Part shown: one piece after another, positions 1 through 64,000 of the stretch
Numbering within the stretch: position 1 is the first letter of the stretch
Layout of the letters: every line of letters begins with the position of its first letter
From: Podarcis melisellensis
Lineage: Eukaryota
Length of the DNA stretch: 64,000 nucleotides
Direction: 5' to 3' (one strand)
Assembly: GCA_964234715.1 (NCBI GenBank)
Contig: OZ174280.1
Notes under the pieces: generated by a model
What the model saw: only the letters and a program-made list of their open reading frames with translations
Database searches by the model: none
What the model was told of the DNA's origin: nothing
Translations under genes and position numbers: made by a program

Positions 1-649
1 GAACTGTTTCAGTGTTGGATAGCAGCAAAATGCAGTCTAGCAACCATGGCTGAAGCTTTAATGCAGGCATATGCAGGAGAACAGGAACATGTGGTGAAAA
101 TGAGGAACTCTGCAAGGACAACAAGGAGCAAAGGAGTATTATGGTCCAGTAAGAGACATCAGTGAAGTTATGCCTCAAAACATTTACCCAAGGAAACGCG
201 GGGGGGGGGGGGGGATCACCGAGTCTGGACTATGTGGCTTTAGTGGTATGCCTTGCTGCTTTATAAATCACTAGCAGGCACTTCACAGCACATCATCCAA
301 CTCCAGGGAGTTTCCTTGAGCATCAATCACTGGGTTTTCAAGCACTGATCTGACCAGGACAAAGTCTACTGTAACTAATTTAACCTTTCCAAGTGGTATT
401 CTGTTTACTTAAATGACACCGACAAATAATCTACCGCACTCCTTAGTGCAGTATGTCAGATTTTATCCAATAAAATTTTGTCTTGTGCCTTACAAACATG
501 TTTACATTGTAAGGTTAACTCCACAGTCCTTTGGGATTGCTTCAAAGTGAAATGTTGACTCAATCTGTCTTTTAGAGAGTACAAAAGAGAGGGAATTCCC
601 AACAGCAGGTCAACCAATTAGGTGATATTCGAACCAGACCACTGGTCAG

Positions 650-655
650 TTTATT
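650..655 (-). terminator. OMA1: Candidate OMA1 polyadenylation signal (AATAAA)
   Basis: TTTATT on + strand; the canonical minus-strand hexamer I found downstream of the OMA1 stop (~750 nt of 3' UTR). Confidence 0.45.
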
Positions 656-1402
656 GCATCTTGATCCTTGTAAAAGGCAGCGAATTCTTACCAATATTTT
701 ATAAATATCATTGGACAAAACTAACTGAGCTTGCAACAAAGTCAAAAGGATTTACACAGGTAAGGGATACTATTTCATTATTTGCGACAAAGGGACAGAT
801 TTGTATCCAACTTGAGCCTGGGGATACAACTTAAAACTGCATTGCAAGAACTGCCCTTGGATAGACATTTTAGACAGATGCAATGTTTCCATTTTTCCAA
901 TATGCAGCCCTCCCTGCCCTCCCCACCACACTCAGCTGGACATCCCTTTGAGACATCCATTGGGAAACGGGGGTGAGGGGATGGAGAAGATTATAACATG
1001 ATTGGGAAAAGACATAGTTCTGACAGTCAGGCTAACATTTCGGTGTACAAGAGGATTTGCTGTTGCAGCCTGGTTATACATGCAGTATGTATACGAGTGC
1101 CATATGGGGCACTGCTGAATACCCCCACCCCACTCCCATGCAGACAAAGGTTTCCTGTTCTCTTCCATCATGGAAACTGCTCCTCATGTTCCTTGTGCAT
1201 ATGAAACATTCTTCTGCAAATCCATTCAAGAGCCGAGTTCCAGAGGCACATCACTGTCAAAAATTGTGGCCATAAATTAATAGCACTGCCTGTCAGTCTG
1301 GCCATTTCAAATTTCTGAAGCAGTTTCCTGAAAAGCACAGTACTTGCCTTGAGAATTTGGATAACGTTAATCCAGGAAGCATTTCTGCCTTCACCTGCAG
1401 AG

Positions 1403-1588
1403 TTATTTCCCAGCTACTATGTCCACGTGTGTCTTCTCCTTTGTTCTGTAAAGGGCATCGTGAGTGAAGTTTGAGCCTCCCTCGTTTTTAGACGACTGCA
1501 GAATTTGTTGCTTGGCCAGTTTGAAAGCAAAGCGTGGATCCTGTCCAGGCAAAGCTGGGCAATTGCAGTGCTCCCTGATTTTAATTAC
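1403..1588 (-). CDS. OMA1: OMA1 last coding exon (VIKIREHCNCPALPGQDPRFAFKL...AGK*)
   Basis: Acceptor ...CTGCAG| at 1590/1589; peptide resembles the OMA1 C-terminus (xLKIRExCNCPxLxxxDPR); TAA at 1405-1403; phase 0 with the preceding exon. Confidence 0.93.
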   Translation of the reverse strand, partial: VIKIREHCNCPALPGQDPRFAFKLAKQQILQSSKNEGGSNFTHDALYRTKEKTHVDIVAGK

Positions 1589-2211
1589 CTGCAGTAGCAA
1601 CAACAAAAAGACCAAAGAAAGAAAGTTACCACGCGGGAGAACAAACTCCAGGTTTTTTAAAATGGAAATGACCAGCTTCTTCCCAGGATTGCTGCAATGC
1701 AAAGACTAATGACATATAGAGCAATTTAATGAGTGGTCAGGGTTTGGGCACTTGGGAGATCACTGGAACCTTTTGGCTGCATAAAGTTTAATACTGGTTG
1801 CTTAAACATACTGCCTCAGTCTGATTTTGAAGACTGCCTCCCTTCCTGCCCAGGCTACCTTCCAATTCAGCAGGACTCCCAACCCTTAGGGGAGACTTTG
1901 TGGAGAGCTAGGGATGGCGGGGTGGGGAGGAAGAAGGGGCAGGGAAGTCAGCTTTCTTTGGCTCCCTAATGCCCCATTTTCTCTGGATCCAATCCACTGT
2001 GTCCACTGAAACAGAGGCCTCCGAGGGAAACAATGTCATTAATATGTAATCACATCATGGACCAAAAAATACTTCTCTGACCCAGAAGAAACCCACTGGT
2101 TTGATGCCAGTGTTAAATTACAAAACTTTATTTGAATAGCTTTAATAATTTATAATCAGCTAATTAAAATATAAAAATACAGGCATACATATATAGCAGA
2201 CGACTCTATAG

Positions 2212-2420
2212 CAGTGGTTTTTAACATTTTTTGGAGGCGGTCACAGACCCCCTTTGAGAATCTGATGAAAGCTGATGGAAACCCTTGCCAGGAAAATGCA
2301 TCCACGCACGCACACAATTTTGCATGATTTTATTGCATTGGGGAAATCATTTTTTGTGCCCAGTCCTCCCACACCATCCATGGAACCCCTGGGGGGCACA
2401 GCAGGTTTGTTGAGTTTCCC
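2212..2420 (+). mobile_element. hAT (Charlie-like) non-autonomous DNA transposon remnant
   Basis: Starts CAGTGGTTTTTAAC (hAT TIR type); internal GGTCACAGACCCCCTTTGAGAATCTGATGAAAGCT resembles Charlie-type MITEs from memory; right end degenerate. Confidence 0.55.
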
Positions 2421-3189
2421 ATGGGGTTGGAAGGATGGGAAAAGTCCACCCTCCACTCACAGCTCTTTCTTCACCCTCTGTCCTCTCCTTGTCCTCCAGC
2501 TGAGTTCAAGCAATTCCTTTTTTGGCTTCGCATGAAAGCATGCTGAATGTTTTAAGAGTAAAAAAAAGAGAGAAATGCTTCCAATAAGTTGGTTCCTTAA
2601 AAGTCAAGCTGGTCATGAAATTCTTATCACGATATCCCATATTGTTCTAAATGGCACTGACATGATGGGCAAACTGGAATTGTCCAGACTGGCATGCTGT
2701 TGGCACAGTGTATCTGTGCAGAGTTAAAAATAAGGATCTGAATGTTTCATCATCTGCTCAAGCATCAAACCGTATTTGCATCACTGCAACATTACTCAAA
2801 GTTGATTCAGCTATGGTGCTGCAAAAGTGGCTTAAATACATGCTGTGCAATCAAGCTTTTTTTTAAAAAAATATAAACCCATTCAAAACATTTCTTACCC
2901 AACTTCACTGCACAGCGACTTCAGAAGGGTTACTTACTAAAAGAGTTTCAAATTCACAACACAGTTATTAAAAGCCAGGCAGGTAAGTCACAACCAGTCA
3001 ACCAAAAATAATTCATATCGGTGCCAGATATTACTGAAAGCCAAGACACATAACCAAGTCTTTAGGTGGTGGCTTTTTTTAAAAAAAAAATGTTAAATTT
3101 CTTACTGCCCTTCATCCAAGGATCACATTTTACAATATAAAAACACAAAATACTTAACATAGCAACAAACCAAAACAATTAAAAAAAAC

Positions 3190-3330
3190 CTACACACAGT
3201 TTAAAAGGCAATAGATGGGAATGTTTTTGCCTATCACTTCAATATATGTAATATATGTAATGAAGGCACCAGGTGAGCCTCCCTGGGGAGAGCATTCCAC
3301 AAGCGGGGAGCCACTGCAGAAAAGGGTAGG
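3190..3330 (-). mobile_element. L2/CR1-clade LINE 3' fragment
   Basis: CTCCCTGGGGAGAGCATTCCACAAGCGGGGAGCCACTGCAGAAAAGG is typical of the reverse-strand 3' end of squamate L2 elements; boundaries approximate. Confidence 0.5.
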
Positions 3331-6300
3331 TGCCAGCCATATTACAGAGCAGTGAGAGTTGCAAAAGTGGAGCGCCTTTATCAAGCAAATGCTATAAAGA
3401 CCCACTCGCCCCACCTTCACAATAGATTCATGGTCAAGCTTAGGTAGCTTCTGCTGGCATTTTGCAGAAACCCTCACTGTAGTTTAGACATCACCTGTTT
3501 ACACAAACCAATCATGCTCTCAATGCCACAGCCTACCCCTCATGTAATACACATCACTGGAACACAAAGAGACCATCTCCTGTTGCCATAGTTAAGTACA
3601 CAGACAATTCTGGCTGGTATGAGGAAGCAATTTTTATTTTAAGTTTAAATTCTAGAATCATTTTGTGTCTGTGTGACTAGATACAGAGGAATAAAAAGCT
3701 TCCCTCACACAGCTGGCTATTGAAGCCATATTTCTCCTCACAAAAAAAATGCCTTTTTTTTAGTATGTAAATAAATGCTATTTTCTAAAACTAGCCAAGA
3801 AACAAACACCAGCTTTTGAAAACAAGTTCCAGCCAAACAACTTTTAATTTATTTATTTGCACAATCCAAAGGTGGAAAAAGAATAGTTGACTCATCACCA
3901 AAACCACTCTGAGCTGAGGGTCTCACATACCCCTCTGACATCGTTTATTTATTTTTACTATGCTCCCATCTCCTCCCTCCCCTGCTGCGAGGACATTTTT
4001 CTTCTAAAAAATGTAACTTTGTTTTCCAGATGGCCCTCCAAATATCGCCCATAGAAATTCACAAGATGTATATCAAGCCGTTTCCACTTCAGCAACCAAT
4101 CAATTCCTTAACAGATATTCGCAATGGCAGAGTTTCCTCTTGTTCTTCTTGCTGAACAGAAGCCACTGCAAGACTGCATTAATGTCAAACAGCATTATTC
4201 AAGCCAAGTAGAAATCTAAAGATTTAGGTTGTATCTTGAAAAGGGCAATGTGATCCGCTTTTAAACTAATTTAGCATTTTTAAATCTCTACGCTTCTCCC
4301 CCTCCTCTCTCTTTTAACTATATAGTGTCTATCTCCCCTTTCTCTGCTTTAAGTTATCTAAAACACTGGTGCATGTAGAAGGAAAACCATCAAGAGCCAC
4401 AAGACGGTTCAGAGAAAACATTTGTACCCCGTGGAGGTGGATTCCCCTCCTTTTGCTTTCTTATTCCACATCAAGCAGTTAGAGGGGGCGAAAGGTGGCT
4501 GATTAAACACCCGCCACACTGATTCATACTCCATTAAATACAAGATGAAGACTACAGGCACGGCTGAGGGAGGGGTGAGCTCAGCACGGCCCCTCCTGCA
4601 GCCACACTCCAGACAGAGTGATATTTGCAGCAATTTCCAACCACTATGGGAAAAGTTAAGTCTCATTAAGGGAGTGCCCTTCCTTGGCTACTGGTGTTTT
4701 GCTTAAGGCCAGCAGTGCGCAGGCATTACTGGCAACATATGCCACTGCTTTGCAACTGGTGGGGTCAGGACCTGCTAATAGGTAGCAGCATGACCTAAGG
4801 TGTGCCGCAACAGCAGAGATCCCCTCATATGAATATATGGCAGAAATAACAATAGCAATTCAATCCCATGCATGTTTACTTGGTTCTGTTTAGTTCAATG
4901 GGGGTTACTCACTAAGTGTAGCCTAAGGCCATACCCTGGGGGAAAATGTGCTTTAGATAGCGTGAAAACACATTAATTTATTGTATGTTTAAGTATACTA
5001 AAGTAGTGACCTATAAGTCAATATTTTTCAGTTTAATTCTTTAGCCACGGGAGCTCATGGCAGAATATTCTTTATGTAGCTTGTTCCTATTATGTGATGG
5101 TGAACTTCTCTTTCTCACTCATGTAAAATATCCACATCTTTCCCCCTGAGGCAAAGACTGGATATTATTTAGAAAACACAGCCAAATGACTTGTGCATGG
5201 CAATATACTTAGAATGCACCACGGAAGATCATCTGGGCGTTTGCTCTATCATGTCTCACTCATAGCAAGAAAGCACTAGAACTCGTGGGGAAAGTGTGCA
5301 TTCTGTCCTCAAAGTAATCTACTTTATCAGATTTTTTTAAACAAAAACAAGAAAATACTATGGAAAGGCAAGCTGCTTTAAAATTATGCAGCTTTGAGAG
5401 GGTTTGCCAGGTAATTTAGAACAAGAATGCTTTAGAAGTAGAAATAAAAGTGGCCACATTCTCTTCTAACAGGTTTCCTGAGAAAATACATATTCTCACA
5501 AATGCAATCTTTAGTTGACAGCCTGTTCGTTACTGTACAGCAGGTACACATCGTATAATCCAAGAAAAGGGGTGTTTTTTTCTTCCAATTCTGAAAATGT
5601 TAGGTTTTCTAGCCCCGTGCAGTTTCAAGGCCAATTCAATTATACCAGCTAGTAAAATATTTACCTTTGAGTTTGTCTGTGTCACAAGCAACGTGAAATC
5701 TGGACTGAGAATGAGTGATGTTTGTACAGAGCAAGCAGCTTCTCCATAAATTATCTAAAACCTGGAGCATACTTTATAGCCAATACTTGTGCTTCAGAAC
5801 ATTGGACAATTATACTGTGTTGTTTTGTTTTACGATTACTTTTATGTCCTACTCCTGTCAAACAGGGACAGTCTATTTACACCACTGGCCCCTAAATAAA
5901 GAAGTGCCTTTGAGTTTAACATGCAGGTTTTTTAACAGGCAGATAGCATTTGGGTATGTGTGATTATTTTAGGGATCACACCAATACAGAGGGGGTATTT
6001 AACACTTCCCTCTCCTTTTGTGGTCTTGAGGAAAATCTCTCCTCTAAAGGTACAATCTGCATTTCTTTTATTCTTCCATGTTGTCCAAAATTATTCACAT
6101 GTTTCCTACCAAGAAATCAGACACTGACTTGCAGCATATTCTAAACAAGTCATATTCAAACCAGGGTGTGTGAAGCTGCCTTAACTGATAGCTCTTTATT
6201 TAAAACTAAAATCCCTAGTTTGCACATAATGCTAAACTGAGAGTAGTTTTAAATTCTAAAGTTTTAAACTGTGTCATAACACAGGCAATCTCATTAAAGC

Positions 6301-9006
6301 ACATATTAATTCAGCCAAGTAGAAGCTATGCACCTTTCATCCCAACCAAGTGCTCCTGGAACCAGACCCCAACATCCTACTCAAGGTTAACACCAGTTTC
6401 CATAGACATCAAGACATAGTCCTGCCCAACGTCTGCATGGTCAGGGCCTCAGAGCCAAAGCTAAGACCTCACACTTGCAGATCCCTGCCAACTCAGTTGG
6501 GGGGGTGGCAACCACAGCTGCATTCCACAAGAGCACCCCCTGGAAAAAATCTACAGGGCAGCCACTTGAGCTCATATCTCCACATCCAAGGGGGATACGT
6601 AGGCCTCAGCAGCGATGGCCTTTAGCAAGTGGGTAGGCGCTCCATAAAGTTATCCTTGCTACCCTAGGATGGAATGACCACTGCTTTGGAACAAGCCCTG
6701 ACTGTATGCTGTAACCATTACGCTAAATGCCAGATAAGCTGCTGAGCAGGATTTTGTCACGTTTGTTGAATACCTATGGAAGAGGTTTGGAAAACCAGAT
6801 TGCCCACCAGGGGCTGCTGTCGCTGGGAGCCCTTGCAATGAAAGCAGCCAGACAAAAGGTAAAGAGGCCTGCTAGGAAAAGCTGCTCTGGATGAATTTCT
6901 GCCTGTACTGGTATGTTCAAGGAGGCATGCCAGAAAAAAGAGAGTCAGTCCTCGAAGGGCACAATTCAAAACAGAGCAAGTGGTCCCTGGTCACAAGACA
7001 GAGAGGCCTCAGCTGTGTTTCCAGTGGCAAAATGATTTTATCAACATGTAACTTGAAAACATGATCAGGCTGTACTGCTTGATCAAGAACACAGTATTGC
7101 TTGTGTTGCAGAGGATTTAAGGGGAAAGACATGACTGGGCTCAGGCTCTGTGCGTCTTTATCCCTGCCTCTGTAACAAAGCCCTAATATGGTTCAGCACA
7201 GCGCCTTCATGACCTTTAATCTGGATGGGCATGCAAAGGGACACAGCAATGTGATTTGCCTGAAATGCCTAGAACTATCCTGAGATAAGGGTTAGCAAAT
7301 ACCAGGTAGAGCAGCATTTTTGTTAGGGACCAGGCAACGATTTCTTTCCCACTGGTAAGTCCCCAATCACATGCATACACAATCTGAGCTTCTCAGCAGA
7401 AAGAGCTGTGGCATTTGAGAGAACTTCTAAAATGACAGATGCAAGTCCTACCATGTAAATCATGCCTATGGAAAGTTCAACTGTCTAGTATCTCGTGGCA
7501 GCAGCCCCACAGAATCAGTATATTGTGTTCTGTGACATATTCTTATGACCCCCAATGCAGATGCCACTATTGCATTAATTATGGATGTAGGGGGAAAGTC
7601 ACCACAACTACTTAGGGATTTGGTAGCCAGGAAGTACAATTACCTTTTAAAAGGCCGGCATGTGAATGAAACCCAAGGGACAGCTTTTCCCAGGCAACGA
7701 CAAAGCGCGACATAGCCATATTCAATGAGATGTAAATGCCACTTTTTGCTTTTGAAAATCTTTCCCCAAACACTGAACACTTAGTTTAGAATGGAATTCA
7801 CAAAGTGATATCAAATGAAAGAGAACAGTAAATAAAAATATGCTTTGTTTGTGTTTTAAAGCTCACAACAGAATATTTCCTAGACTTCAGTATCAACTAT
7901 AGCTGCTTCAACATTCCACTCATCATAATTTAAGTAGCTATAATCCACAGTTTGGAAAATCTTCATCTTACCACTGAGAGATACAAAACTGAAATATATC
8001 TCTGCTATTCCCTCTGTCTATCTCTCTCATGCACACACGTGTAGCAGCACAGACAGTTATGCATGCATTCCTCTGGATTTTCAATTAATTTCTTTTTAAA
8101 TGGCACATTTTGCATTATCAACTCTAAGGAGGAAATGGTCATGCACCCAACACACATATGTTTCCTTGAAAGCTGCAGTGAAATTATGTGATATATACTA
8201 TTTGGACAAATCTGAAATTAATGCAATGAGCATTCAATGAACGTCTTCATAGGAACCCCTCCCTAACACCATTAATGCAGCTGCTTAACCAGGGGGCTTT
8301 TTACTCATGGGTCCGACAGCAACCTAAAGTCATCCCAAAAAGAGCATTTAAAATTATTGGTTCTCTGCATTTTCTACCTTTGACTATCCATGTGTTAAAT
8401 TTCCCATCTGACTTCCTTCTCATCCTAAATCTCTGAAACCTAACTTTACATTTTAAAATATCTCCCCAACCACCCTGAAAACCAATGTTCCTCCCTTCCC
8501 ATGCCCAATTTAAAGCCCCTTTCCACTTCCTGCTGCACAGCTCAAGGTAAGCCAGGAATGGCTTTTCTTTACATAAATGTGTCAGCGCTTTGAAAACAGT
8601 CAGCCTTGCAGGAAGAATGGATCACACAGCTTTTCAATAAGAGTCAGCACTTGCTTTTAATCCTGGAAGGCTCCAATACCACAGGCTTGAAAACAGCTGG
8701 GATTTCCCCCTCTCATATATGGGGGGTTGGGGGGGAGAAATCTTTAGGTCATCTCTAGGAAATTCTGTATTTCCTCTTCTCACGCTATATAGTTTGATCA
8801 GTAGATTTGTAGAAAGAAGGCACAGTACTTAAGATGATGAAGGTATCACATGCCTTGTGGTTCAAGTATAAAAGTAAGCAGAGGGCTATGGTCTGCTGCT
8901 CCCACTTGCTAGAGAGAAAGAATGAAGCGAAAACAATTGGCACACTCTCAGCAAGCCATTAACCATGGTTTACTGGGATGTGCATATGCAGCAACTGTGG
9001 CCCTAC

Positions 9007-9010
<4 letters not shown>

Positions 9011-9041
<31 letters not shown>
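9011..9041. repeat. (CT)n microsatellite
   Basis: Perfect TC dinucleotide run. Confidence 0.95.
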
Positions 9042-9046
<5 letters not shown>

Positions 9047-9345
9047 CCCCCAGACTCACTCCACCCCCAGCATTAAAAAACAAATCAACAAAAATACAAA
9101 ACAGCATCAAGAGAGAAAACTTAACAGCCACTTAAGAACCAAGAAAAGCTGGCAAAATAAAAAGGTCCTGACTGCCTGCTTAAAAGCCATCAAAGGCAAG
9201 ACCAACTGAACTACAAAGAGAGAGTCCCACAACCAGGGTACTGTCACGGAAAAAGCCCTGGTTACGTGTCATTGACAAGTGTACTCCCTTGGCAACAGAA
9301 CACAAGGGCAGGCCTTTTGGTGACAATCACAACTTCTTCTTCTTA

Positions 9346-9778
9346 TGTGACAAAAGTTGCATACCACTTGATTGTAGCAAAACCTCTAAGCAGTTTACTG
9401 TTAAAAACAAATAATTAAAAACTAGGGTAGACTTGCCTAAACAAAAATGTTTTAAGCTCATGCTAAAAAATAAGGCATCTGCCTAATATCAATGGCAACT
9501 GTTGGGCCAGTTCTTGTGGGAGGTGTTGGTACTTCAGGAAGAGGTGCAGCTTGTGCACCAGCTGAAGCTGGGCAAAGGCATTCCCAGCCGCAACAGCCAC
9601 TTGGATATCAAGGAGCTATGCCAGCTCCTGAACCCACTGGGACTTCGGATGGAGTACAAAGCAATCCATAGCAGGCTGCATTTCTATTCCAGTCAGCTTC
9701 TCTACTGATCATCTCAACTTCTTCATCGACCGCCTCCTTAGAATCAAATGCCTGACCCTTAGCATACTATACCAGACA
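9346..9778. mobile_element. Possible degenerate solo LTR
   Basis: TG...CA ends (TGTGAC...CAGACA) flanked by TCTTA / TGTTA (5-bp TSD, 1 mismatch); 433 bp. Confidence 0.4.
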
Positions 9779-11279
9779 TGTTATGAACCACCTGAGAACC
9801 AGTCTTGGATGAACGCTAGTATACACACCATCATCATCATCAAAAATTGCCTAATCATAATTTCTGACATCCTAAAGAGTTTGTAAGAATTGTAAGCTAT
9901 ACTGAGCGGTTTCGCGCAAACACTAAGCCGTAGTTTGTTTGGCCTACGTATGGTTTGAACATTCAATCCAGCCCAAAGGCTAATGAGAGTTGCCAACAAA
10001 ACATGAAGTGAAGCTGTGGTTTGTTGTTGATACAGAACCATGGTTTGTTTTAACTATGTTTTGGCATTATGTCCAAATCCATAAAATTTGCTTAACCATG
10101 GTTTGATCAGCCACCCCACCCCAGACATTCATTAAGCTTGAAAACAAAGCAAGCTGAGGGAGGGGGTGGGGAGTCATGGTGTGTTTTCTCATCTGTGAGA
10201 CAGCTTATGATTTGTGGAACAAAGACTGGTTAAAGCAAATCTATATGTAAACACGCAACATTATGGAATAAAACAAAAACGAAGTATGTCTCCAAATAAA
10301 GCAGAGCAACCTTCAGTTTAACTAACTGTCAGCGAACAAAACACACAATATACAAGCCATTTCTAAAGGAGAACAACATGCAAACCACAACTCTCTTCCT
10401 AAATCCAAGGACAACAAAAACGGTTAATGAACTTTCCAGATACTGCTAGCTAGGAGAGTGAGCAGAGCGAGAAGATCCTTCATGTCACACTTCTAGTGAT
10501 CCACTTACTATTCCTGTCACAGAAATATTTGACTGAAGAGGAGACTGGAAGATAACCAATATAAATTATCTTCTTGCCCTCTAAGATTATGTCTGTACTG
10601 GCCAATTTGTATATAAATTTGTTTCATTATATATCACCATTATTTTGCAGACTCTGCATCTAATATGTGTATTTGCAATTTGCACTCTATTTTCAGATTT
10701 GGTAGTTGTTCTCATTAAAAAAAAAGAAGAAAACACTAAGCATGTCAACTGATGCCTTTCAAAACAGCATATTTAGAAACATATAAAAAGGAGTACATAA
10801 CTTGCTCTGTATAAATTGGTTTTCATCTCATCCCTAAACAGTAAACCAATTTATGATGAGAAAAGTTGCTATTACAGAACAAACAAGACATAGCATACAA
10901 GGTTCAGGAAATGTTTGCTGCAAAAGACTGGGGACCACAGCACTAATAAGTATTATACTGCACCAGGGATTCACTGGTATGGACTCAAGCCAAGAGTACC
11001 ATGAAATCAGAAACAGAATGTGAAGAGAAAACATTACTCCTAAAATATTTTAACCTATAGTTTAACCTATAGTTTAATGCAAACAGGTGTTTGCTTTGCT
11101 CTTTCCCAACTCCTGCTTTATTGACGCTCCTTTAGTACAGCGCACATTCAGATGAAGATATGACATTTTTCGTAATTTGGGTATATCAAGGTCCTGTAGA
11201 ACGAGCAAAGAAAATTCTTATGCAGAAAGAAACTAGATTTATTTTCCTACCTGATTCTTTGCATCCCTCAGGTTTGAAT

Positions 11280-11900
11280 ACTGAAACTGATTATAGTTGC
11301 TTTCTATGAGTCATTACTAATGCTTGTATGTATAACACCTGTGTATGGATAAAGTTTGTTTTACATTTGTTATTTTAAAGGGGTCACTTTAAGAAGAAAA
11401 CCTTACAGCTGCAGGTTGCTGTCTCCTGTAACTAAAATCAATGCTGCGCCTGTCTATATAATCTTACATTGTAACAGTTGTTCACTGTAGAAACCACTAT
11501 GTTATAAGTTCTATTATCTTGATACTTCATATATGGTATGTACTTCTCTAGCACAATTGTTTATATAATTTTAATTTGTTAAAATATGTTGAATCATGAC
11601 ATTATATTCATTTATATTACTTAGAATATGTACCACTGATGAAGCCCATGAGAGCGAAACAAGGCATTATTCCGGAAATACTTGTCAACACTGTGGAACT
11701 GTAGTAGGCTCCAATTTGGACTTTATGAACAAATGTGGAACAGAAACCAGCAGATATTTGGTCTTTATGAATGAACTGCTTTATTGGGACTTTTGTCTAT
11801 GTTATTGCACTTTATGTGTTGTTTATGTGCAAGATAAACATTTGATATTGTGATAAGAATATATAGAAGAGTATTGTTTATGTGAATGCACAGCCGGTTA
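11280..11900 (+). mobile_element. Penelope-like element terminal remnant with a decayed hammerhead core
   Basis: AT-rich tract containing CTGATGA-AGC..GC-GAAAC (11636-11660); boundaries approximate. Confidence 0.45.
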
Positions 11901-12054
11901 CGTCTTGTGTGTTTGTCGAATGTATTTCATGTAACGCAAGGTTTGATGTTGTTTTGCAAGTTGTTACATGGCGGTGCAACAGCAGCAGGAATGGAGGAGG
12001 GGTGAAGTTTGCACTTTATTAGCTGCATGTGTCATGATGCTCTGCATTAACCAG

Positions 12055-12407
12055 TAAAGGTAAAGGGACCCCTGAACATTAGGTCCAGTCGTTGTCAACT
12101 CTGGGGTTATGGCGCTCATCTCGCTTTAGTGGCCAAGCGAGCTGGCATACAGCTTCTGGGTCATGTGGTCAGCATGACTAAGCCGCTTCTGGCGAACCAG
12201 AGCAGCGCACGGAAACGCCGTTTACCTTCCTGCCAGAGTGGTACCTATTTATCTACTTGCACTTTGATGTGCTTTTGAACTGCTAGGTTGGCAGGAGCAG
12301 GGACCGAGCAACGGGAGCTCACCCCGTCGCGGGGATTCGAACCACCGACCTTCTGATCTTGCAAGTCCTAGACTCTGTGGTTTAACCCACAGCGCCACCC
12401 GCGTCCC
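12055..12407 (-). mobile_element. Sauria SINE (full length, older copy)
   Basis: Minus strand begins GGGACGCGGGTGGCGCTGTGGG (tRNA-derived head with GGTTCGAATCC B box) and ends in a TTTACCTTTA tail; homologous to 63289-63645. Confidence 0.9.
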
Positions 12408-13138
12408 TTCTACATTAGTTTCTGTTTAAATATGGTTTAACATTGCATGCAAGCCAGTTATTAGTTAGTGCCTGTGAGTTAGGGCCCAAGAGACAAGCAG
12501 TTGCACTTGAGCTCAAATCCTATGAAATGGCAGATTTGACAGAAGCTTAGGAACAGCTTGTTCATAATTGCCTGGACTGGCGTCCACTGCTAAAAATCCA
12601 AAAGCATTGAGATTGAAGCACTCCAGTAAGATTACTTACAGACAAACTTGTGCTCCAATACTAGGTAACATTTAGCCTGGACTAAGAGGTCTGGTTTCAA
12701 ATTTCACCTTTGCCATAGGATTATTGTATGGCCCTAGACATGACTGAAATATGAACAATGACAGGATCATTTGAGGGCAAAGATTACAAAGCAGTTTGCA
12801 AATGTATAAATGATACATAGGAAATGGGAACAGGATAAGAGTTGCTGAAGAGAGAGGCACATTTGTTCCTGCGAGAAAGCTGAAGGTCTGCAGCTTGGGG
12901 GGACCAAGATAGATTTCAGTAAATCTAAGCAATATACAGCAAGTATTTCGACAGTATCTTTGTCTTAGAAAATTGCCAGCTAAGAAAGCAACCCGTAATG
13001 ACCATTAGATTTGGAGTGTGTGAGTGTGCAAAATCCATCCTATATATACATTGCCCTTGGCAACTCAAAGAAGGATGGGACAGACACGTGAAAAATGATA
13101 CTCAGTTTAAACACACCAAAAATCCCAAACCACCTCAC

Positions 13139-13288
13139 CTCTGGAATAAGTCTGTCCAAGTGCTCAGCTCGATTCTCATGGGAGGGGTGTGTAGAAAACC
13201 ATTCTGGCACTCTTGGTTGCCCTGTAAGAGTCTCAGCTAGCTCCATTTTCTGCCAGAATACAGAACTTGCTCTTACATCCATACAAGC
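13139..13288 (-). CDS. OMA1: OMA1 coding exon ([15 protein letters not shown]...[23 protein letters not shown])
   Basis: 150 bp, TAG| acceptor and GAG|GTGAGG donor; M48 peptidase STHP motif. Confidence 0.97.
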
Positions 13289-15860
13289 CTAGAAAGAAAG
13301 AGAAGGTGATATTTCAGAAAGATACTGAACTGCAATCTTAAGATGCTTGTAAACATCAGTGGCCGTTTCCTTCACATCAAAAGCAGAGAAAAAGCACAGT
13401 TAGATAAGTAGGTTTCTCTACGTCTTCAGTGCTCTGAAACTCTTGGGAGCAACAGGCATAGCCTTAACAAAATAAAATCAAGTTGTTAATTTCTGGGCCG
13501 AGCAAAAAAGTGCTTCGCAGGTGAGCTGTTTCAAATGCAACTCTAAACAATGTGTGAAACCTGAGATGATAATAGTCAGAGCTGGCAGCAGAAAAATACA
13601 TTTTCTAGAAGAGAAATGTAAGTGGCAAAGTATCATAAATGTTATGATATCAATGATCAAGGGAAACTGTTTTACATCCATGGTTAAAGAAGAAAACCAT
13701 GGGAAAGAGAAAAAAGTAAAATAAATGAGCATTTATATCAAATGAAAGGCTGGAGCTTGCCAATGGTATTAAAATTAAAATTACGGAACTACTGGGTTCC
13801 GTAGCATATGCTAAATGCTAAAGGAAAAGTAAAAGGAAGAACTGCTTAACATTAACAAACTAACACTGGGAAATTGTTTTTTTAAACAACAACAACCTAT
13901 ACTGATTTTTTATTTTTTAACAAATAAAGGTATTGAAGACTGGAACTCGAGTCATGGGGAAACTGCACAGTGCCTGCAAATGCAAACAACTCTTGAAACG
14001 GAACAGGTGGCATTTCTGCACATATGCCAATGCAAGAGGAGGAGATACCAATTATGCTAATAGAAGCAAAACCATCTGGGTTAAGTTCTTGACCTTTACA
14101 GGCAAAGAAGGAGCTGCTGTAGCAAAATGGATGAAATGGAAACAGACTTATAAAGTGCTCGAGACAAATAAACACGCCACGGAAGAAAAGAAGGGAAGAG
14201 CTTATTTTTAAATAAATAAATCTGTATTTGGCTTGAAACCCAATACTTCTCTGAATTAATGCACACACACAGAGAGAAACAAAGAAAGAGAGAGAGAGAG
14301 AGTTGTTTTTAAAGACTTTGGTTAACAATCAAAGCATTTGTAGCAGCAGTGATTCCACAGATCTGAGTCTCTCCAGCAACCAAAACATTTACATGGTCCC
14401 TGTATGGCTCACTGTGACATGTGAACCAGGCTGTCCTCTGTTTCAATTGGTGTTGTTACAAGTTCAAGTTGATAACTGCAACACAGGTCTCCAGTGCTTT
14501 CATTCTTTCTCCCTTTTCAAACAAGTAGTTCTGTATTACAACTACAAAGCGTCTCTTTCTCATAGACTGAAATTTCTCATCTTACATTTCTTTTCAAATA
14601 TTTTTCTCAGCGACTACACTTTTGCAATAAAGATCTGATTAACCCTTTCCCTTGTTTTGGCTTAGTACTCAGATAGCTTCCTAGGCTGAGATGGTCTGGC
14701 ACCCACAACTCTCCAGGGCAAATTAGAGGTCTCCATAGCTGTGGACGCAGAACTGAGAGATACACACACACACCAGGTTAAAGATGCTCCAGGCATTTGG
14801 ATAATAAATATTACTGTGTGCTGGGGTGATGTGGGCCCTTATCAGAGGCACCAGCTTCTCCAGGTGATTGAGGAGATGTTGTGCAACATCCTGACATCGT
14901 GCATGCAGCCCTCTAAACATCGAGGGCTCCTGGTCCACTCCAAAAACACAAAGCACATGGGGGGGGGGAGGAAGTGTCTCAGCCCTCAGAAGCCAACGCC
15001 TATGGCTAATAAAGCAGCTGCACTGTGGTATCTATTATAAGGGAGTAATTTGTTATTTATGTTTTATATTTCATTGAAGAGGGTAGTTTAAACAATTTGT
15101 TATATGAAGCTGCCCTTTGTTGCAGAATGGAGGAAAGTGAGGTGAAAAAGCAAACAAGCAAATAAATATGATAAAGGCCGTTTTCCCTCATCCAGACACC
15201 CTTTAAGTACATGCTGAAGCATCATTCTCTCCTTTGGGCGTAAATGCTTCCTACTTTTCTGTATCCTCAAAGGCCAAATATAAATAATTGTAACAAACCA
15301 ATAAGCATTGGCAATATTGTCAACCCTAGAAAGAAGCTTGATGGATTTTCACCCAGAGGAATAAAAGTTATTGTGAACAGCACTGTTTGCAAAAATGCCT
15401 GTGAAAATAAGTGGTCCACTAACTTTGTTCCTCTCCCAGCAGTCAAGCTAACTAGTTTGTGTGTGTTCTAATAATAAATTCTAATAATAATACTAACACT
15501 AGGTGGCGGTGGTGGTGCAGTTATCCCATTCCTGTACATATGAAATGGTAAGGATTTTTTGTATTTTGATGAGCCTCATACTGAAATCCCAGATTATTAT
15601 TCATAATATCATTTTTCTTAATCACATTCCAAGCAACCATCTCATGGCGGTTTACACACAAGAAAATCAAAAACATTTAAAAACACAAAATCAGCAAATA
15701 CATTTAAAAGACTAAAACCCTAATACAGCAGACGGCAAGGGAAAGACCCATTTATTTAAGGTGTTATAACTATACACAGAAAACCATTTGTGAAAAACAC
15801 TGTCTGCTTAAAATGAAGCAAAGGAACTTTTTCTATCCTGTTGTCAAAAACTATTATTAC

Positions 15861-15935
15861 CTTAGCAGCAAACCAAAGCCCGATTTTGTCAGCTTCCGCT
15901 TCCAATGTCCTGCTATATGGCCTATTGAACAGCAA
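15861..15935 (-). CDS. OMA1: OMA1 coding exon ([25 protein letters not shown])
   Basis: 75 bp, TTCTAG| ... AAG|GTAATA; SRxxExEAD M48 motif containing the third Zn ligand. Confidence 0.97.
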
Positions 15936-18205
15936 CTAGAAGGGAAAAGAAAGAGACATCAGAACTTTGTTCTTGCCTGTTTCTGAAACCAAAGTAAGCA
16001 TTTTCCTAACTTACATGCAACAGACAAGTTTCAGAAGAAGTGTTCCTCCTCTTACTCTTTCTGCAAAGGGCTTAGAGAAGAGGCTGTAGTACATTTTTCC
16101 TGTGGAATTTAGGAAGCAGCTAAATCAGCAGTTGCATTAGCAGCCTGGCTGAGGACCTGCTGCATTCTAGAGTTTGGTTCCAATAAAAGCCATGCATGCC
16201 AGTGGTGCTTCTTCACTTTTCTCTCTCTCTCTGGTCTACAGTAGACAGAATGATAGGATGTGCTCCAGCATTTTATAGATTGAAGTAGTGGATGCCGCTA
16301 AGTGGGGAGTATTTGCATGGCCTGGCAAATAATGACAAGAGGCCAGAGCTAGCCACAGGTGAAAAATAAAACTAAAATGCATGCAGCCAGATGGGTTTTG
16401 ATAATAAAAGCAGTGAAGTATTCTGCAGACACATCAGATACAGATAAAGAGACATCTATGTGCTTTATTGCATTTAGACCATTTAGTTGTCATTGGTCCC
16501 ATTTTACAGGTGGTTACAAAAAACACTGAGGCACCGCAATATGTGTGTTCACCTTTAAATCCATGGCGGAGGTCTTAAGGAAAAAAGCACCTCGGAGCAT
16601 ATGCAGAGTGCTTTCTCCCTCATATTAAAGCTTTTCAATGCAAAATGTAATGCAAATATCAATGAATTATAATAAAGTATAAACCAATGACTGGCGGTGA
16701 CAGCAGAGCACAGAGATCGAAGTCAGAGAGAGCAGTGATGAGGGCGGATGGTAACAACTTAGGATGACTGTAGAAGAGGCACTGTCTCGCCCCAAGGAAA
16801 GCCCTGCCCAGCTCCAATCTACCTGCCGCCCAGTTCCCAAAATGTCATGGGAAATTACCCACATATTGTAAGGCCTCACACTGCAATTATGACAGCAAAA
16901 AAACTTGGATAGCAGGTTTTCTGTGTAGTAGCCAAGCTGAAAGTAAATTGTGGATATGAAAGATGGACATGCCTTATTACAGCCTCAAGACTCTCCTCAG
17001 CTGTAATAGAGTTTATTCAGTTTCCATGTTTGTTCCCTTTAAAAACAAACAAACAAAAAACCTGATATTTTCCGCCTGATATTTGACAATACTGCCAAAT
17101 TTCGTTTCATTTTAACCCTACAGGCATGGGGTGCACATGGGGCCTACAGATGTGGATAGACTCCAACTCCCATCCGCCCCAGTCTGCATGCCCAGTGGTC
17201 AGGAACCACCTGCAGGGCCACAGTGGCCCTTGCCCTAGTTCTGTAATGGACCAAAGTCCATTTGAATTGATACCATATTTCCAGCTGCATTTGAAATACC
17301 TCATATTTTGCACGGACCACAGGTTTCATAAACTTACTCCCCTTCCAGAGTGTCTCAGTGACACTGACAATGGTAGAATTGGGACCTTTTTAATTTGGTG
17401 CTCTGAGGATGCAGTTTTTCAAACAAATCATGTATTAATCTTGCAGTAACACATTTTCACCAGTTGGTAAAAAAAACTACCTGGCCACACGGTTATTCCA
17501 AGGCACCAACTATGTTATATTGTTACTTTACCGTAGAGGTTTTATTTTGTAAACCGCCTTATTTTTCACAACGAAAGGTGGTTTATGAACACTACCAAAT
17601 GAAATAAAAAATTTTAATTTGAGAAGCCAATCTTTTCAAAGAGGTACCACAAAATGCTCTTGCTCAGTGCCTTGTGGGTCACCAGAGATCACATTTAATT
17701 GTGTGACTTATTGACTTCCGGTTGTCAGAGTGATAATACAAAGTTACAACATTGACTTGAGAGGATAATATGGAATATTGCTAGAGGGAGCAGCACCGTA
17801 CTCAGCCCAGACAGCTGTGGAAACCAAGAAACAGCAAGAATAAAATCACGTTTCTGCAACCTCAGAAGTTTTCCTGGCACCTCCCTTTTTAAAAAGAAAA
17901 GAGCTACCACAGGCATTTTACACTTCTGGAACGTGAAGGGAAAGAAACTGCCAAATGTGACAGAGAGCGAAGAACTGGGTTTGGCAACTTGTGTACTATA
18001 AAGCAAGCCTGGTGCTGAAGTATCATTGATCATCCTGACAGTTCTCTCAGCCATTTTAGGTTAGGTTACTGAACTGCCTTTTCCTACATCTCTGATTTTA
18101 TTCCTGACTGGCAGGAAGTTCAAGTGTAATAAGAAACTTTGCAGGGAGAGCAGGACCATTTATTCTCTTCTCAGTTCCTGGTTAATGAGCCTTGTAGCAT
18201 GGAGC

Positions 18206-18213
18206 AAAAGAAA

Positions 18214-18280
<67 letters not shown>
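18206..18280. repeat. (AAAG)n microsatellite
   Basis: Tetranucleotide run. Confidence 0.95.
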
Positions 18281-19114
18281 CCAAGTGGAAGGATCTCAGG
18301 GCATCCGAGGTTCTCGGATCACTTGGGGAGATCTGTGGATTTCACCCAAGGATATTAAAATAGCACAATATTAGCTCAACAGATGTACAAAGAACAATAT
18401 TGCATTTTAAATCGTTTTCCGGGTGATCAAGCTAACCTTTAAAAATGCAAAGGTATAAAAGGAGAAGGAAGTTCTATTGCAAAATGCATGCCATCCTCCA
18501 GAGATTGAACATTGTGGGTGATGAATGCTACAGTAGAATTTAAATTATTGATTCTAGGTAAGTATGCCCCACTCAGTAGTATGTCCAGGGCCAGCAGAAC
18601 GAGTTTATAAGAAAAATGTTTACTGGCTCAGAGCAGCGGCCAGGGAAATAACAAAGTACTTCCATTTCCTAGCGTTCATTCCCGGCTCACAACAGTCTGA
18701 AGTTTACAAACTAGAAGGCAATATATGTGTCTTTCGTGAATCAATCCAATGGTGTTTTTTAAAAACAAACAAACAAACCACACCTATGACAGTGTGCATA
18801 ATACACCCACAAAATGACCTACCTTTGTTGCAACTCCGTCTTATTTTTAAAACAGTGAGATCAAGACCTGCTTCCCATGGCGAAAAGGCAAGCCCGGGCT
18901 TGTAATCAGCTACTCACCCAGGCTGAACTGCAGTTTCTTTCCCCTTCTTAGAGCCAACACGCAAGCTGACTTAAGACCATAAGTTTACTGCTAGATCAGA
19001 TCCATAGTCTATTAAATGAAGCATTGTGTCCTGTAATACAGAGACCTCCCCCCACAAAGAACACCCCCGATGCAGGAGCTAGACGAATGCTCTGTAGAAA
19101 GGTGATCATCTTAC

Positions 19115-19243
19115 CTCTTGAAACCAAGCTTGGAGCCAGTGGCCTACGATTGCTAAGCTGTCTACAGGGCAAACAGCCCAAATCATTATGAGAAGAATGA
19201 GGAGCACGAAATCCACAAAATGCATCAGGCTCGCCTTCTCTGC
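19115..19243 (-). CDS. OMA1: OMA1 coding exon ([43 protein letters not shown]), transmembrane segment
   Basis: 129 bp, TTTTAAG| ... GAG|GTAAGA; in frame with both neighbours. Confidence 0.96.
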
Positions 19244-19803
19244 CTTAAAACAAGGAAAACAGTATTTAAAAACCACCTATTTATGTCCTAATCTTGCGCA
19301 TGGATATTTAAGGTTTTCTGAATTCAAAACGATGCGCTGTCTACCGACCCCTTTTACAAAACGTGAAGACGCAGAAGTTGCTGTTACTTCTCCAACTTGG
19401 TTCGCCAGCTGTTGCTGGACTACAACTCCCATCACATCCTGCTAGCTAAAGATTATGGGAGTTGTAGTCCAACTGGAGATCCAATTGGAGAAACACTGTA
19501 TGAAGCCACAATGCTGGCAGAAGAAGCACTGGATGCTGGAAAGCACCAACGCTGGGTAAGGAAGGCCTATAAAGAGCTATTCAGTTGTACGACACACCCC
19601 TAACTTCTGACTATGTCAGTTCAATTAACATCACAGATGCAGAGTTTGGAGCAAAGCTTACTAGCCCTAAGAGGCAGGCTGTGAGCATTGCTGGATAATT
19701 CCAGTCAAATATGGTGGTCTCCACATTGGTCACTTATGGCTACAAGCATGTGTTTCGTTTCAGAGGGCTTTGGCAACATCACTATTTAAAACAGGATACA
19801 TAC

Positions 19804-19911
19804 CCCGTGTCCCAGAACAGCATGAGCAAGTTCATGTCCCAGAATGAAAGACAGCTCATTGATATCTGACACAGCAGATAGCATACCAGTGAAAACAAAC
19901 AGTTGTCCATT
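19804..19911 (-). CDS. OMA1: OMA1 catalytic exon ([36 protein letters not shown])
   Basis: 108 bp, CTGCAG| ... GGG|GTATGT; HEXXH zinc motif HELAH; not captured in frame by the ORF track. Confidence 0.98.
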
Positions 19912-20596
19912 CTGCAGGCAAAGAGAGGAAAAATAATACTGCAAACAAATTGTTTCACAGAGCAATCCAAAGTGGGGGTGGGGGTGAACCCAGAGCTCAG
20001 CCAGGCCAGCACCAGCAGAGCAGAAAAATTGGGAGAGGGGGTGAGAGACAGAAAGGAGGAAAAAAGAGAAGTTGTGTTTCTTCTTTATTCCTCCTTTTCG
20101 TCAGCACACTTCTTTGGGGGGGGGGCGAGGTGAGGAAGGGAGAATTTCCTGCACGTTGGTCAGAAAAGGAGGGAAAATCAGCACGCAAACTTCAGGACAT
20201 GTTTTCTCTCAACCCATGTATGTGGATTGGGGGAGGCTGGATCCCAGAAGCTCCTCTTCTCCCCAACACCTTTTTGCCCTCTCTACTGTGAAAGCAATAA
20301 GGGCAGAGAAAGGACAGCGGTACCAAGTCTGCACTGACTGGCAGAGGCTCCCCAGGGATTCAGATTTGGTGAAATTCCCAGCCCCGCCTGCAGAAGCCAG
20401 GGACTGAATCTGGAAGAGCAAGGGAGATGCTCTGCCTCTGAGCTAAGACCCCCCCACCCCCACCCTCACTGCCAAGAGGGAGATGCACAAAATCCTTCAG
20501 CCTCTAGGACGTCCTGCCAAGGACAACAGGAATGCGCTGTTAGTAGCTTTTTTCCAAATTATTACATCTCACCTTTGGTGTTTGATTTTTACTTAC

Positions 20597-20770
20597 TGGA
20601 AGCACAACAGCATTAATGTCTGGCCCCTCCACCACATGGATAGTCCACTTGAACTCAGAGAATCCTGGAAATTCCTTGTTGCTGTCAACCAAATGCAAAA
20701 AGACTTTTTTGACCTCCTGGTAACGGGGGTCTGTTTCAGGCAACATTCTGCTTTTAAACTCTTCAACCCA
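20597..20770 (-). CDS. OMA1: OMA1 coding exon (WVEEFKSRMLPETDPRY...WTIHVVEGPDINAVVLP)
   Basis: 174 bp, TTCCAG| ... CCA|GTAAGT; WxIHVV..NAxVLP M48 motif. Confidence 0.97.
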
Positions 20771-21717
20771 CTGGAAGAAAAAGAAGATGCAGCATACTGA
20801 CCGATTCAAGGCAAGTAAAATTGCAATTAAGAGATACAATATGCATGAATATCCATGGAAGAGAGGTCAGTATAAATAAAAAAACATATGACGCAATCTA
20901 ATTCAGAGCAGGGAGGAGACATCCACCATACTATTAGAGCATGATGAATTTTTCAACTCCCCAATTCCCCAAATTAAGGGTGCTAAAAAGTTATAGAATG
21001 ACTTGGGAATTCAAAAGATATTTTGGTTACATTAATCTAATTTTGTTTGGTAAATAAAATGTGTGTAATATTGCATAGAAATAATTTTAAAATGATTGCC
21101 AAGCACTTATATTTTAATATTATTCTTGTTTACTTATATTATGTATATTTATGATTTTACCTGACACTTTCAGAAGGCAAAATTAAAATTCTTTGGCTTT
21201 CCAAAAGCAGTTTATTTGCTTCTTAAGCAAACGTAGTCTTAGCAAGCTAAATGTTGTCCAATCGCAAATATAATAGCAGATTTGAATCCCTCGCACCCAA
21301 AAATGTATTTTTAAGACCCCCTCATGGAAGAATTTTGCAAAAATTAAATTTCACCGCCTAAAATGACATGCCCTGCTGTATGATATCCATTTAGGGAATA
21401 AAATTGAAAGATGTGCTTGAGCAAAATATTTAACTCAGGAAAGGTGACCTAATGACATGGAATACATCAGCAATTATATATACATATATTATTTACTAAC
21501 AAGCAATATTCATCTTCCTCGTGTAACAAGCAGTAAAACAGATATTCTCAATCCTTGCACTGCCAATACTCCTTAAATGGAAGAAAAATTCCCTCAGCTA
21601 TATGGGAAGGCCAGAAAACAGGATATATGCTTCATATAAGTTCCCATCTTCAATCACCAGCATTGTGCATTAATAAGGGTCTCAAGTAATTGTTTGCTTT
21701 TTTGAACAGCTACCCAC

Positions 21718-21946
21718 CATGGCATACTCCATCTGGGACAATTCAGCAAAATGGTCTTTCCGAAACACCAGAAGTCGAGAACGTCCAGTGATTGGTGTCT
21801 CTTCCAAGTGAGTAAAATAAAACAGGATAAATACAAGTCCTAAAGTGCTCAGGCCCAGGGCTATCTTCCATTTATTTCTTCTTGCAGCTTCTTTAAACAG
21901 CTCCTTCTTGTTTGGAGGAAGTGCCCGCCACCATTTTCTTATGCTC
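21718..21946 (-). CDS. OMA1: OMA1 coding exon ([14 protein letters not shown]...[15 protein letters not shown]...EYAM)
   Basis: 229 bp, TTACAG| ... ATG|GTGGGT; THLExxPITGRxRL signature; completes the split AG|G Arg codon. Confidence 0.97.
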
Positions 21947-22578
21947 CTGTAAGACACAAGTATAGCAAAGTTCGAGGAAGCCAGAGCGAATCGCAAGTGT
22001 CCCCGACTGCTGCACCCTCATCAGTGCTACCAGCATGTGTTATAAATGTCAAAACTTAACAGACAAGCTTCTCTGCTTAATGCAAACAAAGAGTGTGCTA
22101 GTGCATGATGCTCCAAAGTTCTTTCGCCTGCTGTGCCACCAGGAAACAAACCATGGTCTGGCTTGTTTTGAGTGCCCAACCTGAGGCTCATGGTGTGTCA
22201 ACCACAAGTGGCATGCCAAGAACAAACCTTGATTGCCACATGGTTTATTTGGAAAGAAAGAAACCATAGGCCTGGGTCTGGACGTAACAACAAGCCAGGC
22301 TCTCTTTCCTGTAAGTTTAGCAGCAGCAGAAACAGAAAAAGAGCAGAACAAAACCTTTTCAGTGGCATATACTAACATGCGGAGTGCTCACATTAAACCA
22401 CAGTTAACATCGTTAGTAGTCTTTAGCTATGGTTTAATGTGACACAGCTACAACAAGCTATGAGGCTGCAGCAATGTTCACTTTGATACCTCACTCTACA
22501 AGAGTAAAACGGATATGCTGCACATTCTTGTACACATGAGAGAAATGGAGAATTAGGGAGGTTTTCTGGTTAACCTGG

Positions 22579-23058
22579 TGTCAGGCTCCGAGGACTTGGC
22601 TTCCTCCCCCCCTTTGGCCGTAGATAAACAGGACAAAGTGAAGAGTCCCTTACCATTTAAAGAGTCTTTAATCATCACAGCAAAAGAACAAAGCATTCAT
22701 TATTAGAATTGAAGGTGTTCCCAATTAAGGCTTCCCCCCACTTCCCCCCAATCACTTCCATCTCGCAACCACCATGCTTTTTGTGTAGCCATCTTATCTG
22801 CTCTACGTGACCTTGGACTGATATGCTGAATACTTTCCAGCAAAAAAGAGTCTGTTAGCTCTCTCTCTTCCTGTTCTTCTTCGCTTTGCTGTTCACCCTC
22901 CAGTTCTTCCCAATGTTCCTCGTCAGAACTATGCCCCTCTGCAAACCACTGTTCCAAATCTTTACTGCTCCAGGGCAGCTTCAGGATCCTGATCAGGAGC
23001 AGGGGGAGGGTCCCACCACTCCTCATCAGAGCAGTACTCCTCAGCTTGGTCTCTGACA
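22579..23058 (-). mobile_element. Solo LTR (480 bp)
   Basis: TGTCAG...CTGACA termini, 5-bp TSD CCTGG/CCTAG, minus-strand ATTAAA at 22667-22672, acidic ORF inside. Confidence 0.8.
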
Positions 23059-23626
23059 CCTAGAGAGTGTGGGGCCTCCCAAACTAAGGAGATTGGTTAA
23101 CTGTGCGTTATGAGGAGTCTGAGAGATGAGGAAAGGCAGCTGAGGGCATAAGCACAACAAGAAGGGGTGGGGGAGAGAGCTGGTGCAGAGAAGGAGGAAA
23201 GCTGAATGAGAAGTAAACAGGAGGAAGATATGGCAAACAGTGAGTGTGGAACCACCATCACTCTCATCAAATAAATGGGCAGCATCGTATTTGGGATTAA
23301 AAGGTTATGTGCACATATCTACAGCTGGACAGGAACCCAGGACCCATTTCTGCATACAGCTGCCCACAAAGCTAGGGATCTACACAAAGTCTTGCTTCTG
23401 TACATAGGTGGATCAGGCAGCTTTTAAGCTGTCCAGGTTAAGGCGAGTCATAGGCTGAGAAGGTGAGTTTAAAAAGAAGATGGATTTCAAGAACAAATAA
23501 ATAAATAGGGAGAGATGGCGCAGTACCTACGTAGCATGCACATGTTTGTACAGAAAGAACTTCCATTTCAAATGAAGAGGAAGCAAAAGTGAGGTAATAT
23601 AATGCCAGGCAAGTGGCAAGATATTA

Positions 23627-23867
23627 CAGTCGTACCTCCAGTTACTAGCTTAATTTGTCCCAGAGGTCCGTTCTTAACCAGAAACTGTTCTTAACCTGAG
23701 GTGCGCTTTCGCTAATGGGGCCTCCCTCTTGCGCCATGCTGCCACCACGCGACTTCCATTCGCATCCCGGGGCAAAGTTCGCTACCAGGAGACCTACTTC
23801 CGGGTTAGTGGAGCTCATTACCTGAAGTGTTCGTAAGCAGGACGGTACATAACCTGAGGTTGCACTG
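23627..23867 (-). mobile_element. Tc1/mariner-pogo-type MITE (CAGTGGTACCTC family), inverted copy
   Basis: TA|CAGTCGTACCTC ... GAGGTTGCACTG|TA; internal sequence is the reverse complement of the copies at 24629, 26137 and 48832. Confidence 0.85.
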
Positions 23868-24587
23868 TATACAAAAAAAAAGTGGGAGATTGCTCAATTG
23901 AAATTTGAGGAACCAAACAGCAGTTTAAATAATCTAATGCTATTCTCCTTCTAAACTTTTTTTTTTTTTAAAGTTAATTTCTACAGATCTAAAATCTGGC
24001 TACAATGAAGCCTTTGAGAATGGAAAAGGGAAGCCAAAACAAAAATCTAATGAATATTTAAAGGCTGAGAAAACATTAACTATTATATTCTATTTTAAAA
24101 AAACAACATTCTGCTCTGGAGAATAATAAGAAAAAGAACCAAGTTTCAAAACACTGAGACACCTTATTTACAGTAAGAAAAATGTGTTCATTTAATAACA
24201 AAGAAAAGGTTTAATAAGGGGTGGGATTTACCACATATACCACGATGGTTTTCCACAGGGTCCAACTTGTATATACAATTTAAATTTAATAGATGGTTCC
24301 TTGAGCAGCAACAGAACATCCATATTGCAAAAGCACAAGTGGAGCATCATTTGCTGCTTTGGCCTGCATAGTGAATATGTAAAGTTTATGGCCAGAATCC
24401 AGAGCACTGTAAAAGCAGCTCCAAGGGAGATTTTATACTTGTTTTCCTCAAACAGAAGTCCTCCCTCTATGCCACAAGGCAAACCTGAGGACTTCCAAAA
24501 CTGAGGATGATTTTCAAAAGTGATTTGTTATGTGGCATGGGGAAGTAAAGGAGTCAGCTCTTCAAAGTCAAAATTTCTACTGCACTA

Positions 24588-24630
24588 ATATATATATATA
24601 TATAAACACACACACACACACACACACACA
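24588..24630. repeat. (TA)n(CA)n compound microsatellite abutting a MITE
   Basis: Seen directly. Confidence 0.9.
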
Positions 24631-24824
24631 GTGGTACCTCGGGTTACAAACTCTTCAGGTTACAGCCTCCGCTAACCCGGAAGTAGTACCTCAGGTTAAG
24701 AACTTTGCCCCAGGATGAGAATAGAAATCGCGCATTGGCAGCGCGGCAGCAGCGGGAGGCCCCATTAGCTAAAGTGGTACCTCAGGTTAAGAACCAATTA
24801 AGTCCGTAACTAGAGGTACCACTG
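24629..24824 (+). mobile_element. Tc1/mariner-pogo-type MITE
   Basis: TIRs CAGTGGTACCTC / GAGGTACCACTG, TA on the right flank, internal CAGGTTA repeats. Confidence 0.9.
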
Positions 24825-26136
24825 TACTAGAAAACTAGATGCATGCTTTGTGATTGACCTATTCTTAAGCCCAAATTACTCAACCTCCAATCCAGAAAAA
24901 CAGCTTACAAGGTGAAGCATCAGACACATGCCCTTACCACCGCTCATAAATCCAAGGGCGATGCAGGCCTATATATGCAGTGCCCCAGATTCTGAGAACC
25001 TTCCACTCCTTTCCCAGGAAGTTTGCAAAGGTGTGGCTTCCTCAGCAGGATAGTACATGCATGGAGACAGTGCTGCAGCAGCCCTCTGATGTGCACATGA
25101 TATCTAGATTGGAGATTAGTAGCCAAATTACCTTTTAAAAGGTGACTAGAGATGAGGATGTGCTCCTAATATTAGAAGTGCATTACCAAGATCCAAATTT
25201 CGTTAACTGATTGGTCTGCAAGCTAGGAACGAAACTCACTGCGCTGAGTCACTGTTAAAAACTTGAGAGACGCAACTACTTCCTCGGTGGAAATTACACA
25301 ACAAGGTGTGTCTTGGCAACACAGTTAAAAACATTCTAAATTTTATTTTATTATAAAGAGGAAATGTTTTTAAAGGATAATAAAGTGGCTAACTGCTGGT
25401 GGCATTTAAGAGAAAAAGGCACTGCTCAGACAGTATAGAACTAAAAGCACAGGAAGAACACTCTGCTCCTAAGCCACCAAGTTTATGCCATTTCAAACTA
25501 AGCATATTTAAAGCATGTTTATTTCTTCTGCTTCTTTCCCACCTTCCCACCAAAGTGATGAAAAGAGTTGCATACTCCACTTCAGAGGTGTTTGAGAGCT
25601 TCACAGATTTCAAATCAAGGAAGCAGTTGGCCTTTCAAGTAATTAAAACTTGACTAAGGTAAATGAAAATCAATAAAAACAAAACATATCCCCAAAGCAG
25701 GGGCTGCTTTCATGGGAAAGCACAGAAACAGAGGTGCGATCTATCATGGTTCCAGGCCAAGACTGGACAATGCTCACTCTCTCCTTCCTACAGCCCCTGC
25801 CCCATCCTCTTTACAAGAATCAAAAGTGGTACCGTACTATCAACCTAGTGCCTAGAGCCAGGAGGCATTATCCCTCAGTACTGGGAGGGAGGGCAAGGGA
25901 CCAGAAAGTACCTCAGTGCTATTCTAGCATCATTTGCTGAAGGATAGAGGTAGAATATTCACATAGTTTGGGGGACAGTTTGGGAAACAGCATAGGAATG
26001 TACTTTACCCTTTTTTTCCAAGTTACACATGTTCTTCCAAGCTACCTCACCAGGCTTTAAAGCAGGTGAGAGGACGAGGTGAGCAGAGACACAAAATCAG
26101 CAGTCATTCTCGCAAAAAGTGAGCTTTCACCATCTA

Positions 26137-26348
26137 CAATGGTACCTCAGGTTACATACGCTTCAGGTTAAAGACTCCGCTAACCCAGAAATAGTGCTTC
26201 AGGTTAAGAACTTTGCTTCAGGATAAAAACAGAAATTGGGCTCCGGCAGGAGGCCCCATTAGCTAAAGTGGTGCTTCAGGTTAAGAACAGCTTCAGGTTA
26301 AGTACGGACCTCCGGAACGAATTAAGTACTTAACCTGAGGTACCATTG
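26137..26348 (+). mobile_element. Tc1/mariner-pogo-type MITE
   Basis: Perfect 18-bp TIR CAATGGTACCTCAGGTTA, TA TSD on both sides. Confidence 0.92.
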
Positions 26349-26504
26349 TATTTGCAAGGCTCCTCTGCAACATTATGAGCATGCCAGACAGTCTCATGTG
26401 AAGTTTGCAAAGTATCCTATTAACCTTGCATCTAAATTTACATTGCAACAATGTAGTATACTCTATACTGCTATAGCGTGTAGCAGAGCAATATTAATGT
26501 TTAC

Positions 26505-26977
26505 CTCCCAAGGATGACAGCAAATAGTTTCTGAACAGGCTTCAATAGAATCCACAAGATTGGAACAGGAGCCGCCTTCAGTGCTGAAGATCTGTGAAAA
26601 GGCCTGTGAATCTGGACATTGTGAGAAGCAGTCAAGTGTCGAGATTTTTGAAAAGAAAGTCCTCTTGCCCTTTGCTCAGAGAGAATACAAGGCCTCCTAG
26701 AACAGCTGTGTGCAACGTTGAAAATTCCTGCATTCTTAGGGTTCAAAAGCCGCACTTGACTTTTATTAATGAGGTTACTGTAGGTGTTGGAACTTTCAGT
26801 CATTAAGTAGCACCTTCTGTTTTTACTTTTGTTCCATGATTGGCACTTAGTCACTTGATGCTGGTGTCTGTTCAATGCTTCACTGGAAAACTTGTAAGGA
26901 TTAATGCACTTTCCCCAACAGGCCAAAGATGTAAATCTAGTTAAAAGACAGTTTCTTGAGCCACTAAGAGCAGCCAT
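26505..26977 (-). CDS. OMA1: OMA1 first coding exon (mitochondrial presequence-like, MAALSGSR...PFHRSSALKAAPVPILWILLKPVQKLFAVILG)
   Basis: Exon acceptor TTTCTAG| at 27001/27000 (exon starts 26999), ATG at 26977, donor GAG|GTAAAC; conserved AAPVP.LW.LLKP.QKL motif; the 8 coding exons sum to 1524 nt (507 aa + stop). Confidence 0.93.
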
Positions 26978-28409
26978 CTCTCTCTCTCACATGTTACACC
27001 TAGAAATGTAAATCAAGAGTATATATTTTTAAATGATGCAATAGCAAATGATAACGCTGTAAGACACTATGCTCTTTAAGGGTGTGTATTCACTAGAACT
27101 CAGTACTGGGTACTGGGAAAACCTCAGCATGGTTCTCCCAAAGTGCTGGGAGCTGTTGCTGGGTACAATGGCCTAGTTCAGATAATTGTTCCAGGTTTCA
27201 AAAACTATGGTTTATTAAATTAGGAGCAGGAGCCAGGGTCAAATACCTACACCCTTTCCACTGTTCTGCTTCATTTCTGATTTACAAAAAGCCAGAGTTG
27301 TGGGTCCAAAACTGTGTGAATCTGTCAGTTAGCAACCAGGATAATATCTGACAATAAGCCAAAATTCTCCAGATATAATAGGGAACTCAAGCTTAGTAAA
27401 AGTCAGAAATGAAGTGCTGAATAGACACACTATTAAACATAAAAAAATTCCACACTGAAGAGGAAAAGAGGGTCAAAATGAATACAGTTCCCCCTATCCC
27501 ATTGCTATTACCCAAGTTCACAAACTATTAAGATAGACTTCCCCCACTTTGGGCCGAACCACAGTTTCGGAAGCCCAGAAAAATAGTCCAAATGAAGCCA
27601 ATGGGTCACACAGAATCTTTACATCCATGAGCTACATCACACATAGTTCAGGTAACCAGTTAGTACACGGCAATGTGTGGGAGTGAGCCTTGCACTCTTT
27701 TCTCCCAACAGGACACACCTGTATGAGTAGGACTTATATAATACATCCACCCCATTTTTTAAACTTGCATGAATTGTATGCAAACCCCATTTACACATAG
27801 AGTGGGAGAGAATATGTGGTCCCTATAAGAACATCAAGGGTTGGAACCAATGTAAGAATCCTGACCACAGCCACTGGCATTTATTTTCCATATGTGACAC
27901 CTTGGTTTCCAACCAAAATTTGGGATACAATGAAGTGATTGCAGAGTTGAAAAAGTTGATTTGGGTGTAATATCCCACTGCAGTAAATGCAGGTCCCACT
28001 TCTGATCTTTAGCTGACCATTTCTCTGGCTGATTACTTCAAATCACTGGGTTGCTGTCAACTACTGTTTACTCAGAGTAATTAACTTGTACTCACTTAAA
28101 TTACTGGACCTAAGTTAATTGCAGCCATTAATTTAAAGATGCCTACTCTGAATAAAAGATAGTTGAATACAACCCACCACATGAAATTCAGCACACACAC
28201 AACTTCCTTGGCACCCATAGCCCATGGCCCTCTGTCCACCCTTTTTACCTTGTTCTCTGTTCAGTGTCAGCAGCAAACTCCTTCCCTCAGGCCAACAGTC
28301 AGCCCCTTCCCTTAACTCTCTGATTTGGCTTCCCTTTCAAAGTTTCCAAATATCACCTCCATCACTAAATCACTAGGTGTCTTTATGCAAGCCACAATCT
28401 CTCATCTTC

Positions 28410-28535
28410 ACCCCCTATTCTCCATCTGCAAGATGGAGATAGTAATATTGATCTACCTGGCAGAGTTGTTGTAAGGATTATTGAGAGATTCCAAGTAAAA
28501 TGCTTGGAGCTCTCTGAAGCGCTATATAAGCACGA
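28410..28535 (+). mobile_element. CORE-SINE (MIR-like) fragment
   Basis: CTCCATCTGCAAGATGGAGATAGTAATA..CTACCT..GAGTTGTTGTAAGGATTA matches the CORE domain consensus. Confidence 0.7.
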
Positions 28536-29279
28536 AGTAGTATACTAGCAGCTACCCCCCTGCTTTGTTTACCAACTAGCCCAGCCTCCCCCAACCTGGT
28601 GCCCTCCATAAGTTCTGGGCTACAATTCCCATCTGCAACACTGCCAGCACAGCTGTGGTAGCTGGGACTGATGGGAGTTACAGTCCAAATCTACAGGGCA
28701 CCAGGTTAATCTAGCCTGAGAAGTCAAACGTCTGGCACTATCCAGTCCAGGACAGATCCATTAACAATGCACTTGTGCCCCATGGAAAACACCCTCATGA
28801 AAGTTCATGTACTGACTGTACTACCTTCAATACCAGGAGCCAACTCCCTGTGAGGGAATATCTGGCCGTCATATTCAAACCCAGAGACAATTGCATGGAG
28901 AGAATGACACAACGAAATAGGTGAGGCTTTAACTAAGGCTGACTATCCAAATGTCAAAAAGGGGGCACGCAAAATGAGGAGCAGGCAGGTGTTTTTCCCC
29001 GGAAGTAGAGCCATTCTTCTTTCCCTCATAGAATAGATATTTCTCACTTAAATTTCAAGTCAAATTTCCATTGCTAATTAAAACCAGCAATGAACGGCTG
29101 GATTAGGTGGGAATCCTAAACCATATTATCTGCTATATGAGTACATATCAGAGGAAATGCGGGTTCGCCTTGTGACTTGGGTGGCTTTGTCCCACAGAAG
29201 CAGTCACAATGTGGAGGCCTGAGGGACCAGAGAGACGATGCAACGTATTGCTTGGCTAAATAAATTTCGCACGCTTTTA

Positions 29280-30200
29280 ACTTCCAAGATCTTTCCAGCT
29301 ACAGGCCCCTGTGGCTCCAGAAGCACCCATCGCAACTGGTGCCCCAGGGTCTCCTTCAGCTCCTAGGCTCGAGGGCGAGGAAGGACACGCACACCCTCTC
29401 TCCTGCGCCTCAAGCCATGCGAGAGAACCCAGGTTTCCCTTGGCGCAGAAGAGCCGCGGGGGGGGGGGGACTGACCCGCCGCCTCCCTGCGCCACCTGAG
29501 CCTCTTTGGCCAACGTCAACAGGAGACGCTGCGAGGGCAGGAAGGCGAAACGCCTTCCGAAGAAGACACAGCAGCAGGGAAACCGGAGCCAATAGAGAGC
29601 AAGCGGGACGCCTCCTTATAACTGCCTTTCCCCCGCCATCGCCACTCCCGTCACCTACCAGCCGCAACAGAACAAACTGGTTCCAGGAGGAGGAGGAGAG
29701 GTTGCCAAAAGCTCAAGTCGGAGACGAGGCGCGGAGGGGGGGGGGGGAGAGGAGCAAGATCCCCTGCTCCGGCGATCCCTCCAGCAAGTAAAGACGTAAT
29801 GGGGGGGGGGGCTTGAGATACCAGCGCTTTACCCTTACTAGCCGTCCGCCCAGCCCTGGAGAGAAGAAGGGGCGCTGCGCGTAAAGACGCAATGGCGACC
29901 TCTGGGACCCTTTGGCCGCGGAGAGGCGCGCCCTCCCGTGCACCAGGCCTCTTCCCCCTGCGCTCTACGGCTGGGGCGGCCGCTTGCCTTTCCTTCCGGG
30001 CTGGGGAGGGAGCCAATCGGTGGCAGAGTTTCCCTGTTTCGCGACCGCGAGAAGGCCGCCTCCAGCCGCTGTGTTTACTGTCAGCGAGTTGAGCGTGGAG
30101 GAGATTCTGAGCTGTGATTCTGCACCTATCTACCGGCAGTCCGGAGTGATGGAATGCAGTCATAGAATTGTAACGAAGGGATCCCGAGCGTCATCCAGTC
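29280..30200 (-). promoter_or_regulatory. OMA1: CpG island / OMA1 promoter and probable non-coding exon 1
   Basis: The only CpG-dense non-TE region here, 2.3 kb upstream of exon 2; CCAAT boxes (29589, 30013), YY1-like GATGGCGG (minus, ~29633-29640), ETS/GABPA CCGGAAG (minus, ~29993); candidate minus-strand donors CTG|GTAGGT (exon end 29659) and AGG|GTAAAG (29833). Confidence 0.85.
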
Positions 30201-30274
30201 GAACCCCCTGCAATGCAGAAATGTGCCATATTCGGTGGCATGTGTAGAACCAGGTTTTTAAATGTGCTTGTCCG

Positions 30275-30403
30275 CATGGGCGTAGCCAAGGGGGTGCAGC
30301 TATGCCGCCCAGATCAAATAAAGCAATAGAAATACTTAACTAACTGACCAATCTCGTCGGTATTGCGCCCCCTTCCCCAGCAAAAGCCCTGGCTACGCCC
30401 ATG
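30275..30403. mobile_element. hAT MITE
   Basis: TIR CATGGGCGTAGCCA / TGGCTACGCCCATG; 8-bp TSD CTTGTCCG/CTTGCCAG (6/8). Confidence 0.85.
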
Positions 30404-32487
30404 CTTGCCAGATGCGGATCTGCCGATATTTCCATTAGTACACCAGCGATGGGTGGTTCAGAAGTGTGTTGGGGCACTTACACTACCCTCAAATGGGCAC
30501 ACACATATTGCAAGTGCATTTACATGCAACTAAGTAAGACTGGGAAATAAATGTCCACGTGTGGTGGCTTTCCCATAGCCCAGGGGTACTGGAGAAATCA
30601 AATGGAAGAAACCTTTAAATGGTGGCTCATCAACAGCCTTTCCTGTTGCAAGGGAAGACAGAGATTTTTCTCCTCCTGGACATCTGGATTTCAAAATTAG
30701 GGGAAGACAGACAAGTGGTTGGCCAAATTATGCCATAATGGACCATTGTGTGAAGAGGGTACTTTTCAGTGGCTGCAGGGTCCAGAGCATACTCTAATTA
30801 GAGATGCACTAGGCTCACTCAGCTCAGGGGTGGGAAACCTCTGACCTGCAGGACTAATTTGGCTCAGCATGGGTTCCAGTTTGGGACAAAAAGTCATTTC
30901 CCCCAAACCATGCCCACCTGCCCCACAGCTGCAACATGAGGAGTGGGGCTGGTAGAAACACAGCTGCCTTTGCACAATCAGGAGCCTTAAAGTGCCCCGG
31001 CAAGGGAGGCTTCTTGTCAGTGGCAATGAGAGTGATCCTGTCGGGTTCAGCTGTGCTACTAAGTTCCCCATGGAGAACTTGGCAGTGCAGCCAACCCCTG
31101 CCCAAAGCGGCTCATGAAAGCAGATCACTCTGCTTTCCACAGTCCCCCACCAACCTGGGAGCAAACTCAAAATGCCACCTTGTGATCTTTCATTGGAAAG
31201 TATGGTTTATAAATATGTAAACAAAATAAATGATGCAAGCACTAAATTCCCTTTTGCAGCCGTATTACACCCTCTTCTGTAACTTCACAACAGGCATTAT
31301 GACGTAGGTTAGGCTGAGAGTTGGTGAATAGCCTAAGGTAGGAAGTGAGCAAAAACAAGGACAGGTTAAGTGAGTTTAAAATGTGAAACTACACATGCTC
31401 ATGGTGTTTTCTTTTTGTTTATCAGGGTTGGGGAAATGCTTTTCATTTGTGGTTTGCTGATGATTGTGCAGCTGAACAGACTCACAAGTACTTTTTCTAG
31501 CCCATGAAAGCTTTTGTGATAATAAACCACAAGACTTATTTTGTGAGACTTTATTCCATTTGTTCCTTTTGGGAGGAAGGGGGGGGGCTTTTTTGGGAAC
31601 TGAACTAGGGCCCTGAAATCACCTTAAAAGGACTGTGGTGGGTTTAATTCTCCTGTGCCTTATTCAGAAATATGAAGCCGTGATAGTTATTCTAGGGAAT
31701 CTTGGAAACAGCAAACAACACTATCTCCATTGTCAAGTCATGTTTGCATCCTGTCAGCCCTTCAGCCAGACGGATGGCATAACCTTACAAGTCATTAGCT
31801 CCTCTATTTTCAAAAAAATGCTTATCTTTCATTAAGTATTCATAAAATAATAAGAATGTTAAACCACTGTGAAATATTTATAGAGCAGTAAGGAACAGGT
31901 TTACTCTACAGATTTGGAACTGAGATTTTGAATATTTAGAGATATATTTATGCATTGCTTTTGAAGATGACATTTGCAAACAAGAAAGGAGATATTGCCC
32001 ATGAACCTGAAATAAGTAGCTCTGGGAGCTGAGTTTCTTAAAAAATAATTGTGGCATAAAATTATGAGGCTTGCAATAAAATATTAGCTGCAGCTGTCAA
32101 GCTGCCAGTCCTGACACTAAAACTCCCTGGTTCATTTAGCACCTGCTACTCAGGCTGAATCTTATACGCTCCTTTCTGGGGAAAAGTTCCACTGAACTCA
32201 ATGGGGCATACTCCAGGGCAAACAAGTATAGGCTCGCATCCACACCATATATTAAAGCCTATTGCTTCTCCCAAAGAATCCTGGGAACTCTTGTTTGTTC
32301 AGGGTGCTGGGAAATTGTAGCTGCAGGGGTTAAATGACAGTTCCCAGGTTTCTTTAGGGGAAGCCATTTTTTAAAATGTGCTTTCAAATGCACCTAGGAT
32401 TACAGTCCACACCTTCACACTTGCAGACTGGCCTGGTTCAGATACCAGAGTTCTCACCAGAGACAACTGAAAATTACTGAGACCCAC

Positions 32488-33046
32488 TGTTTTGGCTCCC
32501 ACTCCTAGACACAGTACTTGAACTTTCAACTTTATTGCCAAAGGCTTTATTCCAAAATTCTGTGCAGGGTCTAAAAATAGGTCTGGTTACAGGTACACAG
32601 GTCAGGAGTTCAAAGGCGCTCTAAGACGAATGGCTAAGATGTCTCAACACTTGACACACATGCTTGACCCACCTTTTGAAGAGCAGGGCAGGTGCGGTAA
32701 TTTGTGTTTGTTCTCTTACCAAAGACTGGGCAGGCAAGCAGGTGCTCCTGCAAGTAGACTGGCTCTGCTGGTGCTGACATGGCCAATGGAATGTCCTTAG
32801 AGATGGAGCAGTGCATCCATCTCATGGTCCGACCTAGGCTCAGAAACCTTCCTTGAGGTGGGAAAAGCTTCACGGCAGGGTGGAGACTGGATCAGATGGC
32901 TCTCTCACAGCTGGAACATCCAATGCCACTGGGGTGGTGCTTTCTCCCAACAGACCACTTGGCCCATCCCCGATGCCAGGCACTCTTCCCATTCGTCATC
33001 CCCCTTGGACCAGCCCTGCCAAGATGTCTCCACAGGGCGTATGACA
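32488..33046 (-). mobile_element. Solo LTR (559 bp)
   Basis: TG...CA ends, perfect 5-bp TSD CCCAC (32483-32487 / 33047-33051), two minus-strand AATAAA (32531, 32546) near its 3' end. Confidence 0.8.
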
Positions 33047-33084
33047 CCCACCCTGAGAGACTTCTTGTTCTCATGTCTTCCTTT

Positions 33085-33175
33085 AAGGCTTTCCCATAGC
33101 TGGCCAGTGTGAGAACAGGAAGCTGGACTAGATGAGCCATTGACCTGATCAACCAGGCTCTTCCTGTGTTCTTAA
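33085..33175 (+). mobile_element. CR1-type 3' end / CR1-dependent SINE tail
   Basis: GCTGGACTAGATGAGCCATTGACCTGATCAACCAGGCTCTTCCTGTGTTCTTA resembles squamate CR1 3' termini. Confidence 0.6.
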
Positions 33176-36100
33176 AATAGGGCAGAGCCAGATTCAAAAT
33201 GGCAGCAAGGACAGTTTGGCATAATCACCTGGCAATTGCCGATATTGATACCGAATCCTTCTTTGGAAATTGCTAAACCAGAACGAGCCACAGTGAGCCT
33301 CAGGCTTGCCCCTCTTCCAGCCTGGCTATGAGGAATTCACATCCATTTGGCCTTAGCTCCAGCTTCTCATATTGTGAGAAACAACAAACAACTGTGTTTG
33401 CTGTTAATAATGGTTTGTTTGAAACAAGGCACCTTAAAACCATGGGCTATGAAGTTGACTTGTTTAAACAACCACAGTTAAAATGAACAACAATTTGGTT
33501 TAGGGAAACACACTAAACTGTGGTTAATGGAAGAGTGAAAGGTTCTGACATGCCATTTCAAACATGCCAGAGGCTCAGCTTGCTGTGACTCATTCTTGTC
33601 ACACTAAACTATGGTTTAGCTTGCCATCCGAATGTGGCTGCTGCACAGATACTCTGTCAATTGTGGGTGTATGAAGCTTATGTTATGGTACTAAATTCAC
33701 ATTATGCACCCTGCTTTTCTAAAACACCCCTGACTGGCAATCCTACATAATAATATTCTGAAGTCGTCACCAAATGTAGCATGAGTAATTACAGGATAGC
33801 TTCATTGAAATCCAACAGTGAATACCTCTTAATATAAAAATGTAACATGTATAGTCATACAATTAGAAATGTGTAAGTGCTGGTTTTCTTTAAATAGGCA
33901 GCTAGATCTACAGACATAAGTAGTTATTAAAGCTGTGGCTGTTCGTGAATTTTAATGAAGACATAGCACCTTTTATTTTGAGGAAAGGATCAAAAAGAGC
34001 TTTTTAAAATAAAGTTCCCAAGAGACTCTGGCCTTAGGTCAACCTTTGGACAATTGAACTAACATTATTTTCTATACAAAAAACCCGACACCTTATATTG
34101 TACATAGACCTTGGCTGCTACGGGTTTTACCAAGGGCAAGCTCTGAGGTATATCCAGGAATATAGCAGCCCTTTAAAATATGCTTTGAGCATTTCGCTAC
34201 TGAGATAAAGAGAAAAGAAAATAGAAAAACACCATCTGCATTTCATTAACAGGAGGCCTGCTTTGCCTATCAAACACCGTGTCTAGAAAAGGCAGAAAAA
34301 AGCAGGAGGAGCTGAAATTGTATTTTGCTGAAATGCGTAGGAATTCCAAATTTAAAATTTCATAGGATTATGGATGTCAAAATGCGGATTTGGAGAGTAT
34401 GTGTGAAAAACCCTGAAATGGCTGAATAAAATGTTGCTAAAACAACTGCAGTCCCTTTGTATGACAGATACATGGCTTTTGTAAATGCAAGCCCAAATGG
34501 AATTTACCTTACCTCCAAGGAGTGCTGTTTATACAATACACCTAAAATGCAAAGTTTTCCTGGCTGCCAGGTCCCTCAGTGTGATAGCTTACTAAAAGAT
34601 TACAGGTGAAAACTTATTGTTTTTTTCTCTACCTTTTTATGCTTGCAGATATTGTTCAATAGTCCCCAGAAAGAATTAACAGATTTTAACATTCTTGTAC
34701 AAAGAAACTGTACTGTATCTGTGTAAATATTCAGGGAATGACAGAGGTTAGAGAGAGAATTAGAACTAGGATTCCCCTCCCCCCACCCTTTGTGCACTGG
34801 AGACCCCATTCAAATAGGCCATTTACTAGAAAGATCCAATTATTATACTGTTGTTCAGCATATTTCCTCCGGTGAGAAAAAAGACATTTTTTTTTTTACA
34901 CACACACATACAAGTCTAGTGGGGACAGACGTTTATTCCAAATAAAAATTGCCTGAGAAATAATGGGAGCAAATGTCACCGGTTCTTTTGGGGTCCATCT
35001 CTAAAACCTCAGAGGAGGATTACAAATCCATTCTCATTCTGCCTCTCATTTAGATAACAACCATGTGTCTCCCCATAATTGTTTCCTAGGTAGTGAAGTG
35101 TACTGGAGTAGGATTCTAAGTGTATTGTCCCTCAGGGAGCAAAGACCTTCATGAAAATAAAATGAGGATCTTGTCAGCTTATTCAGCGTGTGCAAAATTT
35201 TAACGAGGCAAAACTGTGGCATAAGGAATAGTGCTCTGGCTGCCAAACAATATATATAAATATATATAAAACCTGGGAAAGTCAAGTCTTCCTGCTCTGA
35301 TAGGCAATTGTAACATCTCAAGATTAATTTTAGCATTAAAATGAAGTAATTGCGGCACTTAGAAATTTATCAAAACCCTGAAACAGATCAATGGGAAGGC
35401 TTTGAAAAGGGTAATTGTACCTGCATGGGAAAGATTATTGCTGTAATAGTATTAACCATCCCAATTAAGGAATAGGGAATTGAGGGGGCAATTTGTTAAT
35501 ATTACAACCCATTCTCTGAAGAAGTGGTTAAAACCCTAAGATATAAATTATGTAGTGTTTATCAGTATTTTATCACGATTATTTAATTACTTAAACTGTT
35601 CCAACTGTCATGTACCTAGCTTTTTTGTAAAGCACTTGTGATTAGATATATCTATATATTTCCTAAGCATGTCAAAGGACAAGAAAACCATTTCCAGTGT
35701 GGTGAGATCACTTTACATTATATACAGTATGATTGCACTGGTAACAACAGTGTTTTCTTACACCTCAACAACTATTACATTTATTGTCACCCAAACTTCT
35801 GTGTGCCAGATTCCAATTCATCAGAAAGCATGAATATGTTTATTAAATTTCCACAAATTTCACATGTAATTCCAATACATAATAATTTTTTTCTTTTGTT
35901 TTATCAACTTACCCTTTTTTTATTTCGGCCCCTTGCTGCACCCTATCTTCTGTCTCTTATATTCACAATGCAATAATTTCTAATTATTCCTTTTGCTCAT
36001 AGTTCAAATCCTGCTCATGGGCTCTTAATATTATAATGTTTCTTTAAATAATAAAAAAGAGGCTTTCATTCTTCAATAAAACAATCATCACTATTTTTTC

Positions 36101-36740
36101 TTATTACTGAAACTGGGTGCAAAACCTATTACTATGTGCTGATTAAAGTGAAATATTTTTTGTTGGCTGGTTTCAGCTCTAGCGACAACTAGATCATGTT
36201 TAATGAGGCAACCATTTTGACTGTCCACATTCATAGAGCAAGTGAATGTTGCCCACTGGGTAAGCATGGACAAAGCAGCTTTTGGGTGACATAGATCAGA
36301 GAAGTAGAACATGACCCACTGGATGTATAGTAGCCACAGGAAAAGCATTTGAGAACCCTCTGCACTGCATCCTGGCCTGTGATCAGCCAATTGTGTGAAC
36401 CCATGGCCTAGCATCAAGTTCAGTTTTTGACACCCACAGCCAATGTTCAAAAGGCAGGTGGTACACCAAAAGCTGAATCGTGTGTGTGTTCTGGTAAATC
36501 TCCCCAACTGAATGACAGGCTAGAAACTGTCACGCCCAGGAGTTCCATTGATGGTGTCTAGTGCTTATTGGAACTGGTGGGATATAAAGTTGGGAGCCAA
36601 CAGAAGGCTCAGTCATAGTCAACTAATTCTACTTTTGTCCCCCTTCTCCTCCTTCCTGCTGAGTTCTACAGGGGCAAAGCTGAGGCTAAAGAAGAGGCAG
36701 CTAACAGCTCCGGTCACCCCCTGGACTGTAGGGATGCAGG

Positions 36741-36902
36741 CAGTGGCGTAGTGTGGGGGGTGCAGGGGGGCCGGCCACACTGGGCGAAACATCTGGGGGG
36801 GCGCTCGCACTCACAGCTCTCTGCCCCCTGCTAAAATCCATGGGTTAGGGGGCGCAAATTACTTGCCTTGCCCCGGGTGCTGACAACCACGCTACGCCAC
36901 TG
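36741..36902. mobile_element. hAT MITE, young
   Basis: TIR CAGTGGCGTAG / CTACGCCACTG; perfect 8-bp TSD GATGCAGG. Confidence 0.92.
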
Positions 36903-38360
36903 GATGCAGGTGAAGAGGGCTGGCTGAGGGCAGTGCCCCATGCCCCCTAGTCAACCAACCTCCAATGATGTCCTGGTAAGAGCTGTTTCCACTCACACAA
37001 ATGACTACACCAGATTACAGTAGAAGCAGAACAGAGAGGCTTTAACCATGAATTCAGTGGAAAAAAATAAACAATTTCAAGGAGTGTGAACTGTGGCCGG
37101 CTATTAAAGCAAGAGTTGCTAGTACACAAAAGTTGTTAAGGCTAAAGACCGAGGAGAGAGCTTCTAGGATTCTCCTGTAGGGTTATTTTCAGTTTTTGGG
37201 TCTAATAACATACAATAAAAGTGGTTTTCCCCAAACCCACCTCTAGCCAGCCCTTTCAGCTATCCATCAGCATGCCTGCCTCAGTAAATTGTTTGGCTTT
37301 TCCAATGCCTATTATGGATTAATTTATCATAGAGCAAGTTGCGGGTTGATTTCATTGCACACTGGAATGGGTCTGTGCTAAGACCTCTAATGACCTTGAT
37401 CTGGGTGTGTGGGTGATGTAATTGGATAGCTTCTTCGTCCTATGAGTACTCACTCAAGTATGGATTGAAGTCGGTCTACAACTCAGCATATTGAAAGGGT
37501 AAGTTGAATTTTCTCACAGTCTAAGGTTCCCTTTCATGCACTTCCCATGAAATTAAAAGATCTCTGTGAACATTATTGGTAAAACACTGGTAGTCATCAC
37601 AAGGTCCCAGTTAAAAATGAATGTGATAATAACAGCCACAGGTAGGTAAAGGAGGAAAAGTAGGAGTGGTGAGAAGGTTGAAATTGCAAGAAAGGAATGC
37701 AACCTGACTCAGAAAGGACGTGGAGTTTGTCAAAGTCAGTTTCTTCCTGCGTCTTTATGCCAGCTAGAATGGCATATGGCCAGAGATGTTCTCTGCATGT
37801 CTTGCTGCAATTAATCTTTCTGTTCTTTTGATTAATTGCTGGCATATACTGTATCCCTCCCCATTTATGACCTCTGAGCTTTCTCTATCCCTTAGCAGCA
37901 TATACAACTGAGTCTTGACGGCATACACAGAAATACCAAAGCCCATCCACTTTTAGATGGGGTTAATTAATTATAGAAACTTTGATACATCTGTAGCTAT
38001 GCATGGCCTAGTCTACTCTCTCACACAGAAACAAAAGTCTTCTCCTAACCCATCAAATCTCAATTATTTTTTCTGCTTTTTTGAAACAATTATGAATACT
38101 TGCACTTGTTTTCTTACTCATTAGTTTTCTTACTCATTGGATACATTGGCTACATTTACAATTCATAGTAAGTCACATGGCCAATAGTTTACCATGAACA
38201 TTGATTACTTTAGTCCTCCCTGCTAGCAGCAGAAGCAACAAACCACAATCCTTTTTTAACGTTATGTCCAATCCAGGGATTGTGGTTTGTTTCGTGTATC
38301 AGGTGTGTTATTTGATCTTATCCGGAGATGCATACAAAGAATATATTTTAAAACAAACAT

Positions 38361-38410
38361 AAAATTCTGAACAAAATTCTGAACAAAATAAAATTCTGAA
38401 CAAAACTTAT
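38361..38410. repeat. Short tandem repeat (AAAATTCTGAAC x3)
   Basis: Three copies seen directly, one offset by 5 nt. Confidence 0.8.
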
Positions 38411-39466
38411 AAACCGCAATTGGTGAGTAAATAGCAAACCTTCGCTTCAAATCATGGTCATGGTTTGTTTGGAACAAAACAAACCACAATCCCTGGTTTG
38501 GACATAACACTAAACCAAGGTTTGTTGCTCCCACTTGCTTGTTGGGGGAGTGAAATAGGAGCATTCTGTATGTTCGCAACATTGCCACCCACATTATGAA
38601 AACCGTGGGCCCGAGGCATTGTTAGCTTATTTGATAACTGTGTCCCTGGTCAAAATAGCCTTGATATCTGTTGTCAGAAAAAATAAAAAATTAAGAGCAG
38701 GACCAAGTACAGATGTTCTCAACTATTCTGCAACCTTTCTGCAGAACATCTTAAAGAAGCTCTAAGATCACTTGGGTACCTCTTACTTGACAGCCTCTAC
38801 AACGAAGGAACATTGTGCTTACAGCTATATGTGACTCACAGCTATATGGAGGAGTGCTTGTTCATTCAGCAGCAGTGGTTACAGATTATGGTGCAAAGAT
38901 TGTGGTGGCCTGTAACGACTACCATAGTTTGTAATGACAATTTTAATAGCTTGTAGTGACTTACTGCTTTGGGGGAGAGGCTTTGTGGCTAAGATGACCT
39001 ATCTATAGTGTCACAATAGCATGAAAGATCCTATTTTGCATGGACAAGATAGTTAACAAGAGGAGTACACTCTATAGCATATGCAACTATGTTGTACTGA
39101 GTCATTTTAGGTCTATTAAAACAGTAGAGAGGTTTTCGGGGGTTTCTTGCCAGCTAGACTGTGATGGCAAAGATTAGATAGCAAGCAGTGCACTTATTAC
39201 CAGCAGCTGCTGTCACCAGATGAAAACGGGTGATACTTTCCAAGAAATGGCAATGGCTGGCAATGGTTTGATTATATTACACCACCCAGTACATGACTGG
39301 CAAGTAGTTTTCCCAGAGCTGGAATTCAGCAAGGACAGAAAAAGCTTACCCCTACAGTAAAACACCAGGAGATAGTTAAGGACCACAGGCAGCCTGATCT
39401 ATGCTGGGAGGAAAAATCCTTTAGAATCACAGCATGAAACTTAGCAACAGTTTAAAGTTAAGAAAA

Positions 39467-39472
39467 TTTATT
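39467..39472 (-). terminator. TACSTD2: Candidate TACSTD2 polyadenylation signal
   Basis: Minus-strand AATAAA ~670 nt after the stop codon, at the end of an AT-rich UTR-like tract. Confidence 0.6.
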
Positions 39473-40144
39473 TCAATGAAGATTACATTATAAACACACA
39501 CACAAACACACAGACACACATCAGTTCCATGGTAAACGCTGACATTTGTTCACAGAAGGTATTACTATTTTACAAAAGAAATATTTTAGATCAGAGACAA
39601 AAAACAATCAGGTTTAAATGGAAGAAGGGAACCTTTCCAACACTTTTAATAATAGAAAGTCTGTCTCAAATGCACAGACAGAACACACACACCTTAGCAG
39701 CATGGGCCAAAGAGAACAGGGCGGGGGATTGGGGGATAGCTACACATAAACACACCCCAAAAAGATGTAGAAATGCAGTTAAAATAAATTAAACTAACCG
39801 TGTAGCTACAGAACATTGTTTTCTTAAAAAAACTACAGATCTGGAAAAGTTCAGGAGCGGGTACAGTACAGGGATTTTGTCCCTAACACATTGCTATTCA
39901 TCTCAAATTATTATTTTTATCACATAGTACACTATAGTTAAAGGGAAATGCTAACTATAGCCCAATATTTTCCAACCTGGAATTGTAGACGTTTTACAAA
40001 GCTGTTTCTTTTATCTTTGATTAAACATTAATTTAAAAAAGAAAACCAAGTGCCCTCCCCACCTTCAAAAGACATGGTAGCAATCTTGTCATCTTCTTTC
40101 CATTCCGCCCATGTCATCTTAGTTCTACAGTCAAATTAAGGCAC

Positions 40145-41071
40145 TTAGGCATGTTGTCCTTTTCGCATTTCTCCCATCTCTTTAATCTCAACCTTCTCAT
40201 ACTTGCCCGTCTTCCGCCTCCTGGTAACCACGAGCACAGTTATCCCAATAACAATGGCCAGGACTACCACCACCACAACTGCAATGATGCCCGCTGTCAG
40301 GCGCTGCATAGAGAACTCTGGTGGTTTGTCATCAACGTAGTATACTAGGATTTCTTCAATATCTAGAGGTTCGTCATTGACATAGAGACCAAACATATTA
40401 TCGGGTGGGAAAATGGGTTTACCCTGGATGTCTTTTTCAAAGTAGTAAGCTACATCTGCAATGTCTACATCTTTGTAAGACTTGTCCGAAATGTTCTGCT
40501 TTAGGTCGATATGGATTAATGGCTCCTTGTACTCAACAGCTGTGATGAACTTCGGATGGAGCATATAGCGGTTTTCAATGAGCTGCCGGAAGCTGGTTGC
40601 CACTTCTGATTCAGACAAGGGAGTTTTTCGCTCTTTGTGCTTCATCTCAATGTAGATCCAGCTTGTTCTGACCAGCTCGTTGCACCTCATGTTGAGATCC
40701 CCCTTGTCCGTCCTCCTTACCCCAGCGCTGTTCACACACCAACAAGTATCTGTTTGGTTGCACTGCCTGGCTTTGAAGAAGCCCATGGCATCACATTCTG
40801 GGTTATAAAGTCCATCGTTGTCCACAAACCCATGTTCGGGCCTGGTAAAACTTCTGCCTCTTTTGGTTTTTATTTCCGCCTTCATCAGCAGACATTTTGG
40901 AGTCAGCGTTGAACAGTCCAGCCTCTGGTTCGAAACGCGTGCCGTACAGATGCAGCTGCCGGACTCCGAACTGCAAGACGCCAGGTTATTCGTTGGGCAA
41001 AAGCAGTCGTTCTGGGCAGCCGACGTGGCCACAAGCATCAACACCAGGGCAGCCCCAAAAGCAGACTCCAT
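40145..41071 (-). CDS. TACSTD2: Tumor-associated calcium signal transducer 2 (Trop2), intronless EPCAM retrogene, 308 aa
   Basis: Single-exon ORF with signal peptide, Cys-rich N-domain, thyroglobulin-1 domain ([31 protein letters not shown]), [18 protein letters not shown], TM and [12 protein letters not shown] tail; ATG at 41071 (TCCATGG), whereas the track start at 41131 is TTG; position between OMA1 and MYSM1 matches known synteny. Confidence 0.96.
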   Translation of the reverse strand: [308 protein letters not shown]

Positions 41072-41139
41072 GGAGGATGAGCAAAAGAGGTCTTTAGGGA
41101 GAGACAGGGCAACACAGCAGCCTGAAGACAAGACACATC

Positions 41140-41420
41140 CACAACAAGAGCCTCCCGGTTTCTGAGTGATAGGGCGGGACAGCTGCCTCTCTTTCTACCA
41201 TCGGACCTGCCCAACCAGTCTGGCTGGTGACGCTCAAACAAAGCAGGTGTGTGGTGACACAGAAAACCCACAGACCAAGAGAGCTGCGCCTTCTTCAGTA
41301 GGGAGTGGCAGCAACTCTCTGCCTTCTCATACTTCCCTACCCTCAGCCTCGCCTCCTGGTAATCACAAGTGAGGTAATTCCAGAAATAATGGCCAAGACT
41401 TCCACCACCTGCTTTTCTTT
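41140..41420 (-). promoter_or_regulatory. TACSTD2: Putative TACSTD2 proximal promoter
   Basis: GC box GGGCGG 41172-41177, E2-boxes CAGGTG 41244-41249 and CACCTG 41406-41411 (ZEB/SNAI type), GRHL-like AACCAGTC / AACCGG. Confidence 0.5.
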
Positions 41421-41689
41421 CCTCCCACTGAAGGAGGAAGCACATCATGCCAGAAACACAGAAACCAATACTACATTAAGTTCTTGCAAATAGAAACGTG
41501 CCTACCCCATGGGCCAAACTCTGCATAAGTGCTGGGTTAAAGGCTACTGTGAGGCCAAGCCCAGTCAGCCTCCGTTCTGTTCAGCCCAGGAGACCTACTA
41601 AACAGGGAAGACAAACAGTAGCTCCAGTGGTCAGTACTCATAGTAGACAGGATGTAAAGTGGAAAAGATCACAGCCTCCAGAAAACCCT

Positions 41690-41751
41690 CTTTTCTTTTC
41701 TTTTCTTTTCTTTTCTTTTCTTTTCTTTTCTCTGTCTTTTTTTTTTTTTTT
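41690..41751. repeat. (TTTTC)n / poly-T microsatellite
   Basis: Seen directly. Confidence 0.9.
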
Positions 41752-44700
41752 AGAATCCTCATTATGTGTCAAGTGATTCAAGATGTAAGGCTGAGCCATT
41801 TCCATGGATATTCCACCAGACTATGGTAAGAAAGTCAGAGGGGGTGAGCAGACAATAGGACAGTTCTGGAAGCAGTGTTATACCTAAAATTTTTGGAATG
41901 CCCAAAGCAGCCAATCCCAACCTGGTCCTCTGTAGATTTTTTTGGGATGACAACTCCCATCACCAGCCACGGTAACTGCCTTCCTCTAATGTGGGTTTCA
42001 CTGCCTTCTATCACTTTTTAAAAGTGTATACCTAATAAAATTCAACCGTACAGTACACCAAAAGTGTGGATTGGGGTAGCTATGACTGGCCATAGCTCCC
42101 TATTTTAAGTGTGCCCTGCGAGTGTCATATTGGGCTTTCCCTGTGTGTAATGTGTGAAGTGGCCCTCATTTCACAATCATCTCTTAGGAAATGCTGTTCT
42201 CCATACCATGGATCTCTGTTGCCTTGACCCTCATGGAGAGGCCCTGTCCAGTCCTGAAATTACATCAGGGGAGCGGGATTCAGATTGAAAACAACAGCAC
42301 AAATAACCCTATGATATCAGTGAGGGGCATTCAGCCTTTGTTGACCAGGGTGCTCTCCAAGTGTTTTGGCCTACAACTCCCATCATCTCTGGGCAGCATG
42401 GCTGTACTCACTGGGGCTAATGGGAGTTGTAGTTTCAACGGCTGGAGGGCACCATATTGGCACAAGCTGTTTTAACACAATAACACCAATTACAGTTTCT
42501 TTTTCTATTAGGTTTCAGGATTCTTTACCATTGTCCTCTGCTATGACCATCCAAACCTGCCCTCTGTACACAGAAAACACATTACTCCAGGGGTCCATAG
42601 GTCCATTATTGTGTCAAACCACGAGGGCATACGGCTTAAGCTAGTCTTTCCTGTAGGGTTCTTGTTATCCAATACGATCTTCAAAATTGGTGTTATTGCA
42701 CATCCTTGATGGGTTGGCTATTTATCTCATTTTAAAACAAAACATGTTTCTGCTCCTTGTGGATGGTCACTACATAACCTGCTCCATTTGAAATGTTCCA
42801 AGCTTAGACAATAAAAGACACAGCAACTTTCACTTGAGCTTTGCAAAGTTAAAAATACAATGATTAATATCATCAGGGAAGTTTCAGGAGGCATTTTGCA
42901 ATCAAAACTCTGAGTAATTACTTCATAGGTGGCATTCTAGCAGACCGAGAGGCTAAGATCCAAGCAGCAGGCATGTCTGGTTAAATAGTCATCCTCCCCC
43001 CAAAGGAACCATGGAGACAGCAGCTTGGGTGGGGGCTACAGATCTCAAAGTGGTCAAAAAAACACAATGAAAACTGCCACCCTTTGACTGCTGGGATCTC
43101 AGATGTGGGGCATGATTCAAAGAGCTGCATATGGACCTCCATACATGCACCTTGGTTTTAAGCAGTTCCCTCCCATTCAGTTCTTCAGGGTCCTCCAAAC
43201 TGCTCCACACAAAGTTGGAGAAGCTCCTGCCTTTGGATTGGTCCCTACTGAACTTCCAATAGGGCCGGCCAGTCAAAGTTCCCACTTGCTCATATGTTAG
43301 GGATCAGCTGACAGGCACTTATCTTCCTTGCTCCCTGCGGGCCAAATTTGACATGGCGAGATGACAAGGTGATAACTATAGGCTGCATACACACTAAGCC
43401 GTTTATGGCGGAAAAATGCAGGTTTTTCTCAATCCAGAATTATTCACACTTATCCTCAACATGCTGTTTTCCACTTAGTTTAAGTCCAAATTATTCTAGA
43501 TCTTACCTCCCACAAGGATGGGCATGGTTACTTGATAAGCATCTCAAACCCTCCCCTTGGTTGGGTTATTCATGCCTTTTCCTCCATGCACATGCCCCAG
43601 ATGAAGAAGGAAGTGGTGATTGGCATCCTGGCATACGCCCACCCACAATGTCATTGGGCAGGTGTAGACGTGGGCGCACACACCCCATTGCCAGGACTGC
43701 TGATGTCTGTTTTCACCTCTTTTCAAATGGACAAACTGCAGAACCAACCTGGAATGAGCTTTTATTTTTTTGAAAGAAACCAGTTTCTCAGGAAGCCCCT
43801 TTCTAGGGGACAGAAATATGCAGTAGATCTGGACTGTGTGTGGACTGCATAGGGGAAAAAGTACTCAGGCTCCATTGATTCTAGAATAAAATAGTGCATG
43901 TACACAGGATTAAACACACACATGCACTCTTTAAGGCTGCAATGCCACTTATTTGGGAATGAACCCCCACTGAACTCAATGGGATTCTGATTTCTAAGGG
44001 GTTTTTGCACTGTAAGAAAACCGCTTACCACTGTCACAAGTCACCCAAGACCAAGTTTACACAACCTCTGCAGAGGTGGTGGATGTGTGCTAAAGGTTGC
44101 TCTAACATGTTTTCTGTTGTGCACTGAGAAATCGCTAACAAAAGACTCTTCTTTTTTAAAGGCTCAGGGTAAAGTACATATCCAGTTAATTCATAGAACT
44201 GACTCTGGCATATATTGGTTTGGGACGAAATATATCCAAAACCAGCTCTTGAATATCCTTCCATTTATCTTCCCCAACTGTGTGCTCTCCAGAAATTTGG
44301 ACCACAATTCTCATCAACCCCAGTGAATATACCCTCCAAAATGTACGGAGGGCACCACCTGCCCTACTCATAGTTGCTGGAGCCATGGAAATCTTTCCAC
44401 AGGAGACGACTCTTTCTATGATCCGTCTGGGTGTGTTTTTACATCACAGATACCAACATTCTCTGGAGAGTAGGTAGAAAATAGGGGTGGGGCCAGGAAA
44501 TGCTAGGGGAATACCAGGCAAAGTTATTAGGGTTCTTCTGCTGATGAAAGGTGTCTAGGGAGTGACAGTAAAAAAAGAGGAGTAACCGGAAACAGCAGCC
44601 AGAGAGCTGAGAAGCAGGACAACAGGATCATCTCATACTTCATCAGAGATTTATTGCCATCAAAATGAGCCCCTGGACACAGGCCTGGTGTACTCACATA

Positions 44701-44949
44701 GCAGGATAAAGTGACAAACTGCTAAAGTGGCAGAACTGACTGCACCACTGCAAGCAAAAGGTCCTCTGTCTTCTTTAAAATAAAATAAAAAGCCCTCCCT
44801 GCAAACAGAAACCTAGCACGTCATGGAGGAAAATTCGACCACGGTACTGGTTTTCTATTTTGCACGGCGCCCCCATCCACCAAGCATCTGTCCCACCAGA
44901 TATATAGGAGGAATATGAGAAGGTACTTGTCTATTCTGCCAGTTTGGCA

Positions 44950-45178
44950 CTATAGCATGGTAATTAAATGACTGACTGCCATCAGGAAGTCCCCGGTTTG
45001 AGGAAGTCAATAGGTGGCCTTTAGCAGGCCACTCACTCAGTCATCAGCAGTTCCCTCACCTGTAGTATGGGGAAATAATTATGATGACTTACTTTTCAAG
45101 TTTGTTTCACCGATTGCAGGTTCATAATGCTTATGAAGTACCTTGAAAGCATTATGCAAATGTTGAGTATTATTATTT
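44950..45178 (+). mobile_element. CORE-SINE (MIR-like), near full length, old
   Basis: Degenerate tRNA-like head, CCCTCACCTGTAGTATGGGGAAATAAT core, (TAT)n tail. Confidence 0.6.
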
Positions 45179-45879
45179 CTGAAGTACATATGGAGGCAAA
45201 CAAGCCAAAGTCTAGAAATATACCAACAGTACATCGCCAGCAGAAGAAAACAGATGGAAAGGGGTGGAGAGATCAGTCTTATTTCTTCCACAAATTTACC
45301 ATGCAAAACACCAAGTGCTCTCAATGTCCAGGGCCTGTTAACATCTACTCCGGGGAGTTTTAGACCCTTCAGAAGCCCGCTGTGATCTGTTTATAAGGTA
45401 CTCAGGGTAAAGTTACTCGCCTTCATAGCAATCCTGATGCCACATTTACATCTTCAGTGAGATGTCCAGTGCAAGGTCTGCAGAACCATCGTGGGACCAG
45501 TTTCAGCTGCTGGGGGTCAGATGACATGATGACGGAGCAAACAATGTGTTTCCTTGATTCTTGCCCCTCTTGGTTTATCAAATCTTCCCAAGGGGGGTGG
45601 CCAGGGGGATCTAGGGGGTGGTCAATGCAACTTTGCAGGAGATAGTAGCCCTGGTCATCTTGAAACCCAGGTACTCCTGAAAAAGCACTGCCTGGACCTC
45701 TCGGTTTCTGAGAAGAACTACCTGATCTTAAATACCGACACTGGAGGAAAGCTGATTGAGAGAGCTATGGTGCAACAATGGCAAATGATGTTTCATCTAA
45801 GAGTAGATTGGCCTACTCCAATTTGGGTTCAGGCCTGACTGTGGAACTGAATCAGCCCTGGCCAGATGGTTGGCCTTTA

Positions 45880-46290
45880 TTGGAAGAAAGTGAGGGTGAG
45901 TGTCACACTGTTATTCTTACTCACTATCTTAGTGATATTTGATGCCATTGCTCCTGGTATCCTTATGAGCCAGCTAAGGGCTACTCCACACTTCTACTTG
46001 TCCTGTTCCTAGAAAGCACAGGTCCAAGCTGTTTTATGTTTGACTTGCACTTTCTAGGCACAAATCCAAGTGGTTTTGTCTTTGCCCCACCACTTCCCCC
46101 TGGGAAACTCACTCTTTAGTGCTAAATTGGAACAAACAGCAATCCACAGAAAACCTGATTGCTGTTTATTCCGATTCTGCGCTAAAGATCGGGTTCGCCC
46201 AGGGAAAAGCAATGGGGCAAACAGAGGTGTGGATAAGCCCTAGTGAGATGAGTATAGGAGGCAGTTTTACAGTGGTTCTGATCCTATCAC
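45880..46290 (+). mobile_element. L2 LINE reverse-transcriptase fragment interrupted by a MITE
   Basis: Degenerate translation ..LLFLL..LVIFDAIAPGIL.. | ..GG..LQWF.SY on either side of the insertion resembles the L2/CR1 RT 'AFDTV..LL..L..G.G..L.WF.SYL' block. Confidence 0.6.
45978..46240. mobile_element. PIF/Harbinger-type MITE nested in L2
   Basis: Imperfect TIRs GGGCTACTCCACAC / GTGTGGATAAGCCC; 3-bp TSD TAA/TAG. Confidence 0.75.
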
Positions 46291-47730
46291 CAGGATCAGA
46301 GAATAGCATTGGCTGTCTGTCTTTTGGCACCATCTTTACAGCGCCTGCTGGAGATCTTCTTTCAACAAACCTTTAAGTGGAAATATGTATGCCAGCTTGC
46401 ATCTGCATTCAAACTATTTTTAAGCACTTTATATATGAAATTAAATGTTTGGGTTGCTAGTCCCACTCAGAGTAGGCCTATTGAAATTCATGAATCTAAG
46501 GCAGCCACGTTCATTAACTTCAATGAGTCTCCAAAGACCAGCATTGGAAACAAACCTTCCTTCCTTTTTATATGTGGAACTATTTTTAATAGCTTTTACA
46601 CTTTTCTTGTGGTGTTTTGTTTTATAATGGTGTATTTTATTGTTGTAACCCTTCCTGGGCCTTTATGGTGCAGAGTGGATAAGAATTCATATAAATAAGT
46701 AAAGTATTTGCAACAAGATCACGCTGTTCTTTCTATGGGGTTTCCCCAGGGTGTGCTCTTAACTGAATCCACACATGGCAAGGCTCACTGTAAACGCCTT
46801 CCAAATTGTTTTAACCATGCAGCTTGTCAGTATGTGTGCAATTTATCTTATTCTGGCTTAACAAGTCCAGATCCATATATCTACTTTTACAAGAGTGGGT
46901 GAAGTCGAGAAGTGAATGAGATGGCTTGGTCTCCATTCTGCTTCCTTTTTACAAGTCATTCAGCAACTAGTGAGAACCATAATTAATTGGAAGATGCAAT
47001 TGGCTTGGTAAATACATCTCATTCTACATGAATCCTGGATAATACTATACTTTGGACTCAATCCAATCCTGAACTATGATTAGGCAAGCCTAATTCGTTT
47101 TTACAAACTCCCCTTCTGTTCCCATGAAAGAATAATCCATGGAAGACACTACCATTTAAGAGCCCATTATAATACAGGGGGCTTGCAGATGGGTGTTTAC
47201 TGCAGGCTTGGCACATCCATACATCATCTGAATCAAAATGCCAACTCATATTTTCTCAAATATTAAGCTTCTGTCTGGAAACAACCACAGTGGTCAAGAA
47301 CATGCGGCTCAGTGGTGCAAATCTCACCTAGGACACACTAAGGGTGGAGTTTAATCAGACACATAGAATTCAATGAACAGCTTAAGTTAGGTTCATTAAT
47401 TCTAAGCAACACTTCAGTGAAAGATCACCCTAAGTATTAAAAAACTTGGCACACCTGGGTCTTGCTTTAGCCCTTAGAAAGAACTGGTAGAATTTTGCCC
47501 TACAGACAACACCATTTTATCTCCAGAAAGCTCCTTTTCAAAATAAATTTCTGCTAAAAAACATAGAGACTTTTCTCAATTACATTATCTGATGGAGAAC
47601 ACATCAGGAATATTTCTAATAGCTGAATCCCATCCATCAGAAGGCTTTGCCACTGAGTTCTGTGGGATTTCCTCCCAGGTAACTGTGCACTGGCTTGCAG
47701 CCTAAATAACTCTGAAGCATTGGTCCAGCA

Positions 47731-47866
47731 CAGGCACCCCCAACCTGCAGCCCTCCAGATGTTTTGGCCTACAACTCCCATGATCCCTAGCTAACAGGAC
47801 CAGTGGTCAGGGATGATGGGAATTGTAGTCCAAAACGTCTGGAGGGCCAAAGGTTGGGAATGTCTG
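47731..47866. mobile_element. Palindromic hAT MITE (CTACAACTCCCAT family)
   Basis: Fold-back element with 8-bp TSD GTCCAGCA/GTCCAGTA; related degenerate copies near 19410, 28590, 41920, 42340 and 54875. Confidence 0.85.
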
Positions 47867-48831
47867 GTCCAGTAGCTGGCTACAAACTGCTAATCACCCT
47901 TAAACTCTGTATCCTTGACTTTTCCACCTTTCTTTAATGCTATTTTGAAACCCAAGACAGTTCCTGTCCCAAACAAGCTCTGGATGCATGTGTGAGTGGC
48001 ATACCATGCCACACACTAGCATCAAGCTGCTGGAAAATGCAAGGGGAAGCACCTTCACACAGAAGGTCTCTTGGCCTTTTTGTGCTGCCATGTTAAGTGC
48101 AGGATGAAGCTGCAGTGCTGTGGCTTCCAGCCTGGCAGAGGAACAGAAGAACCCATCTCACTAGTCACCACCACCCCACAAACACACCTATTTAGATTTA
48201 ATGCAACCAGTTACCACTCCTCATTAAGCCTACTACCCAGGATTTGAGTAAATGTTACTACACATCTGATCATTTGCTTGTTGTTACTGCACTTCTGATC
48301 TAATATTCAGCTGCATGTCCAAAAAGCGACAGCCACTGAACCACTTTTCTTGCCTCCCATCTTCCTGCGTCTCACCTCCATTAGGTCAGAGGCTTATAAA
48401 ATGAGTCATGACGGTTTGGATGACTTCCTGCTTATTACACGCCTTATCTTTTCCGGCCTCTTTATCTTTTGACACACTGATGCCAAGCTTATGTAAGCCT
48501 TTTATTACTGAGTTAAGAGACTAGTGCTGTGAATTTTGACCAGCTTAATTACTGTGAGTGAGCAAGCCTATTACTGGGCAACAGAGTGGACGAAAAACAA
48601 AAACACCTATGTCCCCTGATGGCTGGGAATCTCTCCCCAGTCTTTGGATGGCGACCTCCTTCTAAGGGGAGGGTCAGCGAAACAGTTTGAAGCTCATTTT
48701 TCATCCTGAATTTTAGTTAGAACCTAACAGAACTCAGGTGCGGCCTTGAATTTGCTTAGGTCCAAATTCTCTGGTTTGGAGATACAGCTGTGGAACGCCC
48801 TCCCATCAGATGTCAAACAGATAAACAACTG

Positions 48832-49060
48832 CAGTGGTACCTCAGGTTACAGACGCTTCAGGTTACAGACTCTGCTAACCTAGAAATAGTACCTCGGGTT
48901 AAGAACTTTACTTCAGGATGAGAACAGAAATCGCACGCCAGTGGCGGCACGGCGGCAGCGGGAGGCTCCATTAGCGAAAGTGGTGCTTCAGGTTAAGAAC
49001 AGTTTCAGGTTAAGAACAGACCTCTAGAACAAATTAAGTTCTTAACCCGAGGTACCACTG
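48832..49060 (+). mobile_element. Tc1/mariner-pogo-type MITE nested in a LINE 3' fragment (~48770-49200)
   Basis: TIR CAGTGGTACCTC / GAGGTACCACTG; flanks TGGAACGCCCTCCCA... and ...CTTTTAGAAGACATCTAAAGGCAG join into an L2-type 3' end. Confidence 0.88.
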
Positions 49061-49484
49061 TATTTGACTTTTAGAAGACATCTAAAGGCAGTCCTATTCA
49101 GGGAACTGTTTAATGGTTGATTTTTTTTGTGTGTTTTTAATATTTTGCTGGGTGACACCGAGTCAGATGGGTGGTTGTTGTTTTTTTATTATTATTATTA
49201 TTAGCAGAAATCAGAGGGTTAGAATCAAGTAGCTGCAATCACTGGTAAAATGCTAACTACTTCAGCACTTTACTGCTGTGGTTCTAGAAAGAGCATTTCT
49301 GTCCACAGCCTCCACAGTGGGTGAAAGGTTCCTGAATTGCAAGAGTTTGGACTATATACCACCTTCCAACTATGATTCTATGTAGGTACTAGTAATTGCA
49401 AAGACAAAAGTATTTCAATGTGTTTGAGATAACTAGGACATTACTATAAATTAAGGAGTCACTCCTTTAAATCAGTTGTCACAT

Positions 49485-49500
49485 AGCTCCCTCTGCTGGC
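49485..49500 (-). promoter_or_regulatory. CTCF motif
   Basis: Minus strand GCCAGCAGAGGGAGCT is a close match to the CTCF core CCASYAGRKGGCRS. Confidence 0.65.
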
Positions 49501-52457
49501 TTCATTCAGGTTTCAACCACAGCTAAAATTTAACCCCCCCCCCCCGGAAGAAGAAATTAGTAGGAAAATAAAAATAGCCTGAACTTGCTCACTGGTGCCA
49601 GAATGTATGGTTCTAAGAAGTGATAATTCTCATCTTCAGATGTTGTAAAATAAAGATGTCATATGGTTTATTTTGCTTTGCAAAATAAAGCCCTCGCAAA
49701 GAGATACTGCAAACAGCCTGCTCATAATTGTTTAGAAACTGATTCTTTTCCTATGTCAGAGAGGGCTAAATGCTGTAACGTCGGAATATTTACTAGGGGT
49801 GTGCAAACAATTCAGGTAACTCCCAAATGAAGAACCAAAGTGGGGCTGCTTCAGGAAGATTCTGGGCTTGTCTGAACCAAAGGGGCATCTCTTCAGTGTA
49901 TCCTGAACAGAGGACTGATGAAACATGTCAGAGATTGAGATGCATTGTGTCTCCAGAAATTGAAGCATTTTCTCCAAGGGTTGACATAACACCAGGATGT
50001 GGAGAGCTCTTTTGTGAGACACGCCTAACTTGAAATCAGAGGGAATTATTATACCAAGGCTCTCCAAGTACTGTACAGTGCTTTGGTGAAGGGATGTCAA
50101 ATTTATCTCCTTGCTCCTTTCTGTCCTGTGCTCTTTGCTTGAAATTTTTCAGGTTACTTTCCATGGGGCACTTTTTTGATGTGTGCTGGTTCCATTAAAA
50201 ACCATTGCACACCAAACCAAGTGGCTGCAATGTATAGTTCTCCACAAAAATCAACTTTACCGCAAAGTCCCCTGGCACTATTTGTCTGCGACTGGGCAGG
50301 TTTCTTACCTGAGGGGCACCTTTCCCAAACTGTAAAATGGTTTCCCCTTTCAGAAAAACCACTGGAGTGATCCTTATGCAATTTAGCAGCATACATTGCT
50401 TCAGAAGAGTCTCTCATACCTGTAGATTTCATCCAATTCTCCCCCCCCAAAAAAAACTATAGATGTTTCTCTTTTTTAAAGAATATATCAAATTGTAAAG
50501 GTGCCCAGCACAATAAATTCCTGACCAATTTGTCTGATTTGGCAGGCTATATGCACTCTGGAGGGGCTACTTTGCCTAAAGTTATTATCTAATTCTGTCA
50601 AAAGAAAAGGAGAAAAAAATCCTCAGTCACTTTTGATTAACGATAGGGGGACTTAGCTTCATTTTTCTAAAGCAACTTTGGACCCAGAACTGACTCAGAC
50701 AAACTATGAAACAGTCCAATTTCCAAATAAATGCCAAATCAGGATGAAAACCAAATCTTGTGGCCGGTGCAAAACCTTAATATTTACACACAATGAACAA
50801 GCAACAAAGTCTGCCTGGCTTTTTGACCCAAAGTTTGAAATATGTGCAATTAGAAATTGAAATTGATCTTGTACTGTTTAGCTGAACCCCAGGACATTTA
50901 GCACTTAATGGTTTGATACAAAAGGATGCTCCTAAATGCAAATCTATGAGAGAAAAACAAATAAATCTGCAATGTTTGTGGGATTTTTTTCAATTTTTTT
51001 ATGTACAGAAATACTAATTTGAAGCCAAACAACATTGAAATCATCTTCACACAATTTATTGAAGGGGCAATGTGAGCAAGAAGAGTTCTTTGCATTGTTT
51101 TAATGATAAAATCCTTCTCAATTCCTGATAAAGACATCACGGGCAAATATACCTGTATTGTGCTTTTATATGAGGGTCAAATAGTCCAGTAATTCTCTTC
51201 TGTACAAATATACAATATTTACATTGCTGTCATATGGCAATATGCAGATTTACAATAAGGATGTAAACAATAAAATTTAGAAGCTGCAATATGATTATCA
51301 CATAACTCTGTAAAACATAAACTATGGTTTTGGATATTCCAATCCAGAGGAATTCCCAGATATTATTTAGCAATAATGCTAGAATTTCAATGGGGAAGAT
51401 GAGGCATTGGATCACATGCAACTTGGAAGTCGTAATGGTCTAAGGAGTCAAGTAACAGGTAATATTTCAAAAGCAATGCGAATACACCTAGTGCACTATG
51501 ATACAGGGTCCCTTGCATGCAGATGATTACTGAGTCAAATATATTCTAATACTGAACTAAAGGGGCTAAAGTGGAACATGTTGCACATCCATCCATAACT
51601 TTCACAGGGTAAAAATAATAAAAAAGTCCACCTGGGATTCAAGAATAAAGTTATATAATCCTTCAGAAAATGTATTACTCCTTTGTACGTCTTTCATATT
51701 TAGTACACAGTCTGAGTTGTGATACCCAAGGGTCAAGGGAATGTTTTAAGCACAATTCTTGATTCTATTTGGAAAGTCTCAGCCTTCTTTCCCTAGTTCT
51801 TGAGAAATGAACAAGGCCACCCAAACTCTGCAAAGCTATACAATTAATCTGGATAGAAGAATTTGATATGAAGGATTTATTAGTCCAATATTGTTTTGCT
51901 ACTGCAGACTTCTGTTGCAAGCAGTAAGCCTCTTGAATGGGCTGGGCACGCATCAAGTGAGAAACTCAAGGCTGAGATGCTCAATGAGAAATCATATCCT
52001 TGTTGTCTTGTGGTTTTCCATCCATTCCCGATTTCAGCAATATGCAATACAACTCAGTTTATCCACTGGACAAAATGTGCTTGCAGATACATTAGACATT
52101 GAAATGTATAACACAGGGGTGTTCCCTAAAATGGCACAAGGTAGGCAATATAACTAATTTATGTTAACATCAAATTTCTAATAGCTCTTGGTCCAAGCAG
52201 AACACTATCACTTCAGCTATTTGGGGCAACAAATGGCGCAACTGTTTTATCCAAGTGGTGGACTGCCAAGTAGTTCATTCATCTCTTTGAAACAACCATA
52301 ATTTCAGAAGATTAGAAGTTATGTCAGAGATCAGATAGTTTGTCATGATTGTTTCACACTGTCTTTCAGTAACAGTCATTTTCTTGACCCACAGTGGATG
52401 CTGTCACGTTCAAGAATGGACACATAATAAAGTGAGCATTTATTCTTTTCAGCACTA

Positions 52458-52622
52458 TCATATTGGCAGGTCATTTGGACACATGCTATTTTCTTCAGCA
52501 GTATCATTCCATTTCTCACTATTGTATGTTGAAAGGAATAAGTTTTCTAGCTGTGCCAGGAATTCTTCAGCGATGAAACTATTTGCCACATTGCCTAGAG
52601 TCTTCCTCATACACTCCAACAA
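52458..52622 (-). CDS. MYSM1: MYSM1 last coding exon ([29 protein letters not shown]...DLPI*)
   Basis: CTAG| acceptor; completes the LQK|LL (LxxLL) motif; TGA at 52460-52458. Confidence 0.94.
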
Positions 52623-52935
52623 CTAGTTTCAGATCAAAGAAAAAACAAACAAACCAGCATTGAAGCAACATTTAGGAAGAAAAGCCATCACAAATCTATT
52701 GGTATTCCTTAATCCGAATACCCTGAGGACTTGCTTTATATATGTTAGCACTAATTGAACTGTATCTGACCATTTACACAGATCTTTCATTCATTCAACA
52801 GCTGGCTTCTGTTCAAAGAACTGTCAAAGCAGTGAATAATCCTACAGTGTGTTAACACATTTGAATTTTAAAACTTACTAACATGTACTATTATATGTGC
52901 AACTTGTCACGAACGTTCATAACTCTCTAAGTATC

Positions 52936-53369
52936 TGTAATGGTTCTAGGGGTTGCTCGTGTGTAAGTTGTCGCCACTCCTGGCTAGGTTACCTGGGTGA
53001 ACCCTTTCTGTCTGGACAGCCTTTCACCCGTGGCTGTCTCAATCACTGGCAGAATCCGTCAGTGGGCGTTTCTTGAACTTCTTCCAGCAAAGAAGTTCTT
53101 TGACGCCTAGTCTCCTCCTACTCTCCCTGCGCGGAAGTCTTCTGCGCAGGGAGGGTGTGGGCAGTGGAGGACCTGTGCTCTCCCCGCTGGTCTCCGGTGA
53201 GGAGTCCTGTAGCCCCCTCGCCAATTCCCCCATCTGCCCCCCTTCTCCACTGGTGCTCCGCTGATTTCCTTCCCCAGCAGAAGGGCTGCCTGTCTTCCTA
53301 CTGGGACCCTCTCCGGCATCCCTCTGGAGCCTTCCCTCTGCCTCTGGCTCCGATGGCAGCTCCCTGACA
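52936..53369 (-). mobile_element. Solo LTR copy A (434 bp) carrying an open reading frame
   Basis: Minus strand TGTCAGGGAGCTGCCATC...ACCATTACA; perfect TSD GTATC (52931-52935 / 53370-53374); strand given is that of the ORF. Confidence 0.9.
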
Positions 53370-53512
53370 GTATCCTTTACCAAAATCCATGCAAAAGTGA
53401 CCAAAGCAAAAGAACCCCTCTAATATGTGGATATCTCTATCTAACAGTCCAAGAAAAACAATTCCGCACAGCACCATCTAAAATTTGTTTTTCACTGCCT
53501 ATGTAAGACACC

Positions 53513-53923
53513 TGTCAGGGAACTGCCATCAGAGCAAGAAACGGAGGAAGGGCTCCTGAGCGATGCCGGAGAGGGGACTAGCAGGGGGGAAGGATTTCAG
53601 CGTAACACCCATAGAGAAGAGAGGGAGATGGAGGAATTGGTGACAGGGCTCCAAGACCCTTCACCCGAAACTAGTGGAGAGAGCGCTGGGACGCCCCTGC
53701 CTTCCCCTTACTTGCGCAGACACGTTCCACGCAGAGAACATAGGAGGAGACTCGGGGTCAAACAGCTTTTATGCTGGAAGAGGTTCAAGAGACGCCCACT
53801 CTCGGATTCTGCAAGTGACTAACAGGTCACGGAGGGCGAGCTCTGACCCTAAGCATGGTTGGGCAAGCAAACTAACTAAACTGAAGGCAATTTACGCACA
53901 AGTAACCCCTCACAACCATTACA
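53513..53923 (+). mobile_element. Solo LTR copy B (411 bp), same family, opposite orientation
   Basis: TGTCAGGGAACTGCCATC...ACCATTACA; perfect TSD ACACC (53508-53512 / 53924-53928). Confidence 0.9.
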
Positions 53924-54262
53924 ACACCCATTCCACTATTAAGAGACAGGCACCTAAAATGATGCCCATGACAGGAAAACATCCTACTTTGTAGCCCATC
54001 CTCAAATGTAACAATTAAATCAAAAGACATTTTTATGAAAACATTTTGAAATCCATTTGCAAAAACCAAAACAAGCTACCCTGAAGGAAAACACAAAACA
54101 TTAGTAGCCAACAAACATTAGTTACATTTGGGTATAGCTTTTGCATATGCCTGTTGCTTCCAACCCAGTTCCACGAATATTTAAGATTTCTATTATAACT
54201 AGACAAGATTAGACTTCTTTAGGTATTTATAGGCAAGAAGCAAATGTATTTACAATTATTAC

Positions 54263-54320
54263 CTTCTGCAGACAGGTCAAATCTGAATCTCTATGGAATA
54301 TTTTATCCATGGGCACCCAG
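54263..54320 (-). CDS. MYSM1: MYSM1 exon ([19 protein letters not shown])
   Basis: 58 bp, CAACAG| ... AAG|GTAATA. Confidence 0.95.
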
Positions 54321-54442
54321 CTGTTGGAAAAATATGACAACACTGTATCAGTCAATATATAAAAACATTCTCTATTGAAATGCAAATACAGTAATTTGGA
54401 ACTGGCTTACTACAAGATTCTGAAATGCAAGCAGCCACACAC

Positions 54443-54548
54443 CTATGAGACATCCTGTATTTTCCAATTATCCATCGTGTTTTTTCCAGTACTAATTCCC
54501 ATTTAGGTTCTTCCAACATCTGTGCCACTTCAAACTTGTATGGCAGGC
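54443..54548 (-). CDS. MYSM1: MYSM1 exon ([34 protein letters not shown])
   Basis: 106 bp, TTGCAG| ... TAG|GTGTGT; frame consistent. Confidence 0.95.
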
Positions 54549-56363
54549 CTGCAAGCCATTAAAACATATTATGCATGGAATATTACACTTCCTACTTTTT
54601 GACATGCGTATCTTACATCCCTGGGAGGAGCAAAAATATATGCACATAAAACAGCAATGTACCATCAAGAGTGAGCCCATTTAGCCTAGTTGTAGCCTGA
54701 AGTAGCTTCAATCCCAGAATTAGGTTTAACAGCAATATTTTGTAAAGTAGAAATATTTGTTTGAATGCAAAGTAAGACTCTGATCTGAAGCACGGGCCAA
54801 CTCCTGTTCATTCAAAGTGCTCTGGACTTCTATTTCTGGTCCTGTATCACACGACAAATGTCTGTTTAAGCCAGGCTCCCCCAACTGGGTGCCCTTCATA
54901 TGTTTTGTACTATAAATTCCATTACCCCAGGGCTGATAGGAGTTGTAGTTCAACGTATCTGGAGAGCACTAGGCTGTTTCTCTCTCTCTCTTATATGCAC
55001 AACATTCTGCACATGTAAACCTTTAATGGCTTAAATTCACAATACTTCCCCCCCCCATCCCTCTTTCCACTGCAAGATAAATCTGCATTTTCATTTATTC
55101 AAACTGCAATTGTCCTCATGCTCAGGATATCTGCTAAGGAAAGTATTAATGATAATATCAAAAGAGGGATTTCAAGACCGGCTTTGTCACCAAGAGATTA
55201 AAGACTAACTTCAGCACTTTTAGATTTTCACCCTATTCCATATGATCAGATTTCTATTTTTAAAAGATTTTTTCCTCACATTTATCAAAATTGCTTTGTA
55301 AATAATATTATTTTCTAAGATTCAGGTTTAACTAGATTATTCAAATTCAGAAAAAAGTGCTTCCTATACTTACAGACCCTCAGACATTTCATGGATACTG
55401 ATGAGGTTCCCCCCCTCCCCACTTATAGGATAAGCAATAATTTGCAGCATAGAGGGAAGTTGTATACAAGTAGAAATGAGGAGCACAAGGTTAAACAGTT
55501 GGGCCAGATTAATTGTAACAGGACCTAGTGTTCAGGGAATAGTCTCAAATCTACGTGCTGCCTCCACCCCCGCCCCATGTGCATGAATTTCCTTCCCTAC
55601 CTGACCCTTCTATCTACAGGTTATCATTATTAACTCTAGTTAAAACAAACTCAGAAGTGTTCTTAATTTACCTTTCAGCATCTGGGTAGACGGGGGTTGG
55701 GGAATTTGCATGCATGAGGTGGGTGCGAGGAATTTGTGCTATCTGAACCCCTAAATCCTGACTCCATGGTTCCATCCCAACCAGGCCATGGACTGCTACA
55801 CACAGAAGGCAATATCCATCTACTGCAGAGTAGATTCACTGCAGTCAGTCAACATAAATTACTTAGATTCACTAATCTCAACAATTTCATTCTAACTAAT
55901 GTTGGGTATCGCCCAAAAACATTTCTCTTCTTAACAGAGTGATTCAAATGAATCCTTGATTTCTGATCATCTTGTGCTATTGCTATTTTCATTTATTAAA
56001 AGACACCCTTACCACAACCCCCTAAAACATGCAGTGATTGCTCTCCGTGAGGATTAACCTTATGGTCTCCGTTCCAGTAAAACACCCCCATATTATTTAC
56101 AGTGCAAATCTTATATTCCAAAAGTTTCTAATCCTAACCATGTATGCACAGAAGGAAGCCCTACTGGATCCAATGGGACTTACTTGGAAGTAACCAGGGT
56201 TAGGGCTGCAGCCTATTGTATTATATTTATTCTTTCTTTAAAATTATATATATTATTTCCCTTGTCTTACCAGTCACCGAATTTTTTCTCTTTCAAAATG
56301 TAACTTAAATGATGAGGATAGGAAGCAGATAGGCATTAGGAAATTTTTTTTAAAAGCACTTAC

Positions 56364-56496
56364 GATAGGATCCATCAGGACTGGTCTCATCACTGATTAC
56401 CAGACAAGTAATCTGGGAATGCGGAAGAGGGTTATTTCGATTATAAGGACTTATGATCACACCAACAAACATTGACCCACCTCTGGAGAAATAGCT
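56364..56496 (-). CDS. MYSM1: MYSM1 exon ([44 protein letters not shown])
   Basis: 133 bp, ACAG| ... C|GTAAGT. Confidence 0.96.
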
Positions 56497-56674
56497 CTGT
56501 ATGGAAAAATATAAAAGGGCAATAATTTTATTTTTTTAAAGTTTGTGTTTATGAAAATAATCAAGAATGCAATGCAAACTTGCTTTCTGAAAAAAACCCC
56601 GTCTTACAATTAGAAGCAGTCACTTTAAAGGGTCGATAAATTATTTGGATAGTACTTTGAAATATTACCATTTA

Positions 56675-57082
<408 letters not shown>

Positions 57083-57962
57083 CTAGGATCCAGCGTAACG
57101 TCTCAGGGTAGTCAAGGGTACCCTCATCCACAACTCCTCATCCTTGTGGTCCAGCAAGAGATAGGCTGGCATCTTCCCCCCAGAGCCTGGCTGAACTTAA
57201 ACTGGCATGGCAAGAGATTACAGTTAAGAGAGCAAAAAGGGTGATATAACTCAAACACTATCTTAAAGGCTTGTTTCCCCTCTGCTACACTTAAGCCAAG
57301 TCAGCCATATGTAGCCCTGCTCCTGAAGAGAGTTTAAATCTGGTATACTTTTCACCAGCTTCACTCACACCTTGCTTCGAACCAGCTTCTTGGGTGTAGG
57401 ATTGCTCCATTGTTCAAAAAACTAGCAGCTTCCTGGATTCCATACTGACTACAGGAAAGGTATTACAAGGATATAGTAAGATGCTTAAAGGATGCTTATA
57501 TATGGATGCTGCAAAAGCCTCTGGGGTTAATCCAGTCTACTCAAAGATGCTCCCATAAATCATAAGAAAATCCTGTTTCCCTCTAATCCCTCTGGGAGAT
57601 TAGGTACGTGAGCAGGTACTAAGATCTGTTCCTCGTAATAGGCTGGTTTAATGCCTATTGCACTAGACTAGATTAAGGCTGTTTTGTGTTTATGTTTATT
57701 ACTGCAGGTTACAAACATATTAAACCATAAATATTATAATAATGTCCCAAAGGAGCAGATAAAACCAGATAATAATAATAATAAAGTTTTTAAAAATACT
57801 GTAGTTTCAAAAAATATATATCCATAAAACTTTGGAAAAGTAGATTGGTCTTAGCTAGTGCTGAAAGGGCAATACAGTGAGCACCAGCCATTCCTCGGAG
57901 GTGAAGGGCATTCCACATTCTGGGAGCCATGTTACTGAATTTTAAACATGCATGATACTTAC

Positions 57963-58037
57963 TTCAACTATTCCATCAGTTTCAGAGTATCTTCCACCTA
58001 GCAGTCCTATTACTTCTGCCATTGAAACATGGGCATG
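57963..58037 (-). CDS. MYSM1: MYSM1 exon ([25 protein letters not shown])
   Basis: 75 bp; [11 protein letters not shown] with the catalytic Glu; TTTAG| ... |GTAAGT. Confidence 0.97.
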
Positions 58038-58874
58038 CTAAAGACATAAGAAAAAATCATTTGGATATCTTAAAGAGTTCGGTAGTGAAACCATGTATGA
58101 TAACCCCACCCACCCACACCCTGAAAGCTCTTCATACCTCTGCTTTATCACCATTAATTACACAGATGCTGCACTTAGATCCAACCCTAAACTGTGGTTT
58201 AGTGCTATGTGAATGAGCTTTATGTACTCCCTCCCTTTTCCTGGGGCTAAACCAGGTCATTACCTGGGCATTTTTGCCAGTGCTGATAAAAATCAAGCCA
58301 GTTGCTCCCATAAGGGACTTTGAAGATCAAAAATTACACAGCCATCTTTACTTAGTTAGTAGGATAAACACTAAATAGTGCCCTTGAGGCTCCAACAGTT
58401 ACTTATGGATCAACAACAGATGAAAAAAGCAAAAGTACAAATATTCCCCCATTTCAGCAAGAAAGGTATTAAAAGATAGAATTTACTTTTCCCTTGCAGG
58501 TGATTATATTAACATTCTGAGTTTCTCTTCTGGCATGACTAATCACCCATGCTCATAAGAAGCATTATACTGTTGTGCAGCAGCATCACATTTATGACAT
58601 CACATTTATTCCCATACCTAGTTACGAGATTTTCTCAGGGTTATCATCTTCTACAGAAACAAGAAATTATGGGCTGTTACTGCCATCACCCATGCCTTAG
58701 GTAAGCCAGGGGGGGAAAAAGCTTGGCCAGTTAAAGGGTGCAGATGGTATAGCAGTAGTCTCAACAGCAGGAATATGGAGGGTAATTGTGGTTTTGGTAT
58801 AGATCAAGCCTTCCCTTTGTGCTTTGAAGTGAACCAAACAAATCGGGAAAATGGGTATAAAGTATAGTTCTTAC

Positions 58875-58925
58875 CAAATCCATGATGAGAAGTGCCTCTG
58901 CAGCTACCGTTACTTGGAATGGCTC
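58875..58925 (-). CDS. MYSM1: MYSM1 exon (EPFQVTVAAEALLIMDL)
   Basis: 51 bp, TTTCAG| ... TTG|GTAAGA. Confidence 0.95.
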
Positions 58926-59005
58926 CTGAAAAGATAAAAATGATAAGGAAAGCCTGCTTAAGTAAACAAAGGTGTGCTCTTGCTTATTTATTAACTCATA
59001 CTTAC

Positions 59006-59060
59006 TGGTTTTTCTTCTGTGAAGGAACAGCAAGGGATCAGCTGAAAGGGATCAAATGAA
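59006..59060 (-). CDS. MYSM1: MYSM1 exon (SFDPFQLIPCCSFTEEKP)
   Basis: 55 bp, TTATAG| ... |GTAAGT. Confidence 0.95.
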
Positions 59061-59350
59061 CTATAAAATGAAAGAAAATTGCTCTGAAAATATAGAATTA
59101 ATAAAGGGGAAAACTCATTTTTTAAAAATCACATTTATTCTATTGTAGTTTTAATTACTATACACAAAAGTAGCAAATTGTTTGAACTTGTAGACTTATG
59201 TGGTAGTTTTTAAGAGTCACAGGAGTATCTCTGTGCTTTAGGCTCAGTGAAGTAGTACAATGTAAGTGTGCTGCTAAGCAGAAATTATACTGAAAGTAAC
59301 ATAAGCTACCTTTGCTAAAATATATTGTAGGCATATACAAAAATGTAAAC

Positions 59351-59439
59351 CTTTTGGGCTGCCTTTGTCCTTTAGATGCTTTCGGTGGTTTCAGCTTCTC
59401 CTCTTCTCTCCTCTTAGCTAGATCCTCAGCAGAAAGGTG
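59351..59439 (-). CDS. MYSM1: MYSM1 exon (HLSAEDLAKRREEEKLKPPKASKGQRQPK)
   Basis: 89 bp, TTTTTAG| ... AAG|GTTTAC. Confidence 0.92.
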
Positions 59440-60305
59440 CTAAAAACAAAACATCTTGATTAGTTAAAACAGCCTGAAGCTCCATCAGTGGGCTTAAGCA
59501 CACTGAACCTCAGTTGTCCTGAATTTAGTAGGTGCCCACAGCTGCTGTCACTGTTAAGATGGGCCTCAGGGAACCAAGACCAAAAGTAGCTCTTTTGTTT
59601 GTTTTTATAGAAAGCTGGAAGAACTTCCTTCACTTTCCCATTTACTGTTCCAAGTTCAAGCAAACTATGAAACAGCATACGATTTTGTCACTCCACCTCT
59701 AGGCAAGGGCCTTCCTTCCTACCTGCTACATGGTGCTTCTGTTAAGACCATTGTATAGCTATAGTATGTCAAACTGAAAGGTTCACCTACTTCAGCACTC
59801 AGAGTAGCCAACTAGATGTTCTAGGGAAGCTCATGAAACAGGAAAGATGGCTTCTCAGTGATATTTGATGTTAAGAAGTATGCTGGTTCAAAACACAGAA
59901 GTCCCAAACCCAAGTATTTTATCTCCTATTTACATGAAGACCTTTCATTCACGAACCTTAGATCTATTTACTTATGCTACTGCTGCAACAGTTTACTCCA
60001 CACATTACATGAAGCACATCATGCTTCTGTCTGTTTTAAACCTACAGCATATAAATTTCATGGATGACCTCTGGTTCTGAACTTTAGGTCAATGGCTCTT
60101 GAATCATGTTTTAGGACACAATAACAAAATGATCAAGGAGCTGGAGCAACTTCCCTAAGAGGAAAGGCTACAAAATGTGGAACTTTTTAGTTTTATTTTG
60201 CAATACTTTAGTATTTTTACTTAAGTTTAAATTTTTCTAAGTCGCCCTGAAACCTCAAAGGGTGGGTTACAGTCACAGCTCACATAATTAAATAAAAGCG
60301 CTTCA

Positions 60306-60482
<177 letters not shown>

Positions 60483-61223
60483 TCAAGGGCATAAACTCAG
60501 CAGTATTTGTATAAGCAATTCACATATTGTTGTGGAGTAGCAGAATGTGGATGGGCATGCTCACAATAAGCTTCTGAATACAGATCACTGGTCTACTTGG
60601 ACTGGTCTGAACCTACTTTTTGAACTTGTGTCAAGGTTAAGCCATCAGCCACCTGGGCCCATAGTGAACATTGCATTACTATACACCAAAATGATGTGGG
60701 TCAATTCCAAGTTGGCAATAGATAGTGTAGAAACGTGCTTTATAAAAATTAAAGAACCAGCACTACCATTTATTCACTCCATAAAGCACAGCATCCAATA
60801 CTTCTGCTTCTATGCACCAATCATTTGTAAGGTTTCTACTTATGGTAGAGATACTCAGTACACATAAACACACACCTTGCATATACATTTCTTTCCTATT
60901 CACTTGATTTCTTAAAAGACGGTTTATTTGGTTTCAGTCAATGAAGTGAAATGCACTGGATCCAAAGAGCCACTTTTTATGTATTTGACAAACATTCTTT
61001 CCTGAAAGCAATGTATAATTTAAAAAGCCCCATACAAAAATAGTAGTATGAGCAGAACTTCAATACATAATTTATTTAGCCCAGAAAGATCTAAGCAATG
61101 TTTGTGAGAAAAGGTACTCTATTTGGCTTCCCAATCAGCAATACTATAGTCACACACTGCAGGAATGTGATCAAAAGGCAGTAAAAGAAGAAATGTGGCA
61201 CATAAATTACATTTCCATCGTAC

Positions 61224-61327
61224 CATAGACTGTAGACGCTGCACAAGCTGATATGCTTCTATAGTGTCTTTGCCTTCTCTGGGTCGAATTTTGTCAACTT
61301 GCTGTGGTCTATTATATATCGCCTGCT
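61224..61327 (-). CDS. MYSM1: MYSM1 exon ([35 protein letters not shown])
   Basis: 104 bp, CTACAG| ... ATG|GTACGA. Confidence 0.95.
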
Positions 61328-62629
61328 CTGTAGAAATGAGCAAGAGAACTAATTCAGATGCGTAAGAAGTGAGGTACCTGGTTGTCACAACCAAATGATG
61401 GCTTTACTCTTGAATGTCTTTAGATTCTAACCACCAAGAGTTAAAGATAAATCATTTAAATTGTTCTTCACAAAATGAAAGTCATGACATGGCTAAGTAA
61501 GTGTCTCACAAACAAAACAATAATGCCACCTAATGTTTAGCCACCTGAGCCAACCAAGCCAAGGGGGCTACACAGACAACACTAGAAGGAAAATTAAGAG
61601 AAAAAAACATGAATGATATCAGGTGGTAGTGGCATTTAGGCCATATTGAACAGTACACTATTTCAGCAGGTGTCTCTTAGCTTCTATTCACTGAATATAT
61701 AGTACCGGTCCAATTATTTCTCAAAGCTTTAAAAGAAAAGAAAGAAAAGAAAGGACAAAGAGTTGTCCTTTTTTAATGTGAAAAAATATTGAATGGCTTT
61801 ATACAAAAATGAAGCTAGGCCCAAATGGTGCAGATCCCCCTTAGGGACGTTTAGTAAGTCTTTTACTGCTTGTTCAAAGTATTCAAACCAGTTTGTTTAG
61901 AAGCATTACTTAATGTGACAAGCAAACTGGGTCACATAATGGCAGAGCTTCCCCTTGCCATTCAACTATGTTCCATTCAGCTATGTTCAGTTCTTAGCTG
62001 ACCCAGTACAACTTCTTTCTGTGGTTCTTGGGGGGATCCATTTGACCATGACTGGAGGATAGGTTTGAGCTTAAAGCTTTGCTTTTTGTTCTAGCTTTCC
62101 CACAGACAAGGAACTTGAGTAAGAAAAGAGGGAAAGGAAGGGTTTCTGAAGCCTATCAGAGAGGAATGGACGCAAAAACAAAGCTACATGTAGATTCTGA
62201 GCATCTATGCAGGCAGTCAAAGGAGGTTAGCTGGCCACAGTCTGCAGCCATGGCAACAGATCTAACACTTAGGAGGACTAATCATCACCTGTCCAAGAAA
62301 GTCACGTTTCTAGACACCACTACAGCCATGGTAACCATAAGAGACTCAAAAGAACAGGAATATTAAACAGTATTCCTCCCCCCCTTCTTTTTTTACATAA
62401 GCACATTTTTTAAATCTGGTGTATAGGCTACAACGTAGAAGGACAATATTTGGGGTAAAGTGAAGTGAAGGATTGCCACAGGGCACCTTCTGGACTAACT
62501 TCTGCCTCAACCAATAACCACACTGGTCATGTTTTCCATCTCTTTCTGTTCAGAATTTTAAAATATATGTTTCTAAATGTACCCCCATATGCTTCCCATG
62601 GCCCATTTATTTTCTGATTTTAGTTTCTA

Positions 62630-62914
<285 letters not shown>

Positions 62915-63288
62915 TTACCTGGGCAATTAAGTTAGCAGCATTTGATATTTCTTGATGTATCCCATTAGTGGGAGTAGAAGGAGTCCATTAAACATGAACC
63001 ATTCCACTCATGCAGAGATTTGCCCACCTGGGTCAGAAGTAGTCTATCATGGGCTAGGCCAGAGCCTTATCTCCCAACCCCCCATGGGCCAAGTATTAAC
63101 AAGTGGGCACAGCTGCCCACCTATCCATCACCTCATGTCACATGTCCCATTTTTGACCACATGCTTTGAAATCAAACAATGAAGGTAAAGGCAATGCATT
63201 ATGTGAGCCCCGACAATCAGCTACTTTCCTTGTCTTGCTGTGTGCAGGACTCCGTTTTGGTTGAATCACATTTTTTTCATGCCTCATA

Positions 63289-63645
63289 AAGGTAAAGGTA
63301 CCCCTGCCCGTACGGGCCAGTCTTGACAGACTCTGGGGTTGTGCGCCCATCTCACTCAAGAGGCCAGGGGCCAGCGCTGTCCGGAGACACTTCCGGGTCA
63401 CGTGGCCAGCGTGACATTGCTGCTCTGGCGAGCCAGAGCCGCACACGAAAACGCCGTTTACCTTCCCGCTGGTAAGCGGTCCCTATTTATCTACTTGCAC
63501 CCGGAGGTGCTTTCGAACTGCTAGGTTGGCAGGCGCTGGGACCGAGCAGCGGGAGCGCACCCCGCCGCAGGGATTCGAACCGCCGACCTTTCGATCGGCA
63601 AGTCCTAGGCGCTGAGGCTTTAACCCACAGCGCCACCTGCGTCCC
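63289..63645 (-). mobile_element. Sauria SINE, young full-length copy
   Basis: Head GGGACGCAGGTGGCGCTGTGGG, TACCTTTACCTT tail, CpGs intact, perfect 14-bp TSD TTTCATGCCTCATA (63275-63288 / 63646-63659). Confidence 0.95.
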
Positions 63646-64000
63646 TTTCATGCCTCATACATGACATCATATATGACATCAGGTGTAGGACATGTGGATG
63701 TGGCTTGGCCAACACAGCCTTATGGGCTAAATGACAAGGGTCTGGCAGGTTCCCTACTTTGGGGGCTAAGCAACCAACACACATGTGTAATTTTGAGCTA
63801 ACCAATGACCCACCCTGGTCAAGCTCCAAAGGAGGAAGATACAATCAACCAGCTGCAATCAGTAAAGGAACTGGCTATCACTTGTCTGGAAAATGGATTG
63901 CGTAAAGGAAGGATATTAAATATCCACACTGTTGCTTTGCATACATTCCCCTTACTGTATAATTTTCCAACAGGCTTATATTGCTTACCACTGATCCAAA

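Follow-up and report, generated by a model that had tools for sequence, protein, structure and literature searches.

In vertebrates, the choice of insertion sites by LTR retrotransposons is largely unexplained, and targeting has been worked out mainly in the Ty and Tf elements of yeast, in plant centromeric elements and in retroviruses. HIV uses the protein LEDGF to land in active genes. Coding sequence within the U3 of the LTR is found in HIV nef and MMTV sag, which are separate genes with spliced RNAs and their own starts. Plant CRM elements of group A encode a targeting CR motif in the 3' LTR (PMC3059260). In Ty1 integrase, the C-terminal half is long and disordered, and a short tethering motif sits there next to an NLS (PMC10050235). 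The features of the Tf1/sushi group are taken here from two reports (10.1101/2022.12.06.519325, PMC6317226), the first of which describes the self-primer as the RNA 5' end. A TND-interacting motif (TIM), according to PMC9987994, consists of a helix, an acidic linker of 8-16 residues and an optional FxGF; all known LEDGF and HRP2 partners need the FxGF, CK2 phosphorylation raises TIM affinity, several proteins carry two motifs, and lentiviral integrases hijack the TNDs of LEDGF and HRP2. Another report gives D/ExExFxGF as the LEDGF/HRP2-binding consensus (PMC8022399).

The window, a stretch of 64,000 nucleotides from the lizard Podarcis melisellensis, holds two solo LTRs whose open frames are compared here with these systems. 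The features are as follows.

52936..53369, minus strand: solo LTR of family A, 434 nt, TG...CA, from a Tf1/sushi-type chromovirus; full-length relatives L066 and L183
53039..53368, minus strand: Pol C-terminal tail remnant, copy A, 109 codons plus TGA; fills U3 and ends in the predicted R
53063..53149, minus strand: most conserved LTR-coded block of copy A, with an Arg-rich patch, hydrophobic-Cys-Trp and a basic cluster
53053..53063, minus strand: family A self-primer (11 nt), at which the RNA is predicted to begin; complementary to the PBS of family A
52931..52935, strand not applicable: target-site duplication GTATC, left copy of LTR A
53370..53374, strand not applicable: target-site duplication GTATC, right copy of LTR A
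53513..53923, plus strand: solo LTR of family B, 411 nt, TG...CA; full-length relatives L031, L071 and L180
53514..53822, plus strand: Pol C-terminal tail remnant, copy B, 102 codons plus TAA
53712..53798, plus strand: conserved Arg-rich, Cys-Trp and basic block of copy B
53798..53808, plus strand: family B self-primer (11 nt), at which the RNA is predicted to begin
53508..53512, strand not applicable: target-site duplication ACACC, left copy of LTR B
53924..53928, strand not applicable: target-site duplication ACACC, right copy of LTR B
52623..54262, minus strand: host intron containing both LTRs, the last intron of an expressed JAB/MPN-domain gene; spliced RNA reads join 54263 to the last exon

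The two LTRs belong to different families and lie back to back, 143 nt apart, in one intron across which RNA reads splice; we take the host gene to be MYSM1. Distinct 5-bp duplications and distinct families agree with a preliminary description of this DNA, in which the two solo LTRs were considered independent insertions. The genome contains 3275 candidates for family A (40 scored, 95-100% identity) and 2204 for family B (40 scored, 97-100% identity). An exact 5-bp duplication was present at 40 of 60 LTR loci, and 13 of the remaining 20 are the ends of longer elements. One apparent full-length element (L014/L015, C4:75.57 Mb) was rejected, as it consists of the same solo LTR with identical flanks occurring twice, 3.9 kb apart, by local duplication. 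Elsewhere in the window (40145-41194, minus strand), we noted an intronless EpCAM/Trop-2 family frame of 349 codons, presumably TACSTD2-like.

Almost certainly, the LTR frame encodes the final 100-110 residues of a Gag-Pol polyprotein that belongs to a self-priming Ty3/Gypsy chromovirus. An extension of the Pol/integrase C-terminus inside the LTR had been proposed earlier as a second option, and full-length copies, which are Ty3/Gypsy chromoviruses, show the Pol frame running unbroken into the 3' LTR rather than a separate reading frame. In element L031, a 765-aa frame extends from RNase H over integrase, SH3 and chromodomain, crosses the polypurine tract and terminates in the 3' LTR, at the stop also seen in the window (Pfam domains RH, H2C2, rve, SH3_Tf2-1 and Chromo). 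Pol likewise runs into the 3' LTR in the family B elements L069-L072, L033 and L034, and in family A the junction is intact at 4 of 30 3' LTR loci, the rest being broken by stops or shifts. Related young families, whose LTR pairs are 99.5-100% identical, carry Pol frames without interruption (1374, 1381 and 1422 aa) that finish in the LTR in the same manner. The domains follow one another in a single frame as PR-RT-RH-IN-SH3-chromodomain-tail; Pfam searches with the 1374-aa Pol of L190 and with L031 gave the order PR-RT-RH-IN and placed the chromodomain at the integrase C-terminus. Continuity between the LTR frame and Pol was found in every lineage examined. Moreover, distant lineages, which are ∼30% identical in this region, keep an LTR-coded tail of 69-110 aa with an Arg patch and a Cys-Trp.

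The two window peptides had no match in a Pfam search, and neither tail gave a usable match in the ESM Atlas. Homologue searches with the tail returned Podarcis muralis entries and one Logan contig only; no locus of the tail was confirmed in metagenome and viral collections, and none of the sequencing runs listed as containing it is recorded as RNA. In UniRef, this tail closes P. muralis entries that go by the name 'Gypsy retrotransposon integrase-like protein 1', and 14 of 33 such proteins contain the strict tail pattern. The peptide had been thought possibly new, unless already annotated as a Gypsy Pol end; it is present in these automatic Pol entries, with no domain name attached to it.

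As described earlier, both frames are open (copy A from 53368 to 53039, 109 aa, TGA; copy B from 53514 to 53822, 102 aa, TAA), and their length difference is a single clean 21-nt indel. Our recount of the last 64 codons gave exactly the previous figures, with 49 identical residues and 21 synonymous-only and 15 non-synonymous codon differences. dN/dS between the copies was 0.12 in this stretch, against 0.54 for the first 38 codons and 0.21 for the full 102. Differences were distributed over the three codon positions as 11/8/27, or 9/7/20 once CpG sites were removed, and when the same substitutions were placed at random 5000 times, the observed pN/pS of 0.21 was never reached (null mean 0.82). 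The five other frames had stops in at least one copy and dN/dS values of 1.2-2.0, with the exception of an antisense frame sharing third positions (0.30). Within families, variants private to one copy gave pN/pS values of 0.45 and 0.73 and shared variants values of 0.30 and 0.27, in a comparison of same-length copies only (26/29 and 24/30). Since private variants are nearer neutral than shared ones, purifying selection acted mainly on replicating lineages. The earlier claim of purifying selection holds for the constraint on the frame itself, chiefly as selection on replicating elements rather than on solo LTRs.

Past the chromodomain, Pol extends for ∼200 residues, half of them coded by U3. 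In the predicted structure the chromodomain alone folds, and everything after it is predicted to be disordered. The residues forming the methyl-lysine cage of HP1 (Y24/W45/Y48) align with H/W/E, so that two of three aromatics are missing and the three-aromatic cage of Group I chromodomains is absent. We noted that a distant decayed chromovirus lineage (L251-L253) keeps a Phe/Trp/Tyr cage; three-frame translations of its three decayed copies revealed no acidic FxGF after the chromodomain. L260 combines a cage-poor chromodomain with one helix-acidic stretch and is possibly an intermediate.

The tail itself consists of two repeats of a hydrophobic helix, 8-10 acidic Ser/Thr residues and an FxGF, the first located directly after the chromodomain helix, followed by the LTR-coded part. 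This is the TIM layout of hydrophobic helix, acidic S/T linker and FxGF in a predicted disordered region. In 19 aligned copies, the Gly-Phe of motif 1, all of the FxGF of motif 2 and the Cys-Trp of the LTR part are invariant. The published consensus D/ExExFxGF occurs in 15 of the 19 tails, the strict form being missing in the other 4; in the very young family D, the first Phe of motif 1 is replaced by Leu or Met and the consensus Glu of motif 2 by Ser or Gly. A lone FxGF arises in 3-10% of shuffled tails, and the RT domain of this Pol contains one as well. The basic block contains clusters of the form K-K/R-x-K/R, which is an NLS pattern.

Among 11 natural copies, omega was 0.13 for the chromodomain, 0.17 for motif 1, 0.21 for motif 2, 0.34 for the spacer and 0.20 for both the LTR C-part and the basic Cys-Trp block. 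For the chromodomain, both motifs, the LTR C-part and the basic Cys-Trp block, these values fit far better than an omega of 1 (2dlnL 25-100); the PPT linker (0.65) and the first 36-45 LTR codons (0.69) are not distinguishable from neutral. Conserved residues are specified by mixed codons (Cys by TGC in 9 copies and TGT in 8), and those for Phe, Gly and Arg vary as well. Because the codons vary while the residues stay, the chromodomain, FxGF and Cys-Trp blocks are held as protein. This bears on the idea that the conservation stems from DNA or RNA signals (att site, promoter, self-primer) and that the frame is a read-through tolerated by Pol. The first codons do overlap the att end and the last ones the self-primer, the N-part evolves with an omega of 0.69, and the Cys-Trp lies 26-33 nt upstream of the predicted RNA start, at a possible core-promoter site. 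However, changes gather at third positions whether or not CpG sites are removed, codons for Cys, Arg, Leu and Phe vary freely under constant residues, and primer variants fall mostly at a synonymous Leu position. For the C-terminal 57 codons (omega 0.20, 2dlnL 93) the idea is refuted, and as a general account it can hardly be right; signals of this kind may apply to the first 40 codons.

In these elements, the complement of the PBS is no tRNA but an 11-mer within the LTR. When the 5' ends of 25 elements were compared with their PBS, four of the 11 positions being fixed by the search pattern, 18 matched at 11/11 nt, 4 had one mismatch and 3 had two. Self-primer and PBS covary in four family-specific variants, and four of four divergent elements match at 11/11 with sequences that differ from those of the other families. 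RNA folding gave primer-PBS pairing probabilities of 0.73-0.97. In three of the four divergent elements, as in the families of the two window LTRs, the self-primer precedes the end of the stop codon by 21-25 nt; in the fourth divergent element it comes just after the stop. Genomic RNA is predicted to start at the self-primer, about eight codons before the stop. With the predicted start so near the end of the frame, U3 would be coding only at the RNA 3' end, where it would be copied and translated as the end of Pol; 5' LTRs and solo LTRs would carry a mere fossil of that end, and a solo LTR is expected not to express the frame. RNA reads, of low depth and possibly from another species, covered a family-D element end to end with ∼3:1 sense orientation and revealed no clear RNA 5' end at the predicted start.

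These results also concern the leading option of the preliminary description, a separate accessory protein like Nef, Sag, Rev or Tat, which would be made from the shared ATG through the solo LTR, a subgenomic RNA or release by protease. An ATG in good context is indeed common to both window copies, and the 64 codons that it opens are the most conserved part of the LTR. Yet the ATG column holds Met in only 4 of the 19 aligned copies, and 10 of the 19 tails have no Met at all; the frame is continuous with Pol in the lineages examined, and the predicted RNA start lies downstream of most of it. In the same reads, again of low depth and possibly from another species, solo LTR B was almost without RNA and no splice joint into the tail was seen. 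An accessory gene should form a frame of its own and keep its start codon on a dedicated RNA, which was not found here; this option is largely refuted and we regard it as highly improbable, though release of the tail by protease is conceivable.

What the end of Pol does can be approached from its motifs. A role in targeting or import is likely, and it is fairly likely, judging from the sequence, that the tail is a disordered integrase module for targeting and nuclear import, with FxGF motifs that steer to host chromatin. We read it as a flexible tether because the FxGF layout fits the TIM definition and the D/ExExFxGF consensus. LEDGF/HRP2 may tentatively be named as candidate partner of the FxGF motifs. 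A fuller scenario is more doubtful: the lizard chromovirus may have lost its heterochromatin-reading cage and gained, besides two host-like TIMs, a basic Cys-Trp anchor coded by the LTR; its integrase would thereby hitch onto LEDGF/HRP2 and insert into H3K36-methylated transcription units. The cage-less chromodomain would then no longer read H3K9me, and the acidic FxGF motifs would bind the TND/IBD of LEDGF or HRP2, readers of H3K36me2/3, and Ser/Thr phosphorylation would adjust the affinity. As for the basic Cys-Trp block of the LTR, it would act as an NLS and as a DNA or nucleosome contact, and chromodomain, FxGF motifs and basic block together would tether the integration complex to transcribed chromatin. 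When motif 1 was modelled together with the Podarcis LEDGF IBD, the complex scored 0.24, with a mark of 0.34, in a run made with no alignments or control complexes and with a tool unproven on peptides. The PSIP1 exon of the host, a lacertid, is 100% identical to the P. muralis PSIP1 exon, and a PDB sequence search with the FxGF region returned nothing.

It is rather unlikely, in our estimation, that the Pol tail has a simpler job, such as nuclear import, nucleic-acid binding or solubility, and that the FxGF either binds elsewhere (to a different TND protein, a basal transcription factor, or the chromodomain or integrase core of the element itself) or balances the basic end. Charge balance needs less than what the tandem motifs keep across families ∼30% identical, namely the helix, the linker length and the FxGF, and the exact match to the published consensus in most tails also argues against it. 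In its favour are the K-K/R-x-K/R clusters of the basic block, the position of motif 1 against the chromodomain helix, the seemingly even dispersal of young copies and the disordered C-terminal half of Ty1 integrase, which carries a bipartite NLS (PMC10050235).

Regarding genomic distribution, the matches listed, which favour low-numbered contigs, include 67 intact copies of family D, and 4 of these are no more than 3 Mb away from a chromosome end, with 5.2 expected; given this bias of the list, the absence of family-D copies from C19 carries little weight. Centromere targeting as in CRM elements was rejected, since the listed young intact family-D copies are not piled up at chromosome ends. 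Old internal copies of family A have a different placement, 25 of 39 being on C19 and 12 of the 14 others near chromosome ends, which is better read as retention where recombination is low. We observed that C19 (38.8 Mb) is a strong store of older full-length copies, many of them block-duplicated and often beside L1-like RT fragments, and would fit a non-recombining sex chromosome. Coming back to the tether, the dispersal of young copies, the position of both LTRs in an intron of an expressed gene (two loci as examples of intronic placement) and the lack of FxGF in the cage-keeping lineage are weakly consistent with it.

Some copies deserve separate mention. A loss of the tail in young families, suggested by frames of 1123 and 1131 aa, was rejected; these are 98.5-99.8% identical to an intact family, from which a single homopolymer of another length sets them apart. 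Within a very young family (L282-L286, L264), a G homopolymer just after SH3 varies among near-identical copies, and its shift produces integrase frames without chromodomain and tail; either replication slippage or assembly error could account for this variation. L181, with LTRs only 90% identical, has a 5' primer and PBS of family A type and a 3' part of family B, and is likely a recombinant. Finally, at L242:2541-2915 (minus strand), IBD-coding exons of an HDGFL2-like gene flank a solo LTR of the same clade.

The class of element is already known, and the peptide is present unnamed in UniRef. In a full-text search of the literature, beyond which Repbase, supplements and older work could hold a case, we found no vertebrate chromovirus for which an LTR-coded Pol tail has been described and, within the same limits, no TIM or FxGF on a retroelement integrase; a paper that mentions both FxGF and retrotransposons concerns Drosophila JASPer. 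What appears new is the combination of a chromodomain lacking two cage aromatics, a predicted disordered tail with two conserved helix-acidic-FxGF motifs and, behind them, an LTR-coded basic Cys-Trp motif. With its short motifs and a specific candidate partner, such a tail lends itself to testing. If the motifs do bind LEDGF/HRP2, the element would have reached HIV's tether by a second, independent route, copying a host motif, and a chromovirus would have switched from heterochromatin to active genes. This would put a retrotransposon at the lentiviral tether by motif mimicry, with a whole U3 doubling as coding sequence. For annotation, it should be considered that thousands of lacertid solo LTRs carry conserved-looking open frames that are fossils of Pol and not genes.

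Among known systems, the lizard element is of the Tf1/sushi type by its domain order, self-primer and gag-pol layout. It shares with these chromoviruses (GyDB V-clade sushi-ichi, Amn-san; Metaviridae) the PR-RT-RH-IN-chromodomain order, an 11-nt self-priming PBS, TG...CA LTRs and 5-bp duplications, together with a Gag CCHC knuckle (zf-CCHC below the Pfam cut-off) and a pol shifted to the -1 frame (in L186 and L190 the gag and pol frames overlap). Unlike them, it has a predicted disordered tail of ∼200 residues, a cage-poor chromodomain and two acidic FxGF motifs. As in HIV nef and MMTV sag, its coding sequence overlaps the U3 of the 3' LTR, but the lizard frame is the end of Pol. With the TIMs of JPO2, MLL1, IWS1 and ASK (PMC9987994), the tail has in common the helix, the acidic Ser/Thr linker and the FxGF, often in tandem and in disordered regions. 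However, the known TIMs sit in host proteins and HIV integrase binds LEDGF through a folded site, whereas the lizard tail is a candidate by motif match and conservation. The predicted disorder, the short candidate tethering motifs and the NLS-like cluster recall the C-terminal module of Ty1 integrase, a likeness by layout, Ty1 being a Copia-type element that binds Pol III AC40 with a tail that is not LTR-coded. In plant CRM elements of group A, the CR motif replaces the chromodomain, priming is by tRNA-Met and copies are concentrated at centromeres, whereas the lizard element keeps a chromodomain, primes itself, has a tail with no Pfam match and shows dispersed young copies. In both, nevertheless, Pol extends into the 3' LTR, and a targeting domain coded there would represent a convergence between the lizard element and plant CRM elements. 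Each half of the proposed tether therefore has a precedent, the LTR-coded CR motif of CRM group A for one and the disordered tail of Ty1, with its motif and NLS, for the other.
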